Positions 1 through 64,000 of a stretch of DNA of 64,000 nt are shown piece by piece; position 1 is the stretch's first letter, and the number at the start of each line of letters is the position of its first letter. Below the pieces are notes generated by a model. That model saw only the letters and a program-made list of their open reading frames with translations, was not told the DNA's origin and searched no databases. Source of the stretch: Setoptus koraiensis. Taxonomy: Eukaryota; Animalia; Arthropoda. The DNA lies in the NCBI GenBank assembly GCA_048013815.1, contig CM106585.1, positions 20,646,001 through 20,710,000 on the forward strand. The letters are read 5' to 3'. Made by a program: the position numbers and the translations under genes.

Positions 1-1082
1 ATGAAATAGATGCCGTTGGTAGAAAGAGGAGTAACAGGAGTTTCGGACCAGCCGAGGCGGAAAACACTCTCAATCAGCTTCTAGTCGAAATGGATGGTTT
101 CAACACAACTACAAATGTTGTCGTTATGGCTGCTACCAACAGGGCTGATATTTTAGATCAAGCTCTGCTTAGGCCGGGTCGATTTGATCGTCAGATATAC
201 GTTCCCGCGCCAGACATAAAAGGAAGATCTGAAATATTTCAAGTTCATTTGAAACCCATCAAAACAACACTGACTCTGCCAGAATTATCTCGTAAAATGG
301 CTGCCCTAACTCCAGGTTTCACTGGAGCTGATATTGCCAATGTTTGCAATGAAGCCGCCCTTATAGCTGCTCGGGATAACGGCGAAACTGTTATTTTAAA
401 ACATTTTGAACAAGCCATTGAAAGAGTGATAGCCGGTATGGAGAAAAAGACCAATGTTATGCAACCGGATGAGAAAAAGACGGTGGCCTACCACGAGGCC
501 GGACATGCAGTGGCGGGATGGTTCCTAGAGCATGCCGATCCCCTATTAAAAGTATCTATAATACCTCGCGGCAAAGGTCTAGGTTATGCACAATACTTGC
601 CAAAGGAACAGTTCCTATATACAAAGGAGCAATTATTAGATCGTATGTGTATGACGTTAGGTGGCAGGGCCTCAGAGCAAATCTTTTTCAATAAAATAAC
701 CACCGGCGCCCAGGATGATTTGCAGAAGATAACTCAGATCGCCTACTCACAAGTGGTACAATTTGGAATGAGCGAAAAAGTTGGTAATCTATCGTTTGAT
801 CTCCAGAAGGCCGGCGAACCGATGTTTGAGAAGCCATATAGTGAGACAACAGCGCAATTAATCGATTCTGAAGTTAAAATATTGGTTGACTCAGCATACA
901 AGAGGGTAATAGAGTTGCTAACTAAGAACAAAAGTCAAGTAGAAAGAGTGGCAAAGCGTTTATTGGAAAAAGAGAGTCTAAACAGAGAGGATATGATTGA
1001 GTTATTAGGCCAGAGGCCGTTCAAAGAGAAGTCAACTTATGAGGAATTTGTTGCTGGAACTAGTGCCGAAGAGAAACTCTAA
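1..1082 (+). CDS. AFG3L2: m-AAA protease subunit AFG3-like 2 (FtsH family), 5'-truncated by window edge, no intron in visible part
   Basis: Frame is open from the window start ([10 protein letters not shown]...[14 protein letters not shown], Walker B), SRH motif [20 protein letters not shown], zinc-protease HEAGH, and AFG3L2-typical [22 protein letters not shown] and ...STYEEFV; stop at 1080-1082. Confidence 0.95.
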
Positions 1083-1338
1083 TAAATTCATCCATTACAA
1101 TCTCCGTGTCCGCTTTCTGGGGCACTCACTCACTCACTCAACATAATGTGTATCAATTACGTAATACCTCAATTCATCAATTCATAGAAGTAACTGATTA
1201 TGTTAGAATTGTTGCACCTGTATGCAGTGTTGTATGCCGCGAATGTGTTTTCTCTATGAGCACAAACATTACTATGTAATTTATTTTGATCCTAATTTAT
1301 ATCATTGTTGACGCTACCATCTATTACAACTTATCGTC

Positions 1339-4300
1339 TCACCTTTTGTCGCTTAATAGATGGCTTGTTGTATTTAGTTTGAAGTATGCGATAAGCGACT
1401 CTTTGGAATTGCGCTCTTGTAACTTTTGCCAGAATCTCGATGATGTGTCGACGGATGTGTTCTGTTGTTGTGCAGTACTATTCATTGGTGTCTCTCTGTG
1501 GCTAAATCTTTGAGATCCATTGATTGTACAAAGACTGACTGTTTCGGGCAACTGATTATCTTGGGTGATTTGCAATTTTTGTGCATCGGGCAGTAGCCAC
1601 TTTTGTTCGAATTCCGACCAATTCGACAGACCTCTAACATGGCGAGTGAAACTCTTGAAGGGCTTATCTTTGACTTCCGCTTCCAGCGACGATATCGACG
1701 AGGAATCGTCCCTGTCAGGATCAAAGTTGTTGTTTTGCTCATCAATTACGCGTGCAAGGGGAGTCCGACAATTTACCGAACAGTATATAAATTCGGCTAG
1801 TTGCTTGAAGAATTTAATCTCTTTGCTTTGTTTGTAGATCTTTTCCGCCATGTCCGATTTATCGAGCTCATAATCGCGCGTCATTTCGCTTATTTCCTGT
1901 TCCAAATTTGCTATGCGCATTTCGCAATCTTTGATCACATCCGATTTGGTGGCAAGCTCCTGAGAGACGTCGCCGAAGGCTCTCACAAGCTTTAGGTCGT
2001 CGTCTTTCAATTTTGCCAGGGCCACGTTGAGCGCATAGTATTTTCTTTTGGCCATTTTGGCCCTCATGTGACGCCTCATCTTAATATCTTCGTCGTCGGC
2101 TCGTTCGCCGCCAACCAGTTGCGACTGAAGCTTGTTGAGTCTGTCCAGGGCCTTGGAGCGCATCTGATTGAGCGCGTCCGCCGTCGATAGTCTCTTTTGG
2201 GCCGAATGGTCAGTGGGGCCGGTTTGTTTGTCGTGGTCCGGCTCGCGGACGTCAGCGTTGTTATCAAACAGAAGCGTTTGGTCGCGTTGATTCACTTGAA
2301 TTAAATTGTCCAGTTCAGATTGTTTGTCAGTTGAGCGATGGTTGCCATCTATTGTGGCGGCCTGTTCCAGTTTTGCCAGCAGCGCCCTCAATCTGTCTAT
2401 CTCATTCTTGTAAGTCTCCAATATGGAATCCTTGGCGTCTTGATTAATAACGGGCTTGTTCTTGATACATTTGGCTCGGCGCGCAAATGCCAGCGTGCAT
2501 AGAGTCTCGTGGTAATCGTTTAAAGTGGGCGCTATACAGGCAATCATGAGCGTTTTGGCATTGCCGCCGAGAGAATCCTGTAATAGCCGGGTCAATTTTG
2601 AGTCTCTATAAGGCACATGTTGTGCATTGATGGCCACACTAGATATAACATTGCCCAGAGCGGACAGGGACAAGTTGATTTTGGTGGCCTCCTTTAGCCG
2701 GTCGCCAATGGCGCCCGTTCTGCTGAGCCGTTCGCTGCCGGCAAGATCGACTAGATGCAATTTGCCCCGTCTAATCTGTTGTTTGGCTGTTGCATTGTTT
2801 GCTTTTGTTGTGTCATGCTGGCCGTTTTGCAATAAGTTGCCGCCGCTCTCCTCCGTGCACCTCATCCTGTCTATGTAAACTGTCAATATAGAGTGGCTGC
2901 GAGACGAGTCTTTGGCCGCGTGTGTTCATGCAGCCAGATAAATAAAAGATAAAAAGATTGTTAGATTAGGCTTATTGCTGCCACTTGCACAGGGCCGAGC
3001 CAATAGGGCGAAATTGAGCACATGAATCAATCTCAGCTGAGCGTCTCACCCGAGTTCATGAGTGTGGCCGAAACGGAACGATTCTTGAGGCCTAATTTGA
3101 CAACGCGCAAACAATCGTCTAGAGTTTTGACGTTCACAATGGTGAGACCCTCGATGAGATTGTCGTGATCGGCCGCGTTGTTTGTTGACCTTTTCAAATC
3201 GAGCTTGACTTGATTGTTGTTGTTGCTGCTGTTGTTGCTGTTGTGTTTACCGTTAGTTGACAGCGATTGTTTGCCGGTGATGGCCGCCGTCGCCGCCGCC
3301 GTCATCGATGTCACCGTTGGCGCGGGCCAGCTGTGGCTGGCGCTGTGGCCCGCACCGACCGGCTTGGGCGCCGCCAACAAATCGTGTATCTCGTCATTGT
3401 AAATCTCAATGTACGAGGTGCTCAGCAGGAACTTGAAATCCTTTGTGGCCGCCACTGCCTCGAGAATGTGCTCAAAGGCTCGCTGAATGATGCCCTGGTT
3501 ACCTGAGTTACAGGTGAAATCGCCCTGCATAGTGAACGATTTTCCGCAACCGGTTTGTCCGTAGGCTGCTCGTGTCAATGGCACCGCCAGTGTCAATGGG
3601 TCAGTGGGCGATAAAAAATATTGTCAACACATGGGTTAGTTGTCACCATATTCATAGATAGTTACAGGCCGCGAGTGACAGGTTTTCAATGCTGGCTGGT
3701 AATTGGTTGGTGTGCCGTACCGAAAATGGTTCCGTTGTATCCCTCGAAGGCACTCTGTGCGGCGATTCAATGAACGGTGACTGGTGTTAATTTATAATTA
3801 GGCTGGTTTCAAGTTTGAGCTGGTCAGCGATTGCTTGGCGACACTCACCTCGACAATGGGAAAGGCCACCTCATTGTAGATTTGCTGATAGGTAGGCGTG
3901 CGTGGGACGGACAGAAAGAGTGTCAGTTGTTTATATATAATTATGATAATTAGAGCTGATTATTGTGGCTGATTGTTTGTTACCTCGGTGGTGGAATCAA
4001 GCGCATAAATGGCGTCAAATGTGAACGATCTGGCTGTTTGCTGTTGAGCTGGTTTTATGACCGTTATCTGGTTTGAATCGGGCAAAAACTGTACAGCTAT
4101 CTAAAGAGAGAATCACAATTCCCATTGTGACAAAGACACGACGATAGGACAATAGGCAAATAAGTGGACACAAGCGCCAACAAACAAGTTAGTTGGTCAC
4201 TAGTTAGTCTCTAGTGGCCTGAGCACTTGACTTGATTAGACTGAATTGGTTACCTGATTCTGGTCGCTCTGTAGCTCTCGTGGTGAGAGGGCCCTACAAC

Positions 4301-4340
4301 GGACAACAACCTTGACACTCTCTGTCAGGTTGTTACTCAT
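1339..4340 (-). CDS. KIF17: Kinesin-2 family motor, KIF17/OSM-3-like; 6 exons (4340-4254, 4100-3984, 3884-3849, 3754-3721, 3565-3050, 2909-1339), ~786 aa
   Basis: Hand-spliced GT-AG model keeps frame (2361 nt): [16 protein letters not shown]...SFTFDAIY...[20 protein letters not shown]...[12 protein letters not shown]...LVDLAGSER...[20 protein letters not shown]. Tail motifs QLVGGE and [10 protein letters not shown]...[13 protein letters not shown] resemble the KIF17/OSM-3 stalk. Subfamily call is from recalled similarity. Confidence 0.85.
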
Positions 4341-5758
4341 TATACATTTGAAGTATCAGTGGTATTTGAAGTTGTCCGTCCAATCATCAACATAACATGT
4401 AGTATGACATAACTCTGTGGCGTTTTATGTGTGTGCCACAGCGAGTTGGCGTACATTTGGGTCTCTGGGCCCCATTGTCACAACAGTGCGCAAAGAGGCC
4501 AATAGGGCAACACGACAATACTATGACATTATGAGACTATGAGACTATGAGACAGCAAGCGCGGCGAGACTGCCGGTTACCTGGAAACGGCAGTCGGCGA
4601 GCACGCGATATCCATATACCCGCACACACACTGCGTATATCCGCTAATATGAGGCCCACACACTGCATAGACACAGTGCTTGTACAGCGTTGCCAGCAAT
4701 AGCAACAAGGACAAGTGCACCGTGAATCGCTAATAAATGGCTAAATAAAATAAATGGATGCTCTCAACGAACTTGTTGTGATATATATTACAACATTACA
4801 TATTAATATTATTATTATATATATTACATATGTTTATGTATTTATACTAATGTATCGCCAGAATACCGCAAAGGCCGACTGACTTGTGAGCCAGTCGGCA
4901 CAGGTGAGAGGATATTGAGGCGCAAATAATAGCAAATAATAAAGACTCTTCATTGAGGAGCAAACAATGGGCAGCGTGTGTCGCGTCTGTTTCGGGTGTT
5001 TGTCGTTGTGTGTCGCATAGCGTGCACGCAACATGCACGACAACAATTTACATTTATCTGTCTGAGTCTATTCATTTATTGTTCATTTATCCTCTGTTGG
5101 GCTATTCCGCACAATCAATTGGACAGGTGACTGCGCAACTGTTGACTTTATTTGAGTTGTTGTCATACTGTGTGTGTGTGTTACGTAACACGTTACGCCA
5201 ATGATGTGTGACGCGCTAGATGATGCAACAACTACAATTGCAACACCGACACCGACCACAACAACATACAATACAATACGATAACAATACAATAATATAC
5301 AACACAATACATTAACTATAATTATAATAGTGTGCGTTACAACTAGCTGGCTGATTAACAATTGTCGTTGTCATCATTGGTGACATTATTATTAATGCGC
5401 AACATGTATTGTCACGGCGTTTATTGTTATGCAAGCTCGATGGAGCGATTGTTGCGACAGCGCGCGATGACATAATTGAACTGGAATTGGCAATTTGCTG
5501 AATCAAGCCGCTGAATCAAGCCGCTGAATCAAGCCGCTTGATTCTCGAGCGTCGATTATCGAACACATGATCTCGAACACATGATCGTCTCGTGAGATAT
5601 GATTGCTGACAATTGACATTGCGAATGAATTACGCGATCACTGTGCGGCCATGACACTGTCATGATGACAGGGGCCCCAACGCGTCATCCGATCCATTCA
5701 GCATTCAGCATCCAGCAACCGCACTCAACAAGCGCATTCGGGGCCGGTCAGCGAGCGG

Positions 5759-8700
5759 TCAGCTGACCCAGGCGTAGTCCCTGCCCAGGTATTTGCGCCA
5801 CATTTTGCACTGGTCGTACTTGTAGGTGTCTTGCCATTTCCAGTTGGCGTCCCTGCCCAGAACGGCGATCTTGTCGTCGTTGTCTTCATTGTTGTTGTTG
5901 TTGCTGTCGTCGTTGCTGTCGTTGTTGCTGTCGTTGTTGCTGTCGGCTTGTCGACTGCTCTGAGCGTCGTAATAGTTTGTTTGTTGTCGCTTGCTGGCCG
6001 GCAGCAGCCACGCGTCCAGCTGGCGCCACTGGTGCCACTGGGGGGCCCCCTGCTGGCCGGCCGGCTGCTGGTGCACGAACGATCTAACTAACTGTCTGAT
6101 TTGCTGCTGAAATTTCTGTTCGCTCGGGCTGGCGAACAGCGGGCGCGTCTCGTTGGCGGCCCACGACACGTTGAAGAAGGCCATGAGGTCCCACATGTGA
6201 AAGGCCAATTGGGGCTCGTAGTTGGCGGCCTGCTGGCCGCCTGCGGACCGGCGCCCGGCGGGCATTTTGATGGGTGCGTCGGGCCGGTGCTCAATTATGT
6301 ACCTGTGCACCTGGGTAGTTTTGCGGGCGCCCGTTTGCAGTTCGCGCACCAGCTCGTTGACGGGGCAAATCTGTCTGATGTCGCTCACCAGGCTCAGGTA
6401 CTCCTCCATGGGGCCCGCTGTGGTGGCGCTGCTGCTGTCATGATTGCTGGCGCCATTTGCTTGCTTGTCATGATTATTTGCCTCGTTTGCGTTGGCATGA
6501 TCATTTGCGCCAATTGCGTTGCCGTCGTCGCTGCTGCTGCTGCTGTTGTCATAATTTGCTGCTTGCTCGTATGCGTTGATTGTTGTTGCGTAATAGCGGT
6601 CCGACGCGGCGCCCGGCCAGCAATTGCCCGCGCGCTCGCCCGCTGCCGCGCGGCAGCCCGGCGACCCGATGTGCGCGTACCACTTGCTGGCCCCTCTCAC
6701 GGCGCCCGCGCTGAAACTGTTCAAACTGGTGATGACGTAACGCGCAAAATCTTGCCACGACCATTGGGCCAGGTCGCGCGGACACGGCCAATACTCGACG
6801 GCTTGCTGCGAGCTGCCCACCAGAATGCGCTTCTTGTCCGGCCAGGCGCGTCTCTGTTGGCCGGCCGCTGCCGGCCGGCTGCCAATCTCGTTATCGCGCT
6901 GCGACTCGTAGTCGGGCGCGCGGCTTGCGCCCGCCCGTTGGGGCGGCCGGCGCGGCCGCTGGTGCCGGTCGTAGTGCTGCTCGGCGCTCACACTAGCGCC
7001 GTCCGACGTGAGCGTCGGGCCGGACTTGAGCGGCGGCCCGCCGCTGGCCAGTCTGTTGTTCGGCGGCGCCGGGCCGCGCACCGAAAATGGAAACAAATTG
7101 CTAATTAGCTCGCCGTCCACCACGACCAATTGATCGGCCAGAATGCCGTGAATGGGCAAATCGTTTTGGTCGTCCAGTCGGTACGAGGGCTCGTCTTGGC
7201 CGAGGAAGTGCGTGATAATTTGCTCGCCGCTCAGCGAGTACAAACACTCGAGCAGGCCGCCGCTGCCGTTGTTTTGCTGCCGGTCGCCGGCCGCGCCGGG
7301 CCCCAAATCCAATTGGGTCACGTCTTGGGCAGGCTCATTAGTTTGCGCGGTCGGTTGCTGCTGCTGCCCGTTGTTGTGGGCGCTGCTGGGCGCCGATTGT
7401 CGCTGCTGGCCCCAGCTCTGATTAGAATGCGGTTGCTCGTGCGGTCGCCGGCCCCCGTCCGCCAAACAGTTGGGCAGATTATGTAAGAATGTGTGCCCGT
7501 TGTGCTTGGCCGACACGGCAAAGGGCACGTCAAAATAGAGCGACGGATTAGTGAGCCACACGGCGTGATACAAATGTCTGTCGTCCTCAATTAGTTGCTC
7601 GCCCGCGGCCATACCCGCGGCCCGTTGTTGCGCGCCCTTGTTTGCGCGCTCGTTGTCTCCGCTGTTGTTGTTGCCGGCCGACCACCGTCCGTTTGACCAG
7701 TCAGGCTGGGCGTCTGGGCCGTTTTTGTCGCCGGCGCCGCTGTCCGGCCGGTCGGCGTCGCTGCCGCCGCTGCGCAGCTCGTTGGACAAAAAGGCCAGCG
7801 GCAGCGCCGACGCCGAGTCCGGCCCGAACAGCACAATGTTGTTGGGGTCGCCCCCGAACTGGGCAATGTTGCGCTTGATCCAGCGCAGCGCGCACAACTG
7901 GTCCCACAGGCCGTAGTTGCCCAGGCTGCTGTTGGGGCCCGCGTTGGCCAATTGTTGCAGAGTCAAAAAGCCCAGCGCCTGCAGCCGATAATTGAAGCTG
8001 ACAATGACGCAGTCCATGGCTGTGCTTGCGCAATTGGTTGCGCCGCAATTGGTTGGTTGCGCCGCAATTGGTTGGTTGCGCCGTAATTGGTTGGTTGCGC
8101 AATCGGTTACGCAATCGGTTTCGCAATCGGTAGTGCGAGTGGTTGTGCGAGTGGTGATGTAATTGGACAAACAAACAGTAAATTAGCATACGCATAATGA
8201 CATGGGCCAGTGGTGTAAATATTGGCCATGATATTGGGGATAATATCAGGGGACAATATTGGGGGATAATATTGGGGGACAATATTGGGGGATAATATTG
8301 GGGCATCAGGACAAATATTGCGCAACGAGATAAATCGCTGCTTGTGACTCACCGAGGGCGAGCGCCGACGAGGGGCCCACGTCGAACAGATTGGCCTGGC
8401 CCTGGCCACTGGACCCGAACGACAGGAAGCCGCCGTGTATGTACACCATCACGGGCCGGCGCTGTTGGCGGCGCGTCGGTCGCCAATGGAATCCAATCCA
8501 GGGATAATGCGCGCGGATAATGCACACGGATAATACAGACGATGATGCCACCATGATACCATGATGATACCATGATGATGGCGACAAAAGACAGATGAGA
8601 CAGATGAGAAAGGCATAGAGAAAGAGATGAGGCGCATGACGATGCACAACAGTTGGCATTGTTTGCGACACGGATAATCCCGCTGACAGCCAATCAAAAG

Positions 8701-11033
8701 ATATCAAAAGAACTGGCCGGACTAGAACTAATCTCGGCCCAGTGGGGCCAGGCTGCCGTTGTGCACGATTATACCATCACACGAGCACACGATCACACGA
8801 TCATGCGATCAGACGAAAAGTGACTCGATGCAGCAGCGCCAATCGGGCCCCGAGCTGGCTCAACAGCGGGCCACCCAGTGGCGGGCCGCTCAACGGCGGG
8901 CCGGTGTGTCCAGCGGCCGACTTGAGCCGACGCGAGCTCGCCGGCCGCGGGGACCCAAAGGAGCCCCATCGATGACAGCCGGCGATGAGTCACGCAACCG
9001 GCAACCGGCAGTCAGCAAGCGGCAACTGGATTAACTTTTGGCCCCAGTCGTAACGCTCGCTCGCTTGGCTCGGTGACAGCAAGCGGCAAGCGGCAAGCGA
9101 GGCTCAACTGACTCACCTTTGCGTCCAAACGGGGCGCCCAAATGTCCAAATAGAGACAGTCCTCTGAGCCGATGAAAGTGCGCGATAACGGGCTCAACTG
9201 CAAACAAACGGGCGCGTGATGTTGCGCCTCGAACAGGCCGCTCGGCTGGCAAGACCGCTGCTGGGTGCTAGCTGGCCAGCGATTGTTGCCAGTCAACAAG
9301 CGACCATTGTCGCTAGTTAGCGTTGGCCACTTGGCCTCTGCCAATGATGCAGCGCCATCTCTGGTGGTGGCCTCCCAAATGGGTATTGGACGTTGCCAGC
9401 GACGCCTGTTAATTGGGGCCAGCGCGTAGGCGATACCCCGAAACACGATCGCCTCGTGCTCTATGAGGCCCACGAATTTTGCGCATTCGGTTTGCACGGT
9501 TCTGGCCGTGTCGAAGTGGCTCAGCGTGTCATACTGATGTTGTTGTTGTCGATTGTCGTCGCTCGTCGCAATCTGCTGCTGCTGCTCGCTCCTCAATTTG
9601 CGAGACCCTGTCACGTGTCGCGTTGCGTCGTTGTTGTGCTCACTTCCGGTTACGTAAGCGCTACTTGTTGTGTCGGTTGTGTCAATTGTGGCGTTGTCGT
9701 GGGTGCGCGGTCCACTGGAGATGGTGTCAATGGAGCGGCCATTGGAGCGGGCCCCATTTGTGGGCGCGATAGGCACGATAGTGGAATGGTTTGTGAGGGT
9801 GGCAAGCGGTTCATTTGAGTGGTAGTTGCAGTGCAGTGTTAATAGGCAAACAAGTGAGGCTGTCAACAAAAAACTGAACAACATGGCCAACAGTATCGAT
9901 GGCGACAAATTGAATTTATATATAAATTTTCTGTAATTGTGATGATGATTTTGCGACGTTGATGGCTTGCGATGCTTGATGCAAAGCGTTTGTTTTGCGT
10001 ACTGTTTCCAACTGTCACAAGCTGGCTGAGAACGATTGTTGGCGCCAATGGACAAATTGATTGAGTTCATGTCCGCGTCCAAGTGACCGGAAGCGGAAGC
10101 GGAAGACGACGACGACGACGACGATGAAGGGCAATTGTCGTAATTGAAGGCACATTTGAATATGTTTGAGCACGCCTTTCGACCGGTCGTCTCAATGGCT
10201 CTCTTGAGCCGCTTATTTGGCGCTTGCTTGTTGTGATCCGCACAAGCTGATTCAGCTTGCCGACACACTTGACCTTGGCTCGCTGACAAATGGACAACCC
10301 GACCCCAGGTCACGTCATGACAATCATCATTTGTGATTGTGTCATCATCGGCGCATTCTTGCGCCATCTTGTATCTGGTCTGACGTTTCGATCTCACAAA
10401 ATCTTGCAGCGACTCGAACAGGCGCCCCATTGTTTGGGGCGCCACCAGCAGGCGCCCGTTGTGATTACCATTATTATTATTACTACTATCATAGTTGCTG
10501 GCGTAACGATTGGTGCTGTCATAATTGGAGTCGTCATAATTGATGCTGTCGTAATTGGAGTCGCTATAATTAGAGTTGCTGCAATCAAACAGGTTGCTGC
10601 TGCGCCTTCGCTGCTCGCTGCCCATCACGCCCACGCAATTCGCGGCCCTCTGTCCGCGATTATAATTATTATTATTGCTGCTACTATTATTGTTGTTGTC
10701 GGTTGTGCGGTTGCGCTTGCCAGCGCTGCTTGCAGTTTGTTTGCTGACGGTTGCAGTGACGCCGATCGAGTGGTCGCACATCAAGTTTGTTGTTGTCTCA
10801 TTAGTGGGGGCCTCATTAGTTAGATGCTGCCGGCTGGCAGTTAATGAGTGACAGTGGCTGTGCATATGTGCTTGTGTTTGTTGTTGTTGTTGTTGTTGTT
10901 GTTGCTGCTGTTGTTGTTGCTGTTGTTGTCGTCGTTGTTGTTCGTTGTTGTCCAATGTAATCAATTGCTCTAAATTAAATCTTATGCTTGTTGCGTAATC
11001 AACGGCCGCACTGTTGTTGGCCGTTGTTGGCAT
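5759..11033 (-). CDS. Neurotactin-like type II membrane protein with C-terminal catalytically inactive carboxyl/cholinesterase domain; 3 exons (11033-9117, 8461-8353, 8019-5759), ~1428 aa
   Basis: Spliced frame is continuous (4287 nt): long low-complexity N-terminus, one TM (ILLAMLFSFLLTASLVCLL), then FRGIAYALAP, SEDCLYLDIW, PVMVYIHGG, VSFNYRL, GNYGLWDQLCALRWIKRNIAQFGGDP. Nucleophile elbow reads FGPDSA instead of FGESAG. N-terminal TM plus C-terminal esterase fold is the neurotactin architecture. Confidence 0.8.
8030..8305. repeat. Two intronic minisatellite clusters (CAATTGGTTG-based and GGGGATAATATT-based)
   Basis: Degenerate tandem units visible at ~8030-8130 and ~8235-8305, inside intron 8020-8352. 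Confidence 0.8.
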
Positions 11034-11619
11034 GATGCAATGTTGTCGTTGTTGTTCAATCGGCGCTGTGTGTGCTCACAGTTGTTGTTTGCTGATACAT
11101 CCCATTCTTATGATGTGCAATCCGTGTGTGTGTGTGTGTGTGTTCGTATGCAAATGTGTGCTGCTGTGTCAGCTAAAATTGGTTGTCGTTGTTGTTTGGT
11201 TGTTGCCAAAATTTGGTTGTCGCGGAAATTTGGTTGTCGTTGTTGTTGTCGTGTTTTCAGTGCACATTCGACATATATATATTCAGATCAATAAATGAGC
11301 AGCACAATGCAAAGAGAGAGCGAGAGAGAGAGAACACATTATTAGCATACATACACAACATATTTGCATAATGATGATTACCATGATTACTCAATGGGCG
11401 CCAACTCGATGGCTAATGCCAGTTGCACGCACTGCTGGCCATTCTCTATTGTAACCTCTATTTATAACCGCCGCTATTATGGCCAATCTCTCAATCATTA
11501 GATTGACTTGCCGCTTGACCAGTCGTAGTGGCCACTGACCAGCTCTGCGTGGTTGGCAATATTACGCAATCGCACAGCGCCGCTTGTACTGCACGTCACT
11601 GTGCTCGTGCGACACCCAA

Positions 11620-11700
11620 CAATACCAAACAATACCGAACAATACCAAAGAATACCGAACAATACCAAAGAATACCAAATACCTAAGAATACCAAATATC
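11620..11700. repeat. AATACC(A/G)AA(C/G) 10-mer tandem repeat
   Basis: About seven degenerate units in direct succession. Confidence 0.8.
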
Positions 11701-14700
11701 AGAGATTGTGCAGTAAAGAACACAGTACGGATAACGGTTTGTCGGGTAAGCTCGGCGCGTCGCAAGCGAAAACAACCACACAACGCATATACATCTATGT
11801 GTATGGATATACAATATAAATATATGTGTCATTGTTGATTGTTGTTGGCACAACTTGGTCGATCCGCCGCCGCCGCCAATGTTAATGGCAAATTAACCGT
11901 TGGCCGGCCAATTTATAACGCCAATGGTTGTTGTCGGTTGTTGCCGGTTGTTGGCGGTCGTTGGAGGTCGTGGGGCCCGGCGTGCGTGCCAAATAATGCG
12001 CGATGCACATGCGATGTGTCATCAAATGTGTTTGTGTCACACAAATTCAATCACACAGTTAGTATAAGTGTTAGCATAATAACATAATAGCGCCAGCCGA
12101 GAGAGCCACACCGAATAGATTACCAGATTAAGAGGGGGCCAATTATTATTTGAGAGGGGCCATGAATTTGCCAGAGGCGGGCCCCAATTGGGCGCCCTTT
12201 GTTTCTAAGCTGCAAAGTGGCGCCTCTCTGCCTCTCTGGCTCTCCGCCTCTCCAACTGTCTAACCGTTAGCCGTCTAACGAGCTTAACAGCTTGCGAGCC
12301 TCATTAGATAATATGCGCCTGTTTGTGTCGTGCGTGTGCGTGTGTGTGCTGTTAAGAGCGCGGATAATGAGGCCATCATTATCAACAATTGGCCAAATGT
12401 CAGCCTGACTCGGATTGTTTTAGCCGCTGTTAGCCGCTTGTAGCCCGTTCAAGCCACTTTTGGCCAGTCACTAGCGCCCCAATTCAGATAGATATCGGTG
12501 CAAAGCAGTGGTGATAATAGGCACCCATTGCGAAGCAAAATACGCGCCAATTATCCGATCTCACTGATTTGTCATTGTCTGGCTCGGCCGGCGACACTTG
12601 TGTTCGCAAATAGACGCTGTTGGCACTTTTGACTTTTGGCTCGCCAGCTCGCACTGTCAAACGCACTGTTTGGCGGACGGGCCGGACGGGCCGGCCAAAC
12701 GGACGGACGGGCGGCGCAACACGCTAATTTAGCGTCGCCAAATGCGCCAATGTTGCAAACGGATAACCGACAGCTGACCGCTCTGACAGCCCGCCAGCGG
12801 CTCGCTAGCAGTGACTCGCTAGTTTGAGTTGCAAAGCGCGACACTCACATATACAGTGGGCATCGCGCCGACAGACCTGTCGGCGCCCCCGTCGGGCCGG
12901 CGGAGGCGGCCAAGCGGCGCGCATCACATCCAATCAAACGGCCCCTTTGTCGTGGGCGCACGGGCCTGTCGAGCGGGCGGCGCCGTCCCGCGCCAACACA
13001 TAACGGTGCATAAGGACAAAAAGCAATCATTAGCGCTGGTTATCTCATTAATATTCACGCGTGCTCGCCCGATTACATCATAGCGGGCCGGGATTAGCGC
13101 GCCGGGGCGCATAGCAATGAGCGCAACACCCTGGCAGCGTCTTGCCAGCCAGTGCGCCCGGCGCAGTAAGCGCGGCACGCTTAGCTGTGCTAACTGTGCC
13201 GACAGCGACGGCCTGTGCAACTGGCGAATGTCTGCGCCGAATTGCAAGCCCCAATCGCGCCCAAATTTCGAAATCCGGCGCCGTTGTGCATAAATGTGCC
13301 AGATGACTGCACGGCCGGCATGCACTTGTGCGCAGTGAGCGGCAAAATATGCCACCATGGCTGGCGAAATGTCACAAAATGAATGAACGTAACCAAAAAT
13401 CAACCGCTAGTGGGTGCCGCCGACTAATAGGCGCGCGGTCTAGCCGACGCTCACACAGCCGGCCGGCCCGCACTCGATCGGCAGGCCCGCACTTGATCGG
13501 CCGGGCCGCACTCGATTGGTCGGGCCGGCGGTGGATCGGGCACATCGGGCTGCTGCGGCTCGCACGCATTAGTGAGCGGCTTTTTGCGGTTTCGCACCGG
13601 GCACGGGTCGGTGTGCGGGGCGCGATGCGGAGCACCCGGCCAAATGACTGCAAGTATCGCAAGTGAGACGAGTATCGCGACAGTATCCGCTGCCGGGTGC
13701 GCGCTCGGGCGCTCCGGTGCCCGCACCGGCCAAATTGATAGCTGGCGGACAGGCGGCCGTCGGTCGGTGGCTGCGTCGGGCGGCGGTGCCCGCAGAGGGG
13801 TGCTTATTTACGCTCGAGCGGGCTCTTTGTAGACAGCGGCGTGCGAGTTGTCAACGTTTGCAGCGCATGAATGCAGTTCCTATCTGCACTACATGTAACT
13901 ACTGTAGCATACACACACACGAGCCGATAAGACGACTCTGGCGCCATTTTAAAGCCCCCGCAGCGGGGCCCGGCCCGAATTAGGGCCCCTCTGCAGTGAG
14001 TGTGCGGTGGCGGGCTTGCGTCGGGTCTGGCGAGCGGCAATTGTTATTATAAATTGCGGCGCGTAATGCTGACTGGCGAGACAAAACTCGCTGGTGCAAG
14101 TGGCGCAAATGGAAATGGCGTGGCGCGACTCGCGCGGCTAAAAATGGCAGCCAGTGGATGACGCTAAGTAAACTGGATCAGTCGCCGTCGCTTGCTTGTT
14201 GTGGGGCGCCCAGTATTAACTGGGCTGCCGGCGGATCAGCGGACTGGCTAGTCGGCGGACTGGCTTGTCGGCGGATCGGCGGACTGGCGGGTCGGCGGAT
14301 CGGCGGACTGGCGGGTCGGCGGATATCTCGGCCGACGCACCGAGGGATGTGCAGCGCGGGAAATGTGCAGAGATAGCGGCGCGCGGATACCCGGCAGCGG
14401 CGCATAAAAATAACTGGCTGGCAGCGTAATAAGTGGGGGCCTCTCATCAGGTGCACACATGAATGGGTCGGCGCAGTGTGCGGCGCAGACGTATGCAGAT
14501 TATGATTATTGGCGCCAGTGAGCCGTGATGGTGCTGGCACGGCGCGCACAGTCACTGCACAGCCAGTGGGCCAGTCGATGTAGACGGCTTGATATCGGGC
14601 TTGCCATTTCGCCCAGATCACCTACATCATTTACATGCGCGCGCGAGCATCACGCGCCACTTGCATGATTGTGCGAAAAAATAAACATAAAGTAAAACGC

Positions 14701-17700
14701 GCTCGCCTAATGGCCCAACTGTGCCCGCTCGGCGCTGGCCAGGCGCCTCCTCCGATGGGGCCCAATCGGGGCCTCCGAATCGGGCCAACGATCGAGCGAG
14801 CCAGCGGCCCCATCGAGCTCGGCAGACTGGATTATATATGGCGAGTGGATGCGATCCGACACGAGTGATATCCACTCGGCAAATTGCAATTGTTACTGGC
14901 TGGCAGTTTGCGCTCGCTCGCTGGCAAACTGGAAAGTTGCAACTTGCAACAGCAGTCTTGACCACGAGTGGCGCTTGCATCGCAAACAATTTGATTATTT
15001 CGTCTTGTCTTCGCTGTTGTTCACAACTGGCTGTTTTGCATGCCGCGAATTTGCATTTGCAGCCGCCATTTACATTTGCCAGCCACGAGCAATCATCATG
15101 CCTAATGCGCACCAACAGCGCCCGCCGGAGTTACACGTGTAAGCCAAGGCAAGCGAGCCAAAAATCGACAATCCATCAATTATCCAAACTAATGGTTTTG
15201 TTGTTTGCGCGCCACCGAGCCACCTAGCTCGCTCCCTTCTCGCTCCCTTCTCGCTCCCTTTTCCGTCTCACTCGTCCGCTCCCTTTTCGCTCCGTCTCAC
15301 TCGGCCGCTCCGTCCCGCCGTCCGCTCGGATCGGCCCGTCCGCTCAGCTCGACCCGCGCGACCCGTGCCACTTGAGCGACCCGTGCCACCGAACAAACTG
15401 TCTGGTCGCCAATTTCGCCTGTCGTGCCGTCAATGGCCTGTTGCCAGCGACCGACAAACGACCGCGAGTGAAATTCGTCGTCAGCACCATTGGCCACACG
15501 TGCTGGCCCCCGTGTCACCTGAGTGGCCCCCGCAAAACGGCAATTTCGATAAGTGAACGCACCAGCGAATGGGCGATGCTGAGCGGGACAAACCGGCCCG
15601 TTTGTGCGAGTGGCCGCGTTCGAGGCGCCGGTGCCAGTTGCCAATGGCGAATCGGCGATCGGCAATTGGCAGCGGGCGGCGGGCGGCGAGCGGCGAGCGG
15701 CGAGCGCAACAAACAAAAGATAATTATCTGCGCTCGAATATCATGTCGGCGATCAGTTGCGGGCCGATTGTATCCGTGCCATTCATTCAGTGGGTACATA
15801 GAGCGAAACATAGCGACTGATTGCCTTGGCCGTGTCATCGGTCGGTATGTCGCGAGTGGCGACACTTGCAGCGGCGCAACATCCCGTGTTGGCCCACTTG
15901 ACACCTATGAGCAAATATTTACTCTTGGCCCCACTTGGCCCCACGTGGTCCCGTGCTCTCGCTTGTCGCGCACACACCGAGCGATTGGATGAGATATGCT
16001 GCGCGATTGGGTGCGATACCTGCGCGACCAAGGGCAGATTGGTGCGCATGGATCTTATTGAAAAATCCCACTGGATCTCACTGAAAAGTCCCAATGCGCC
16101 ACTGTGATGATATTTCGGGGAGGGGGCGATATTTTCGCAGGCCGTTATATCGCGATGTATTGGCCAACAAGTTAGCTTGCACAGCTCACCGGCACACTGG
16201 GGCTCACATCGGCTCACATCGGCTGGCACATCGCAGCGAGGCCCCGGATAAAAGGTGAGCCGAGCGAGGGATCAAGTGGGCTCAAGTGGGGCCCTCGCAC
16301 AGGTGACTCGGTTTGTTTACTAACGGTCGGTGTGCCGTTCGCTCGTTTGCTATTGTGCGGGGGCGCCATTTGCGGGCCGTATTAAGCCAGCGCTGAGCCG
16401 CTTGCAGCGCCCCGGTGGCTGATACGTCGCTGATAGCACACGCCACTGGGGCCCGCAGTGTCGCCGTTAATGGGTATTAACCATGCTTATCCAGCCACAT
16501 AGATATGCCATATATTATTATTATATATTATCTGGGCCGGCCAGCTAACGCTGCACAAGCGACCGTTAGTATACCGTTAGTATAGTATAGTAACGCTGGC
16601 GCGACGGCAATTGGGGGCGACGTATTAAAGTTGCCAATATACGCCAGTTGTAAGTGATATGGCCAAGTGATGGCTCGACGTCGCTGTTGCTGGCAGCCTG
16701 TGAGTCAGAGAGCCTCGCGAGCCTCGCTTAAACGGGCCCACAATGGCTCGGTATAAATGACCTGGGCCTCATTAAGCGCTGAGCTTGGCGCGCACTTTCA
16801 ATTGGGCCGAGGCGTCTCGAAAGAGATTCGCCCCAAAAGAGATTGTCATTTGTCGGCGAGCAAACAGTATAGCGCGCCGTGTTTGCACGGCGTGTATACT
16901 GTCACAATGATATTGTCACAACGATACACAGTCGATATATTGCAACAATAATAATCTCGCACGTCCCACCGACCAACGCATCGGGGCCCCATACACGGCA
17001 TAATATACCGCCGGTATCACATACCGGGTATATGTGACACCGCCGGTGTGTATGCCGGTATATAGCAGTGTTTATGGCAGATATTGCCGAGTCGTGTTGC
17101 ATCTCGTGCTCGGGATGCACGCTTGCACCCGGGCGTATCTCGGCGTATTCGAGGTATTCGAGGGGCCCGCCATTCAGGCCGGCCAAATCTGGCTGTGGCG
17201 CGTGCTGGCCGGATATTTGCAAACAAACACTGCCACTGTAACAAACAGCCAACTGCACTAATACTATAACCTATCCACCCGCCGGCCCGCGAAATGGATG
17301 GGCCGACAAACAAAAGACAAACTAGAGCCGACTGGCGCCACCAGAGAGTGTAACCACTCTCATTACTTCACATCCATCAGATACGACTCATTGGGTGCCA
17401 GTCGAAGCGCGCCATTTGTTGTTGTCGCCCCCGCCGGCCGGTGGGGGCGCATCCGTTAACCTAAACACGGGCGGCGGCTGCCCGATGCCCGATCCGTCAG
17501 CGGCAGCCGCCGCAGTGGAGCGACATCGAGCAGCGTCCGGTTTGGGGCCGGTCGCCAGCATGGCTGGCAGCGGGCCCCATTTGAGGTCGCATCACGTCAG
17601 CTGGCCGTCACCGGCTCGACCCTGAGCGGATGGCGCAAATCGACCGGAAGCGGCGCCCCGTGTTGATTGATTCACCTGTTGTGGATGTTGCTGTTGTTGT

Positions 17701-17997
17701 CGTTGCTGCTGTTGTTGTCGTTGCTGTTGTCGGCTCACAGCGGCACGGCCTGTCACCCGCGCACAGGAAGTGCATCATTGCACAGCAACTCGGCACCCTG
17801 TCGATTGTGTCAGGCGGGCCCCATTCTAATTTGCACACACTAGACACACCGATATGTGACACAGCGGCCGGCTTTAGACAGATTGCAGATTGCGTAATCA
17901 ACGTGGCGCACAATTCAATTGATGCCGGCGACTGCTGCACAATCTCGCAACCGCACCGCGCTTGTCAGCTCAATTTGGCCAGCTCAATCTGCTCAGC

Positions 17998-18041
17998 TAA
18001 CTTCAGGTAACTTCAGGTAACTTCAGGTAACTTCAGGTAAC
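17998..18041. repeat. (CTTCAGGTAA)4 perfect 10-mer tandem repeat
   Basis: Four exact units at 18001-18040. Confidence 0.9.
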
Positions 18042-21000
18042 TGTATTCTGGCGAGCTGCTCACTCCGCCGGGCGCAGTTACTCAGCAGTGACTCGCCAGC
18101 AGTGACTCGGCGGCAGTGACTCGCCAGCAGTGACTCGCCAGCAGTGAGCGAATGACGTAACAGTCAACTCATCAGACGACACCACACTCACCTGAGCTGA
18201 GGTCATTGTGCGTCATCATTCTTTTTTTCCGGCGGCTCAATGTTGTCAACTCGCCGGGCCGCTGTTGCCGGCGACGTGTCCCCCCGAATTGACGTGCCCA
18301 CACTCACTCAGTCGCTTGCACTCGCTGGCTTGACGTGAGTGAGTCACGACATCGACAAATTAATGGGGCCCCTCGTTCGCACTCGAGCTGCAGTCATGCA
18401 CAAATTATCGCTCGTAGCACTCTAACACTCTGCTGCTACACGAGCGATGTCACCGTGTATCGGCTGATACGCGCTGCACAACACGGTGCGCTCGACACGC
18501 TCGTGACGCGTCGGCCAGCCACATGCAACCGTCTTAAATTGATTTATTCTGATTTTGAGCACGCGCCGGGCCCCATTTGCATGGGTGCCAGTTTGCGGGG
18601 CCCCATTTGCGTTGGCGCCAGTTTGTGGGGCCCCGTTTGCGTTGGTTTGAGCGGCCCCAAGCTCGCCATCATGCACTAAACGCGCACATAAAAATTATCA
18701 TTGATGGCAGCCACTTTTGCTGGCTGGCTTAACACATTTTACCTGGCGAAATGGATTCACTATTTCGCCCACACTGTCGTTAGCCACAACGAGCTTAAAA
18801 TTGCCGCTGGGCTGCGGCGTGGGCCCCACCGGTAATTTTAAATCTTGTCACTGGCTCGCTTGTGTGCTGGCGCCCCCTTGTGTGCATATCATCGAGTCGT
18901 CGTTTGCAATCGTCGTTTGTGTCGTGTATCCTGTGTCGTGTGCGCCCATTTGGCCGCACCGGCCGCCTCTATACTTTACAACTTTATACTTTACAACTTT
19001 ATACTATAGACTTATAGTATACAGTATAAGTTATAGCGATTTTTAGTGTAGTTGCCGCTCGGCCCAATGGCCCAAAAATGGGGCCCCGGCGAGCTGGCTG
19101 CCAGCTAACTTGGCCGGGATAAGTGTGTGCGTGCAAACAATTTTTTTAATGCGCCGCCAATGGTTACCAATGGGCCTCGCGCATCAGTTATCGCGAGGCC
19201 CGTTTGTCCCGTTTGCCGTTTGCAGTGCTCATAGAGTGTGCGAAATCTCATTGACACACATGATTTACATGTCCGTCACTTTTGATATACTTTTGATATG
19301 TAACTGTTGTAAAAGCCGGGGCCCCATTTTTGGGCCGAGCCGGCTTTTTTGCTGGCCCGGCCGCTGGCCAGATGGGGCCCCGAGTTGGCTGTTTGTCGTA
19401 TTGCTATTTATAGCATGTATTTATTGTGTGTGTGTGTGTGTCGTCGCAGGGCATATATATTGGCGACACGAACGTTAATTTATTTGCGCAACGGGCACGT
19501 ATTGGCGCAATATTTGCCGTTGCGAGTCGCCACTGTCAACAAAGGCCCACACAATGCCCATTATCCGTGGGGCCCATTATCGTGCGTCGGCGTTGGCGGC
19601 TTGTCGTTGTCGGCGCGTAGCTCGTGACAACAACATAATACACACTGGCATTCATAATAATATATTATTGTATCTGGTCTTGGTGGCGCTGGCCGTTATG
19701 TTGGTTGGTTGGTTGTTGGTGCGCTGTTGTCGCGCAGTGTCGACTTGCAGATGACAGCAGTTGATATCGCAAGATATGCGACCACTGGCGCCAGTTGGCA
19801 TCCAGTTGGCATCCAGTTGGCATCCAGTTGGCAAGCAAAAGCAGATGAGGCGCGAGATTGGCCCGCCAAATTGATGTGTCGCCCCTTTGATACATTTGTT
19901 TCCACATTAGATTTTCCATTCGGCGCCGGCTCGATTTCATTTCCATTTTGTTTGGGGCCCCAAACTGCAGCAGTTTGGCCTGCCATTTCAACAGCTCTTA
20001 GCGTTCGTTGAGCGTTGAACGTTGAGCGGCGGCCTCCAGCAAGCGCGCATTTCAAGCCCCGCTGCCGGATAAATGGAAATCGGCGCTTAAATGAGCCAGG
20101 CGACACATCGGCGCTACATGGTGCGCGCACAAACAAACAGATAAACATCTCGCACTAAATCTTATCTGGGCCCCATCGCGCGTTGCTGGCGCGAGTTCGC
20201 TGCGTCGGAGGCGCGAGTTGCCCGACGAGTCGCTCGGGCCCGGCTCGCCCTCGATCGACAACAACACGGCTGGCGAGCGCCGAAAGGGTATTATGAAAAA
20301 TCACAGATAGTCGCCCGGCGCGCGCCCACCGTCGAGCGACCCCGGCACCGACCGTCGAGCACCCGAGCACCGACCGTCGAGCGACCCCGGCACCGACCGC
20401 CGAGCGACCCCGGCACCGACCGCCGAGCACCCGACCGGCCGACCGCCGACGACCGCCAACAAGCGCCGACAGGCTCGCACGGGCCCGCGCTCTCAGAACT
20501 TTTATAAACGTCGCGATTAATAGTTGGCGTTCGCTCACGGTGCCCGCTATGTGTAATTTATGACTGCCACCATTATGTATTTATAGAGCTGCCATGGCTC
20601 GCGCGTCGTCGGCTGGCCGGCCGCTGGCCGGCAACTAATGCACGCCAGGCGAGATGGACACGACGGGCCCCAGCGGCGCATAATACATTTTTTGATTTGC
20701 CAGTGTTTTGTGTCGCTCGATACTCGGGCCGCTTCGGGCCCCAATATCGGCTAGACGCTGCCCTGTGTTTGTGCGCCCTCTGCCTGGCCGGCAACTGCAC
20801 TTCTGAAACATGGACTGCCCATGGCCGGGCCATAACTGGGCCGCGGAGAGCGGGCCCCCGCAACGCACTGCGCGGGCCGAGTTGTAAATAATTTATAATT
20901 CGCCTATTTTCGGTAGGCTCACGCAATATCCTTAGACGTCTCAGTGTGAGATTCTCAGACGAAACAGAAGCGGCAGCTGTTGTGCACACTGCGCGGCTCT

Positions 21001-22339
21001 CTCGGCGGCAATGGCCGCAATCGCGCCGCCGGTCGCATCGTTTCGGGCCCCAATGCCCCCACAGCCCGATACCAAAAGTACCCCGACCAACCGAGCGCGG
21101 CTGGCGTAGCGTGCTTTCAATGGACGCACCCAGGCTTGGTGGCAAATGAATAGCTGGATATGGTTTGGTGAATGAATTGCCAAAATGGCAATTCATTCAC
21201 CAAATTCAGCAAATTTGCCGCATTTGCTCGCGGGCCGACAACACCGACAGCGGCAAATGGATGCGGCGCGGATGCAACGCGGGTAAAGTGTGGAATGGGG
21301 CCCGTCCGCGTGCGTGTGTCGCGCGAACGCGATGACAAATGAATGAATTTGGCCTCGCGTCGTGTAGCGCAATTATTCATACCGCAATTGGCGCATCGCA
21401 AGTGTCCCGTTGGCTGCAAAATGGGCCAGATTGCGCCAGCTACAACGGGCCTCATATTGCGCCCCTATTGGCTTATTACTCAAACGTATTAGCCTGACTG
21501 GTGGTATCTTTCGAACAGATATCGCAATCATGACATTATATTGTCCACTAATTTGGCCTGATAAATGGGCGCCCATTTTTCCCGATTTTCTCATTTTTCA
21601 TTGCTGCATGGCACCCGTGTAAATAGTGAATGGCAAGCAAAAATAGCTGCAAATAGTGGCCCAGTCAATGGGCCCCAGTTAGTGGGCACACTGTGCACAC
21701 TGTGCACAGACCAACAATCTCCTGGCAAGAAATGAATTGAACTGAGCAATGTGTGCGCGCTTGTGGGGCCCACAACCATTGTTGTCACGAAAATGTTGTG
21801 TCGTCTTTATCCGTCTTGGCGCCAGGCCGAAGTTTAGCCTGGCCGAGCCAATAATGGTGGGCCAATATAAAAGCGCACGGTTCGCTATTATGATGCGGGT
21901 GGCATTGTTGTTGTTGGCGTGCTTGCGTCAGAGATATTGAGCCGGAGCTTGACAGATACTGACAGATATCTCTCAATGGACACTGTCTGACAGTGGCTGT
22001 CAGTCTGACAGTGTCAGAGCCGTTCAAAAATGGATCGCATCATTTCGAGTTGCTGTTGCCATTTGTGCAAGTTTGAGCCAATTGCAATTGTGTCACTGAC
22101 CAGTGGCCAACTGGCCAGTTCGCGTTTCAGTTGCCGTTTCAATTGACGATCTGCCCTGCAGACCAACTGCAACCCTAATTGCAAAACCCTAATTGTTGGC
22201 AATTAGGCTCAGCGCACTTACGGGGCATTTGTCGCTGTCGATAGTTTTAGTTTTGGTTGTTTGTATCGGCCGATATATAAACTGATCGCTGATACAACTC
22301 GTATAACGCGTTTTAAAGCACGAGAGCACTGAGGCCATT

Positions 22340-22430
22340 TTATCATATTTGTGCCACGGATATTTGGGTATCATATATTTGGGTGCCGCATATTTGGGTA
22401 TCATGTATTTGGGTGCTGCATATTTGGGTA
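22340..22430. repeat. TATTTGGGT-containing tandem cluster (also at ~42045-42120)
   Basis: Five to six TATTTG(G/T)G units at near-regular spacing, present in both duplicate copies. Confidence 0.75.
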
Positions 22431-25400
22431 GGCAGCGGATAAAAGTCAGGCATCATTTCGGTTTTAGTTATTTATCCCGCGCTCTAGCGCCGGCGATCGT
22501 GAATTGATGATTGTGGCCGCCATGGCGAGCTCGCTCACTGCAGTGTTGTCGTGTTGTTGTTGTTGTTGCTGCTGGTGCCCACTGTGAAACAAAACTCCAA
22601 TTGTGCCGCAACAACATTAGCGATCATCATTACTGACTCACTACAACCAGAAAGAAAGCGATAGCGCTCACCATTACGACACACTTATCCCCGCTGGCCC
22701 CACTGGCCTCGCTGGCCTCGTTCTTGTTGTTGGCGAGTCGCCACTGGCGAGCCAAACAACAAGAACTTCTCGAGCTTGAGTTGCAAGTTGCGATTGTTAA
22801 TAGGGTGCCAAATAATCGATTACTTTCCTGTTGCGCCCCACAAAATCATTAACAGAAAATGTGCAATGTTTGACGTAGTGCAAAACCCGTACACACTGCA
22901 CCGGCGCAACCACGGGCGCCTCTACAGCTACCCGCCGACAACCGCTACCCGCCGACAACCGCTACCCACTGATGACCGCTACCCAGCGATAACCGCTGAC
23001 CGGCGGGTTATCGATCATCGGTGCCCACTTCATCAATTGTGGCCTTACCACTGCCAAGTTAGCACAATTGTGGCACCTACGGCCAGCGGGCCGCTTGTAT
23101 CGAGTTGCAAAATGCGCGTGTCAATTGGTACGATTGTGACCCGCTCAATGGAACTGACCAATTGAACTCGGTCACTTTAATTGTTCAACAGATGACCGAC
23201 ACATTCATTGAATGTGTCCACAAGTTCACCAGTGAATAACGCTGACTGGTCAATTCGACACCATAATCATCAATTGCATGATTATCGGGTTATCGGGTTG
23301 TTCGGTTATTCGGTTATTCGGAGGCCCCTGATTAAGTGCTAGTGTCGCTGAAACATTGAACGGCTCAGTGGCCACTGGTTATTATTGTGCCAGCGGTATT
23401 ATGGGCGAAATACTTGCCAAAATGAGCATGATTGATGGGCGCCAAGCAGCGAAATTCGAGTTTGCCAGCGCCACACTGGCCATCATCAGACGGCGGCCCC
23501 ATTATCATCATCACAGTCATCATTTATATTGATTATGAGAGGCGGCAGGATTTATATTGATTATTGTGGCGAGCGGGCCCCCATTAATGGATATGCGACT
23601 GTAACGGATCTGGCGAGCGGCGACAAGCAGTCCAATACATCCCACGCTAATTATATGTACGCTTATATGCGCTCGCATACAAATATTATTATTCTTATTG
23701 CTTTATTATTTTGATATCGCTTTGCGTTGTTTACAGCCTGGCTGTCGGCTGGCCAACAATTTCGCCAGGGGAAATCGTTTGGCCCGAAATGGCGCCGGCT
23801 CGGCTGGCAAGTTGGCCAACGAGAACGGTTTCCAATGTGCGCCGGCTGGTTTTGCGCTCGATCCGCTCGCGAGCCTCACAGGCAGCCATCGCCGGGCCGA
23901 CAGTGGGGCGCGAAAGTGTTTATATCTGCGTCTGGTGTTTTCATTAAAGAGGCTGCTCGTCACTGATATTGGTTTGAGTTTTGTCTGAGCAACTTTTAAC
24001 AGTTGTCTGGCAGTTGGAGCGCAGGTTTGCAGTCGGAATGGGGCGCCGCAGAGCGCCCAGTTAGACAATAGACGAGACGAGAATCGGCAAAAGAAGAGGC
24101 CAGCAACATTCTTGCGAGAAACCAGAGAAGCCGAGGAATCCAGAGAGCAGAGAGAGAGAGAGAAAAAAAAAGTGACGCCGTTTAAATAGACTGACATGAT
24201 TGATGATCTCTTGGCCTGTCTACATATTATTATATCACTCTCTTATCATTCTTTCTTATTTCTGCTCGCGCCCCGCTTTTGGCCGTTGTTTTTCACAGTT
24301 GTACGGCGAGTTATACGGCGAGTTATACAGAAGTCTGACTTGCTTATCACTCGCCAATCTGACTGGCGGCGGCTCGAGTTTCCAATCTCGCGCTCCTCAA
24401 CACAACAACAACAACAACAACTACGGCAACAACAGCAACAACAACGGCAGTAACAGCAACAGCGGCACCAGCAACAACAACAGCAGCAACAACAACAGAA
24501 ACAACAACAGCACACACGACAACACATGCAGACGCGCGCGGGGGCGCAATGGGGCCCAGCTTGACGAGGCGATAAATTCGAGAGTGACTTGGCGCTTTTC
24601 ATCTATCTCACTTTGGTGCTCGTCTCACGAGATGATGCAATAGCGCGAGCTATGCGATGCCAAGCGAGATGCCAGCACACACACAGAGAGAGAGAGAGGG
24701 AGTTGGCATTTTTTGTGTGGGACGCGTTGGGGCCCGGCATCGCGGGGCCCCAACGCAAACATTGGCAGCCATGGGGGAGTGCAGCCGTTCGGAATGATGC
24801 ACAAGTTAGGCGGCCTAACAGTTTGCCGGCTCACTGCTGGCCTCGGTGTTTGGTGGCCGGTGGCTAGCGAAAGAGCGAAACAGTTACAAAGCTCACGATA
24901 GGCGCCTGTTAGATGGTCGTGCCGGCATTGTGGGGCCCTCGCTGGGGCCCGTCGAATGCAAACACAATGCAGACAGAATTGATTATGTCGCGACTGGCCG
25001 CCCGTTGGAGTCCCGTTACAGGGCCCCTGTAACAGGGGCCATCTTGTCTTACGGGTGCGTGTGTGTCACTTGTCCGGCTGGCGCTCGTCCCGTGTCGAGT
25101 GTCGGCCGCCGTCGCGCAGCAGACAAATAAGAATAGCAGCATAATAATATAATAATAATCATTGCCGAGGTCACCTGGCTGCGCCTCCCACTGGCCCCAC
25201 TGGCCTCGCTGGCCCCGCTGGCCCCACTGGTCAGTGTGTGTGCTCGTCACAACGCTAGGCGCCAGGTGACATGTCGCCAGAAATGCATTAACATCACACG
25301 TGTACATGAATGGGGGGCCTCGCTGGCGGATCTGACCAGTTGTTTCAGTTGTTTGTTTGTTTGTTTGTTTTTGCAATGTTGTCGCATTTGGGCGACAGCC

Positions 25401-28336
25401 AGCAACTGGGCCCAATCGGCTGGCTCGCTCGAGGTGGCGATTCGCTCTTGCCATTGGCCTGGCTGGCCAACGGCGAGCCGAGCAAATGGGGCCGAAACAA
25501 AAGTAATGATAGTGTCGCCCGATTCCAGTCAGGTGTCGCTGTGTGACGAGTCGGCATTGTCCAGACGACTCGGCATTGTCCAGACGACGAGCCCGCAATG
25601 CGCGACAAGCGCGACGCCGCTCCACAGCCAACTAGACGGACTTTATGTGCGCGTGTCGCGCAATAATGGGGCCCCTCGCCCTTGTTTGCCGCGGCCAGCC
25701 GGGCCGGCCTTTCGGAGGCCTCTTGGCGTGCAAGTGCTCCGCAAATACTCGTCCTGAGTGCGCGCGCCAATACCCAGATAAAGGGCCGGCGGTGGCGCGA
25801 ATAGTCGGCGGGCTTTGGGGGACGCTGTCATTGTTGTTTATTTGCAATATCATGTAACGTCTTGTCTGGCATGTCCCTTCACGCCCGCCAACAATGTGTT
25901 TTGTTTCATCTGTGTACTCTGGCCAACACAGCGTTACACTGTGCAAGCCAAACTCCATTGGGGTCCCGCTTGTTATCAATTGGATATTTGCAATTTTACA
26001 CAAGTTGTCTCGCGTCTGTGCCAGTCACGGCACAAGCGAGCGCAGCCAAAAAGCGGAATAGCAATCGGGCGACTTGTCCAAATTGATACCGCCCGCTGGC
26101 CTCAATTGAAATAACTTAAGAGGGCCCCACATACACACAGCCCCAAATACAGTGACTGTATTACAGTTTGTGTGCGGCATGTTAGCGGCACACGAGCAGC
26201 GTAACGAGCACCGGGCCGTTATTATACCGGCCCATACAGCACGCGGCGGCTCGGTGCACGAGCTTTAGAGAAAATATAAAAAATAGGGCGCTCTCTCTCT
26301 ATGCTAAAATAATGCGATCTGCGGCCCTGACTGGCAGCACGGGGCCCGACTGGCAGTGTCTATATGTTAACAGTGCGGGCCCGAAGGCGCCCCCAGGTAT
26401 TGGGGCGCGTGAGTGGGGCGCGGCGCGCTCAAGTGTCCGACGGGCTCGTGGCGCCACTTGTCCCGATCGCGTCCACTCTCCGGCTGGCGGGCCCCGGTGG
26501 CCAATGGGGCCAGCCGAGCGCAATAGGTCGCGCCAGCGTGTGTTGACGTTTGTCTGGCTGCTGTGTTTGCAGTTGCTGTTGGCCGCGAGGGGGCCGAGCG
26601 GGCCCCTTCGAATCATCCATTCATCGCGCTCAAGTGGGTTCCATCAGCGCCGGCAGCGGCGGCGCTCGCGTTCCCGGGAATGCGTTTCGTTTCGTTTCGC
26701 TTCGTTTTCTTTTATTTTGTTTTATTTCATTTTATTTCATTTTATTCACTCGCTTTGTTTATTCTCTGCAGGCTGTCTATTCGCGGCCGACATGAGCGTG
26801 TGGCTGGCGTATAGACGGCGCCTGTCGAGTCACTTTTGATGCCATTCAGCATGTCGACAAACAAAGAGCCAGCCTCCAGGTAATTCTTTCCATTGTGTCG
26901 CAGTGTTCGTGTGTGTGTGTGTGTGCGCGTGCCATTGTCATGTAACTAATGGCGCCGTTTTAGGTTACAACTTTAGGTTAGAAGCCAGCCAGTGCTGCCA
27001 CATGCCGGCCACCTAGCGGCCGTGTCGGCGCAACCGGAACTAGCGAGCCACGACCAGCCACGTCTTAATTGACCACGTGCCGCGCTGCCCATCCGTTTGA
27101 CAGTGACACCTCCGCACACCCGTGCACAACAACAACAACAACAACAATCCCTGTGCTACCTGGGCGCCCATGTCCGGCTACCTGTGCGCTACCCGACCCA
27201 ATGCAAATTGCGTAATGCCAGCCAAACAGCAAACGCCGCTTGGCTGGCCGGCTGACAGACGGGCAAGCTCTCAGCCGGACGACAGGTGAGAGCTGCTGGC
27301 GTGCCGGCATGCACCGTCGCTACACTGAATCGAGCATCAATTTGGCAGTTTGGCAATTTTGCGTCGTCATTGGCTGGTCTGGTGGGCGCTATAATTATCA
27401 TGAGCTCTAATTGCTTTATTATTATGATGAGCTCGCCCCTGTGAGGCCCCTGTGAGGCCCTTATGATGGGCATAAGGGCGGGGGTGTCACACAGGCGCCC
27501 GCTCGCATTAAATGCACCCGTCGTGCGTGAGTCATTTTTAACGGATATAAATTTTGACAACTTGTATATATAGATCGATAGAGGCGGTGCTGTAATGTGC
27601 CCGTAATGTGGCTGCCGCCGCCAACGTGCCACGCAAATTGTATGATGCAATCATTGTGCAACAATGGCCTCACTTGCCTCACTGGTCAGCCCGTCACTGG
27701 TCAGCCCGTCACTGACAGGCCATCACTGATGGGCTGATACAATCAACCGTCAGTCAGCTAGCAGTGGCGCCACATCATGTATTGCGTCATGTGTGTTTTG
27801 CATAATGTTATTATACGGTTACATAATGTGACCGTCGATTGGGCCATAGAAGCAACAAACTGTCGCTTGTCGCCTAATAAAGGTGCGCTAATTAACAGTG
27901 TGCCAATAGCAGCCACTAGTAACCAGTAGTGAAATGTGAGCAATGTTGTCGTCTTGCCAGCGAACGACTGGCTGGCCGGCTGGCTGGCTGGCTGGCTGGC
28001 TGGCAATTGTAACTTTGAATTTTGTTGGATAGACGAGCAAAAAACGACTGCCCAGGCACAGCTCGAGGGCACGTTTTACATGAGCTAGTGAGCTTGTGAG
28101 TAGTGAGATTTTATTTTATATAATTAGTTGCTTGTTATTTTACTGGCTTGCCGAGCCAGTAAAATAACAAGGTAAGAAAGTTCCAGTGAATCACTTCATT
28201 TACCACGTTGCTGCATGTATGATGCCGACTGGTTGGCTGGCTGGCCGGTGTCTCTAATTAGCGTGCCATCGGTATTATTAGTAATGCAAACTTACTCTTG
28301 GGCCTAGATGTGCTGTGCATACAGCCAACTAATAGG

Positions 28337-28440
28337 GCCACCTAACCAGAATACAGCCACCTAACTAGAATACAGCCACCTAACTAGAATAGAGCCACCT
28401 AACTAGAATAAAGCCACCAAACTAGGCCACCTAACTAGAG
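28337..28440. repeat. 19-mer minisatellite CCACCTAACTAGAATACAG, ~4 units plus partials
   Basis: Direct tandem units visible; no unique spacers between them. Confidence 0.85.
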
Positions 28441-28734
28441 GAACGGCACAGCACACGGATGCATTTGGGCCCAAAGGGGCCCAACATTGAACTGGAATGG
28501 GGCCCAATTGATTGGGCTTGCCGCATGGCTGGATGTTGGGCCAATCAACTGCACGTGCTGCGCTGTTGCACGTGATGTGAGCTGCAGCGCTGCTCGAGCC
28601 GGTGGAGGTGTGAGATTGATGGGGCCAACAAGCGGCAACAATTATACGATCATGATCAGCCGATATCACGGCATCGCATGATATGATCTGTCGTTGTTAT
28701 AATCGCGAACTTGTTTGCCGCTTCGCTCGTCAGT

Positions 28735-28797
28735 AGTGGCCAGTGGTGGCCAGTGGTGGCCAGTGGTGGCCGGTGGTGGCCAGTGGTGGCCGGTGGT
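28735..28797. repeat. GTGGCC(A/G)GTG 10-mer tandem repeat, ~6 units
   Basis: Direct tandem units visible. Confidence 0.85.
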
Positions 28798-31700
28798 GAT
28801 GCCATCGTCGGATGAAATGGCCAGTCAGCCGGCCGGCCAACATCAGCTAAAGCCAGTCGTGTTATAAACACGTGCTACGTGTTAACATAAAAACAAGTTA
28901 CTTGGTCAATCATCATTTACTCTTGTCCGACGCTGACACCCGCTATCACGAGCCATCTATATCCATATCGAGAGCACGGGCCAGATTGAGCGAACGGGCC
29001 CCATTGAGAGAGCGGGCCCATCGAGGGCAGATCGAGATTGAATGACAACAAGATAGCGACATGACAAGCCGATCGACGCTCATCTGACGTCGGGGTGTCA
29101 TGTGGGCATTGTTGCAGGCTGGCAGGCTGGCTGGCTGGCTGGCTGGCTACTCGGCAAACACGTTCATTCAAACGAGACCAACGACGTTTATTTAGCCACC
29201 CGACGGGACCCGACGGGGCTAGCGCCTTTACGACGGGGCGCTATTTAGACAGCTGGCACTGGTGGGAGTAGGCACTTTATTTCGACACAATGACTCCGGC
29301 GCGATATCTCTTGCTGCTTGCGCTTGTATCATTGCTATGACGCCAACGACAACAACTCAATCCGCGCTCGCAATCAATTTCGCCTGCTTCCATTCGATCC
29401 TATCCGATCTGATCCGGTCGCAAGGAATCGCAAGGAATCGCAAGAAATCGCTGGCGAGGAATCGCTGGCAACAATCGGATCGCAACAATCGGATCGCGCC
29501 AATCCCATCGCAACAATCCAATCGCTACAATCCTATCAGAGTTGTGCTCACTAGCAGCGCCCATCAAGCCAGCAAGAGGCCCATGCAAACTAATGGATAT
29601 TCCCAGACCCGGTAGCTACCAACGGGAACGTCTTGCCAAACAGCTGTTAGTAGCTGTGCCAAGTTGCACAACAATCGACGCTGCAGCAACGCGTGTCATT
29701 TGCACGTGTTGGTCAGTCGAGTGGCAAGGCCAACAAGGGACGTATGATTGAACTATTTGTTTGTTTGTCATTGCTCTTCTGTTGCCCATCACAGGCCGTC
29801 GTGGCAACTCTCTCGAGCTCCACTAAACTCTCCTAGGCTCGCCATTGTCATGCCCGAAGCTCACTTGCAAGCTTGCCAGCCGGCCAGCCGGCCAGCCAAT
29901 TGCTCAGGCCCGTGAGCAGTGGCCGCTAGGGCTATCTGTATTGTTAATATAGTATTATTAATATTGTTATACCTCTCCTCTTGCGCCAGCAAAAGCTGCC
30001 AACAACAACAGCAACAACAACAACAACAACAACAACAACGGCACCAACAGCAACAGTGGCAATCTTATATGTTGTTATTGCTGTCAGGCCAACAAACTGA
30101 CGATTGCCCTATATTGATAACTGCCCTTCATAACTGCAGAACTGCACCGGTCAAACCAGTCGAGCCAGTTTGGGCCCCATCGAGACGCTTGTCGAGCGCA
30201 CGCTGTTGTCGCACGGTTTGTGACATCACGCTGAACTCAACTCACTGTTGCCGCCACCAATCGAGACGGCACAACGACAAAAAAGAAGTGAACAAACAAT
30301 TATTTCTCCAGTCTGGCCCAATATAAATTTATATGCAACTAGCTGGTGCTGGCCATCGCAACATATATCTGGCCAGTCTCTAGTGGCCAATCAATTGTTG
30401 GTCTGTGTGCTAAAAGAATCATTCAGACATTCAATTAAAGTGGCCTCAGTGTGCGACGTGATTGCTTTTTGATTCCATGTCGCTAGCTCTGGCACCACAA
30501 TTTGTCAGAGTGCTGGCAGCGTGTTGTTCAGAGCCTCAGTTCAGAAACTATTTAAAATACACAGCTGGTAGTTATTATATACAGTTATAGTTGTATATTG
30601 TGGCAAGTGTCTCTGGGTAACTCTTTGAGTCTTGCCATATAACATTGCGTCACGGGTAACGGGTGACGTGTGTCGCACCTATCGAGCGCCATCAATCATC
30701 TTGTTGTTGGTATATGCTTCTAACTGATAAGCTGCTCACCTTTTCTAATTATTCCTTTTGCTTGTTCACTTCAATTGTGTTCCGTTTGAGCTCGTTCGAT
30801 TTGAGGATAATTCAAGTGAAACTGCGATAGCATTGATCGCAATCGTAACGCTGATGACGATGATTTCTCATACACGTTCCGTTATTGATCGCAGGCTCGC
30901 TGTTTATTGCTGTAATGTATTTGGCTGAGATATGTTGGCTGTTGCGATATACCGATATTTGGTCGCTATATATGTGTGGCTGCAACAGCTTTTTCTGCTT
31001 CGATGACCCCTGCTGAATCCTCAATAAATCTATCGGTGCCGCTCCGTTTCTATTGTCAGAGTGCTGTTGGCCACTTTGATCTACACCTGACCCACTGACC
31101 ACACAAACTGAACCTTTGAGCCTCGATTTCTGCTGCAGCTCTCTCTACTTACAACTAGCTTGTCGGTGAAGATTTCGTCGAGAGTTCCAGTGAGACTTTT
31201 AAACACTTCTTATTCTTATTGTTTGATGCTTGCTTGCTTGCTTCTCGGTGCTACTCTTACAAACAACTATATCTGGCGGAAATGCTATAGCAAGTATCGC
31301 AACTCAACTACCGTCGATCCAATACGTAGGTTGTAAAAACTAAAATGAGCCAAGTAAGTTAGTGGCCAGCAAAGCGAACACGCCAACTTACACAAGTGAG
31401 TAGATGGGCGCCGATGCGCACTGGTACGCAATGGGGCCCCAATATTTGTCTGCCGCGCCATCTGGGTGGCTGGTTGGAGTCGCTATATCAACCGAACAAA
31501 CAATAAATGATGGCAAGTCGGCAAGAGTCTCTAATTGACCATCGGCCATTGACAATCAGCTCGAACTTGTCTGGGCGAACTGAGTGCCAACCACAAGACA
31601 AAATTTGACGAAATCGTCCCAGAGACTACAAATGGCTGCAATTGACAGGTTTCACCGGTCAAAAACCCGAGAAATTCTACAATATGCCATGAATTACTTG

Positions 31701-32666
31701 ATAACGATAATAAGCAGTCGATAATTCCATATTGTTTCTTTAGGATGGTCAACAGAGCTTGCTGATTTCCAACGACTTTTTGTCACAATCTTCTAACGTC
31801 ACTAAGCAATGAGTTGTGGACAGCTCAAATACGTTCATCCTATAATAACCTATCGCCAAAAATCCAAATGGACCTCATAATGGACCACAATCAATAAATA
31901 ATCTCAATGATTAATGGAGAATACCATTAGCAATTTGCTACACAATCATCAAACCGCATCTCAAACATTATATTGCAGCTCGATTGAAAGGAGAGAAAGT
32001 CGTCTGACGGTTGAATCAAACTGTGAGTATGTTCTGGAAATGGAATTATTAAATCAAAAAATAATGATCCACTGTTGCATTAATGGACCCGTGAGTCAGG
32101 TAAAGAAAGAGGGCAAACTCTGATATCTGAACTTGATATTACTATTTCAAACTATGCTACTAATGATAGTAATAGTACTAATTTTATGATGTAACTGTAA
32201 ATAGTGTTAATAGATCTAGATAGTTAGAAGGAAAACGAATCAAATATGAGCTGTCTGTGTAAGCTGTAAGTGAGACACGAAATGTTCTAGTTGCATTTTT
32301 TGTTTATGCATTTATTTTGTTTGTATATCTAAACACAATATGCTCTATCAAACCATTGACTAATGTGGAGTCCGACAATGTCCAGTTATAATGATTTTTA
32401 ACATCTCCATGGGGGCTCTATTTGAAAATAATGGAATATTTTTGTTGGGAATATTTGCGAAATAGATGACAAAGATTAGTTGTGTGAAATGAGCAATAGC
32501 AGTCAATGGCAGTTGATAGCAGAAAGTAGAATTAGAGCAAGTTAAGATGCTAATAATTGCAAGCATAACAGTTACGTTATAAAACTAATTGAATCGTACT
32601 CATCATGCATATATAACATTATTAATAATTATATTACGTATATCTATATAATATATGAATATAATA

Positions 32667-33309
32667 TTATACAAATAAGAAGCGAGGCCTACTTTTGCAA
32701 AATCTTCTATGCCTAGACCAGTCGCTAATGCGACACTTCAAACTACAGTAGTAGGATTGATAGCATATATTGCATTTGATATTGGCTAAACGTCCGCACT
32801 CAGCTGAACAATATAGCGATGGCAAAACTGCAAAGTGGTAATTGTGATAGAAATGATACGATTGTTGTGTTGTGCTCGATGGATAACGGCGTGTATGCAA
32901 TTGGGCGCAGATAAAACGGTGGTGATGGTGATGTGATTGTTGTGGTGATTGGTGCGATGATGTTTTGGGTTTCGGTTATTTTGGAGTTTCGGAGTTTCGG
33001 TTATTTTGGAGTCGAATTGGAGTTGGTTTTGGTCGTGTTGACAAGTCGGGCGAGTAAGATGAGCGAAAGGGACGAGAGATAAGAGAGAATGGGGAGCCTC
33101 GTTAGCCACTAGTCCAAAGCCTAATTACTGAGTAACAACACTTGCCTATCATTACAATAATGAACACATGACACGAATAATTGCTGTCTATATCTACTGA
33201 CGTCTGTTTTGTAATCATCTAGACCAATTGTTGTTGACATTGATGCTTGAACCAGCGAAAACAATCTGTTTTTAACATATGCCAAACATATTGTTTCATT
33301 CTCATTCAT
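32667..33309 (-). CDS. Small MYND-type zinc-finger protein; tentative 2-exon model 33309-33129 + 32827-32667 (~113 aa)
   Basis: CSAEC-x7-CNIC-x5-CSLKC-x7-HRRFC matches the MYND C6HC pattern. Acceptor cactttgcag at 32828 and phase-compatible donor ctca|gtaatt at 33128. The 5' exon is uncertain. Confidence 0.55.
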
Positions 33310-33763
33310 ATTATAACTCGACAATACCTGTAGTATTAATGACCATAACAAGTATATATGACTTAAACTACTTACTAATCTTCGTTCTATCACTAGTCAT
33401 GTCATTTTGGGGCGATCTGAATGATGCGTTGACATTGGAACGAGCTCTATAGTCGTTTGTGGAATGAAATGATGCATCTAATTATATCGTGCACGGTTTG
33501 TCGGATTACAAGCAACGACAATATATGTATAATTGCATATGTTGAGGTGAGGATCAATCATTGATATCATCGAAAGATGTTGTGAGAAGCAGAGAAAGGA
33601 TAAGGATAGAAGAAGGGAGAATATGGTTATTATGTGTGCTTTTGTGTCAGATTGAATGAACTAACGCTGCGTTTAACCTGTGTGTCACTCCTAACACCAA
33701 GACTAGCACCCCGAATAATAAACTAGCGAGTTAGCGAATAATTAAACTAGAGCAATTGTGATA

Positions 33764-36700
33764 TTATCGCTTCTTAAAGGTGGCACTGAATAGGCGCTTG
33801 GCACCAGATATCACGCCCGTCTTGACTAATTCCGGCGCACACGCAGCTGTTCGTTTGGTCTGGCCAGCGAGGCTATTTTTCGCTGCACCGGAAGTGGTCT
33901 GTCTGTCAGGTGCTAGTCTCGTGTGTTTAGCTGTTGTCTCTTGTACTCTTCTATTACTGCTACTGTTTTTCTTGATTGTTTTTTTACCATTTAAATTATT
34001 GTCGCTAATTGATGCGCTCATTAGGCCTCCTTTTGTTCCATAAACATTAATGGATGGCAGTCTGTTTCTTCCGGGCGCGCCCGCTGTTCTGTTTGGCCCG
34101 GTGGCTCCGCTTGATCTAGACCTGTAGCGAGCGCTTGCTGTCACATTGTCGCCCACCATCAATCTACTGGTGCCAGTAGCGCGAATTGCTCCGTAGCGCG
34201 GTGCGTCGCTCGATGTGGTATTTCTCAGCCTACCTCTCGAGGCAATAGTGCCTTGCGACAGTGTTGAGGCACCACCGCTACCCAGCGATTGTGACGATTG
34301 TCTGGGCCGGCCCTTGTACGGATAAATGGCCGTCTCTTGATCTGGTATGTTGAGCTTGAGAAAGACACCCTGAGTGGGATACACCTGATGCAAGACAGCG
34401 TTGTCCTCGTTCTCTGACAGCAGTCTATATGTCTCTGTGACAAACTTAAATCTGTTCTTTCTCAAACTGGACAATGATATATCTGTCGAGGTGGCTATGA
34501 CATTGCGCAACTCGGCCAATGTTATGCGTCTCTTTTGTGGCAACTCAATACGAGCTATGCACTCCTTTCTGGCATTAAAATGACCATCGTGCACTATATA
34601 AATAAAATATTTTCTATTTTTCATCACCCTATCCAATTCTATTTCTGTGTCTATTGTTGAGCCCCTTTCGTCGTCCATATCACTAGCATTGGCATCGTTG
34701 CTGGCATAATCAATCTTGAATCTGCTCTCTATTATTTCACTGGGCGATATAACCATCATCTGCTGCTGCTGCTGATGCTGTTGCTGGTGTTGTCCGCCGT
34801 CGCTCGAATGCTGCTGCTGCTGACTAGACTGATTAGCAACACCGCCAATTAAATTCAAAATGCCCGATATGGCACCATGGCCACCGGAAGCTTGTTGCTG
34901 CTGCTGCTGTTGACCAACTACAGCCACTCCTTCCATTGTGAGCCAACCGTCGGAATCGGCCGGCGTCTTGTCATTTGTAAATTTGATTTTGCCCACGACA
35001 CTCTTGTCTCTCACATCAACAATCTCAAGATCTGTCTTGCGTCGGTCTAATTTGTTCACCACCGTCGGATGATGGCCGACACCGCCGTGGCCCGCTGTAC
35101 ATTCACTTGTTTGCTGATGCTCTTTGAGAGAAATGTCTTGGTCTTGCTCGCCACTTTGTTCCGCTGTCATCGTTGTCGTTTGCACATTACACTCTTGCTT
35201 CTTCAGTATAGACACTGGGCCTCGTTTTGCGGCCTTTCCAACTGACGCTTGTGAGCCGGCTGACGCTTGTGAGCCGGAAACGGCTGTTTGCTTGTCCGTT
35301 GCAAGCGTCTGCTGTGGTTTGTCGTTGTTGTTGTTGTCGTCGTCTTGTTGTGCAACAGCTTTCTTGGGGCTCTTCTTATCCATGCTAGACGACGATTTGC
35401 CACTATTGTGATGACTCGAAGCGCTTGACTGTTTGCCACTAGTCGATTGTGAAGCACGCGCAACCTCAATCAGAGGGTTCGGTGTGGGCCTCTCGTCGGG
35501 ATTGTCGTCGTTGTTGGGATCAGATGAGCGAATTGAGTTGACAAGAGCAGCGGGCAACTCTATAGAGTCAACCGAGTTTATTTTAACCATTTTGGCGCCT
35601 TCATCACTCGTATGGGATTTTTTGTCTGACAATGGCGTCTTCGTTGCATCTTGCATATCGTTGATTGTTGCTTTCGATTTGCCAGTGTCCCCATTCAGTA
35701 TTGACTGCTGCTCATTTGTATCATTAAATAATACTTTTTCAACCATATTGACGCGCTCGCTTATATCCCGCAATTCATCGGCCTGCTGATTGTCATTGTT
35801 GATGGACTTGTTTTTGTTGCTTTTGTCACCAGTATTGGTCTCATTGATAGTCATAGAAATAGTGCCTTTTCTGTTTAATTTTTCCTCAAACTTTTGGTTG
35901 CCAGCCTTTGTGTGCTGCTCATTGTTAGCGCCAGAAGGTGTCTCTTTAAACTGAATCATAATTGTGTTGTCGTTGTTGATCTTGTTCAGTTTGTTATCAG
36001 CCTGCTGTTTCACATCTAAATCAGCACTTGCCAGCATTTCCATCGATTGTGCCAAATTGTTGTTTGTTTCCGTGGGCTGAACGATTGCCATGGCTTTGTT
36101 GTTTGCATTCATCATAGATGTGTACTCTCTCGATAATTGTCTATTTGGCTTAGCTGGGGCCCCATTATTTGTCGAGCCATCATTCTTTGTCGTGTTCATG
36201 GCACCATTTATAATAATCACCGAGTCGCCAATGTTTTGCGCCAGTTTGCCTACATGATTGTCGTTCTGCACCATGTTGGCCTGATCTAATTTATTCATCA
36301 TGGCTGGGTTTGCACGTACTTGGTGCTCGGTGCTGGATGCAAATCCAACCGACTCGTGCAGTCCACTGGTGACCTTCGCGCTCGCATCATTTATAAAGCC
36401 ACTTGCCAGATTAGTAGCGGCCGTGCTGGATCGCGTTTCTATTTCGTCCAACAAAGCTGGTCGCAGTGTCGTAACGGAAGATCCTGTTGACGTTTTATCC
36501 AATCGGGTATTGCCACTTGTTGTATCAATGGTAGAGTTGTTACTCGTGCTTGGCGCATTCAGTTTTGCACCGCCTAGTCTGGTCAATTTCGATGATGTTT
36601 TGTCAACGCTTGAATTAGCCGCAATAGTATCTTTGTTGGGTGGTGACGAGGACGAGCTAGATTGAGGCGTTGCAGCTTGAGCTTGCCCTGTCAATAAAAG

Positions 36701-38306
36701 GACGAGAGTGAACATAGTCGACATACATAGTTAGCCTAAAAAGATTACCGTTTTTCCACAGAGAACGCGCCGAAAAATCGTTTTTTTTTGTTCAGGAAAT
36801 AACTCTTAAAAAGCGCTCCAGATAATTAGGGGCGAAAAAGATCGCCCATTTTCTGCTTTCATTCTTTGGGAACGAGTGCTTACTTTTTTTGTACGCGCGC
36901 CAGCAATGGATTGCAAATATCGCTATTATGGTGACAACAATCACAATGTTAGACAATATAACCAACATTTCAACTAGCGACAACAAGCCGTCTGGTCGTG
37001 TAAATAGTGACCAATGTTCACCAGCAAACTGATGGCGACCTTGATTGCCCGTCGATTTGCCAGTTGTATAACGGGGACCCAAAACAGTCTGAGGGGTTCT
37101 CCGTTGATAGAGGGCTTGATTAATATTGGCCACTGTTGTGGGCCACAACAATAAATTTGTTGGCACTGGCGGCTGCCGAAAAACTGGCTTGTATAACTTG
37201 GCATTGGGCAATTGACTGGATTCGGTCTGACTGATGTCAACTTTCTGTTTAGATCTACCACTATGTTTGTCTTGTTGTTCTTTAGAACTGGAGGGCGCTT
37301 TATTGTTATTGTTTTGTGACAATATTGCCGCTGAAACAAAAGGCTGCACTTGCTGTTTACTGGCAGACTGATCGTTGAAACTTTTTGACGTTATAGGAAT
37401 TTGTGAAGGAGTTAAAAAGTTCACTGATGTGACCGTGGTTGTTGTAGATGGGGCCAATTTTGTGCTACTAGTCGCCATCGTTGTCGGTGTTGATGGCGAT
37501 AACGTAGTGGTGTCCATCGTTTTATTTGATGCACTTCTAATTGCATTGGCAGCTGATGTTGAGGCCGTCCTGAAGAGAGCGCCCACGAAAACGTTCGTCT
37601 CATTGGAAGATGTTAGATTTTTTTTCTCAAACAATTCGCCCAGTTTCGATATCTCATCTTTGCGATTCGATTTGATGTTTATTTTGCTATCATCAGCCTG
37701 TAAAGTGTTGTTTTCTGGAACCTCTTTCACAACTTTTTGATAGTTTGATATTGCGTTGGTCGGTTTCGGTGTAGTTGTTGTTGTTGTTGTTGTTGTTGTA
37801 GTTGTTGATGTTGTCGAAGTTGTTGTTGTCGAAGTTGTTGTAGTTGCAGTAGCTTGCTTTTTTCTGGCCACACTAATAGTGGGCCACCTTTGGGGCCTCT
37901 GCGCACCTATACGGGCCATGGGTATCCGTCTGTAACTAGGTGGCGTTGTTGTGGTTTTTATTTGGGTATCACTAACTATATTATGTGGTCGGACTGTGTT
38001 GGTGTCAGCATTGGTGGTAATGGTGAAATCATTGTTATTGTTAGTCGTTATTGTTGTTGTTTGTCGGTTGTTGAAAATTGTAGATTTTGCTAATAATCGA
38101 TTGTTGTTAAATCGTAAAACTGTTTCATTCTCTTGTGCTAATCTTTTCTTGGCTTGATTAGATGCAGTGATTGTAGAAAAATTAGTTATATTTATCTGTT
38201 TTCGCTGTTGTAGCATGGCGTCGGCGACGATGGTTTTATTGATTGTCGAGACACTCGGATTGCTTTGTAAAGTTGTCAATCTCAAGATTGTTCTAGGCTC
38301 AGCCAT
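33764..38306 (-). CDS. Large single-pass membrane protein: Thr-rich mucin-like N-terminal region, TM, long low-complexity cytoplasmic tail with one ~90 aa globular domain; exons 38306-36884 + 36687-33764 (~1448 aa, true 5' end probably further upstream)
   Basis: The 504 aa and 986 aa ORFs join in frame via donor aaaa|gtaagc (36883) and acceptor cttttattgacag (36688) with a CTAAC branch-like motif upstream, giving ...CWRAYKK-R-QAQAATP. TM LVILSNIVIVVTIIAIFAIHCW is followed by basic residues. Several N-x-S/T sequons lie N-terminal to it. Confidence 0.7.
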
Positions 38307-38673
38307 AATGCGAAATGACGATTTACACGATAGCTAACCTTTCAATTATTCTCTCGATTGTCGCATAATGCTTCCGATGTGATAATCCTTAAGACACTTG
38401 ACTGGACTTGACTCGTTCACTAAGTTGATCCTCCCGCGATGATGGTTGTAGCTAGGGATAAGATTTCATCTAACTAAAACCCACCCTTTTAACCATTGAT
38501 TAAACTCACATCATTATTATTGCACGTGTTATTGGAAAAATCTCCTCCTGAACCACTTCTATGAGGGGCTGGTCAACCATGGTAAATAGGAGAAATTTGC
38601 ATATTTATCTTTTTTTTTTTGTCAACTCCTTTTTCGAGATTCCACACCGAAAAATTGAAGTACTACAACTTGC

Positions 38674-38778
38674 CAATGACTCTACATGCAGTTTTGAGCA
38701 TTTAGTTGGCATGCAAGTGCCCAATTGTAATTTTGTGCAGTAGAAATATTGAGCTTTCTTAGCAAAATGATTGAATAG
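38674..38778 (-). CDS. Candidate coding exon with NRF (nose-resistant-to-fluoxetine) domain C-terminal motif
   Basis: After acceptor ccattttcag the frame reads LFNHFAKKAQYFYCTKLQLGTCMPTKCSKLHVESL, matching the recalled NRF pattern FY-x5-G-x-C-x-P-x-x-C-S. Not in the ORF track. Neighbouring exons are not resolved. Confidence 0.5.
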
Positions 38779-40480
38779 CTGAAAATGGATTGATTTAAAA
38801 TCGATGATCGACAGTTCATCCGAGTGGCGTTTGGTGTTTTGTTGATTTACATTGTTGTTATGTCACCAGAAACAAACATTAACATTAACATTAACAATTG
38901 TCGTAGGGGGAAATAGAAAAGAGTGATGATTAATCATTAGTTAAAGTCAGTTCATGCTTGTTTGTTGCTGTTGATGGATAATGGTTGCTACAAAATGTCC
39001 AACACGGACATACATTGTTGAGGTTTATGTTTGTAACTCATGGGATGAATTGTTTGTTTTCTCGTGACTCGTCTCACAATCTAGATGAATTTTCTCTAAA
39101 TTGTTGGTATTTCTTTCGATTCTTTCATAATCGTAAATCATAATCATAATCATCTTTCATAATCATAAATGTTGACTGTAGCTAGAGTCAACATTTTTCT
39201 CTCTTAAATCTACAAACTTGATGCGAGTTGATTGATGCAAGTTGACAAAACTTGCTAGTTAAGAAAACAACACAGAGGCCGTGCTTGAAGCGAAACTGTT
39301 CCGTTGACCTATCTAACAAGACGATCCGAACGAACATTCACTTTCTGATTCAATAATTCCAGTGGTTGCACAGTGTTGCATGGGACACATTTGCATATAA
39401 TACATGTATATAGGGCATTATGTTTTTTGCGTTGCACTAGCTTCCTAACATAACACGCAGACATGCGGATTGTCGCACGAGTTTACGAAAGCTTACCGAA
39501 AAACAAGGAGTAGCCTTGAATGAGTGTGTCAACCTCAGGCCAGCCACCACTACAGAATTACCGCATATTTTCTATTTGACGTTGCTGACCAGTTCACATA
39601 AAACAAGAGGCCAAAAAAGGAAGCCTCTAGAAAGAGATTACGGCTAACGGTTAAATCAGCAGCGCAAACAGCAGCGACACTGGCCCGAAATTTGTGTGCT
39701 CTGTGAACTGCTCAGATTGTAATTAGCCTAGATTGTATTTTGCGCCCACCATTAGCGCCATCGCGTTTTCTGGCAAAACTGGCCCTCTTCATTTTGCCCG
39801 TCTCCCCTCTGCTCCCCTCTGCTGCCCTCCCACCACAAAAGTAGCTCGTTTTTGCTACATGAGCACGTGCTTCCAATTTTTCGCTAGCTTCTGGTGTCCA
39901 GCTAAAATGTGGTGCTCATAGATAGGCAGCGTATGGTCGCTCTTCTTGTGCTGTTGTATAGTTAGATAAACTAATGACCTAGTTGATTGTTGTCTCAGTT
40001 CAGTAAACTTAATGCTAACTTTAATATATCTCTCCCTCTATCTCCCTTTGGAAAAGGCTCAACTGGCCAAGCGAATATTATTCAAAGGCTGCTCAATCAT
40101 AAGTGAGGCCACTAAAACGACATCGTCAACATTATCACCAAAAAGGCCAGCTCAGGTGAGTCAGCTTTGTGTGCGCGCAATGCTAATCGCTGCACCTAGC
40201 GCTCAGATAATAATGTATGCGTTACTGTTGGCCGGATATAGAGACGGTGAGACAGAAAGATCCTCATTATAAGTGCTGGGTATTGTAATTTTCAGTGCGT
40301 GACGACACACACTCTGGCGATGGTTGAAAAACCAGGCAAACGCAGTGGAATAGATATATTTCAGTTGTGCACTATTCAGTCAGTCGGTCAGTTATGTGTT
40401 TTTGCTTGTGTCTGTTCAATATTGTCCAGCCTCTAACGTTTGCTTGACCCGACGGCCCACGAATGCCCACAACTGCCGAC

Positions 40481-43400
40481 GACCGCCGACGACCGCCAAC
40501 AAGCTCGCACGGGCCCCCGCTCCGAGCCCGACAACTTTTATAAACGTCGCGATTAATAGTTGGCGCTCGCTCACGTTGCCCGCTATGTGTAATTTATGAC
40601 TGCCACTATTATGTATTTATAGAGCTGCCATGGCTCGCGCGCCCTCAGCCGGCCGGCCGGCCGCCGGCCACTAATGCGCGCCCGACGAGATGGACACGAC
40701 GGGCCCCAGCGGCGCATAATACATTCTTTGATTTGCCAGTATTTTTTGTCGCTCGGGCCGCTTCGGGCCCCAATATCGGGCAGACGCTGCCCTGTGTTTG
40801 TGCACCGTCTGCCTGGCCAGAAACTGCGCTTCTGAAACATGCACTTCTAACATGGACTGCCGATGGCCGGGCCATAACTCGGCCGCGCCGACCGGGCCTC
40901 CCCGTTGCACAGCGCGGCTCGCCCATTCGGGCCGAGTTGTAAATAATTTATAATTCGCCTATTTTCGGTCGCTCACGCAATATCCATCGACGTCTCAGTC
41001 TGAGATTCTCAGACGAGACAGAAGCGGCAAATGGATGCGGCGCGGCTAAAGCGTGGATGCAGCGCGGAATGGGGCCCGTCCGCATGTGTGTGTCGCGCGA
41101 ACGCGATGACAAATGAATGAATTTGGCCTCGCGTCGTGTAGCGCAATTATTCATACCGCAATTGGCGCATCGCAAGTGTCCCGTTGGCTGCAAAATGGGC
41201 CAGATTGCGCCAGCTACAACGGGCCTCATATTGCGCCCCTATTGGCTTATTACTCAAACGTATTAGCCTGACTGGTGGTATCTTTCGAACAGATATCGCA
41301 ATCATGACATTATATTGTCCGCTAATTTGGCCTGATAAATGGGCGCCCATTTTTCCCGATTTTCTCATTTTTCATTGCTGCATGGGGCCCATGTAAATAG
41401 TGAATGGCAAGCAAAAATAGCTGCAAATATTGGCCCAGTTAGTGGGCACACTATGCACAGACTAACAATTGTTGTCACGAAAATGTTGTGTCGTCTTTAT
41501 CCGTCTTGGTGCGTCCTTAGCGCCAGGCCGAAGTTTAGCCTGGCCGAGCCAATAATGATGGGCCAATATAAAAGCGCAACGGTCCGCTATTATGATGCGG
41601 GCTGCATTGTTGTTGTTGGCGTGCAAGCGTCGGAGATATTGAGCCGAAGCTTGACAGATACTGACAGATATCTCTCAATGGACACTGTCTGACAGTGGCT
41701 GTCAGTCTGACAGTGTCAGAGCCGTTCAAAAATGGATCGCATCATTTCGAGTTACTGTTGCAGTTTGTGCAAGTTTGAGCCAATTGCAATTGTGTCACTG
41801 ACCAGTGGCCAACTGGCCAGTTCGCGTTTCAGTTGCCGTTTCAATTGACGATCTGCCCTGCAGACCAACTGCAACCCTAATTGCAAAACCCTAATTGTTG
41901 GCAATTAGGCTCAGCGCACTTATGGGGCATTTGTCGCTGTCGATAGTTTTAGTTTTGGTTGTTTGTATCGGCCGATATATAAACTGATCACTGATACAAC
42001 TCGTATAACGCGTTTTAAAGCACGAGAGCACTGAGGCCATTTTATCATATTTGGGCCATGGATATTTGGGTATCGTATATTTGGGTATCATGTATTTGGG
42101 TGCCGCATATTTGGGCAGGCAGCGGATAAAAGTCAGGCATCATTTCGGTTTTAGTTATTTATCCCTCGCTCTGGCGCCGGTGATTGTGAATTGATGATTG
42201 TGCCCGCCATGGCGAGCTCGCTCACTGCAGTGTTGTCGTGTTGTTGTTGTTGTTGCTGGTGCCCACTGTGAAACAAAACTCCAATTGTGCCGCAACAACA
42301 TTAGCGATCATCATTACTGACTCAATGCAACCCGAAAGAGAGAGCACTGACCATCACGACACACTTATCCCCGCTGGCCCCACTGGCCTCGTTCTTCTTG
42401 TTGGCGAGTCGCCACTGGCGAGGCAAACACGAGGAACTTCTCGGGCTTGAGTTGTATTATATATAAGTTGCGATCAAGTGGGTTCCAGCAGCAGCGGCGG
42501 CGCTCGCGTTCCCGGGAATTCGTTTCGTTTCGCTTCGTTTTATTTTATTTTGTTTTATTTTGTTTTACTTTGTTTTATTTCATTTTATTCACTCGCTTTG
42601 TTTATTCTCTGGCTGTCTCTTCGGAGTGTGACACTCGCCGGCTGACACGAGCGCGTCGCCGAGCTGCCCGTTGTGTGGCTTGTATAGACAGGCCTCTCGA
42701 GTCACTTTTGATGCCATTCAGCATGTCGACAAACAAAGAGCCAGCCTCCAGGTAATTCTTTCCATTGTGTCATAGTGCTCGTGTGTGTGTGCCTGCCATT
42801 GTGATGTAACTAATGGCGCCGTTTTAGGTTGGGCCGGCCAGTGCTGCCACAAGCCGGCCACCTAGCGGCCGTATCGGCGCAACCGGAACTAGCGAGCCAC
42901 GACGAGCGTCTTAATTGACCACGTGCCGCGTTGCCCATCCGTTTGACAGTGACACCTCCACGCACTGTGCACAACAACAACAACAACAATTCCCCTACCT
43001 GTGCGCCCATGTCCGGCTACCTGTGCGCCACCCGACCTAATGCAAATTGCGTAATGCCAGCCAAACAGCAAACACCGCTTGGCTGGCCGGCTGACAGACT
43101 GGCCCATCAGTGACAGGCCATCAGTGACAGGCTATCACTGATAGGCTGATATCAATCAGGTAGCAGCAAACAGAGGCGCCACATCATGTATTGCGTCATG
43201 TGTTTTGCATAATGTTTTTATACGGTCATATATAATGTCACTGTGACCGTCGAATTGGCCATAGAAGCAACAAAATGTCACTTATCGCCTAACGAAGGTG
43301 CCCTAATTAACAGTGTGCCAATAGTAGCCACTAGTAACCAGTAGTGAAATTGAGCAATGTTGCCGTCTTGCCAGCGAACGAATGGCTGGCTTGCAATTGT

Positions 43401-44932
43401 AACTTTGAATTTTGTTGGATAGACGAGCACGGATAGACGTGTGTGACGTGATTGCTTTTTGATTCCATGTCGCTAGCTCTGGCACCACAAGTTGTCAGTG
43501 TGCTGGCAGCGTGTTGTTCAGAGCCTCAGTTCAGAAACTATTTAAAATATACAGCTGGTAGTTATATACAGTTATAGTTGTATATTGCGGCAAGTGTCTC
43601 TGGGTAACTCTTTGAGTCTCGCCATATCACATTGCGTCACGAGTAAAAAGGTGACGTGTGTCGCACCCATCGAGCGCCATCAATCATCTTGTTGTTGGTA
43701 TATGCTTCTAACTGATAAGCTGCTCACCTTTTCTAATTATTCCTTTTGCTTGTTCACTTCAATTGTGTTCCGTTTGAGCTCGTTCGATTTGAGGATAATT
43801 CAAGTGAAACTGCGATAGCATTGATCGCAATCGTAACGCTGATGACGATGATTTCTCATACACGTTCCGTTATTGATCGCAGGCTCGCTGTTTATTGCTG
43901 TAATGTATTTGGCTGCGATATGTTGGCTGTTGCGATATACCGATATTTGGTCGCTATATATGTGTGGCTGCAACAGCTTTTTCTGCTTCGATGACCCCTG
44001 CTGAATCCTCAATAAATCTATCGGTGCCGCTCCGTTTCTATTGTCAGAGTGCTGTTGGCCACTTTGATCTACACCTGACCCACTGACCACACAAACTGAA
44101 CCTTTGAGCCTCGATTTCTGCTGCAGCTCTCTCTACTTACAACTAGCTTGTCGGTGAAGATTTCGTCGAGAGTTTCGGTGAGACTTTTAAACACTTCTTA
44201 TTCTTATTGTTTGATGCTTGCTTGCTTGCTTCCTGGTGCTACTCTTACAAACAACTATATCTGGCGGAAATGCTATAGCAAGTATCGCAACTGAACTACC
44301 GTCGATCCAACTCATTGGTTGTAAAAACTAAAATGAGCCAAGTAAGTTAGTGGCCAGCAAAGCGAACACGCCAACTTACACAAGTGAGTAGATGGGCGCC
44401 GATGCGCACTGGTACGCAATGGGGCCCCAATATTTGTCTGCCGCGCCATCTGGTTGGCTGGTTGGAGTCGCTATATTAACCGAACAAACAATCAATGATG
44501 GCAAGTCGGCAAGAGTCTCTGATTGACCATCGCCAATCAGCTCAAACTTGTCTGGGCGAACTGAGTGCCAACCACAAGACAAAATTTGACGAAATCGTCC
44601 CAGAGACAACAAATGGCTGCAATTGACAGGTTTTACCGGTCGAAAGCGCGTGAAATTCTTCACTATGCCAGGAATTACTTGCTAAAGATAATGAGCAGTC
44701 GATAATTCCATCTTGTTTCTTTAGGTTGGTCAACAGAGCTTGCTGATTTCCAACGACTTTTTGTCACAATATTCTAACGTCACTAAGTAACGTGTTGTGG
44801 ACAACTCAAACAAGTTCATCTTAAAATAACCTATCGCCAAAAATCCAGATGGACCTCATGATGGACTACAATCAATGAAAAATCTCGGTGATTAATGGAG
44901 AATACCATTAGCAATTTGCTACGCAATCATCA
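40481..44932. repeat. Segmental duplication, short copy B of 20441-31951
   Basis: Same blocks in the same order as copy A but lacking about 7 kb of internal sequence; shared identical alt-frame ORFs in the track (e.g. 30812-31102 vs 43800-44090). Confidence 0.95.
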
Positions 44933-45266
44933 TTTGACGATCAATTATCGGCAGTTGAAAATGATTTAAATCTCGCGCTACAACGAGATAAACAATATTG
45001 ACATATGATCCCTATTTCTAAATGCATTGGCTAGACAAACGTATCTGACATAAGATAATAACATCCTTTTCATTTATATGATGACATTCTACTGATATTA
45101 GCACTGATAACATTAGCACTATTAATCACCGCTCACGTGAGCCTAGCTTAAAGATACACTCAAGATTTATCAACAAGCACAGGAGAGTTTGATTATTGTT
45201 ATTATTGTTTATATTAAGCAATTTACATCATACTAGATATAGGAAGCCAACAACGACATAAGGAGT

Positions 45267-46013
45267 ATGTCTACAACGATCAATCTTGGTCCACCGTCTG
45301 ACGGTGGGTCGCCTACTGAGCCCCTGGGGGAACTCGACGGCCAATTGGCTCAGATGGCAACGAACGTGGGCAAGAAATTTGACTTTAAGAATATGAATTT
45401 CAGATCCATGTTACATGAGAGATGGAGATCCATGAAAAGTTGGGGAAGTTTCTTTGATACAAGCCGTTGGACCATGCCCAACAGTGCTCTTCTGTGGTCT
45501 AGGAGATTATTGAAAAATTTGGATCATTTTCAGAGCAATTATTTCTGTGTTGTCTTTTTACTTATTGTCTATTGTATCTTGACCTCTCCATTGTTACTAA
45601 TAGCCATAACTGCAACCATGGTAGCCATGTAAGTTGCGTCATGACGAGCATCTATCCATTCGACAAAAAACTTGACAGGTTCTCTCATTATTAATTTTCT
45701 CTCAATTCATGCTATGTATCCTCATATATCAACCTCGTTCAGGTACATGATCGCTGCTAAGAACCAGGAATCTCCACTCAAGATAGCCGGCTTCTCGCCA
45801 TCTCTTTATCAACAATATATCGCTGTGGCCGTGATATCGATACCATTGTACTTATTGGCGGGTGCGCCATCGCTAGTATTTTGGGTAATAGGAGCATCAT
45901 TCTTCGTTATAGGCGTTCATGCCTCCATTTACGCAATAGAGTTATTAGACACCATGGATGACAACTTTATGATCAACACCCAGCCACAAACAAGTCCAGT
46001 TCAAGAGTTATAA
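45267..46013 (+). CDS. RABAC1: Prenylated Rab acceptor 1 (PRA1 family); exons 45267-45628 + 45743-46013, ~210 aa
   Basis: W-x-x-FFD...RLLKNLDHFQSNY...YCILTSPLLL and LFWVIGASFFVIGVHAS are PRA1 motifs. Intron gtaagt...ttcag (45629-45742) restores the frame. Confidence 0.9.
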
Positions 46014-46093
46014 CATTTTCCACATCGATATATTAAATCCCCAATGTCGACGGTCCGCGTGTTTTGAACAATATTCTTTATTAGGAAAAAAAT

Positions 46094-47264
46094 CTAGGTT
46101 TTTCTCTTCTTTTGTTTCATTTGATCGAAGAATTCGTGAATATCTTCTTCTCTGACGATCTTTTTGCTGTCGGCAAACTTTCTTAAGTAGTCTGATAAAT
46201 CTTCCTTCAGCTCATTGTAACCATGTAGTGCCTCAACAACTGCAACTCTATTCATTCTGCCAAGTGCCGACAGACCCTGTTCATACTGAGACAGATGTGT
46301 GTTGTTGGCTTTACCTTGAGCTTCGTAGTGTGAAACAGTGTCAGTTTCATCAATTAAATATGTACATTCTTTCTCTTTGTAGAGCTCCAAGCACTTGTTG
46401 CAACGACATAATTTCTTCCTGTAATCACTAGAGGGAAAGAATATAGGCCCTTTCTGGTCCACATCTCCGAGCTGCTTGGTCCTTTTTAAAAGACTACATT
46501 CGCTCGATTGTTCATCAGTGGCTGTGGTGGTCTCTTCTTCGGTATAGCTGTAGAGAAAGTTAAGCTTACTGGCACACTGACCACAAATAAGTTCTTCAAA
46601 TTTATCTGGTACATTCTCGGTGGCTAAGTGATTCGAGTGATACCAATCTTCACAAGCAACACATTGCCACATATCCTCTTGAGTAACAGATTCATCTTCC
46701 TCCTCTGGTGGATAGGCCGTGTTGCAGGTGCAGTATTTCCCAGAGAAATTGTGATTGTATTTGTTCTTTTCATTTAGTGGTAACTTGAACTTCTCCAATT
46801 TACATTCAAAACCTTCCTTGAACTTACTATTACCACAATCACATCTGAAGTTTCGTTTGGTGTAAAGCTCATAAAGTTGGTGATTTTCATGACACTCTAG
46901 ACTGCAAGCCAGACAAATGGCTGCGACATTGTCGCTTCCATCTGAACATGTAGCACAAGAATATAGCGCCTGACGCGGTATGTAACCCTGTTTTGTTTAT
47001 ATGGAGAATAGAATTTTGATCATGGTTAGAATGAGTATGCTCAGCAAGAAAAGTACCCCTCACACGTGTCCAATTCAAAAAGCTTAGATCACTCACCTTA
47101 GAGTAGGTACAATTCTTCTCGTCACTGTTACCTAACACTGCAGAGGCCTCCTCTTGGAGTTTGTTTTCATCCTCGAGCACATCCAACATGGTGATTGTAT
47201 CTTCATCGTCGTCGATCTGGGGCGATCCGGGTCTGCTGTTATCTTGTTCGTTTTCCGAGGACAT
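46094..47264 (-). CDS. UBR7: UBR7 E3 ligase (UBR box + PHD); exons 47264-47097 + 46987-46094, ~353 aa
   Basis: ITMLDVLEDE...AVLGNSDEKNCTYSK|GYIPRQALYSCATC...ICLACSLECHENH...LYTKRNFRCDCG, then YNHNFSGKYCTC...MWQCVACEDWYH. Intron gtgagt...acag is phase 0. Confidence 0.93.
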
Positions 47265-47968
47265 ATTGCGATAAATAATGTTGATTAATTAATAAATCAA
47301 GGCCGCTGAGAATGTTGTTCTGCCTATGCCTCAATATTGTTATTATTACATGTGTATATCGTTTTGCAATGTATTCGATGGGGTCTTGCATGAAAAACTG
47401 AATGCGCAAGTTATCACATCAATGCGCTATAGTGGCCTGGGACTGCTATAGATTGCAAAATCTTTGTTTCAATTCAAATGTATAGGGTGCGCAACTAAGA
47501 TTGGTGTCCTTCTGATGTTACAACCTACGAGTTGATTTGCTCGAATAGAGTTTGCACCATGGACAAAAGAGGGCGGGAAGCAGAGCCTCCTCTTGGTGCT
47601 ATAGTGCAACAGAAAGAATTTGCGCCAAGTCTAAAATCAATTGAATTCCGCCTCCCATCTTTCGCAGAGAGGAGAGGATCTCCCCACGTCCCTTGATCAC
47701 AACAAAAATGGCAGTTTGAATTCCGCGCAAATTCACACTTGTGACGGTAGAATTTTGCTTTGTTCACGGCAGACAGTCGTCATCAAGATTTTTCTGGAGA
47801 AAAATACACTCCTACAATTACTACTTGCATAAATTATATACTTGTATTATCAGCTCGACTATTATAAATCCATATCTATATAAAAGAGACCCGTTTCAAC
47901 GATCATTGCTCGAGGACACGTTGATTTGATATTACATTGACCTGGTGGATTCTTTTAGCGAAGGAATC

Positions 47969-48559
47969 ATGAGCTCACACAATCCATTTATACCTTCCAG
48001 GTTCGGTCATCCAAGTTTCAATCCTGTGAATCAAAAATCTCGCTCAACCTCATTAGGTGGCCAAAAATCTGGACATAGAACCCCTGGCAGTCATCATCCT
48101 GATGGCTCTAAGTCTTCACGAAAAAAACAGAAACATGATGATAAAGTAAGCATACAACCCGTAGAGGAGGAGGATGGCGATGAATTCTTCAACAAGCATT
48201 TAGCTGCTGCCAGATTCAATAGAAATCACCGGCTTATACACGAATTGTTCAGTGATTACACGGTGACAGATTACAAAGCCAAGCAAGCTCCTGACAGGGT
48301 GCAGTTATTGAGGAAACAAGCTCAGACACTAGGCGGTCATCAAAAGAAGTTGGAGAGTGAATTAGCTCAAATTCATGAAAAATTTTATGCGAAAAAATCT
48401 AGGATTTTAAGCGACAGCAAAAGATTTAACGATGAATTACTATCTTTGCAAATGAAAACTAAACAGGAGCTTATGGCAATCAAACCAAATAATCAGACCC
48501 CTACACCACCAGCTACAACGCCCAATTCTACACCGACGCCCACACCAACACCGACGTAG
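47969..48559 (+). CDS. SMARCE1: SWI/SNF subunit BAF57/SMARCE1 (dalao/BAP111) homolog lacking the HMG box, ~196 aa, no CDS intron
   Basis: VSIQPVEE...KHLAAARFNRNHRLIHELFSD...RVQLLRKQAQTLGGHQKKLESEL...FNDEL aligns to the NHRLI and coiled-coil region of BAF57. First ATG is 47969; the track start at 47945 is GTG. Confidence 0.85.
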   Translation: MSSHNPFIPSRFGHPSFNPVNQKSRSTSLGGQKSGHRTPGSHHPDGSKSSRKKQKHDDKVSIQPVEEEDGDEFFNKHLAAARFNRNHRLIHELFSDYTVTDYKAKQAPDRVQLLRKQAQTLGGHQKKLESELAQIHEKFYAKKSRILSDSKRFNDELLSLQMKTKQELMAIKPNNQTPTPPATTPNSTPTPTPTPT

Positions 48560-48639
48560 TACTTTTGTGCTAGCACGCGAAGTCATCGATTGTAAATAAG
48601 AGATCTTAAAAAAATTGTATTAAAGAAATATTAATTGAT

Positions 48640-50337
48640 CTATCTCACAGGCCACAATGACTCGAGGAATGTCTTCCCATTTAAAATCTTCGTCGTGGCA
48701 ACTATAAATTCCCAATTGAAATCTTCTTGCTTAGATAGATATCTCAGAGCGGAAATTTCTGCAAACGTGCACCCTCCGACGAAGAAAACTAGTGCAGTCT
48801 CGTTTCGCCAGACAGTAGGCTGTTGAACTAGATTCTTGACCATGGTAATAGATATTGGGGCGTATCCGCCGTATACGTAAGAGAGATGGTCCGGATTGGA
48901 TTCGCTGACATCGTCTTTTATCAGATCTAGCTTGCTTTTCAGGTCACCATAACTGTTGGGATATGGATTATCATTGTGCAGCAAGAGAGAAGCCTTCTTT
49001 AGATCCTCCAATAACAAGAGAAAGTCATTGCCATAGTTTTGAATGATTTCCTTTTTATAATAGTCCAACACCTTTGGTTTAAGGCCGTTATTTGCAATCG
49101 ACTGTAGACATATGAGTCTAAGTATCGAGATTACCGACTCTTGTCTTAGTAACTTTGTTTCGATTTCAGGGATGACTTTGTATATTTTATCTTGTTGTAT
49201 TATGGTATGTTCGATTCTCAGGCCACAAATGAACTCTGGTCGAGAGATGTGTTCGTTAAGTAATTCTGCCATTGTCGTGTGATTGGATTGTGAATTTTTG
49301 GCTGCTTTGATATATGGCAACCTCTCAATCGTCTTCTTCAGTTCTAATGTTGTCTTCGTACCCTCTCTTTTGAGTTCGTCATGCTCAGCCTGTAGCTGAT
49401 GAGCTGAGGCACGTAAAGTTGTACCAACAGCGTTAATATGGCAATCTCTGAGTTGAGCAAACAATTCCTCAGATGATCTCAATTTAAGTTTGATAGTGGA
49501 CGGTTTATTAGTATCATTCTCTTCTTTATCCTTGTAGAATTTGGCGGCCGGCAATGAAATAGTTGCTTGCTCAATTCCGAAAACTTCATCGAGAAGTCCC
49601 TCATAGGTCAATTGGGTAAGAAGCATGGTAAAGAGATCTACTTTACGATCTATCACAATGAGATGTTGTATCTGAGGTGGTTGATCATTCTTGATCAAAG
49701 AATTTTTCTTTTTCATCAAGTCCGCAACCATTTTAGCAACTTTACCTTTGGCGGAAATTTTTGGTATAATACCGTAAATCTCTTGTAGATCTACAAGACT
49801 GTTGACTACGTTACGAACACAGGTGTAATCATCTTCTAGATGAATGTTGCGAAAAACCGATTCATTTTCCATTGATAGAATATCAGTATCTATCATGAAT
49901 AACTGTATGGGTAATTCATCAATGGCATTCAATTTGTCGAGATCCACCTTTAGTTGTTGCAGGTACCTCTCACAACTGATGCATTTTTGTGGTACAAATA
50001 CAAGACTAGTTTTGGGTAGCATGGATCGGTCTAATTTGAGTAAACTCTCTGCCAACATTGGCATCAAAGATAAATCTTTACGTATTAAATATATAACATG
50101 GTCAACTTTGTTTCCGATTGAGTTGATTGGACTCAGTTGATAGTTTTTCTTGACGAAATGTTTGCTCAATAAAGAATTGTCAGCTATGAGATCGAATGGT
50201 CGTATGAGGCTTTCGTCCCAGACAATAGCCTTTTCGTCGCCATCATATTTGTCTAAGAGGTCCAAGAATTTTCTTTGATAGACCTCCCTGACCAAGTTCA
50301 AATGTATTGAAGTTGTTGCACCGTTCGTTGTGTCCAT
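48640..50337 (-). CDS. VPS33A: Vacuolar protein sorting 33 (Sec1/Munc18 family), intronless, 565 aa
   Basis: FLDLLDKYDGDEKAIVWD, LIVIDRKVDLFTMLLTQLTYEGLLDEVFGI, LSYVYGGYAP, LVFFVGGCTFAEISALRYL are VPS33 motifs; A versus B paralog assignment is less certain. Confidence 0.9.
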   Translation of the reverse strand: MDTTNGATTSIHLNLVREVYQRKFLDLLDKYDGDEKAIVWDESLIRPFDLIADNSLLSKHFVKKNYQLSPINSIGNKVDHVIYLIRKDLSLMPMLAESLLKLDRSMLPKTSLVFVPQKCISCERYLQQLKVDLDKLNAIDELPIQLFMIDTDILSMENESVFRNIHLEDDYTCVRNVVNSLVDLQEIYGIIPKISAKGKVAKMVADLMKKKNSLIKNDQPPQIQHLIVIDRKVDLFTMLLTQLTYEGLLDEVFGIEQATISLPAAKFYKDKEENDTNKPSTIKLKLRSSEELFAQLRDCHINAVGTTLRASAHQLQAEHDELKREGTKTTLELKKTIERLPYIKAAKNSQSNHTTMAELLNEHISRPEFICGLRIEHTIIQQDKIYKVIPEIETKLLRQESVISILRLICLQSIANNGLKPKVLDYYKKEIIQNYGNDFLLLLEDLKKASLLLHNDNPYPNSYGDLKSKLDLIKDDVSESNPDHLSYVYGGYAPISITMVKNLVQQPTVWRNETALVFFVGGCTFAEISALRYLSKQEDFNWEFIVATTKILNGKTFLESLWPVR

Positions 50338-50940
50338 GGAGGGATGAATTCAATGAAAAATGGGGACCAGGTGTAATGGTACCAGGGACCAGGATATTGT
50401 ACAAATGAGCTTATTTCAACACGGAGACTTGAACATATCCGAAAAAGACTCAAGAGTTGGATCTCGCTGAAAAATCTGTCTTGCACAGGTGAGTTTTTGA
50501 GAAATTTTTTTTTCAATTCTAGATTCTTGAGGAGAATTCTGAAAAAGCCAGAAATAAATCAATGCAATCCTAATTGATTCCCAAAAATGATTAGTTTTTC
50601 GAGCCAGAAATCCCTGTTGGAGCTCAAATTTTAGTTGTTTTAGTTGTAAAACAACCAACCGCAACATCAAAATGACCTGGCTCAGCTGTTTTGTGCAGCG
50701 ATCTTAAAGGATGTCGATCAACATTTGCAATTTACCCCAGAAACAGCTGAGTGGGTCATGAAAAAGACAATCTGCTCGAGTTCTTTTGAAATAAACCAGA
50801 GGGTGCAGTCATTTTATTTTATCTACACTATTATTATATTGTTGTCTATTAGATGTAAAATTGATCAAGTAAGCTTATCCCTTGTTGGAATTAATTCAGA
50901 CTCGCACTCCATTGATACCAATAATAAACATACTTCAACA

Positions 50941-51654
50941 ATGGGCAAGAAGATGGGAATAAACACCAAAGCTGTCGAAGCTAGAGAGAGAAAGCAGGCT
51001 GTGAAGAATGCCAAAAGCGAGGCTTTACAAAAACAAAAAGAGGAACAATTTTGGAAAGACGACGACAAGCATGTCAATAGGAAGTTGGAAAGACAGAAAG
51101 AAAAAGAGAAGAAAGCGGCCGAGGAACGTTTGAGAAAACAAACCAACAAGTCCGCTTACGAAGAGGAGATGGCGGAACTAGCTAAGATTAGTGCTAAACC
51201 AACTAAAACCACTCTGCCTAAATCTACCATCGTCACCACAAATAAGACCCCAATACCTAAAGCTACTGTGGTTCAACCAGTGGCACCGAAAATTACTAGG
51301 TTCGAAATACAAACTAAGTTGGATGAAGAGCTGAGCAAAGAGCTTCGCGAGAAAGCCGACATAGAAACTATTTTGGATAAGCCGCTTGAACCAAACGTAA
51401 ATCATGAAGATGCAGGCGAAACTGCCACCACCATAGATGAGGCCTTGCAAGTCCTTAGTATATCAAGTGTTCCAACTGTGGATAAACATCCGGAAAAGCG
51501 TGTCAAGAATGCCTATTTAACTTATGAGAGTGTTCATTTGCCTAAACTCAAGAGCCAAAATCCTAATATGAGATTGTCACAATTGAAGCAAATACTGAAA
51601 AAACAATGGCAAAAGGCCCCCGAAAATCCATTCAATCAAGTGTTGAGACCTTAG
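50941..51654 (+). CDS. CCDC124: Coiled-coil domain-containing protein 124 (Lso2 homolog), intronless, ~237 aa
   Basis: MGKKMGINTKAVEARERK, FWKDDDK, LEPNVN, A-x-TIDEAL-x-VL, DKHPEKRVKNAY...ENPFNQ. The track's upstream TTG start is not used. Confidence 0.92.
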   Translation: MGKKMGINTKAVEARERKQAVKNAKSEALQKQKEEQFWKDDDKHVNRKLERQKEKEKKAAEERLRKQTNKSAYEEEMAELAKISAKPTKTTLPKSTIVTTNKTPIPKATVVQPVAPKITRFEIQTKLDEELSKELREKADIETILDKPLEPNVNHEDAGETATTIDEALQVLSISSVPTVDKHPEKRVKNAYLTYESVHLPKLKSQNPNMRLSQLKQILKKQWQKAPENPFNQVLRP

Positions 51655-53850
51655 AGAAAATCATAGACACACAAGGAAAACAGAAAGTGATTGGCATTCT
51701 ATCATAACAAATTGCGACAAGGCACCAAGTCAGTGTCTTATAATTTATTCCACCATGCTGCATTTATTGCTGCATAGAAGCTTTATTGGGCTATCTGCTA
51801 TTTGGTGAATCAATTTGTGAAACGTAACACGAAAAACAACAACTAATTTCAACACTTATCAACCATAACAATAACAACAAAAGTAATAGAGACAAATTAC
51901 AAATAGTAGTTTTATTAACGGTTATGATATGTATCCAAATATTTCCAGATTGGTGCTGATCATATTATATCATCATTCGGTTTGCGTGTGTGTTTGCGTG
52001 TGTATGATATCACTTTCTTGATCATTATTGAAACTAGCTGATTTCAACTCGGATTGGATTAGGTCGTTGGGATCAGGGCGCAAAGAATGAAACAGTATCG
52101 CAACCATAATTAGACTGAGGATTGATCGGTCGGACCTCGAGGAGGGTGAGTCTGCTGCTGTTAGTGCTCCTATTACATTCGTCGTGTTCAATTGTTTTGC
52201 CATCATCACGTCACCATCATCGAACGATACGAATATTTTGTTGAGCCATCGCCACTACCAGTCTGATCACCACAACAGCTTACACCAACAACGGCTCTTT
52301 TGATTTATCAGACTTTCATAGAAACTACGCACATTACATGTCTACATTGATCAATTAATTTGTGCTAGGTCATTATTCTACTATTTCGGATATTAGGAAT
52401 ACACTTATGTGACAACATCACAGCACTATGACTCTCTGACTGCATGGAATGATGTTGATTTGTACACGATATTGATGAGGTAATAGCTGCAGTAACTCAT
52501 ACTAGACATACAAATTTATCTATATCTTTACATATATATGACGCTATCTGTCGCTCTCCCCTATGTATATTAATATATGATTATGATAATAATGAATTGT
52601 GATAGATTACATTATGTTGTTGTAGTGTTGGTGGTAGTATCCGCTAACGCGACTATAGCCATTAACGTGGGTAACCTACAATTGCAAGTTACAATATCAA
52701 TATCAAGGTCGTGATCTTCATGGAAATAATGCCGGCTTCTTACCTGAAGTGCCAAACCGGCCGGGTCGAGTCTCTTGCGACTGTTCTAGGAATAGACTCA
52801 CACAAAAGGAGCATCGAGATGACACATTGGGGCAATTGTTTGTTTATTGGATCTAGTCAAGCCAGATGAGAGAGAGAGAAGAAAAGGGGGCGAAAGCAAA
52901 CAACTAAAGTCGACCTAGTCATCTGAGCCCATGATAGTTGGCCAATCAGCTAATTGGAAAGATATTGTTGCTTCAGAACAAATGATGAACTCAAAAAGTT
53001 TAGCCTACATGTTTCAGTAAAGTTTATATTTCTCATATTAGCTGATGGGTGTGCTTAGAAAAGCGAACCATTTCATTACAACTATTACTATCACCACCAG
53101 CACCACCACTTATACGGTGATTTTAGAATTACCCTTTAGAATGAATTGAATAAACTGTAACATCATGCTCTCTTGTCAAACCAACAACAACAATATGAAT
53201 GTCTGGTGGGAGAAGTGTGTTTATTTTTTGTTATAGATTTTATTTATATATATACCTATAGAATGATATTGTGTGTGTACATGTAGACAGTGAAAGTGTA
53301 GAAACAACTACTGTTAATCAAACTCAACAATTATATCCATCGTAAATTGCATATGTATTTATTCCATTGCATCCTTGAATGTGATCAATACTATTACTAT
53401 TTCGCGACTAATACAGTGTTGTTATTATAGTTGTTGATACTGTTGTTGTTGTCATTTTTGCTGCTGTTTTTAACTGATTCATTACCAATAATTATAACTC
53501 TCTAGAACATTTACACGATTTTTTGTCGCAATGTCACAAGGAAATTGTCAAAAATGGCTAACGGTATTAGAGGCCACAATACCAAGTAGCAGATGATCAA
53601 GATCGCCAATTACCTAACTTTTTAGTGTGCGTGTGTGTTTGTGATCGGCATCAGGGTCACTACACCACCTATGAACATATCCTATCATATTAGCAACTAA
53701 TTAGCAACTACAACCAACTGAAAGCAGCCCACATACATACACCAAGTGCAACACTAGTGATACAAGCTACAAACCGGAAGTGTAGCCGGAAAAAGTCATC
53801 TATAAGCAGCAAGACAGTGAACAAGAGAAGCAGCAGCAACAGCTTAAAAG

Positions 53851-55833
53851 ATGGCAGCAGTGAAGAAATCGTCATCGCCGAAGAAAAAGAAACGCTCCAG
53901 ACTGAATAATAGCATAAAAAGGTTTAGGTCACGTCTATCATCATCAGTGAGAACATTTAAGCGACACAATCAAGAATGGCAACATGACAGTGCCGAATAT
54001 GCTGAATTGGCAAACAAAATTGGCTATATAGATTTGTTTAAATATGCATTGTGGCGAGAAAAAGTGGCACTATTATCCGGCTTCCTATTTATGTGGTATG
54101 CGGCATCATGGCAACCAATATCAGTATTTATTTTAGCTATTATGGCAACATTAATGGGTCATTTTCACAAGCAAACACAATTATTAGATCAGTTAGATGG
54201 ATTGCCAACTAATAACCATAATAATCATGAAATAAACGCAACAACAACAACATTGATAACAACGTCAAGTATCAATGGCACAAACAACAACAATAACAAC
54301 AATGATAACTATAACGATTACGACTACGACGACGATGATCAAAACCAAAATGATACACTTATAATGAGGGCGCTAAAGGCAACATTTCGAACGTTGTTAT
54401 GTCCAGAGCGGCACAATGCCGAGATGCTATATAATCATCATTGCTCATCAGACAGTGGTCATTTGGTTGACGGTAATAGCGCCAATGAACTAATGCTGGC
54501 GACAGCCACCCAAACAGTCGGATCGATACCGATCAATCACACGGCAAGTAATCAGCATAGTTATTTGTTGAAACAATTCACCCATATGGCAACACCCACG
54601 CCGGCACCCACACGGACAATAGCAACAAATCACACTGTCATACACGCGGACAATGCCGACTCGCTGGAAATTTACAATACGTTTCCGTTGCTGGCCCCAG
54701 TGTCCGCCTTTCTGACGCCAATGTTCGACAGTAAGCCTCCCAAGGAAATTAGAGATGCCGTTGAGGATGTTGTGACACACGAATCGGAATTATTTTTGCG
54801 TAGAAGTTTTGAAATTAACGGCGCCGCCTTCCTATTGGCACTAACACAATTGTCAGCCTTTTGTATAGGCCTAAAACTAATAACATGGTCAGCCAAAAAA
54901 CAGGCCTCACGAATCAAATTGCTATACTTCCGGTCGTGTTTGCATCAGGAGGTCACCTGGTTTGAGTCGATAGACAGCGCTTCTGGTTCGGCGTCGTCTC
55001 TCAATGCGCTGGTGGACAAATTTGAGGACGGCATAGGCACAAAGTTGGCCCTGTTATCATATTTTTTAGGTCACGTTGCCCTGTTTGCGCTGACGGCCTT
55101 CTATCAAATGTTCAGTCTGTCACTGTTTTGTATGTCGTTTGTTTTGGCCATTGGACTATTGATAATGTTTGTGTCCGAGATACAAGCGACAGCAATGGGC
55201 CAGCAGGCATTGTTTACGAAGCGTTCGTTGCAACTGGCCGAAGAGATATTGTCCGCCATTAGAACGGTATTCGCCTTCAATGGCCAACACAAGGAATTGC
55301 AACGTTTCGACACGAGCCTCAAGCCCGCTTACAACAAGTCACTGATGAAACATTTGTTTACGGCCCTAGATACGGCCCTGTCGAAATTTTCAATATTTGC
55401 CTGTTTTGGTGCCTATTGTTTCTATGCCATGCACCTATTTCCGCCCTACAGCGACATAGCTCTCAATAAGTCGACCGTGTTGGCGGTTATGCGCGGCGCC
55501 GAGGTGTCAATTGTCAACATACTCATATCTATACCATTTATGGAGGCCCTACAACAGGCCAAGGGATCGATTGCTCGCATTTATGCTGCCATAGAGCGCC
55601 GCTCCAAAATAGATCCGTCGTCGACGGCGGGCAGCAAGCCAGGCGACGACTTTTTGCCCTCGATTAGATTTCACCAGGTGAGCTTTGAATATTTGGAGCG
55701 GTCGCCCACGCGTCGCCGGTCCACGTTGCCGTTTTTGAATTTGCCCCGGACCATAATTCCAATGAGCGAAATAAACGCCTTAGACCAGCAACAGCAGCAA
55801 CACGATCAACAGCAAGCCAACAACAACGACAAT

Positions 55834-55879
<46 letters not shown>

Positions 55880-58800
55880 GTAACAGTAACAACAACAGCA
55901 ACAACAACAGCAACAACAACGGCAACAACAACAGCAGCAACAACAACAGAAGCCAGTCGATTTCGGGCGGCCCCCTGGTGGCGGGCAGGAAGCGAGTGTC
56001 GGTGCTGAAGCGCGGCTCGAAATTTGGCGGCGCAGCCAACGGGCAGACGAACGGCGCGCAACCGATTCATTCGAGTCTCATATTAAACAATTTTTCGCTT
56101 CAAATAGAGCCAGGCAAAAGTGTCGCCCTGGTGGGCACCTCGGGTTCGGGCAAGTCGACAATATTGTCGCTGGTGCAGCGATTGTACGACATTCGCAGTG
56201 GGGCGATTTTTATCGGACAAAGCAACATTGTAGAGCTGAACGTGGGCTGGTTGCGCAGCCAAATTGGTGTGGTCAATCAAGAGCCTCGCCTGTTTGACAT
56301 GACCATCGAGGAGAACATCCGGTTGGGCGTGGTGTTGCCGTTGTCGCAGTTGCAGTTGAGCCAGGACACCACTGCCAATGCGGACGCGGCAACGGGTACC
56401 ACGGATATAAACAAGCTTGCTGACAATGGTGACACAATGTCGGCGGTGAGCGCCGAACAGGTTGTAGAGGCGGCCAGGTGCGCCAATGCGCACGACTTCA
56501 TACAGCGACTACCTCAGGGGTACCAGACGAAGGTGGGCACGGGCGGCGTTCAATTGTCGGGCGGCCAGAAGCAACGCATTGCCATCGCCAGGGCACTCAT
56601 ACGCAAGCCAAAGATATTGCTGCTGGACGAGTCCACTTCCGCTTTGGATAGCGAGTCCGAGGTGATAGTTCAGGAGGCGCTGGAGCAGGCCAGCAAGGGC
56701 AGAACGACGCTCATTGTGGCGCACAGATTGAGCACGGTGAAAAACGTGGACAAGATCGTTGTTATGGACAGGGGCCGAGTGATAGAGATGGGCAAGCACG
56801 ATGAATTGATGCTAATTAGCGACGGCATATACAGGCGCATGTACGAGCAGCAGCGCAACGAGGCCACCAAGAATCAGGGCAAGCTCGCCCGCACCGCCAA
56901 CCGCAACGAACCGAAACCGCCCATGGGGGCCGCGCTGAGGCTCGCCGGCGCGCCCGACAAGGTGCCGACAGCGCCGACTACACCGACGCCGACTACACCG
57001 ACACCGACAACGACGCCGACGACACCGACAACGACACCGACAACGACACCGACGACGCCAACAAGTGGAGCGGGTGATAAGGAAAACGAACAGCAACAGG
57101 ATACATGCGGCTGCAACGAGGCCAGCGAACAGGCGACGAGCTGTTGTTGCTGCTGTTGCGACACACCAGACAATCACGGCAATTTGCGACAACAACAACA
57201 GCACTGTTGTCAAGCCGGCGGGTGCTGTCACGCCGACTGTCACGCCGACTGTCACCCCGACTGCCACGGTCACGCCGACTGTCACGCTCCGCACGACAGT
57301 GATGACGACAGCGACGACCAAGAGGACGACGAGGAGGACGACGAAGAGGACGACGAAGACGACGAAGAGGACGACGAAGAGGACGACGAAGAGGACGACG
57401 ATCGCAGGCTCACCAAGCACGACCGGAAGCCGCTGTCGTTCATCGGGCTGCTCAGATTCATACAGGTGCCCAAGATAAGCGGCGTGTGTGCCTTGGTGGC
57501 CTGTTTCTTGGCGGGCCTCATACTGCCCATGAATCTGATAGCGCACAGTTATTTGTTTTCGGCGTTTGCCTACAGCGAATTGGATCAAATAGGCGAGCAT
57601 TTGTATTTGTTTGGCGTGGCCATTTTGTCAATGAGTAGCTTTGTGCTAATTATAAGCTTCTTACAGGTGACGTTGCCCGGTTACGTGGGCGAAAAGATAA
57701 GCACACGATTGCGTTTGACAACAATGAAATCACTGTTAGAGAAGCCAGTTTTTTACTACGACATGGACTCTAACAGCGCCGGAACATTATGCTCAAAATT
57801 TAACGCTTACATAACGGACGTGCAGAGCATTGCGGGCACGCGCGTAGCCACCATACTAGAGGCCGTGTCCACTTTGATGGCGGGCGCCATCTTTGGTTTT
57901 GGTCAGAATTTAAAATTGTCAATGTTTTGTTTGTCGTTTGCGCTGATAGTTCTAGTGACCACCATCATAGAGTCGCGCATATTTCAGCGCGAGGTGGCGC
58001 TCCAGCAGAAATACGATGCCCAACTGGCGCACCTAATGGCCGACGCCCTATCCAACATCAAGACCATAGCCAGCCTGCACCAGGAGCACTATTTCGCGCT
58101 CAAGTTCAAGCGGATAATCCGCGCGCGGGAGCACGGGTGAGTGTTGCCATTTCGTATCTTTGTTTGGTCTCGTCGTCTCGTCGACTCGCAAACTTGCAAT
58201 CTTGCAATCGCGACTCGCAAAGTTCCAATTGCGACTCGCAAAGTTCCAATTGCGACTCGCAAAGTTGCAATTGCGACTCGGCAAAGTTCCAAAGTTCCAA
58301 TTCGCGACACTCGAGAGCCTTGTTGCCATCGGTGGCGCGGCCGGCGCTGATTTATCAGAGGTGAGCGCCTCTGCGGGAGACGGTGTCATTGTCGGCGATT
58401 ATCTCGCCGATCGACACCGACTCAACAAGTGTCGTCGCCGCTGTCACTGTGCCCTATATCGTTGACATGGACCAATAATATCGATATGCGACCATGTGTG
58501 GCAAGGTGGCACCACGAGCCCGGCGAGTGATGGGGAAGTGCCCGCCAGCGACAAGTGCACAACAGCCACGATATCGATACCGATTTCTATATTCGATATA
58601 GTATCAACCTGATTGTCATCGCCTGCCAGTTAAGGCCACACTGTGCCAGATCTCGCCTGTTCGGTGCCGAGCTAAATTGGCCAAGATCACGAGCAGCGAC
58701 TTGTTTACCACCTTGCGCAGGCTTGTCGTCGGTGTCGTCGGTGTCGTCGGTGTCGTCGTTGTTGTCGTTGTTGTTGTTATCGTCGTTGTTGTTGTTGTTG

Positions 58801-61125
58801 TTGTTGTTTACCGACAGCCACTTTTCCATTGCGCTGTGCCTGTTCTATTTGCCTGCAATTTTGGCAAGCTTTCCAAAATGTTCTGTCATTGTTGGCGGCC
58901 CACAACTGTCATCAGCAGCAGCAGCAGGCGATAAACAACTGTGAGTCACCCAACTGTCTGTCAGGTTCAACGCCAGATACGACAGCGCCAGATAGGACAG
59001 CGCCAGATAGGACAGTGCCAGATAAAGCGACATATAGCCACTAGTGGCCGACTAGTCTTCTTTTGCTTGCTAAGATCGCGTACACGCCGATTCAATAAAA
59101 TCTTGCAAACAATGCACCCGCAATGCACAAATTTGTGAGTTGTGTCTTGCCGGTGTGACGCCGCCGACCATCATCGGCGTGAGATCATCGCTGCCATCTA
59201 TTCTCCAATCTGACGATGATGATGATAATAATCTAACGATGAATGGCGATGATTAGATATTTGCTGCTGTCATTCAGCCAGCTAGTGTGGATTCATGTAT
59301 GTGTGAGATTGCCGAGCAGTCTTGCCATTGACAGGCTGACAAACTGACAAACTGACGAACCGACAAACTGACATCCGACGCTAATTATCAGACGCTAATC
59401 AGACGCTAATCAGCGGCTAATCAGCGGCTAATCTAATTCATAGACGCACAGTCCAATTTATTAATTTATTAATTGTTGCCACTCTGACATTTACAATTTG
59501 TAATAATTTGTGAGCCAATTGTGACATATCGGCGATCGCATCAGTGTTGTTGACTCACAATGGGCGCAGTCTCACGAGTGCCAATGTCGACAGTCGACTC
59601 GACAGTGAATGCCATTCAACGTGTCGCTAGTCCAACATCGTCCAATACAATCATTCACAATATTATATATCAATATTATATCGCGCTATTTGCAAATAAC
59701 AATCAACAAATAAGCGCTGCCGGATGTGAGACGCTCCCCGATACATATCATCCCCGAGATATCATGCCAGTACGCTTTATATCACGTATTTGTATATATG
59801 CCCCATGACACATTGATCTGTCACGGGAACCGCAACGCAAACTCTACATGCAAACAATGCAACGACCATGACAAACACCACTATTTGCTATACGCTCCTC
59901 CATGGTGCTATATGATGCTATATCTATGGCACATGCATCCCCGAGGCAGACCCCGCCATCAATTGGTGTGATCATTATTTGTGTGTGATTAGTGGCAGCG
60001 ATTATTTATTTATTTATTATTATTATTTGCAAATAGCGATCATGCGAGCGATTACAACAATTTGCGACCAGATAGTAAAATGCAATTGTCTCATTGTTGT
60101 CTATCTGCGATCATCAACGATGATCGACATCAGACGCATGAGGCGCTCCTCAATTAGGCTCGCCAGATAAACAAAGGGCACCTTTCATCATTGGCGCTCG
60201 GAGATTCTCGATTGTTGTCTGCGTCTGTGTCTAAGCTCGGTCTAGGCAATATCAAACTGATTATCATGATCATCATATCAAATGCTCTCATTGCTGCAAC
60301 CAATTGCTGCTTAATTACTAGTTGTAGTAGTAGTTAACAATTGATCAACTTATCAAAACTGTCAACAGATATGTTAGTCTAAATGGTTGGTTAGTTAGTC
60401 TGTGAGCTTGACGGATTTGCTATATTTGCCATTAATTCTAACACTTCCAATTAGTGATCTCTCTCCCTCTGTGTGTATGTGATTGTTTTGCTCAATGTGC
60501 AACCACAAGTGTATGCAGCAACGATTGCCAATCAAAAATTATAAACATCGATTATTGATATTAGTAAATATTGTTGTTGTTTGTTTTCATCCGTCTTTTT
60601 ATTTGATATTATTATTAATTATTTTTATTTATTTATTTATTATCTGCTCCACACAACACCACAAATGAGCTTATGCATACTCTATACTACATGTTGTATA
60701 AGCATACACGGGTCACGTGAACTAGTCGCCCTCTTATACCAGTACTAGATTGTAAACAACAATTATGATGATTGTGATTCGCTGATTAATTTATTTATCA
60801 CTATTAACCAATTGACGACAATTGTCGCCTATTGGAACAAGTGATGTTCGATGTTTTCACTGATTAATAATCTTTTTACTCTCATATTCACTACTTTTGT
60901 CGCCAACACCACCCATTATCTATCTTATCATCTAACTAAACCAACACTAATCATGATAATCATCATCGTAATTTTAATAATTAGGATTGGATCGTGGAGG
61001 GCCTGGTTGAGGACATTTCTAACAAGTCTCAAATTTGTGATGCCAGCCATGTCCTGGTCTGCCAGCATGTACTATGGGTGCCATTTATTAGTTAACAAAC
61101 AAATTGATTTGCAAACCATATTCAT
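53851..61125 (+). CDS. ABCB (MDR/P-glycoprotein) full transporter, 3'-incomplete; exons 53851-58136 + 60985-61125, remainder (TM12, NBD2) not found in window
   Basis: TMD1, NBD1 with Walker A GTSGSGKS, Q-loop NQEP, signature LSGGQ, Walker B ILLLDE, SALD, AHR, then TMD2. Donor gg|gtgagt (58137) and acceptor aattag (60984) are both phase 2 and give REHG-IGSWRAWL...SMYYGCHLLV (TM11-like), followed by donor at|gtaagt. Confidence 0.88.
58205..58305. repeat. 21-mer tandem repeat GCGACTCGCAAAGTTCCAATT in ABCB intron
   Basis: About four degenerate direct units. Confidence 0.85.
58970..59030. repeat. 15-mer tandem repeat GACAGCGCCAGATAG in ABCB intron
   Basis: Three to four direct units. Confidence 0.8.
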
Positions 61126-64000
61126 GTAAGTACAAACCCAATCAATTGGTCTAGTTCGCCAGCACCTGTTCCCGTTGATGGCACCTTTAATTAGCCTCTA
61201 GTTAAGCATAAACGTTTGCAACGGTTAACCGGATTAGCCCGCAATGTAGATGATAATCATCATCACAGCAAGCGTACAATCTAATCAACCGAGATCTTTT
61301 GCTTGTTGTCGTTGTTGTTGTTATTGTTGCAAATTTGAGTGGCCAATTTGTTCCATCTTGCACTTGTTAGCTGGAAAGTTTATAAGCTCTTTAGTCCACT
61401 TAGGTGTACTTATTAATGGTTGATGGTAGTTGTTTATGAATTACAATAGCGTTTGTCTGTATCAAGTTCAAATCATTAATCTAAATCAATCAAATCATTA
61501 AGAGATTGCCATCGCCTCAACATCAGGTTGTTGTTGTTGTTCATTTTAATCTCTCATGAGTATCACATAATAATAATAATAATAATGATGATGATAGTGC
61601 TTACGACTATTCCACTAGCTTAATGCTTACTGGAATTTAACCAATGTTTTCCCTTTAGATACAGACAACGCCAACCGTTACTCCTCGCTCGCTATTTTGA
61701 TCAAATATGTGTTGGTGTTGTTTGCAATGCTAATCTTTCTCGTCTATACCAACACTCATGCTGGTGATGATAGGAACAGAAGGACTGCAACCATTTCAGA
61801 TATTATCTAATCCTGATGTCTGAGATGATGATGATGAGATGATTAAGCGAGAGTTGCATCCGATGAGCGATTGCGACAATGATGATGGCCTCGTACTCCA
61901 GTGTGTATGACGCCATTATCTGTTGTAATATCAGTCCGAGTGTGTTGTTGTTGTTCGGTTAATATAATCTCGTTTGAGGATCGCAATCGACATCATATTG
62001 ACAACAATATATATTGCTATTGACAACAACAGAAATGATTTTTGGGCCTGTTTTGCTGGTTTCTTCCCAGAACAACAACAACAAATAAATAAATAATAAT
62101 AACACATTCCTAAACTGTTATGATGATGATGACAGCTGTTACAATAGCACTGATAATGTTAGTAAATAACGGGTTAATGTTGGAGGCCTAGCCGTAATTT
62201 AGATTGCTGTAAACACTGTTGGTGATAGGCATTTTCCGGAACAACAACAAACCCATGGAACTCCATGGAACAAACACCATTATCTCTTCATTTTGGCTCT
62301 ATTATATGCTGGCATGGCGAAGATGCTGTGTTTCCATATTCTTTCAATCGATTCTTTCTGGAAAAAGGGATTATTACCGTTATTAGAGTGATTATTACTA
62401 TTATTAGAGTGATTAGAGATACAAAAATGTTCCAGACAGTTGTTGTTGTCTAATTAATTGATTTAATTAATTGTACGAATCGTGATGAAAAGTTGATTTT
62501 AGAAAATTGCGGCCGCATATAGTGCACTTGTTACAGAGCGCCAAATTTGAAAAGGCCAAAAGTTTCGCGCCATAAAGCTAGGGCAGCCATTTTTGTGTGG
62601 TATTGTTGTTGTTGTTGTTGTCGTTATTATCATTATTTCTCAACATGATTTTGCGAGTACACAGTTTGCAACATTTTGCAACATTGGATTTTACTGGATT
62701 TTCATCAATGATAAATAGATGATAGACAGAGATTAATTAGCCACTCTTTTAGCGTGAGATAGCCAGACAATGTGATGAGTTGTGAAGTGTAGTCAAGTGG
62801 AATGGAGTGGATAGAATTGAATTGGATTATTATATTGGAGTTGAGTGGAGTGAATTGAAGTGGAGTCTGTGATAAATTAGGAAGGTGAACATTTGAGCAA
62901 AAATCAGTTATGTATAGTGGTCCCATAGAAACAAGAGAGACACAGACGATGGCAGACATAGTTGTCGTAATGATGTGGTAGTTGCTCAAAAATAGTGGCA
63001 CTTAGACAAGGAGCAGACAAAGCGTCCTGGCCAGAACATTGTTGTTGGTGGCCATCATGAGAGTGCTCCAACAACAACAACAACATCAGCAACAGCATTG
63101 AAACAACAATTAATAATTGATTTAATTGTTGCTGTTCTCCATATTTTCCTTGTTATTGTGCGGCAAAATTGGCTAATTCAGCATACTTATAGTTCAATCA
63201 GTTAGCTAGTTTTAGTGTCAATCTATATGTTTGATAGTGTCTATGTGACTAATTAATAATAATAATATCCATATAGGGCATGGTTATCGTGATGACATTT
63301 TGTTGACTTGTCTCTGATCGATGAACTGAATCTGATCGATTTGTCGGTACTTGCCAGCCAGACTGTACAAGAGTTTGCCATTAGTCCATTAATTAGTCCT
63401 GTTGTAGTCGTGTGTGCATGTGGCTAGACGCAACAACAACAACAACAACAACAGCAACGACAACAACAACAACGACAACAACATCAACAACAAAGGCACT
63501 TAATGCTAACAATTCTCAAAGCAACATCGATACACACAGATATTATTAATAATATAGATATAAGATTTATATAAACAGATGTTTGTGCAATTGTCATTGT
63601 TTGGTGGCCGTAGTCTAGTCGAATTGAGGCTCTCGCTTTGTGTGTGTCTAGTCTTGTGGCCCGATGATTTACTCAGCTGATCTTATTGAACGATATGAGT
63701 CAAGACGCCCACGCACACATTATAGAGACACTATTGAGACATAATAGATACGGATCACCTCTTTACTGTGCTACTCTTAATTCAATTGCTAATAATTGTG
63801 TCTACTACTTGACCTTTGAGGAACAACAATAACAACCACGATCATCTTTTCTTTGCCTCCCTCTCTCCCTGCCGCGTTCTGTGTTGGTGTGGCTGTGTCT
63901 CCCTCGGTGTCTCCTTGTGTCTGTCGATCACCCACCTGCTCCACATAATCGTTGTTGTTAATCGTTTGCACAAACTGCAACAATTATGATGATGATGATG

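What the first reader, a model, noticed from the sequence alone, without database searches (positions are those of the whole stretch)
47969..48559. BAF57/SMARCE1 homolog with the HMG box deleted
Seen: the N-terminal NPF...GHPSFNP motif is followed by only ~40 residues before SIQP...RNHRLI, in one uninterrupted ORF with no room for the ~100 aa PKPP-HMG segment; the C-terminal acidic tail is also short. Known: the HMG box is the defining DNA-binding module of animal BAF57/dalao, while the NHRLI/coiled-coil region mediates complex assembly. Inference: a stripped-down SWI/SNF subunit (lineage-specific complex simplification) or an HMG-less paralog acting as a variant or dominant-negative subunit.
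Basis: partly seen in the sequence, partly recalled or inferred. Interest (0 to 1): 0.72.

Follow-up and report, generated by a model that had tools for sequence, protein, structure and literature searches.

The report
Mite BAF57 gene without HMG box
This small-genome mite makes its version of BAF57, a standard part of the SWI/SNF chromatin-remodelling machine, without the DNA-gripping HMG box; spider mites, flat mites and earth mites share the loss, which looks like an old exon-skipped messenger form made permanent.

Summary
Window 47969-48559(+) is one uninterrupted 196-aa ORF. Residues 50-160 match human SMARCE1/BAF57 residues 161-273 (E 2e-21), the part resolved in the human BAF base module. 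No HMG box is present.

The gene is real and in use:
- dN/dS is 0.026 against a 96%-identical relative.
- A transcript contig from a run with spliced contigs elsewhere lies colinear on 47799-48544. It crosses an in-frame stop at 47927, so no upstream exon can add an HMG box.

The loss is not private to this genome:
- Tetranychus urticae (annotated "mucin-17-like"), Brevipalpus obovatus, Halotydeus destructor and about a dozen unnamed lineages show the same architecture within a continuous exon.
- Dinothrombium, ticks, spiders and insects keep the box.

In Dinothrombium the box lies on two small exons. The HMG-less genes join the flanking exons exactly as HMG-skipped mRNA isoforms do in an unnamed arthropod and a millipede; tick isoforms skip only the first of these exons.

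Best reading: an orthologous, functional, structural-only BAF57, with the exon-skipped form fixed in the genome.

Not tested: whether a second, HMG-bearing copy lies elsewhere in this genome, and whether the loss happened once or several times.

Rating: new variant of a known kind, of moderate interest.

The parts
47799..47968 (+). Minimum 5' UTR, unspliced. It contains the in-frame stop TGA at 47927-47929 and the acceptor-like 'ttttag' at 47953-47958, which is not used in the transcript contig.
   Evidence: The run X5 contig lies colinear on 47799-48544 with 0 differences and no joint. Upstream codons were read.
47969..48559 (+). Complete single-exon CDS of the HMG-less BAF57/SMARCE1 orthologue (196 aa plus stop).
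   Evidence: dN/dS is 0.026 against L005:319-909.
47981..48025 (+). N-terminal arthropod BAF57 motif NPFIPSRFGHPSFNP (aa 5-19). It is kept although the HMG box is gone, and is predicted disordered.
   Evidence: The motif aligns with SPFVPSPHGHPSF(N/S)P of the millipede, velvet-mite and unnamed-arthropod BAF57; the tick row aligns only weakly over this stretch. Ten positions in aa 6-18 (P6, I8-P15, N18) are invariant in A1. pLDDT is below 60.
48107..48133 (+). Junction region SKSSRK|KQK (aa 47-55). SRK is the last remnant of the HMG box's first strand (KPLMPYMRYSRK). The roughly 85-105 residues of HMG body and post-HMG linker that follow it in canonical BAF57 are missing between codons 52 and 53 (48124|48125).
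   Evidence: Alignments A2 and A4. Exon map of Dinothrombium L008.
48146..48262 (+). VSIQP, an acidic patch and the NHRLI helix (aa 60-98; NHRLI itself at 48224-48238).
   Evidence: phmmer against 6lth_Q. AF2 helix 70-98. Invariant columns in A1 and A2.
48287..48490 (+). Long coiled-coil helix (aa 107-174). It is the counterpart of the BAF57 helix that sits in the BAF base module.
   Evidence: The AF2 helix spans aa 107-174, and the 10-residue blocks for aa 111-160 average pLDDT 90-97. The only Foldseek PDB hit is 6lth_Q: prob 0.99, 47% identity, 102 of 105 columns.
48491..48556 (+). Short Thr/Pro-rich tail in place of the long acidic tail of canonical BAF57.
   Evidence: Composition. The tail is absent or different in clade B relatives, which instead end in a conserved EVRLVLEK..SVAN segment.
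48595..48624 (+). Candidate poly(A) signals AATAAG (48595) and ATTAAA (48619), just before the convergent Sec1/VPS33 gene ends at 48640.
   Evidence: Pattern search. These are inferences and no 3' end was mapped.

Best explanation
This is the mite's orthologue of BAF57/SMARCE1 (Drosophila BAP111), reduced to the part that builds the complex.

What is kept: (i) a short N-terminal linear motif, (ii) the NHRLI helix, and (iii) the long coiled-coil helix.

What is lost: the HMG box, so the subunit can no longer bind DNA through one. DNA contact of the mite SWI/SNF complex must then come from other subunits. This last step is inferred.

The loss is genomic and old. It is shared with spider mites, flat mites, earth mites and many unnamed relatives.

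Its junction equals a join of the exon ending ...RYSRK to the exon starting (G/S)xQxPQKxDGKVSIQ. That is the product of skipping the two small HMG exons, a splice form annotated or assembled in an unnamed arthropod (RefSeq and Logan pairs) and in a millipede whose genome still holds the HMG exons; tick isoforms skip only the first of them.

The most likely history is therefore that a pre-existing HMG-skipped isoform became the only form. The route could be deletion of the two cassette exons with their introns, or conversion by a cDNA of the skipped mRNA. This history is inferred.
For: Homology:
- phmmer against PDB hits only human SMARCE1, E 2.1e-21, covering chain residues 161-273.
- The only Foldseek hit of the AF2 model is 6lth_Q, prob 0.99.
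- PMC9170682 states that cryo-EM resolves only BAF57 residues 175-276 or 220-298. It also states that removing the HMG domain does not stop in-vitro remodelling, and that fungal Ssr4 is an HMG-less SMARCE.

No HMG box:
- Pfam finds none in the protein or in upstream ORFs.
- A BAF57-type HMG profile finds none in any frame of the window or in the flanks of five orthologous loci.

Functional gene:
- dN/dS is 0.026 at dS 0.58 against L005, and 0.13 within clade B.

Expression and structure:
- Run X5 carries spliced contigs in two neighbouring genes (45628^45743 GT..AG; 46986^47096), so it is RNA-derived.
- Its contig on 47799-48544 is colinear and includes the in-frame stop at 47927.

Distribution:
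- The profile search of 1.84 billion representatives gave 417 hits. The top 11 clusters listed (P0001, P0006-P0015) plus P0032 and P0034 run from the N-terminal motif straight to NHRLI.
- Pfam finds no HMG in them.
- Named members are T. urticae XP_015794913.1, B. obovatus XP_074593797.1 and H. destructor KAI1289562.1.
- In T. urticae, Brevipalpus and Halotydeus the junction lies inside one continuous exon.

HMG kept elsewhere:
- Dinothrombium tinctorium RWS09242.1, RWS21294.1, Rhipicephalus, spiders and insects keep it.

Exon logic:
- In Dinothrombium the HMG body sits on two exons between ...RYSRK and GFQSPQKQ.... The layout is the same in a millipede.
- Skipped isoforms with the same junction are XP_067139168.1 against XP_067139167.1, and P0184 against P0185. 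Tick isoforms skip the first HMG exon only.
Against: - The rest of this genome could not be searched, so a second HMG-bearing BAF57 copy is not excluded.
- No direct evidence shows that the protein sits in a SWI/SNF complex.
- The window clade is a very long branch (about 40% identity to other mites) and its place in the tree is unresolved.
- In the window protein only 'SRK' remains of the junction signature, so identity of its breakpoint with that of Tetranychus is inferred from alignment.
- Transcript evidence is from assembled contigs, which can hide rare splice forms.
- The cDNA-conversion idea fits poorly with the 3' introns that remain in Tetranychus and Brevipalpus while the 5' introns are gone.
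Confidence: 0.82

Rival explanations
1. It is an HMG-less paralogue that coexists with an intact, HMG-bearing BAF57 elsewhere in the genome. It would act as a variant or competing (dominant-negative-like) subunit.
For: The whole genome was not searchable. T. urticae has a second, adjacent copy of its HMG-less gene, so duplication does occur in this family. HMG-skipped isoforms coexist with full ones in other arthropods, so two forms in one cell is a natural state.
Against: All the mite-clade clusters found lack the box (34 proteins, including isoforms and near-duplicates, show the motif-to-NHRLI architecture). No HMG+NHRLI protein grouped with the window clade in the profile search. dN/dS of 0.026 is typical of an essential single-copy subunit. 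Three named mite genomes annotate only the short form among the hits seen.
Confidence: 0.08
2. The HMG box is supplied by an unseen upstream or alternative exon spliced to the acceptor-like site at 47958.
For: A 'ttttag' acceptor-like sequence lies 11 nt before the ATG. Assembled contigs can miss rare isoforms.
Against: The transcript contig is colinear from 47799 and crosses the in-frame stop at 47927. The 700-nt intergenic space up to the divergent neighbour holds no HMG-like ORF. In L001 only 409 nt separate the gene from the upstream RMC1 gene. In Tetranychus, Brevipalpus and Halotydeus the motif-to-NHRLI stretch is one exon.
Confidence: 0.02
3. It is a decaying fragment or retro-pseudogene of BAF57 with no function.
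For: It is intronless, short, and lacks two of the canonical regions (HMG box and acidic tail).
Against: The frame is intact in at least 11 lineages. dN/dS is 0.026 with 50 synonymous against 7 non-synonymous differences. It is transcribed. The N-terminal motif and the NHRLI/coiled-coil columns are invariant.
Confidence: 0.01

Closest known systems
Animal BAF57 / SMARCE1 (Drosophila BAP111/dalao; human chain Q of PDB 6LTH)
   Same: The NHRLI helix and long coiled coil match (E 2e-21; 47% identity over the 105 residues resolved in the BAF base module). The arthropod N-terminal motif is present. A remnant of the first HMG strand remains in mite relatives.
   Different: There is no HMG box and no acidic C-terminal tail. 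The protein is 196 aa, against 411 in human and about 500-750 in arthropods, and it is coded by a single exon.
HMG-skipped splice isoforms of arthropod BAF57 (XP_067139168.1 against XP_067139167.1; Logan P0184 against P0185; Chamberlinius GAB6031942-44; tick isoforms XP_049272299.1 and others)
   Same: In XP_067139168.1, P0184 and the Chamberlinius isoforms the protein junction is the same: ...RYSRK joined directly to the linker before ...DGKVSIQP....
   Different: Those are mRNA variants of genes that still hold the HMG exons, as shown for the millipede locus L010. In the mites the exons are gone from the DNA. The tick isoforms skip only the first HMG exon.
Fungal Ssr4 (SMARCE family, S. pombe SWI/SNF and RSC)
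   Same: It is a SMARCE-family subunit that has the NHRLI region and no HMG box (PMC9170682).
   Different: Ssr4 has an N-terminal DUF1750 domain, which Pfam does not find here. Ssr4's state is a deep fungal trait, whereas the mite state is a secondary loss within animals.
Engineered BAF57 lacking the HMG domain (the study that PMC9170682 cites as its reference 24)
   Same: It is the same architecture in principle. According to that citation, the complex still remodels chromatin in vitro.
   Different: That is a laboratory construct in mammalian cells. Here the HMG-less form is natural and kept by selection.

Membership tests
SMARCE family (BAF57/BAP111/Ssr4) | NHRLI domain followed by the coiled-coil (KLCC) helix, homologous to BAF57 residues about 175-276 | tested here: met
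   phmmer against PDB: E 2.1e-21, query 50-160 against SMARCE1 161-273. AF2 helices 70-98 and 107-174. Foldseek 6lth_Q prob 0.99.
Canonical animal BAF57 | HMG box (PF00505) between the Pro-rich N-terminus and the NHRLI region | tested here: not met
   No Pfam hit. No hit of a BAF57-type HMG profile in the protein or in any frame of the window. The motif-to-NHRLI distance is about 80 residues against a median of 176.
Canonical animal BAF57 | Acidic C-terminal tail | tested here: not met
   The last 30 residues are Thr/Pro-rich with one D/E.
Canonical animal BAF57 (arthropod type) | N-terminal motif (S/N)PF(V/I)xSxHGHPSFNP and descent from the arthropod BAF57 gene | tested here: met
   Alignments A2 and A4. 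The nearest relatives in a search of 1.84 billion proteins are arthropod BAF57 proteins. The junction equals the exon 2-exon 5 join of the Dinothrombium gene.
Canonical animal BAF57 | Single orthologue in the genome (no intact second copy) | not testable with these tools
   Only the 64-kb window and fetched loci can be searched. No whole-genome tblastn is available.
SMARCE family | Physical incorporation into the SWI/SNF base module with SMARCC (Moira) | not testable with these tools
   No multimer prediction or biochemistry is available here. This is inferred from retention of exactly the resolved region.
Fungal Ssr4 | N-terminal Ssr4/DUF1750 domain | tested here: not met
   The Pfam scan at E up to 1 lists no such domain.

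The most novel reading that the evidence does not exclude
An ancient, regulated HMG-skipped isoform of BAF57 was hard-wired into the genome in several acariform mite lineages. This may have happened more than once, because the isoform already existed, and perhaps through recombination with cDNA of the skipped mRNA. Whole animal clades would then run SWI/SNF remodelling with a BAF57 that cannot bind DNA. The conserved N-terminal motif, not the HMG box, would be the indispensable non-structural element of the subunit. The presence or absence of the box would also be a rare-genomic-change marker for the disputed placement of small-genome mites.
Probability: 0.35. Interest if true: 0.6.

Novelty: new variant of a known kind. 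Interest (0 to 1): 0.45.

Why it matters
BAF57 has been defined by its HMG box. Yet structures resolve only its NHRLI/coiled-coil part, and the box's role in vivo is still debated.

A set of animal lineages has lived for a long time with an HMG-less BAF57 under strong purifying selection. This is a natural deletion experiment. It indicates that the structural role and the N-terminal motif are the conserved core.

It also gives tractable species, such as Tetranychus urticae, in which to ask how SWI/SNF targets DNA without this box.

The exact match between the genomic junction and an alternative-splice junction is a clean example of an isoform becoming the gene. That pattern may help explain domain losses in miniaturised genomes.

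On the practical side, the T. urticae orthologue is mis-named "mucin-17-like" and the Brevipalpus one is "uncharacterized".

Tried and rejected
- **Upstream HMG exon:** Pfam on all + strand ORFs of at least 40 aa between the neighbouring gene and the ATG found nothing. An HMG-profile scan of all six frames of the window and of the orthologous loci also found nothing. Rejected.
- **RNA runs:** no run is recorded as RNA. X5 was accepted as RNA-derived only after two spliced joints were found in neighbouring genes.
- **Bacterial-type promoter/terminator scan:** irrelevant for a eukaryote and not used.
- **Single versus multiple loss:** the ML tree of the NHRLI/coiled-coil region leaves the window clade on a long branch. 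A single clade of all HMG-less genes is neither shown nor rejected (p-AU 0.24). A first tree was made on unaligned cuts and is discarded.
- **Species names for the Logan runs:** the SRR numbers are in no paper held.
- **Sarcoptiform mites (house-dust and scabies mites):** no named hit was seen in the two capped word searches, so their state is unknown.
- **Fungal Ssr4 membership:** no DUF1750 domain.
- **Literature:** no paper in the held library links BAF57/BAP111 with mites or reports an HMG-less animal BAF57 gene. The library is incomplete, so this is not proof of novelty.

Full report
**1. What is at the coordinates**

Window 47969-48559(+) is a single ORF of 196 codons plus a stop. The in-frame codon series upstream of the ATG reaches TGA at 47927-47929.

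The protein has these parts:
- NPFIPSRFGHPSFNP at aa 5-19.
- A low-complexity basic stretch ending in SKSSRK (aa 47-52).
- KQKHDDKVSIQP, an acidic patch, and FNRNHRLI, with NHRLI at aa 86-90.
- A long heptad-like region up to about aa 174.
- A Thr/Pro-rich tail with a single acidic residue in the last 30.

**2. Is it BAF57, and is the HMG box really missing?**

- phmmer against all PDB chains returns one protein only, human SMARCE1 (6lth_Q). The E-value is 2.1e-21, aligning aa 50-160 to SMARCE1 161-273.
- Pfam finds no HMG box and nothing else significant in the protein.
- An AlphaFold2 model built on alignment A2 gives a disordered N-terminus (aa 1-69) and helices at 70-98 and 107-174. The 10-residue blocks for aa 111-160 average pLDDT 90-97.
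- Foldseek's only PDB match is again 6lth_Q, with prob 0.99, 47% identity and 102 of the 105 resolved residues aligned.
- PMC9170682 notes that cryo-EM resolves only BAF57 residues 175-276 or 220-298. It treats the NHRLI domain as the reliable marker of the SMARCE family. It also says that the HMG domain is not needed for in-vitro remodelling and that fungal Ssr4 is an HMG-less SMARCE.

The window protein thus keeps almost exactly the part that is structured inside the complex.

**3. Could the box be supplied by another exon?**

- The space between the divergent upstream gene (its ATG is at 47264 on the minus strand) and this ATG is about 700 nt. Its + strand ORFs have no HMG signal.
- A BAF57-type HMG profile was built from four Pfam-confirmed boxes. 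It finds nothing in any frame of the whole 64-kb window. The best hit is the unrelated CCDC124 gene at E 0.49.
- Of the four public runs laid on the region, X5 shows a GT..AG joint at 45628^45743 in the PRA1 gene. A second joint at 46986^47096 was recovered from a 15-letter loose end, so X5 is RNA-derived.
- The X5 contig on this gene covers 47799-48544 with no difference and no joint. The mRNA is therefore colinear with the genome, carries at least 170 nt of 5' UTR, and includes the in-frame stop.
- A contig of another study (X1) lies on 48155-48355.
- Contigs can hide rare isoforms, so this is strong evidence but not absolute.

**4. Is the gene under selection?**

- Against the 96%-identical orthologue on L005, which has the same neighbours (Sec1/VPS33 and CCDC124), there are 50 synonymous and 7 non-synonymous differences. 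This gives dS 0.58, dN 0.015 and dN/dS 0.026.
- The 318 nt upstream align at only 191 of 332 columns.
- Within a second clade (L001 against L002) dN/dS is 0.13.

The gene is functional.

**5. How wide is the HMG-less state?**

- The word search found five short relatives, all HMG-less.
- A profile search of 1.84 billion representative proteins gave 417 hits. The top 11 clusters listed (P0001, P0006-P0015) plus P0032 and P0034 align from the N-terminal motif (protein residue 1-8) straight through NHRLI. Pfam finds no HMG in them.
- Named members are Tetranychus urticae XP_015794913.1 ("mucin-17-like", T1JWH4), Brevipalpus obovatus XP_074593797.1 ("uncharacterized") and Halotydeus destructor KAI1289562.1. 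The last was identified through assembly GCA_022750525.1 and PMC10107102.
- In all three the motif-to-NHRLI stretch lies in one continuous exon: aa 1-359, aa 1-213 and the whole gene, respectively.
- In contrast, Dinothrombium tinctorium RWS09242.1 (GCA_003675995.1, PMC10107102) keeps the box. So do RWS21294.1, Rhipicephalus, several spiders, horseshoe crab, centipede and insects.
- Across all fetched proteins, 202 have a full box and 34 show the motif-to-NHRLI architecture without it.

**6. The shape of the deletion**

- Mites such as P0013 and T. urticae still read ...PKPPDKPxxxYxRY(S/G)RK, which is the first strand of the HMG box. They then continue directly with G(F/L)QSPQKQxDGKVSIQG.
- In Dinothrombium the exon ending ...RYSRK (to about L008:3223) is followed by two small exons that encode the HMG helices (about 3401-3535 and 3597-3668). 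Next comes the exon starting GFQSPQKQ (about 3886).
- The millipede Chamberlinius has the same layout.
- Messenger forms that skip these exons exist where the exons are kept. Examples are the RefSeq pair XP_067139167.1/XP_067139168.1 and the Logan pair P0185/P0184. All three annotated millipede isoforms do the same. Tick isoforms skip the first HMG exon only.
- The HMG-less mite genes are therefore the genomic equivalent of the exon-skipped mRNA.
- In the window protein the signature has eroded to ...SSRK|KQKHDDKVSIQP.

That the loss arose by fixation of this isoform is an inference. Whether the route was deletion of the cassette exons or conversion by a cDNA is open. The 3' introns that remain in Tetranychus and Brevipalpus do not fit a simple 3'-biased cDNA model.

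**7. One loss or several; which organism**

- An ML tree of the NHRLI/coiled-coil region groups the trombidiform mites, both with and without the box. It leaves the window clade plus clade B (10 sequences) on a very long branch.
- Forcing all HMG-less genes into one clade costs 5.1 log-likelihood units (p-AU 0.24). This is not rejected and not shown.
- Other agents' unchecked notes call this a small, "gall-mite-type" genome with many domain losses. I did not test the taxon beyond the BAF57 relationships.

**8. How it most likely works**

- *Shown:* homology of aa 50-160 to the region of BAF57 resolved in the BAF base module; absence of the HMG box; expression; purifying selection.
- *Inferred:* the protein enters the mite BAP/PBAP base module through its NHRLI helix and coiled coil, by analogy with human BAF57. 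It serves as a structural subunit without DNA binding of its own. The strictly conserved N-terminal motif provides a still unknown, HMG-independent contact. DNA contact is left to other subunits.

**9. Limits**

- The rest of the genome could not be searched, so a second HMG-bearing copy remains possible. I put this at about 8%.
- The state of sarcoptiform mites is unknown.

**10. Verdict**

The "stripped-down subunit" reading is supported and extended to a mite-wide, exon-skip-shaped loss. This is a new variant of a known kind and of moderate interest.

Noticed in passing
L006:12757-14307 (-) and L006:637-1657 (+) (Tetranychus urticae HE587302.1): T. urticae has a second, inverted copy of its HMG-less BAF57-like gene about 4.5 kb downstream of the first. 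It is 83% identical over aa 169-732, and its N-terminus lies beyond the locus. A two-HMG-box HMGB-like gene sits 4.3 kb upstream of the first copy.
   Followed up: partly
L010:3060-3187 and 3353-3427 (Chamberlinius hualienensis): The millipede genome keeps both HMG exons in the intron, but all three annotated isoforms skip them. The first HMG exon aligns in two different frames (3060-3116 and 3101-3187), which suggests a frameshift or an assembly error.
   Followed up: partly
L008:3533-3896 (Dinothrombium tinctorium NCKU01002600.1): The deposited model RWS09242.1 appears to read through an intron (NVISFFTLRVAYFGF...) and omits the exon for HMG helix 3, which is present in the DNA at about 3597-3668.
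   Followed up: partly
window 45267-46013 (+): This PRA1-family gene is in two exons. The 114-nt GT..AG intron at 45629-45742 is confirmed by a spliced contig of run X5.
   Followed up: yes
window 46094-47264 (-): This divergent neighbour has a PHD-like Cys/His region and only a weak Pfam hit. A 15-letter loose end in X5 places an intron of about 109 nt at about 46987-47095.
   Followed up: partly
window 50725-51654 (+): This CCDC124 gene has a C-terminal domain that also scores as an HMG_box in Pfam (E 3.2e-07). The same is seen in the orthologue on L005. It is ordinary for this family and unrelated to the missing BAF57 box.
   Followed up: no
L001:5001-5780, L002:2708-3448 (clade B relatives): Clade B orthologues (246-280 aa) end in a conserved segment EVRLVLEK..SVAN, which the window protein lacks and replaces with a Thr/Pro-rich tail. 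Their gene neighbours (RMC1 upstream, PAP2 downstream) also differ from those in the window.
   Followed up: no
window 44758-44918: Runs X2 and X3 carry several alternative short contigs with many differences over this stretch, which suggests a polymorphic or repeated segment about 3 kb upstream of the finding.
   Followed up: no
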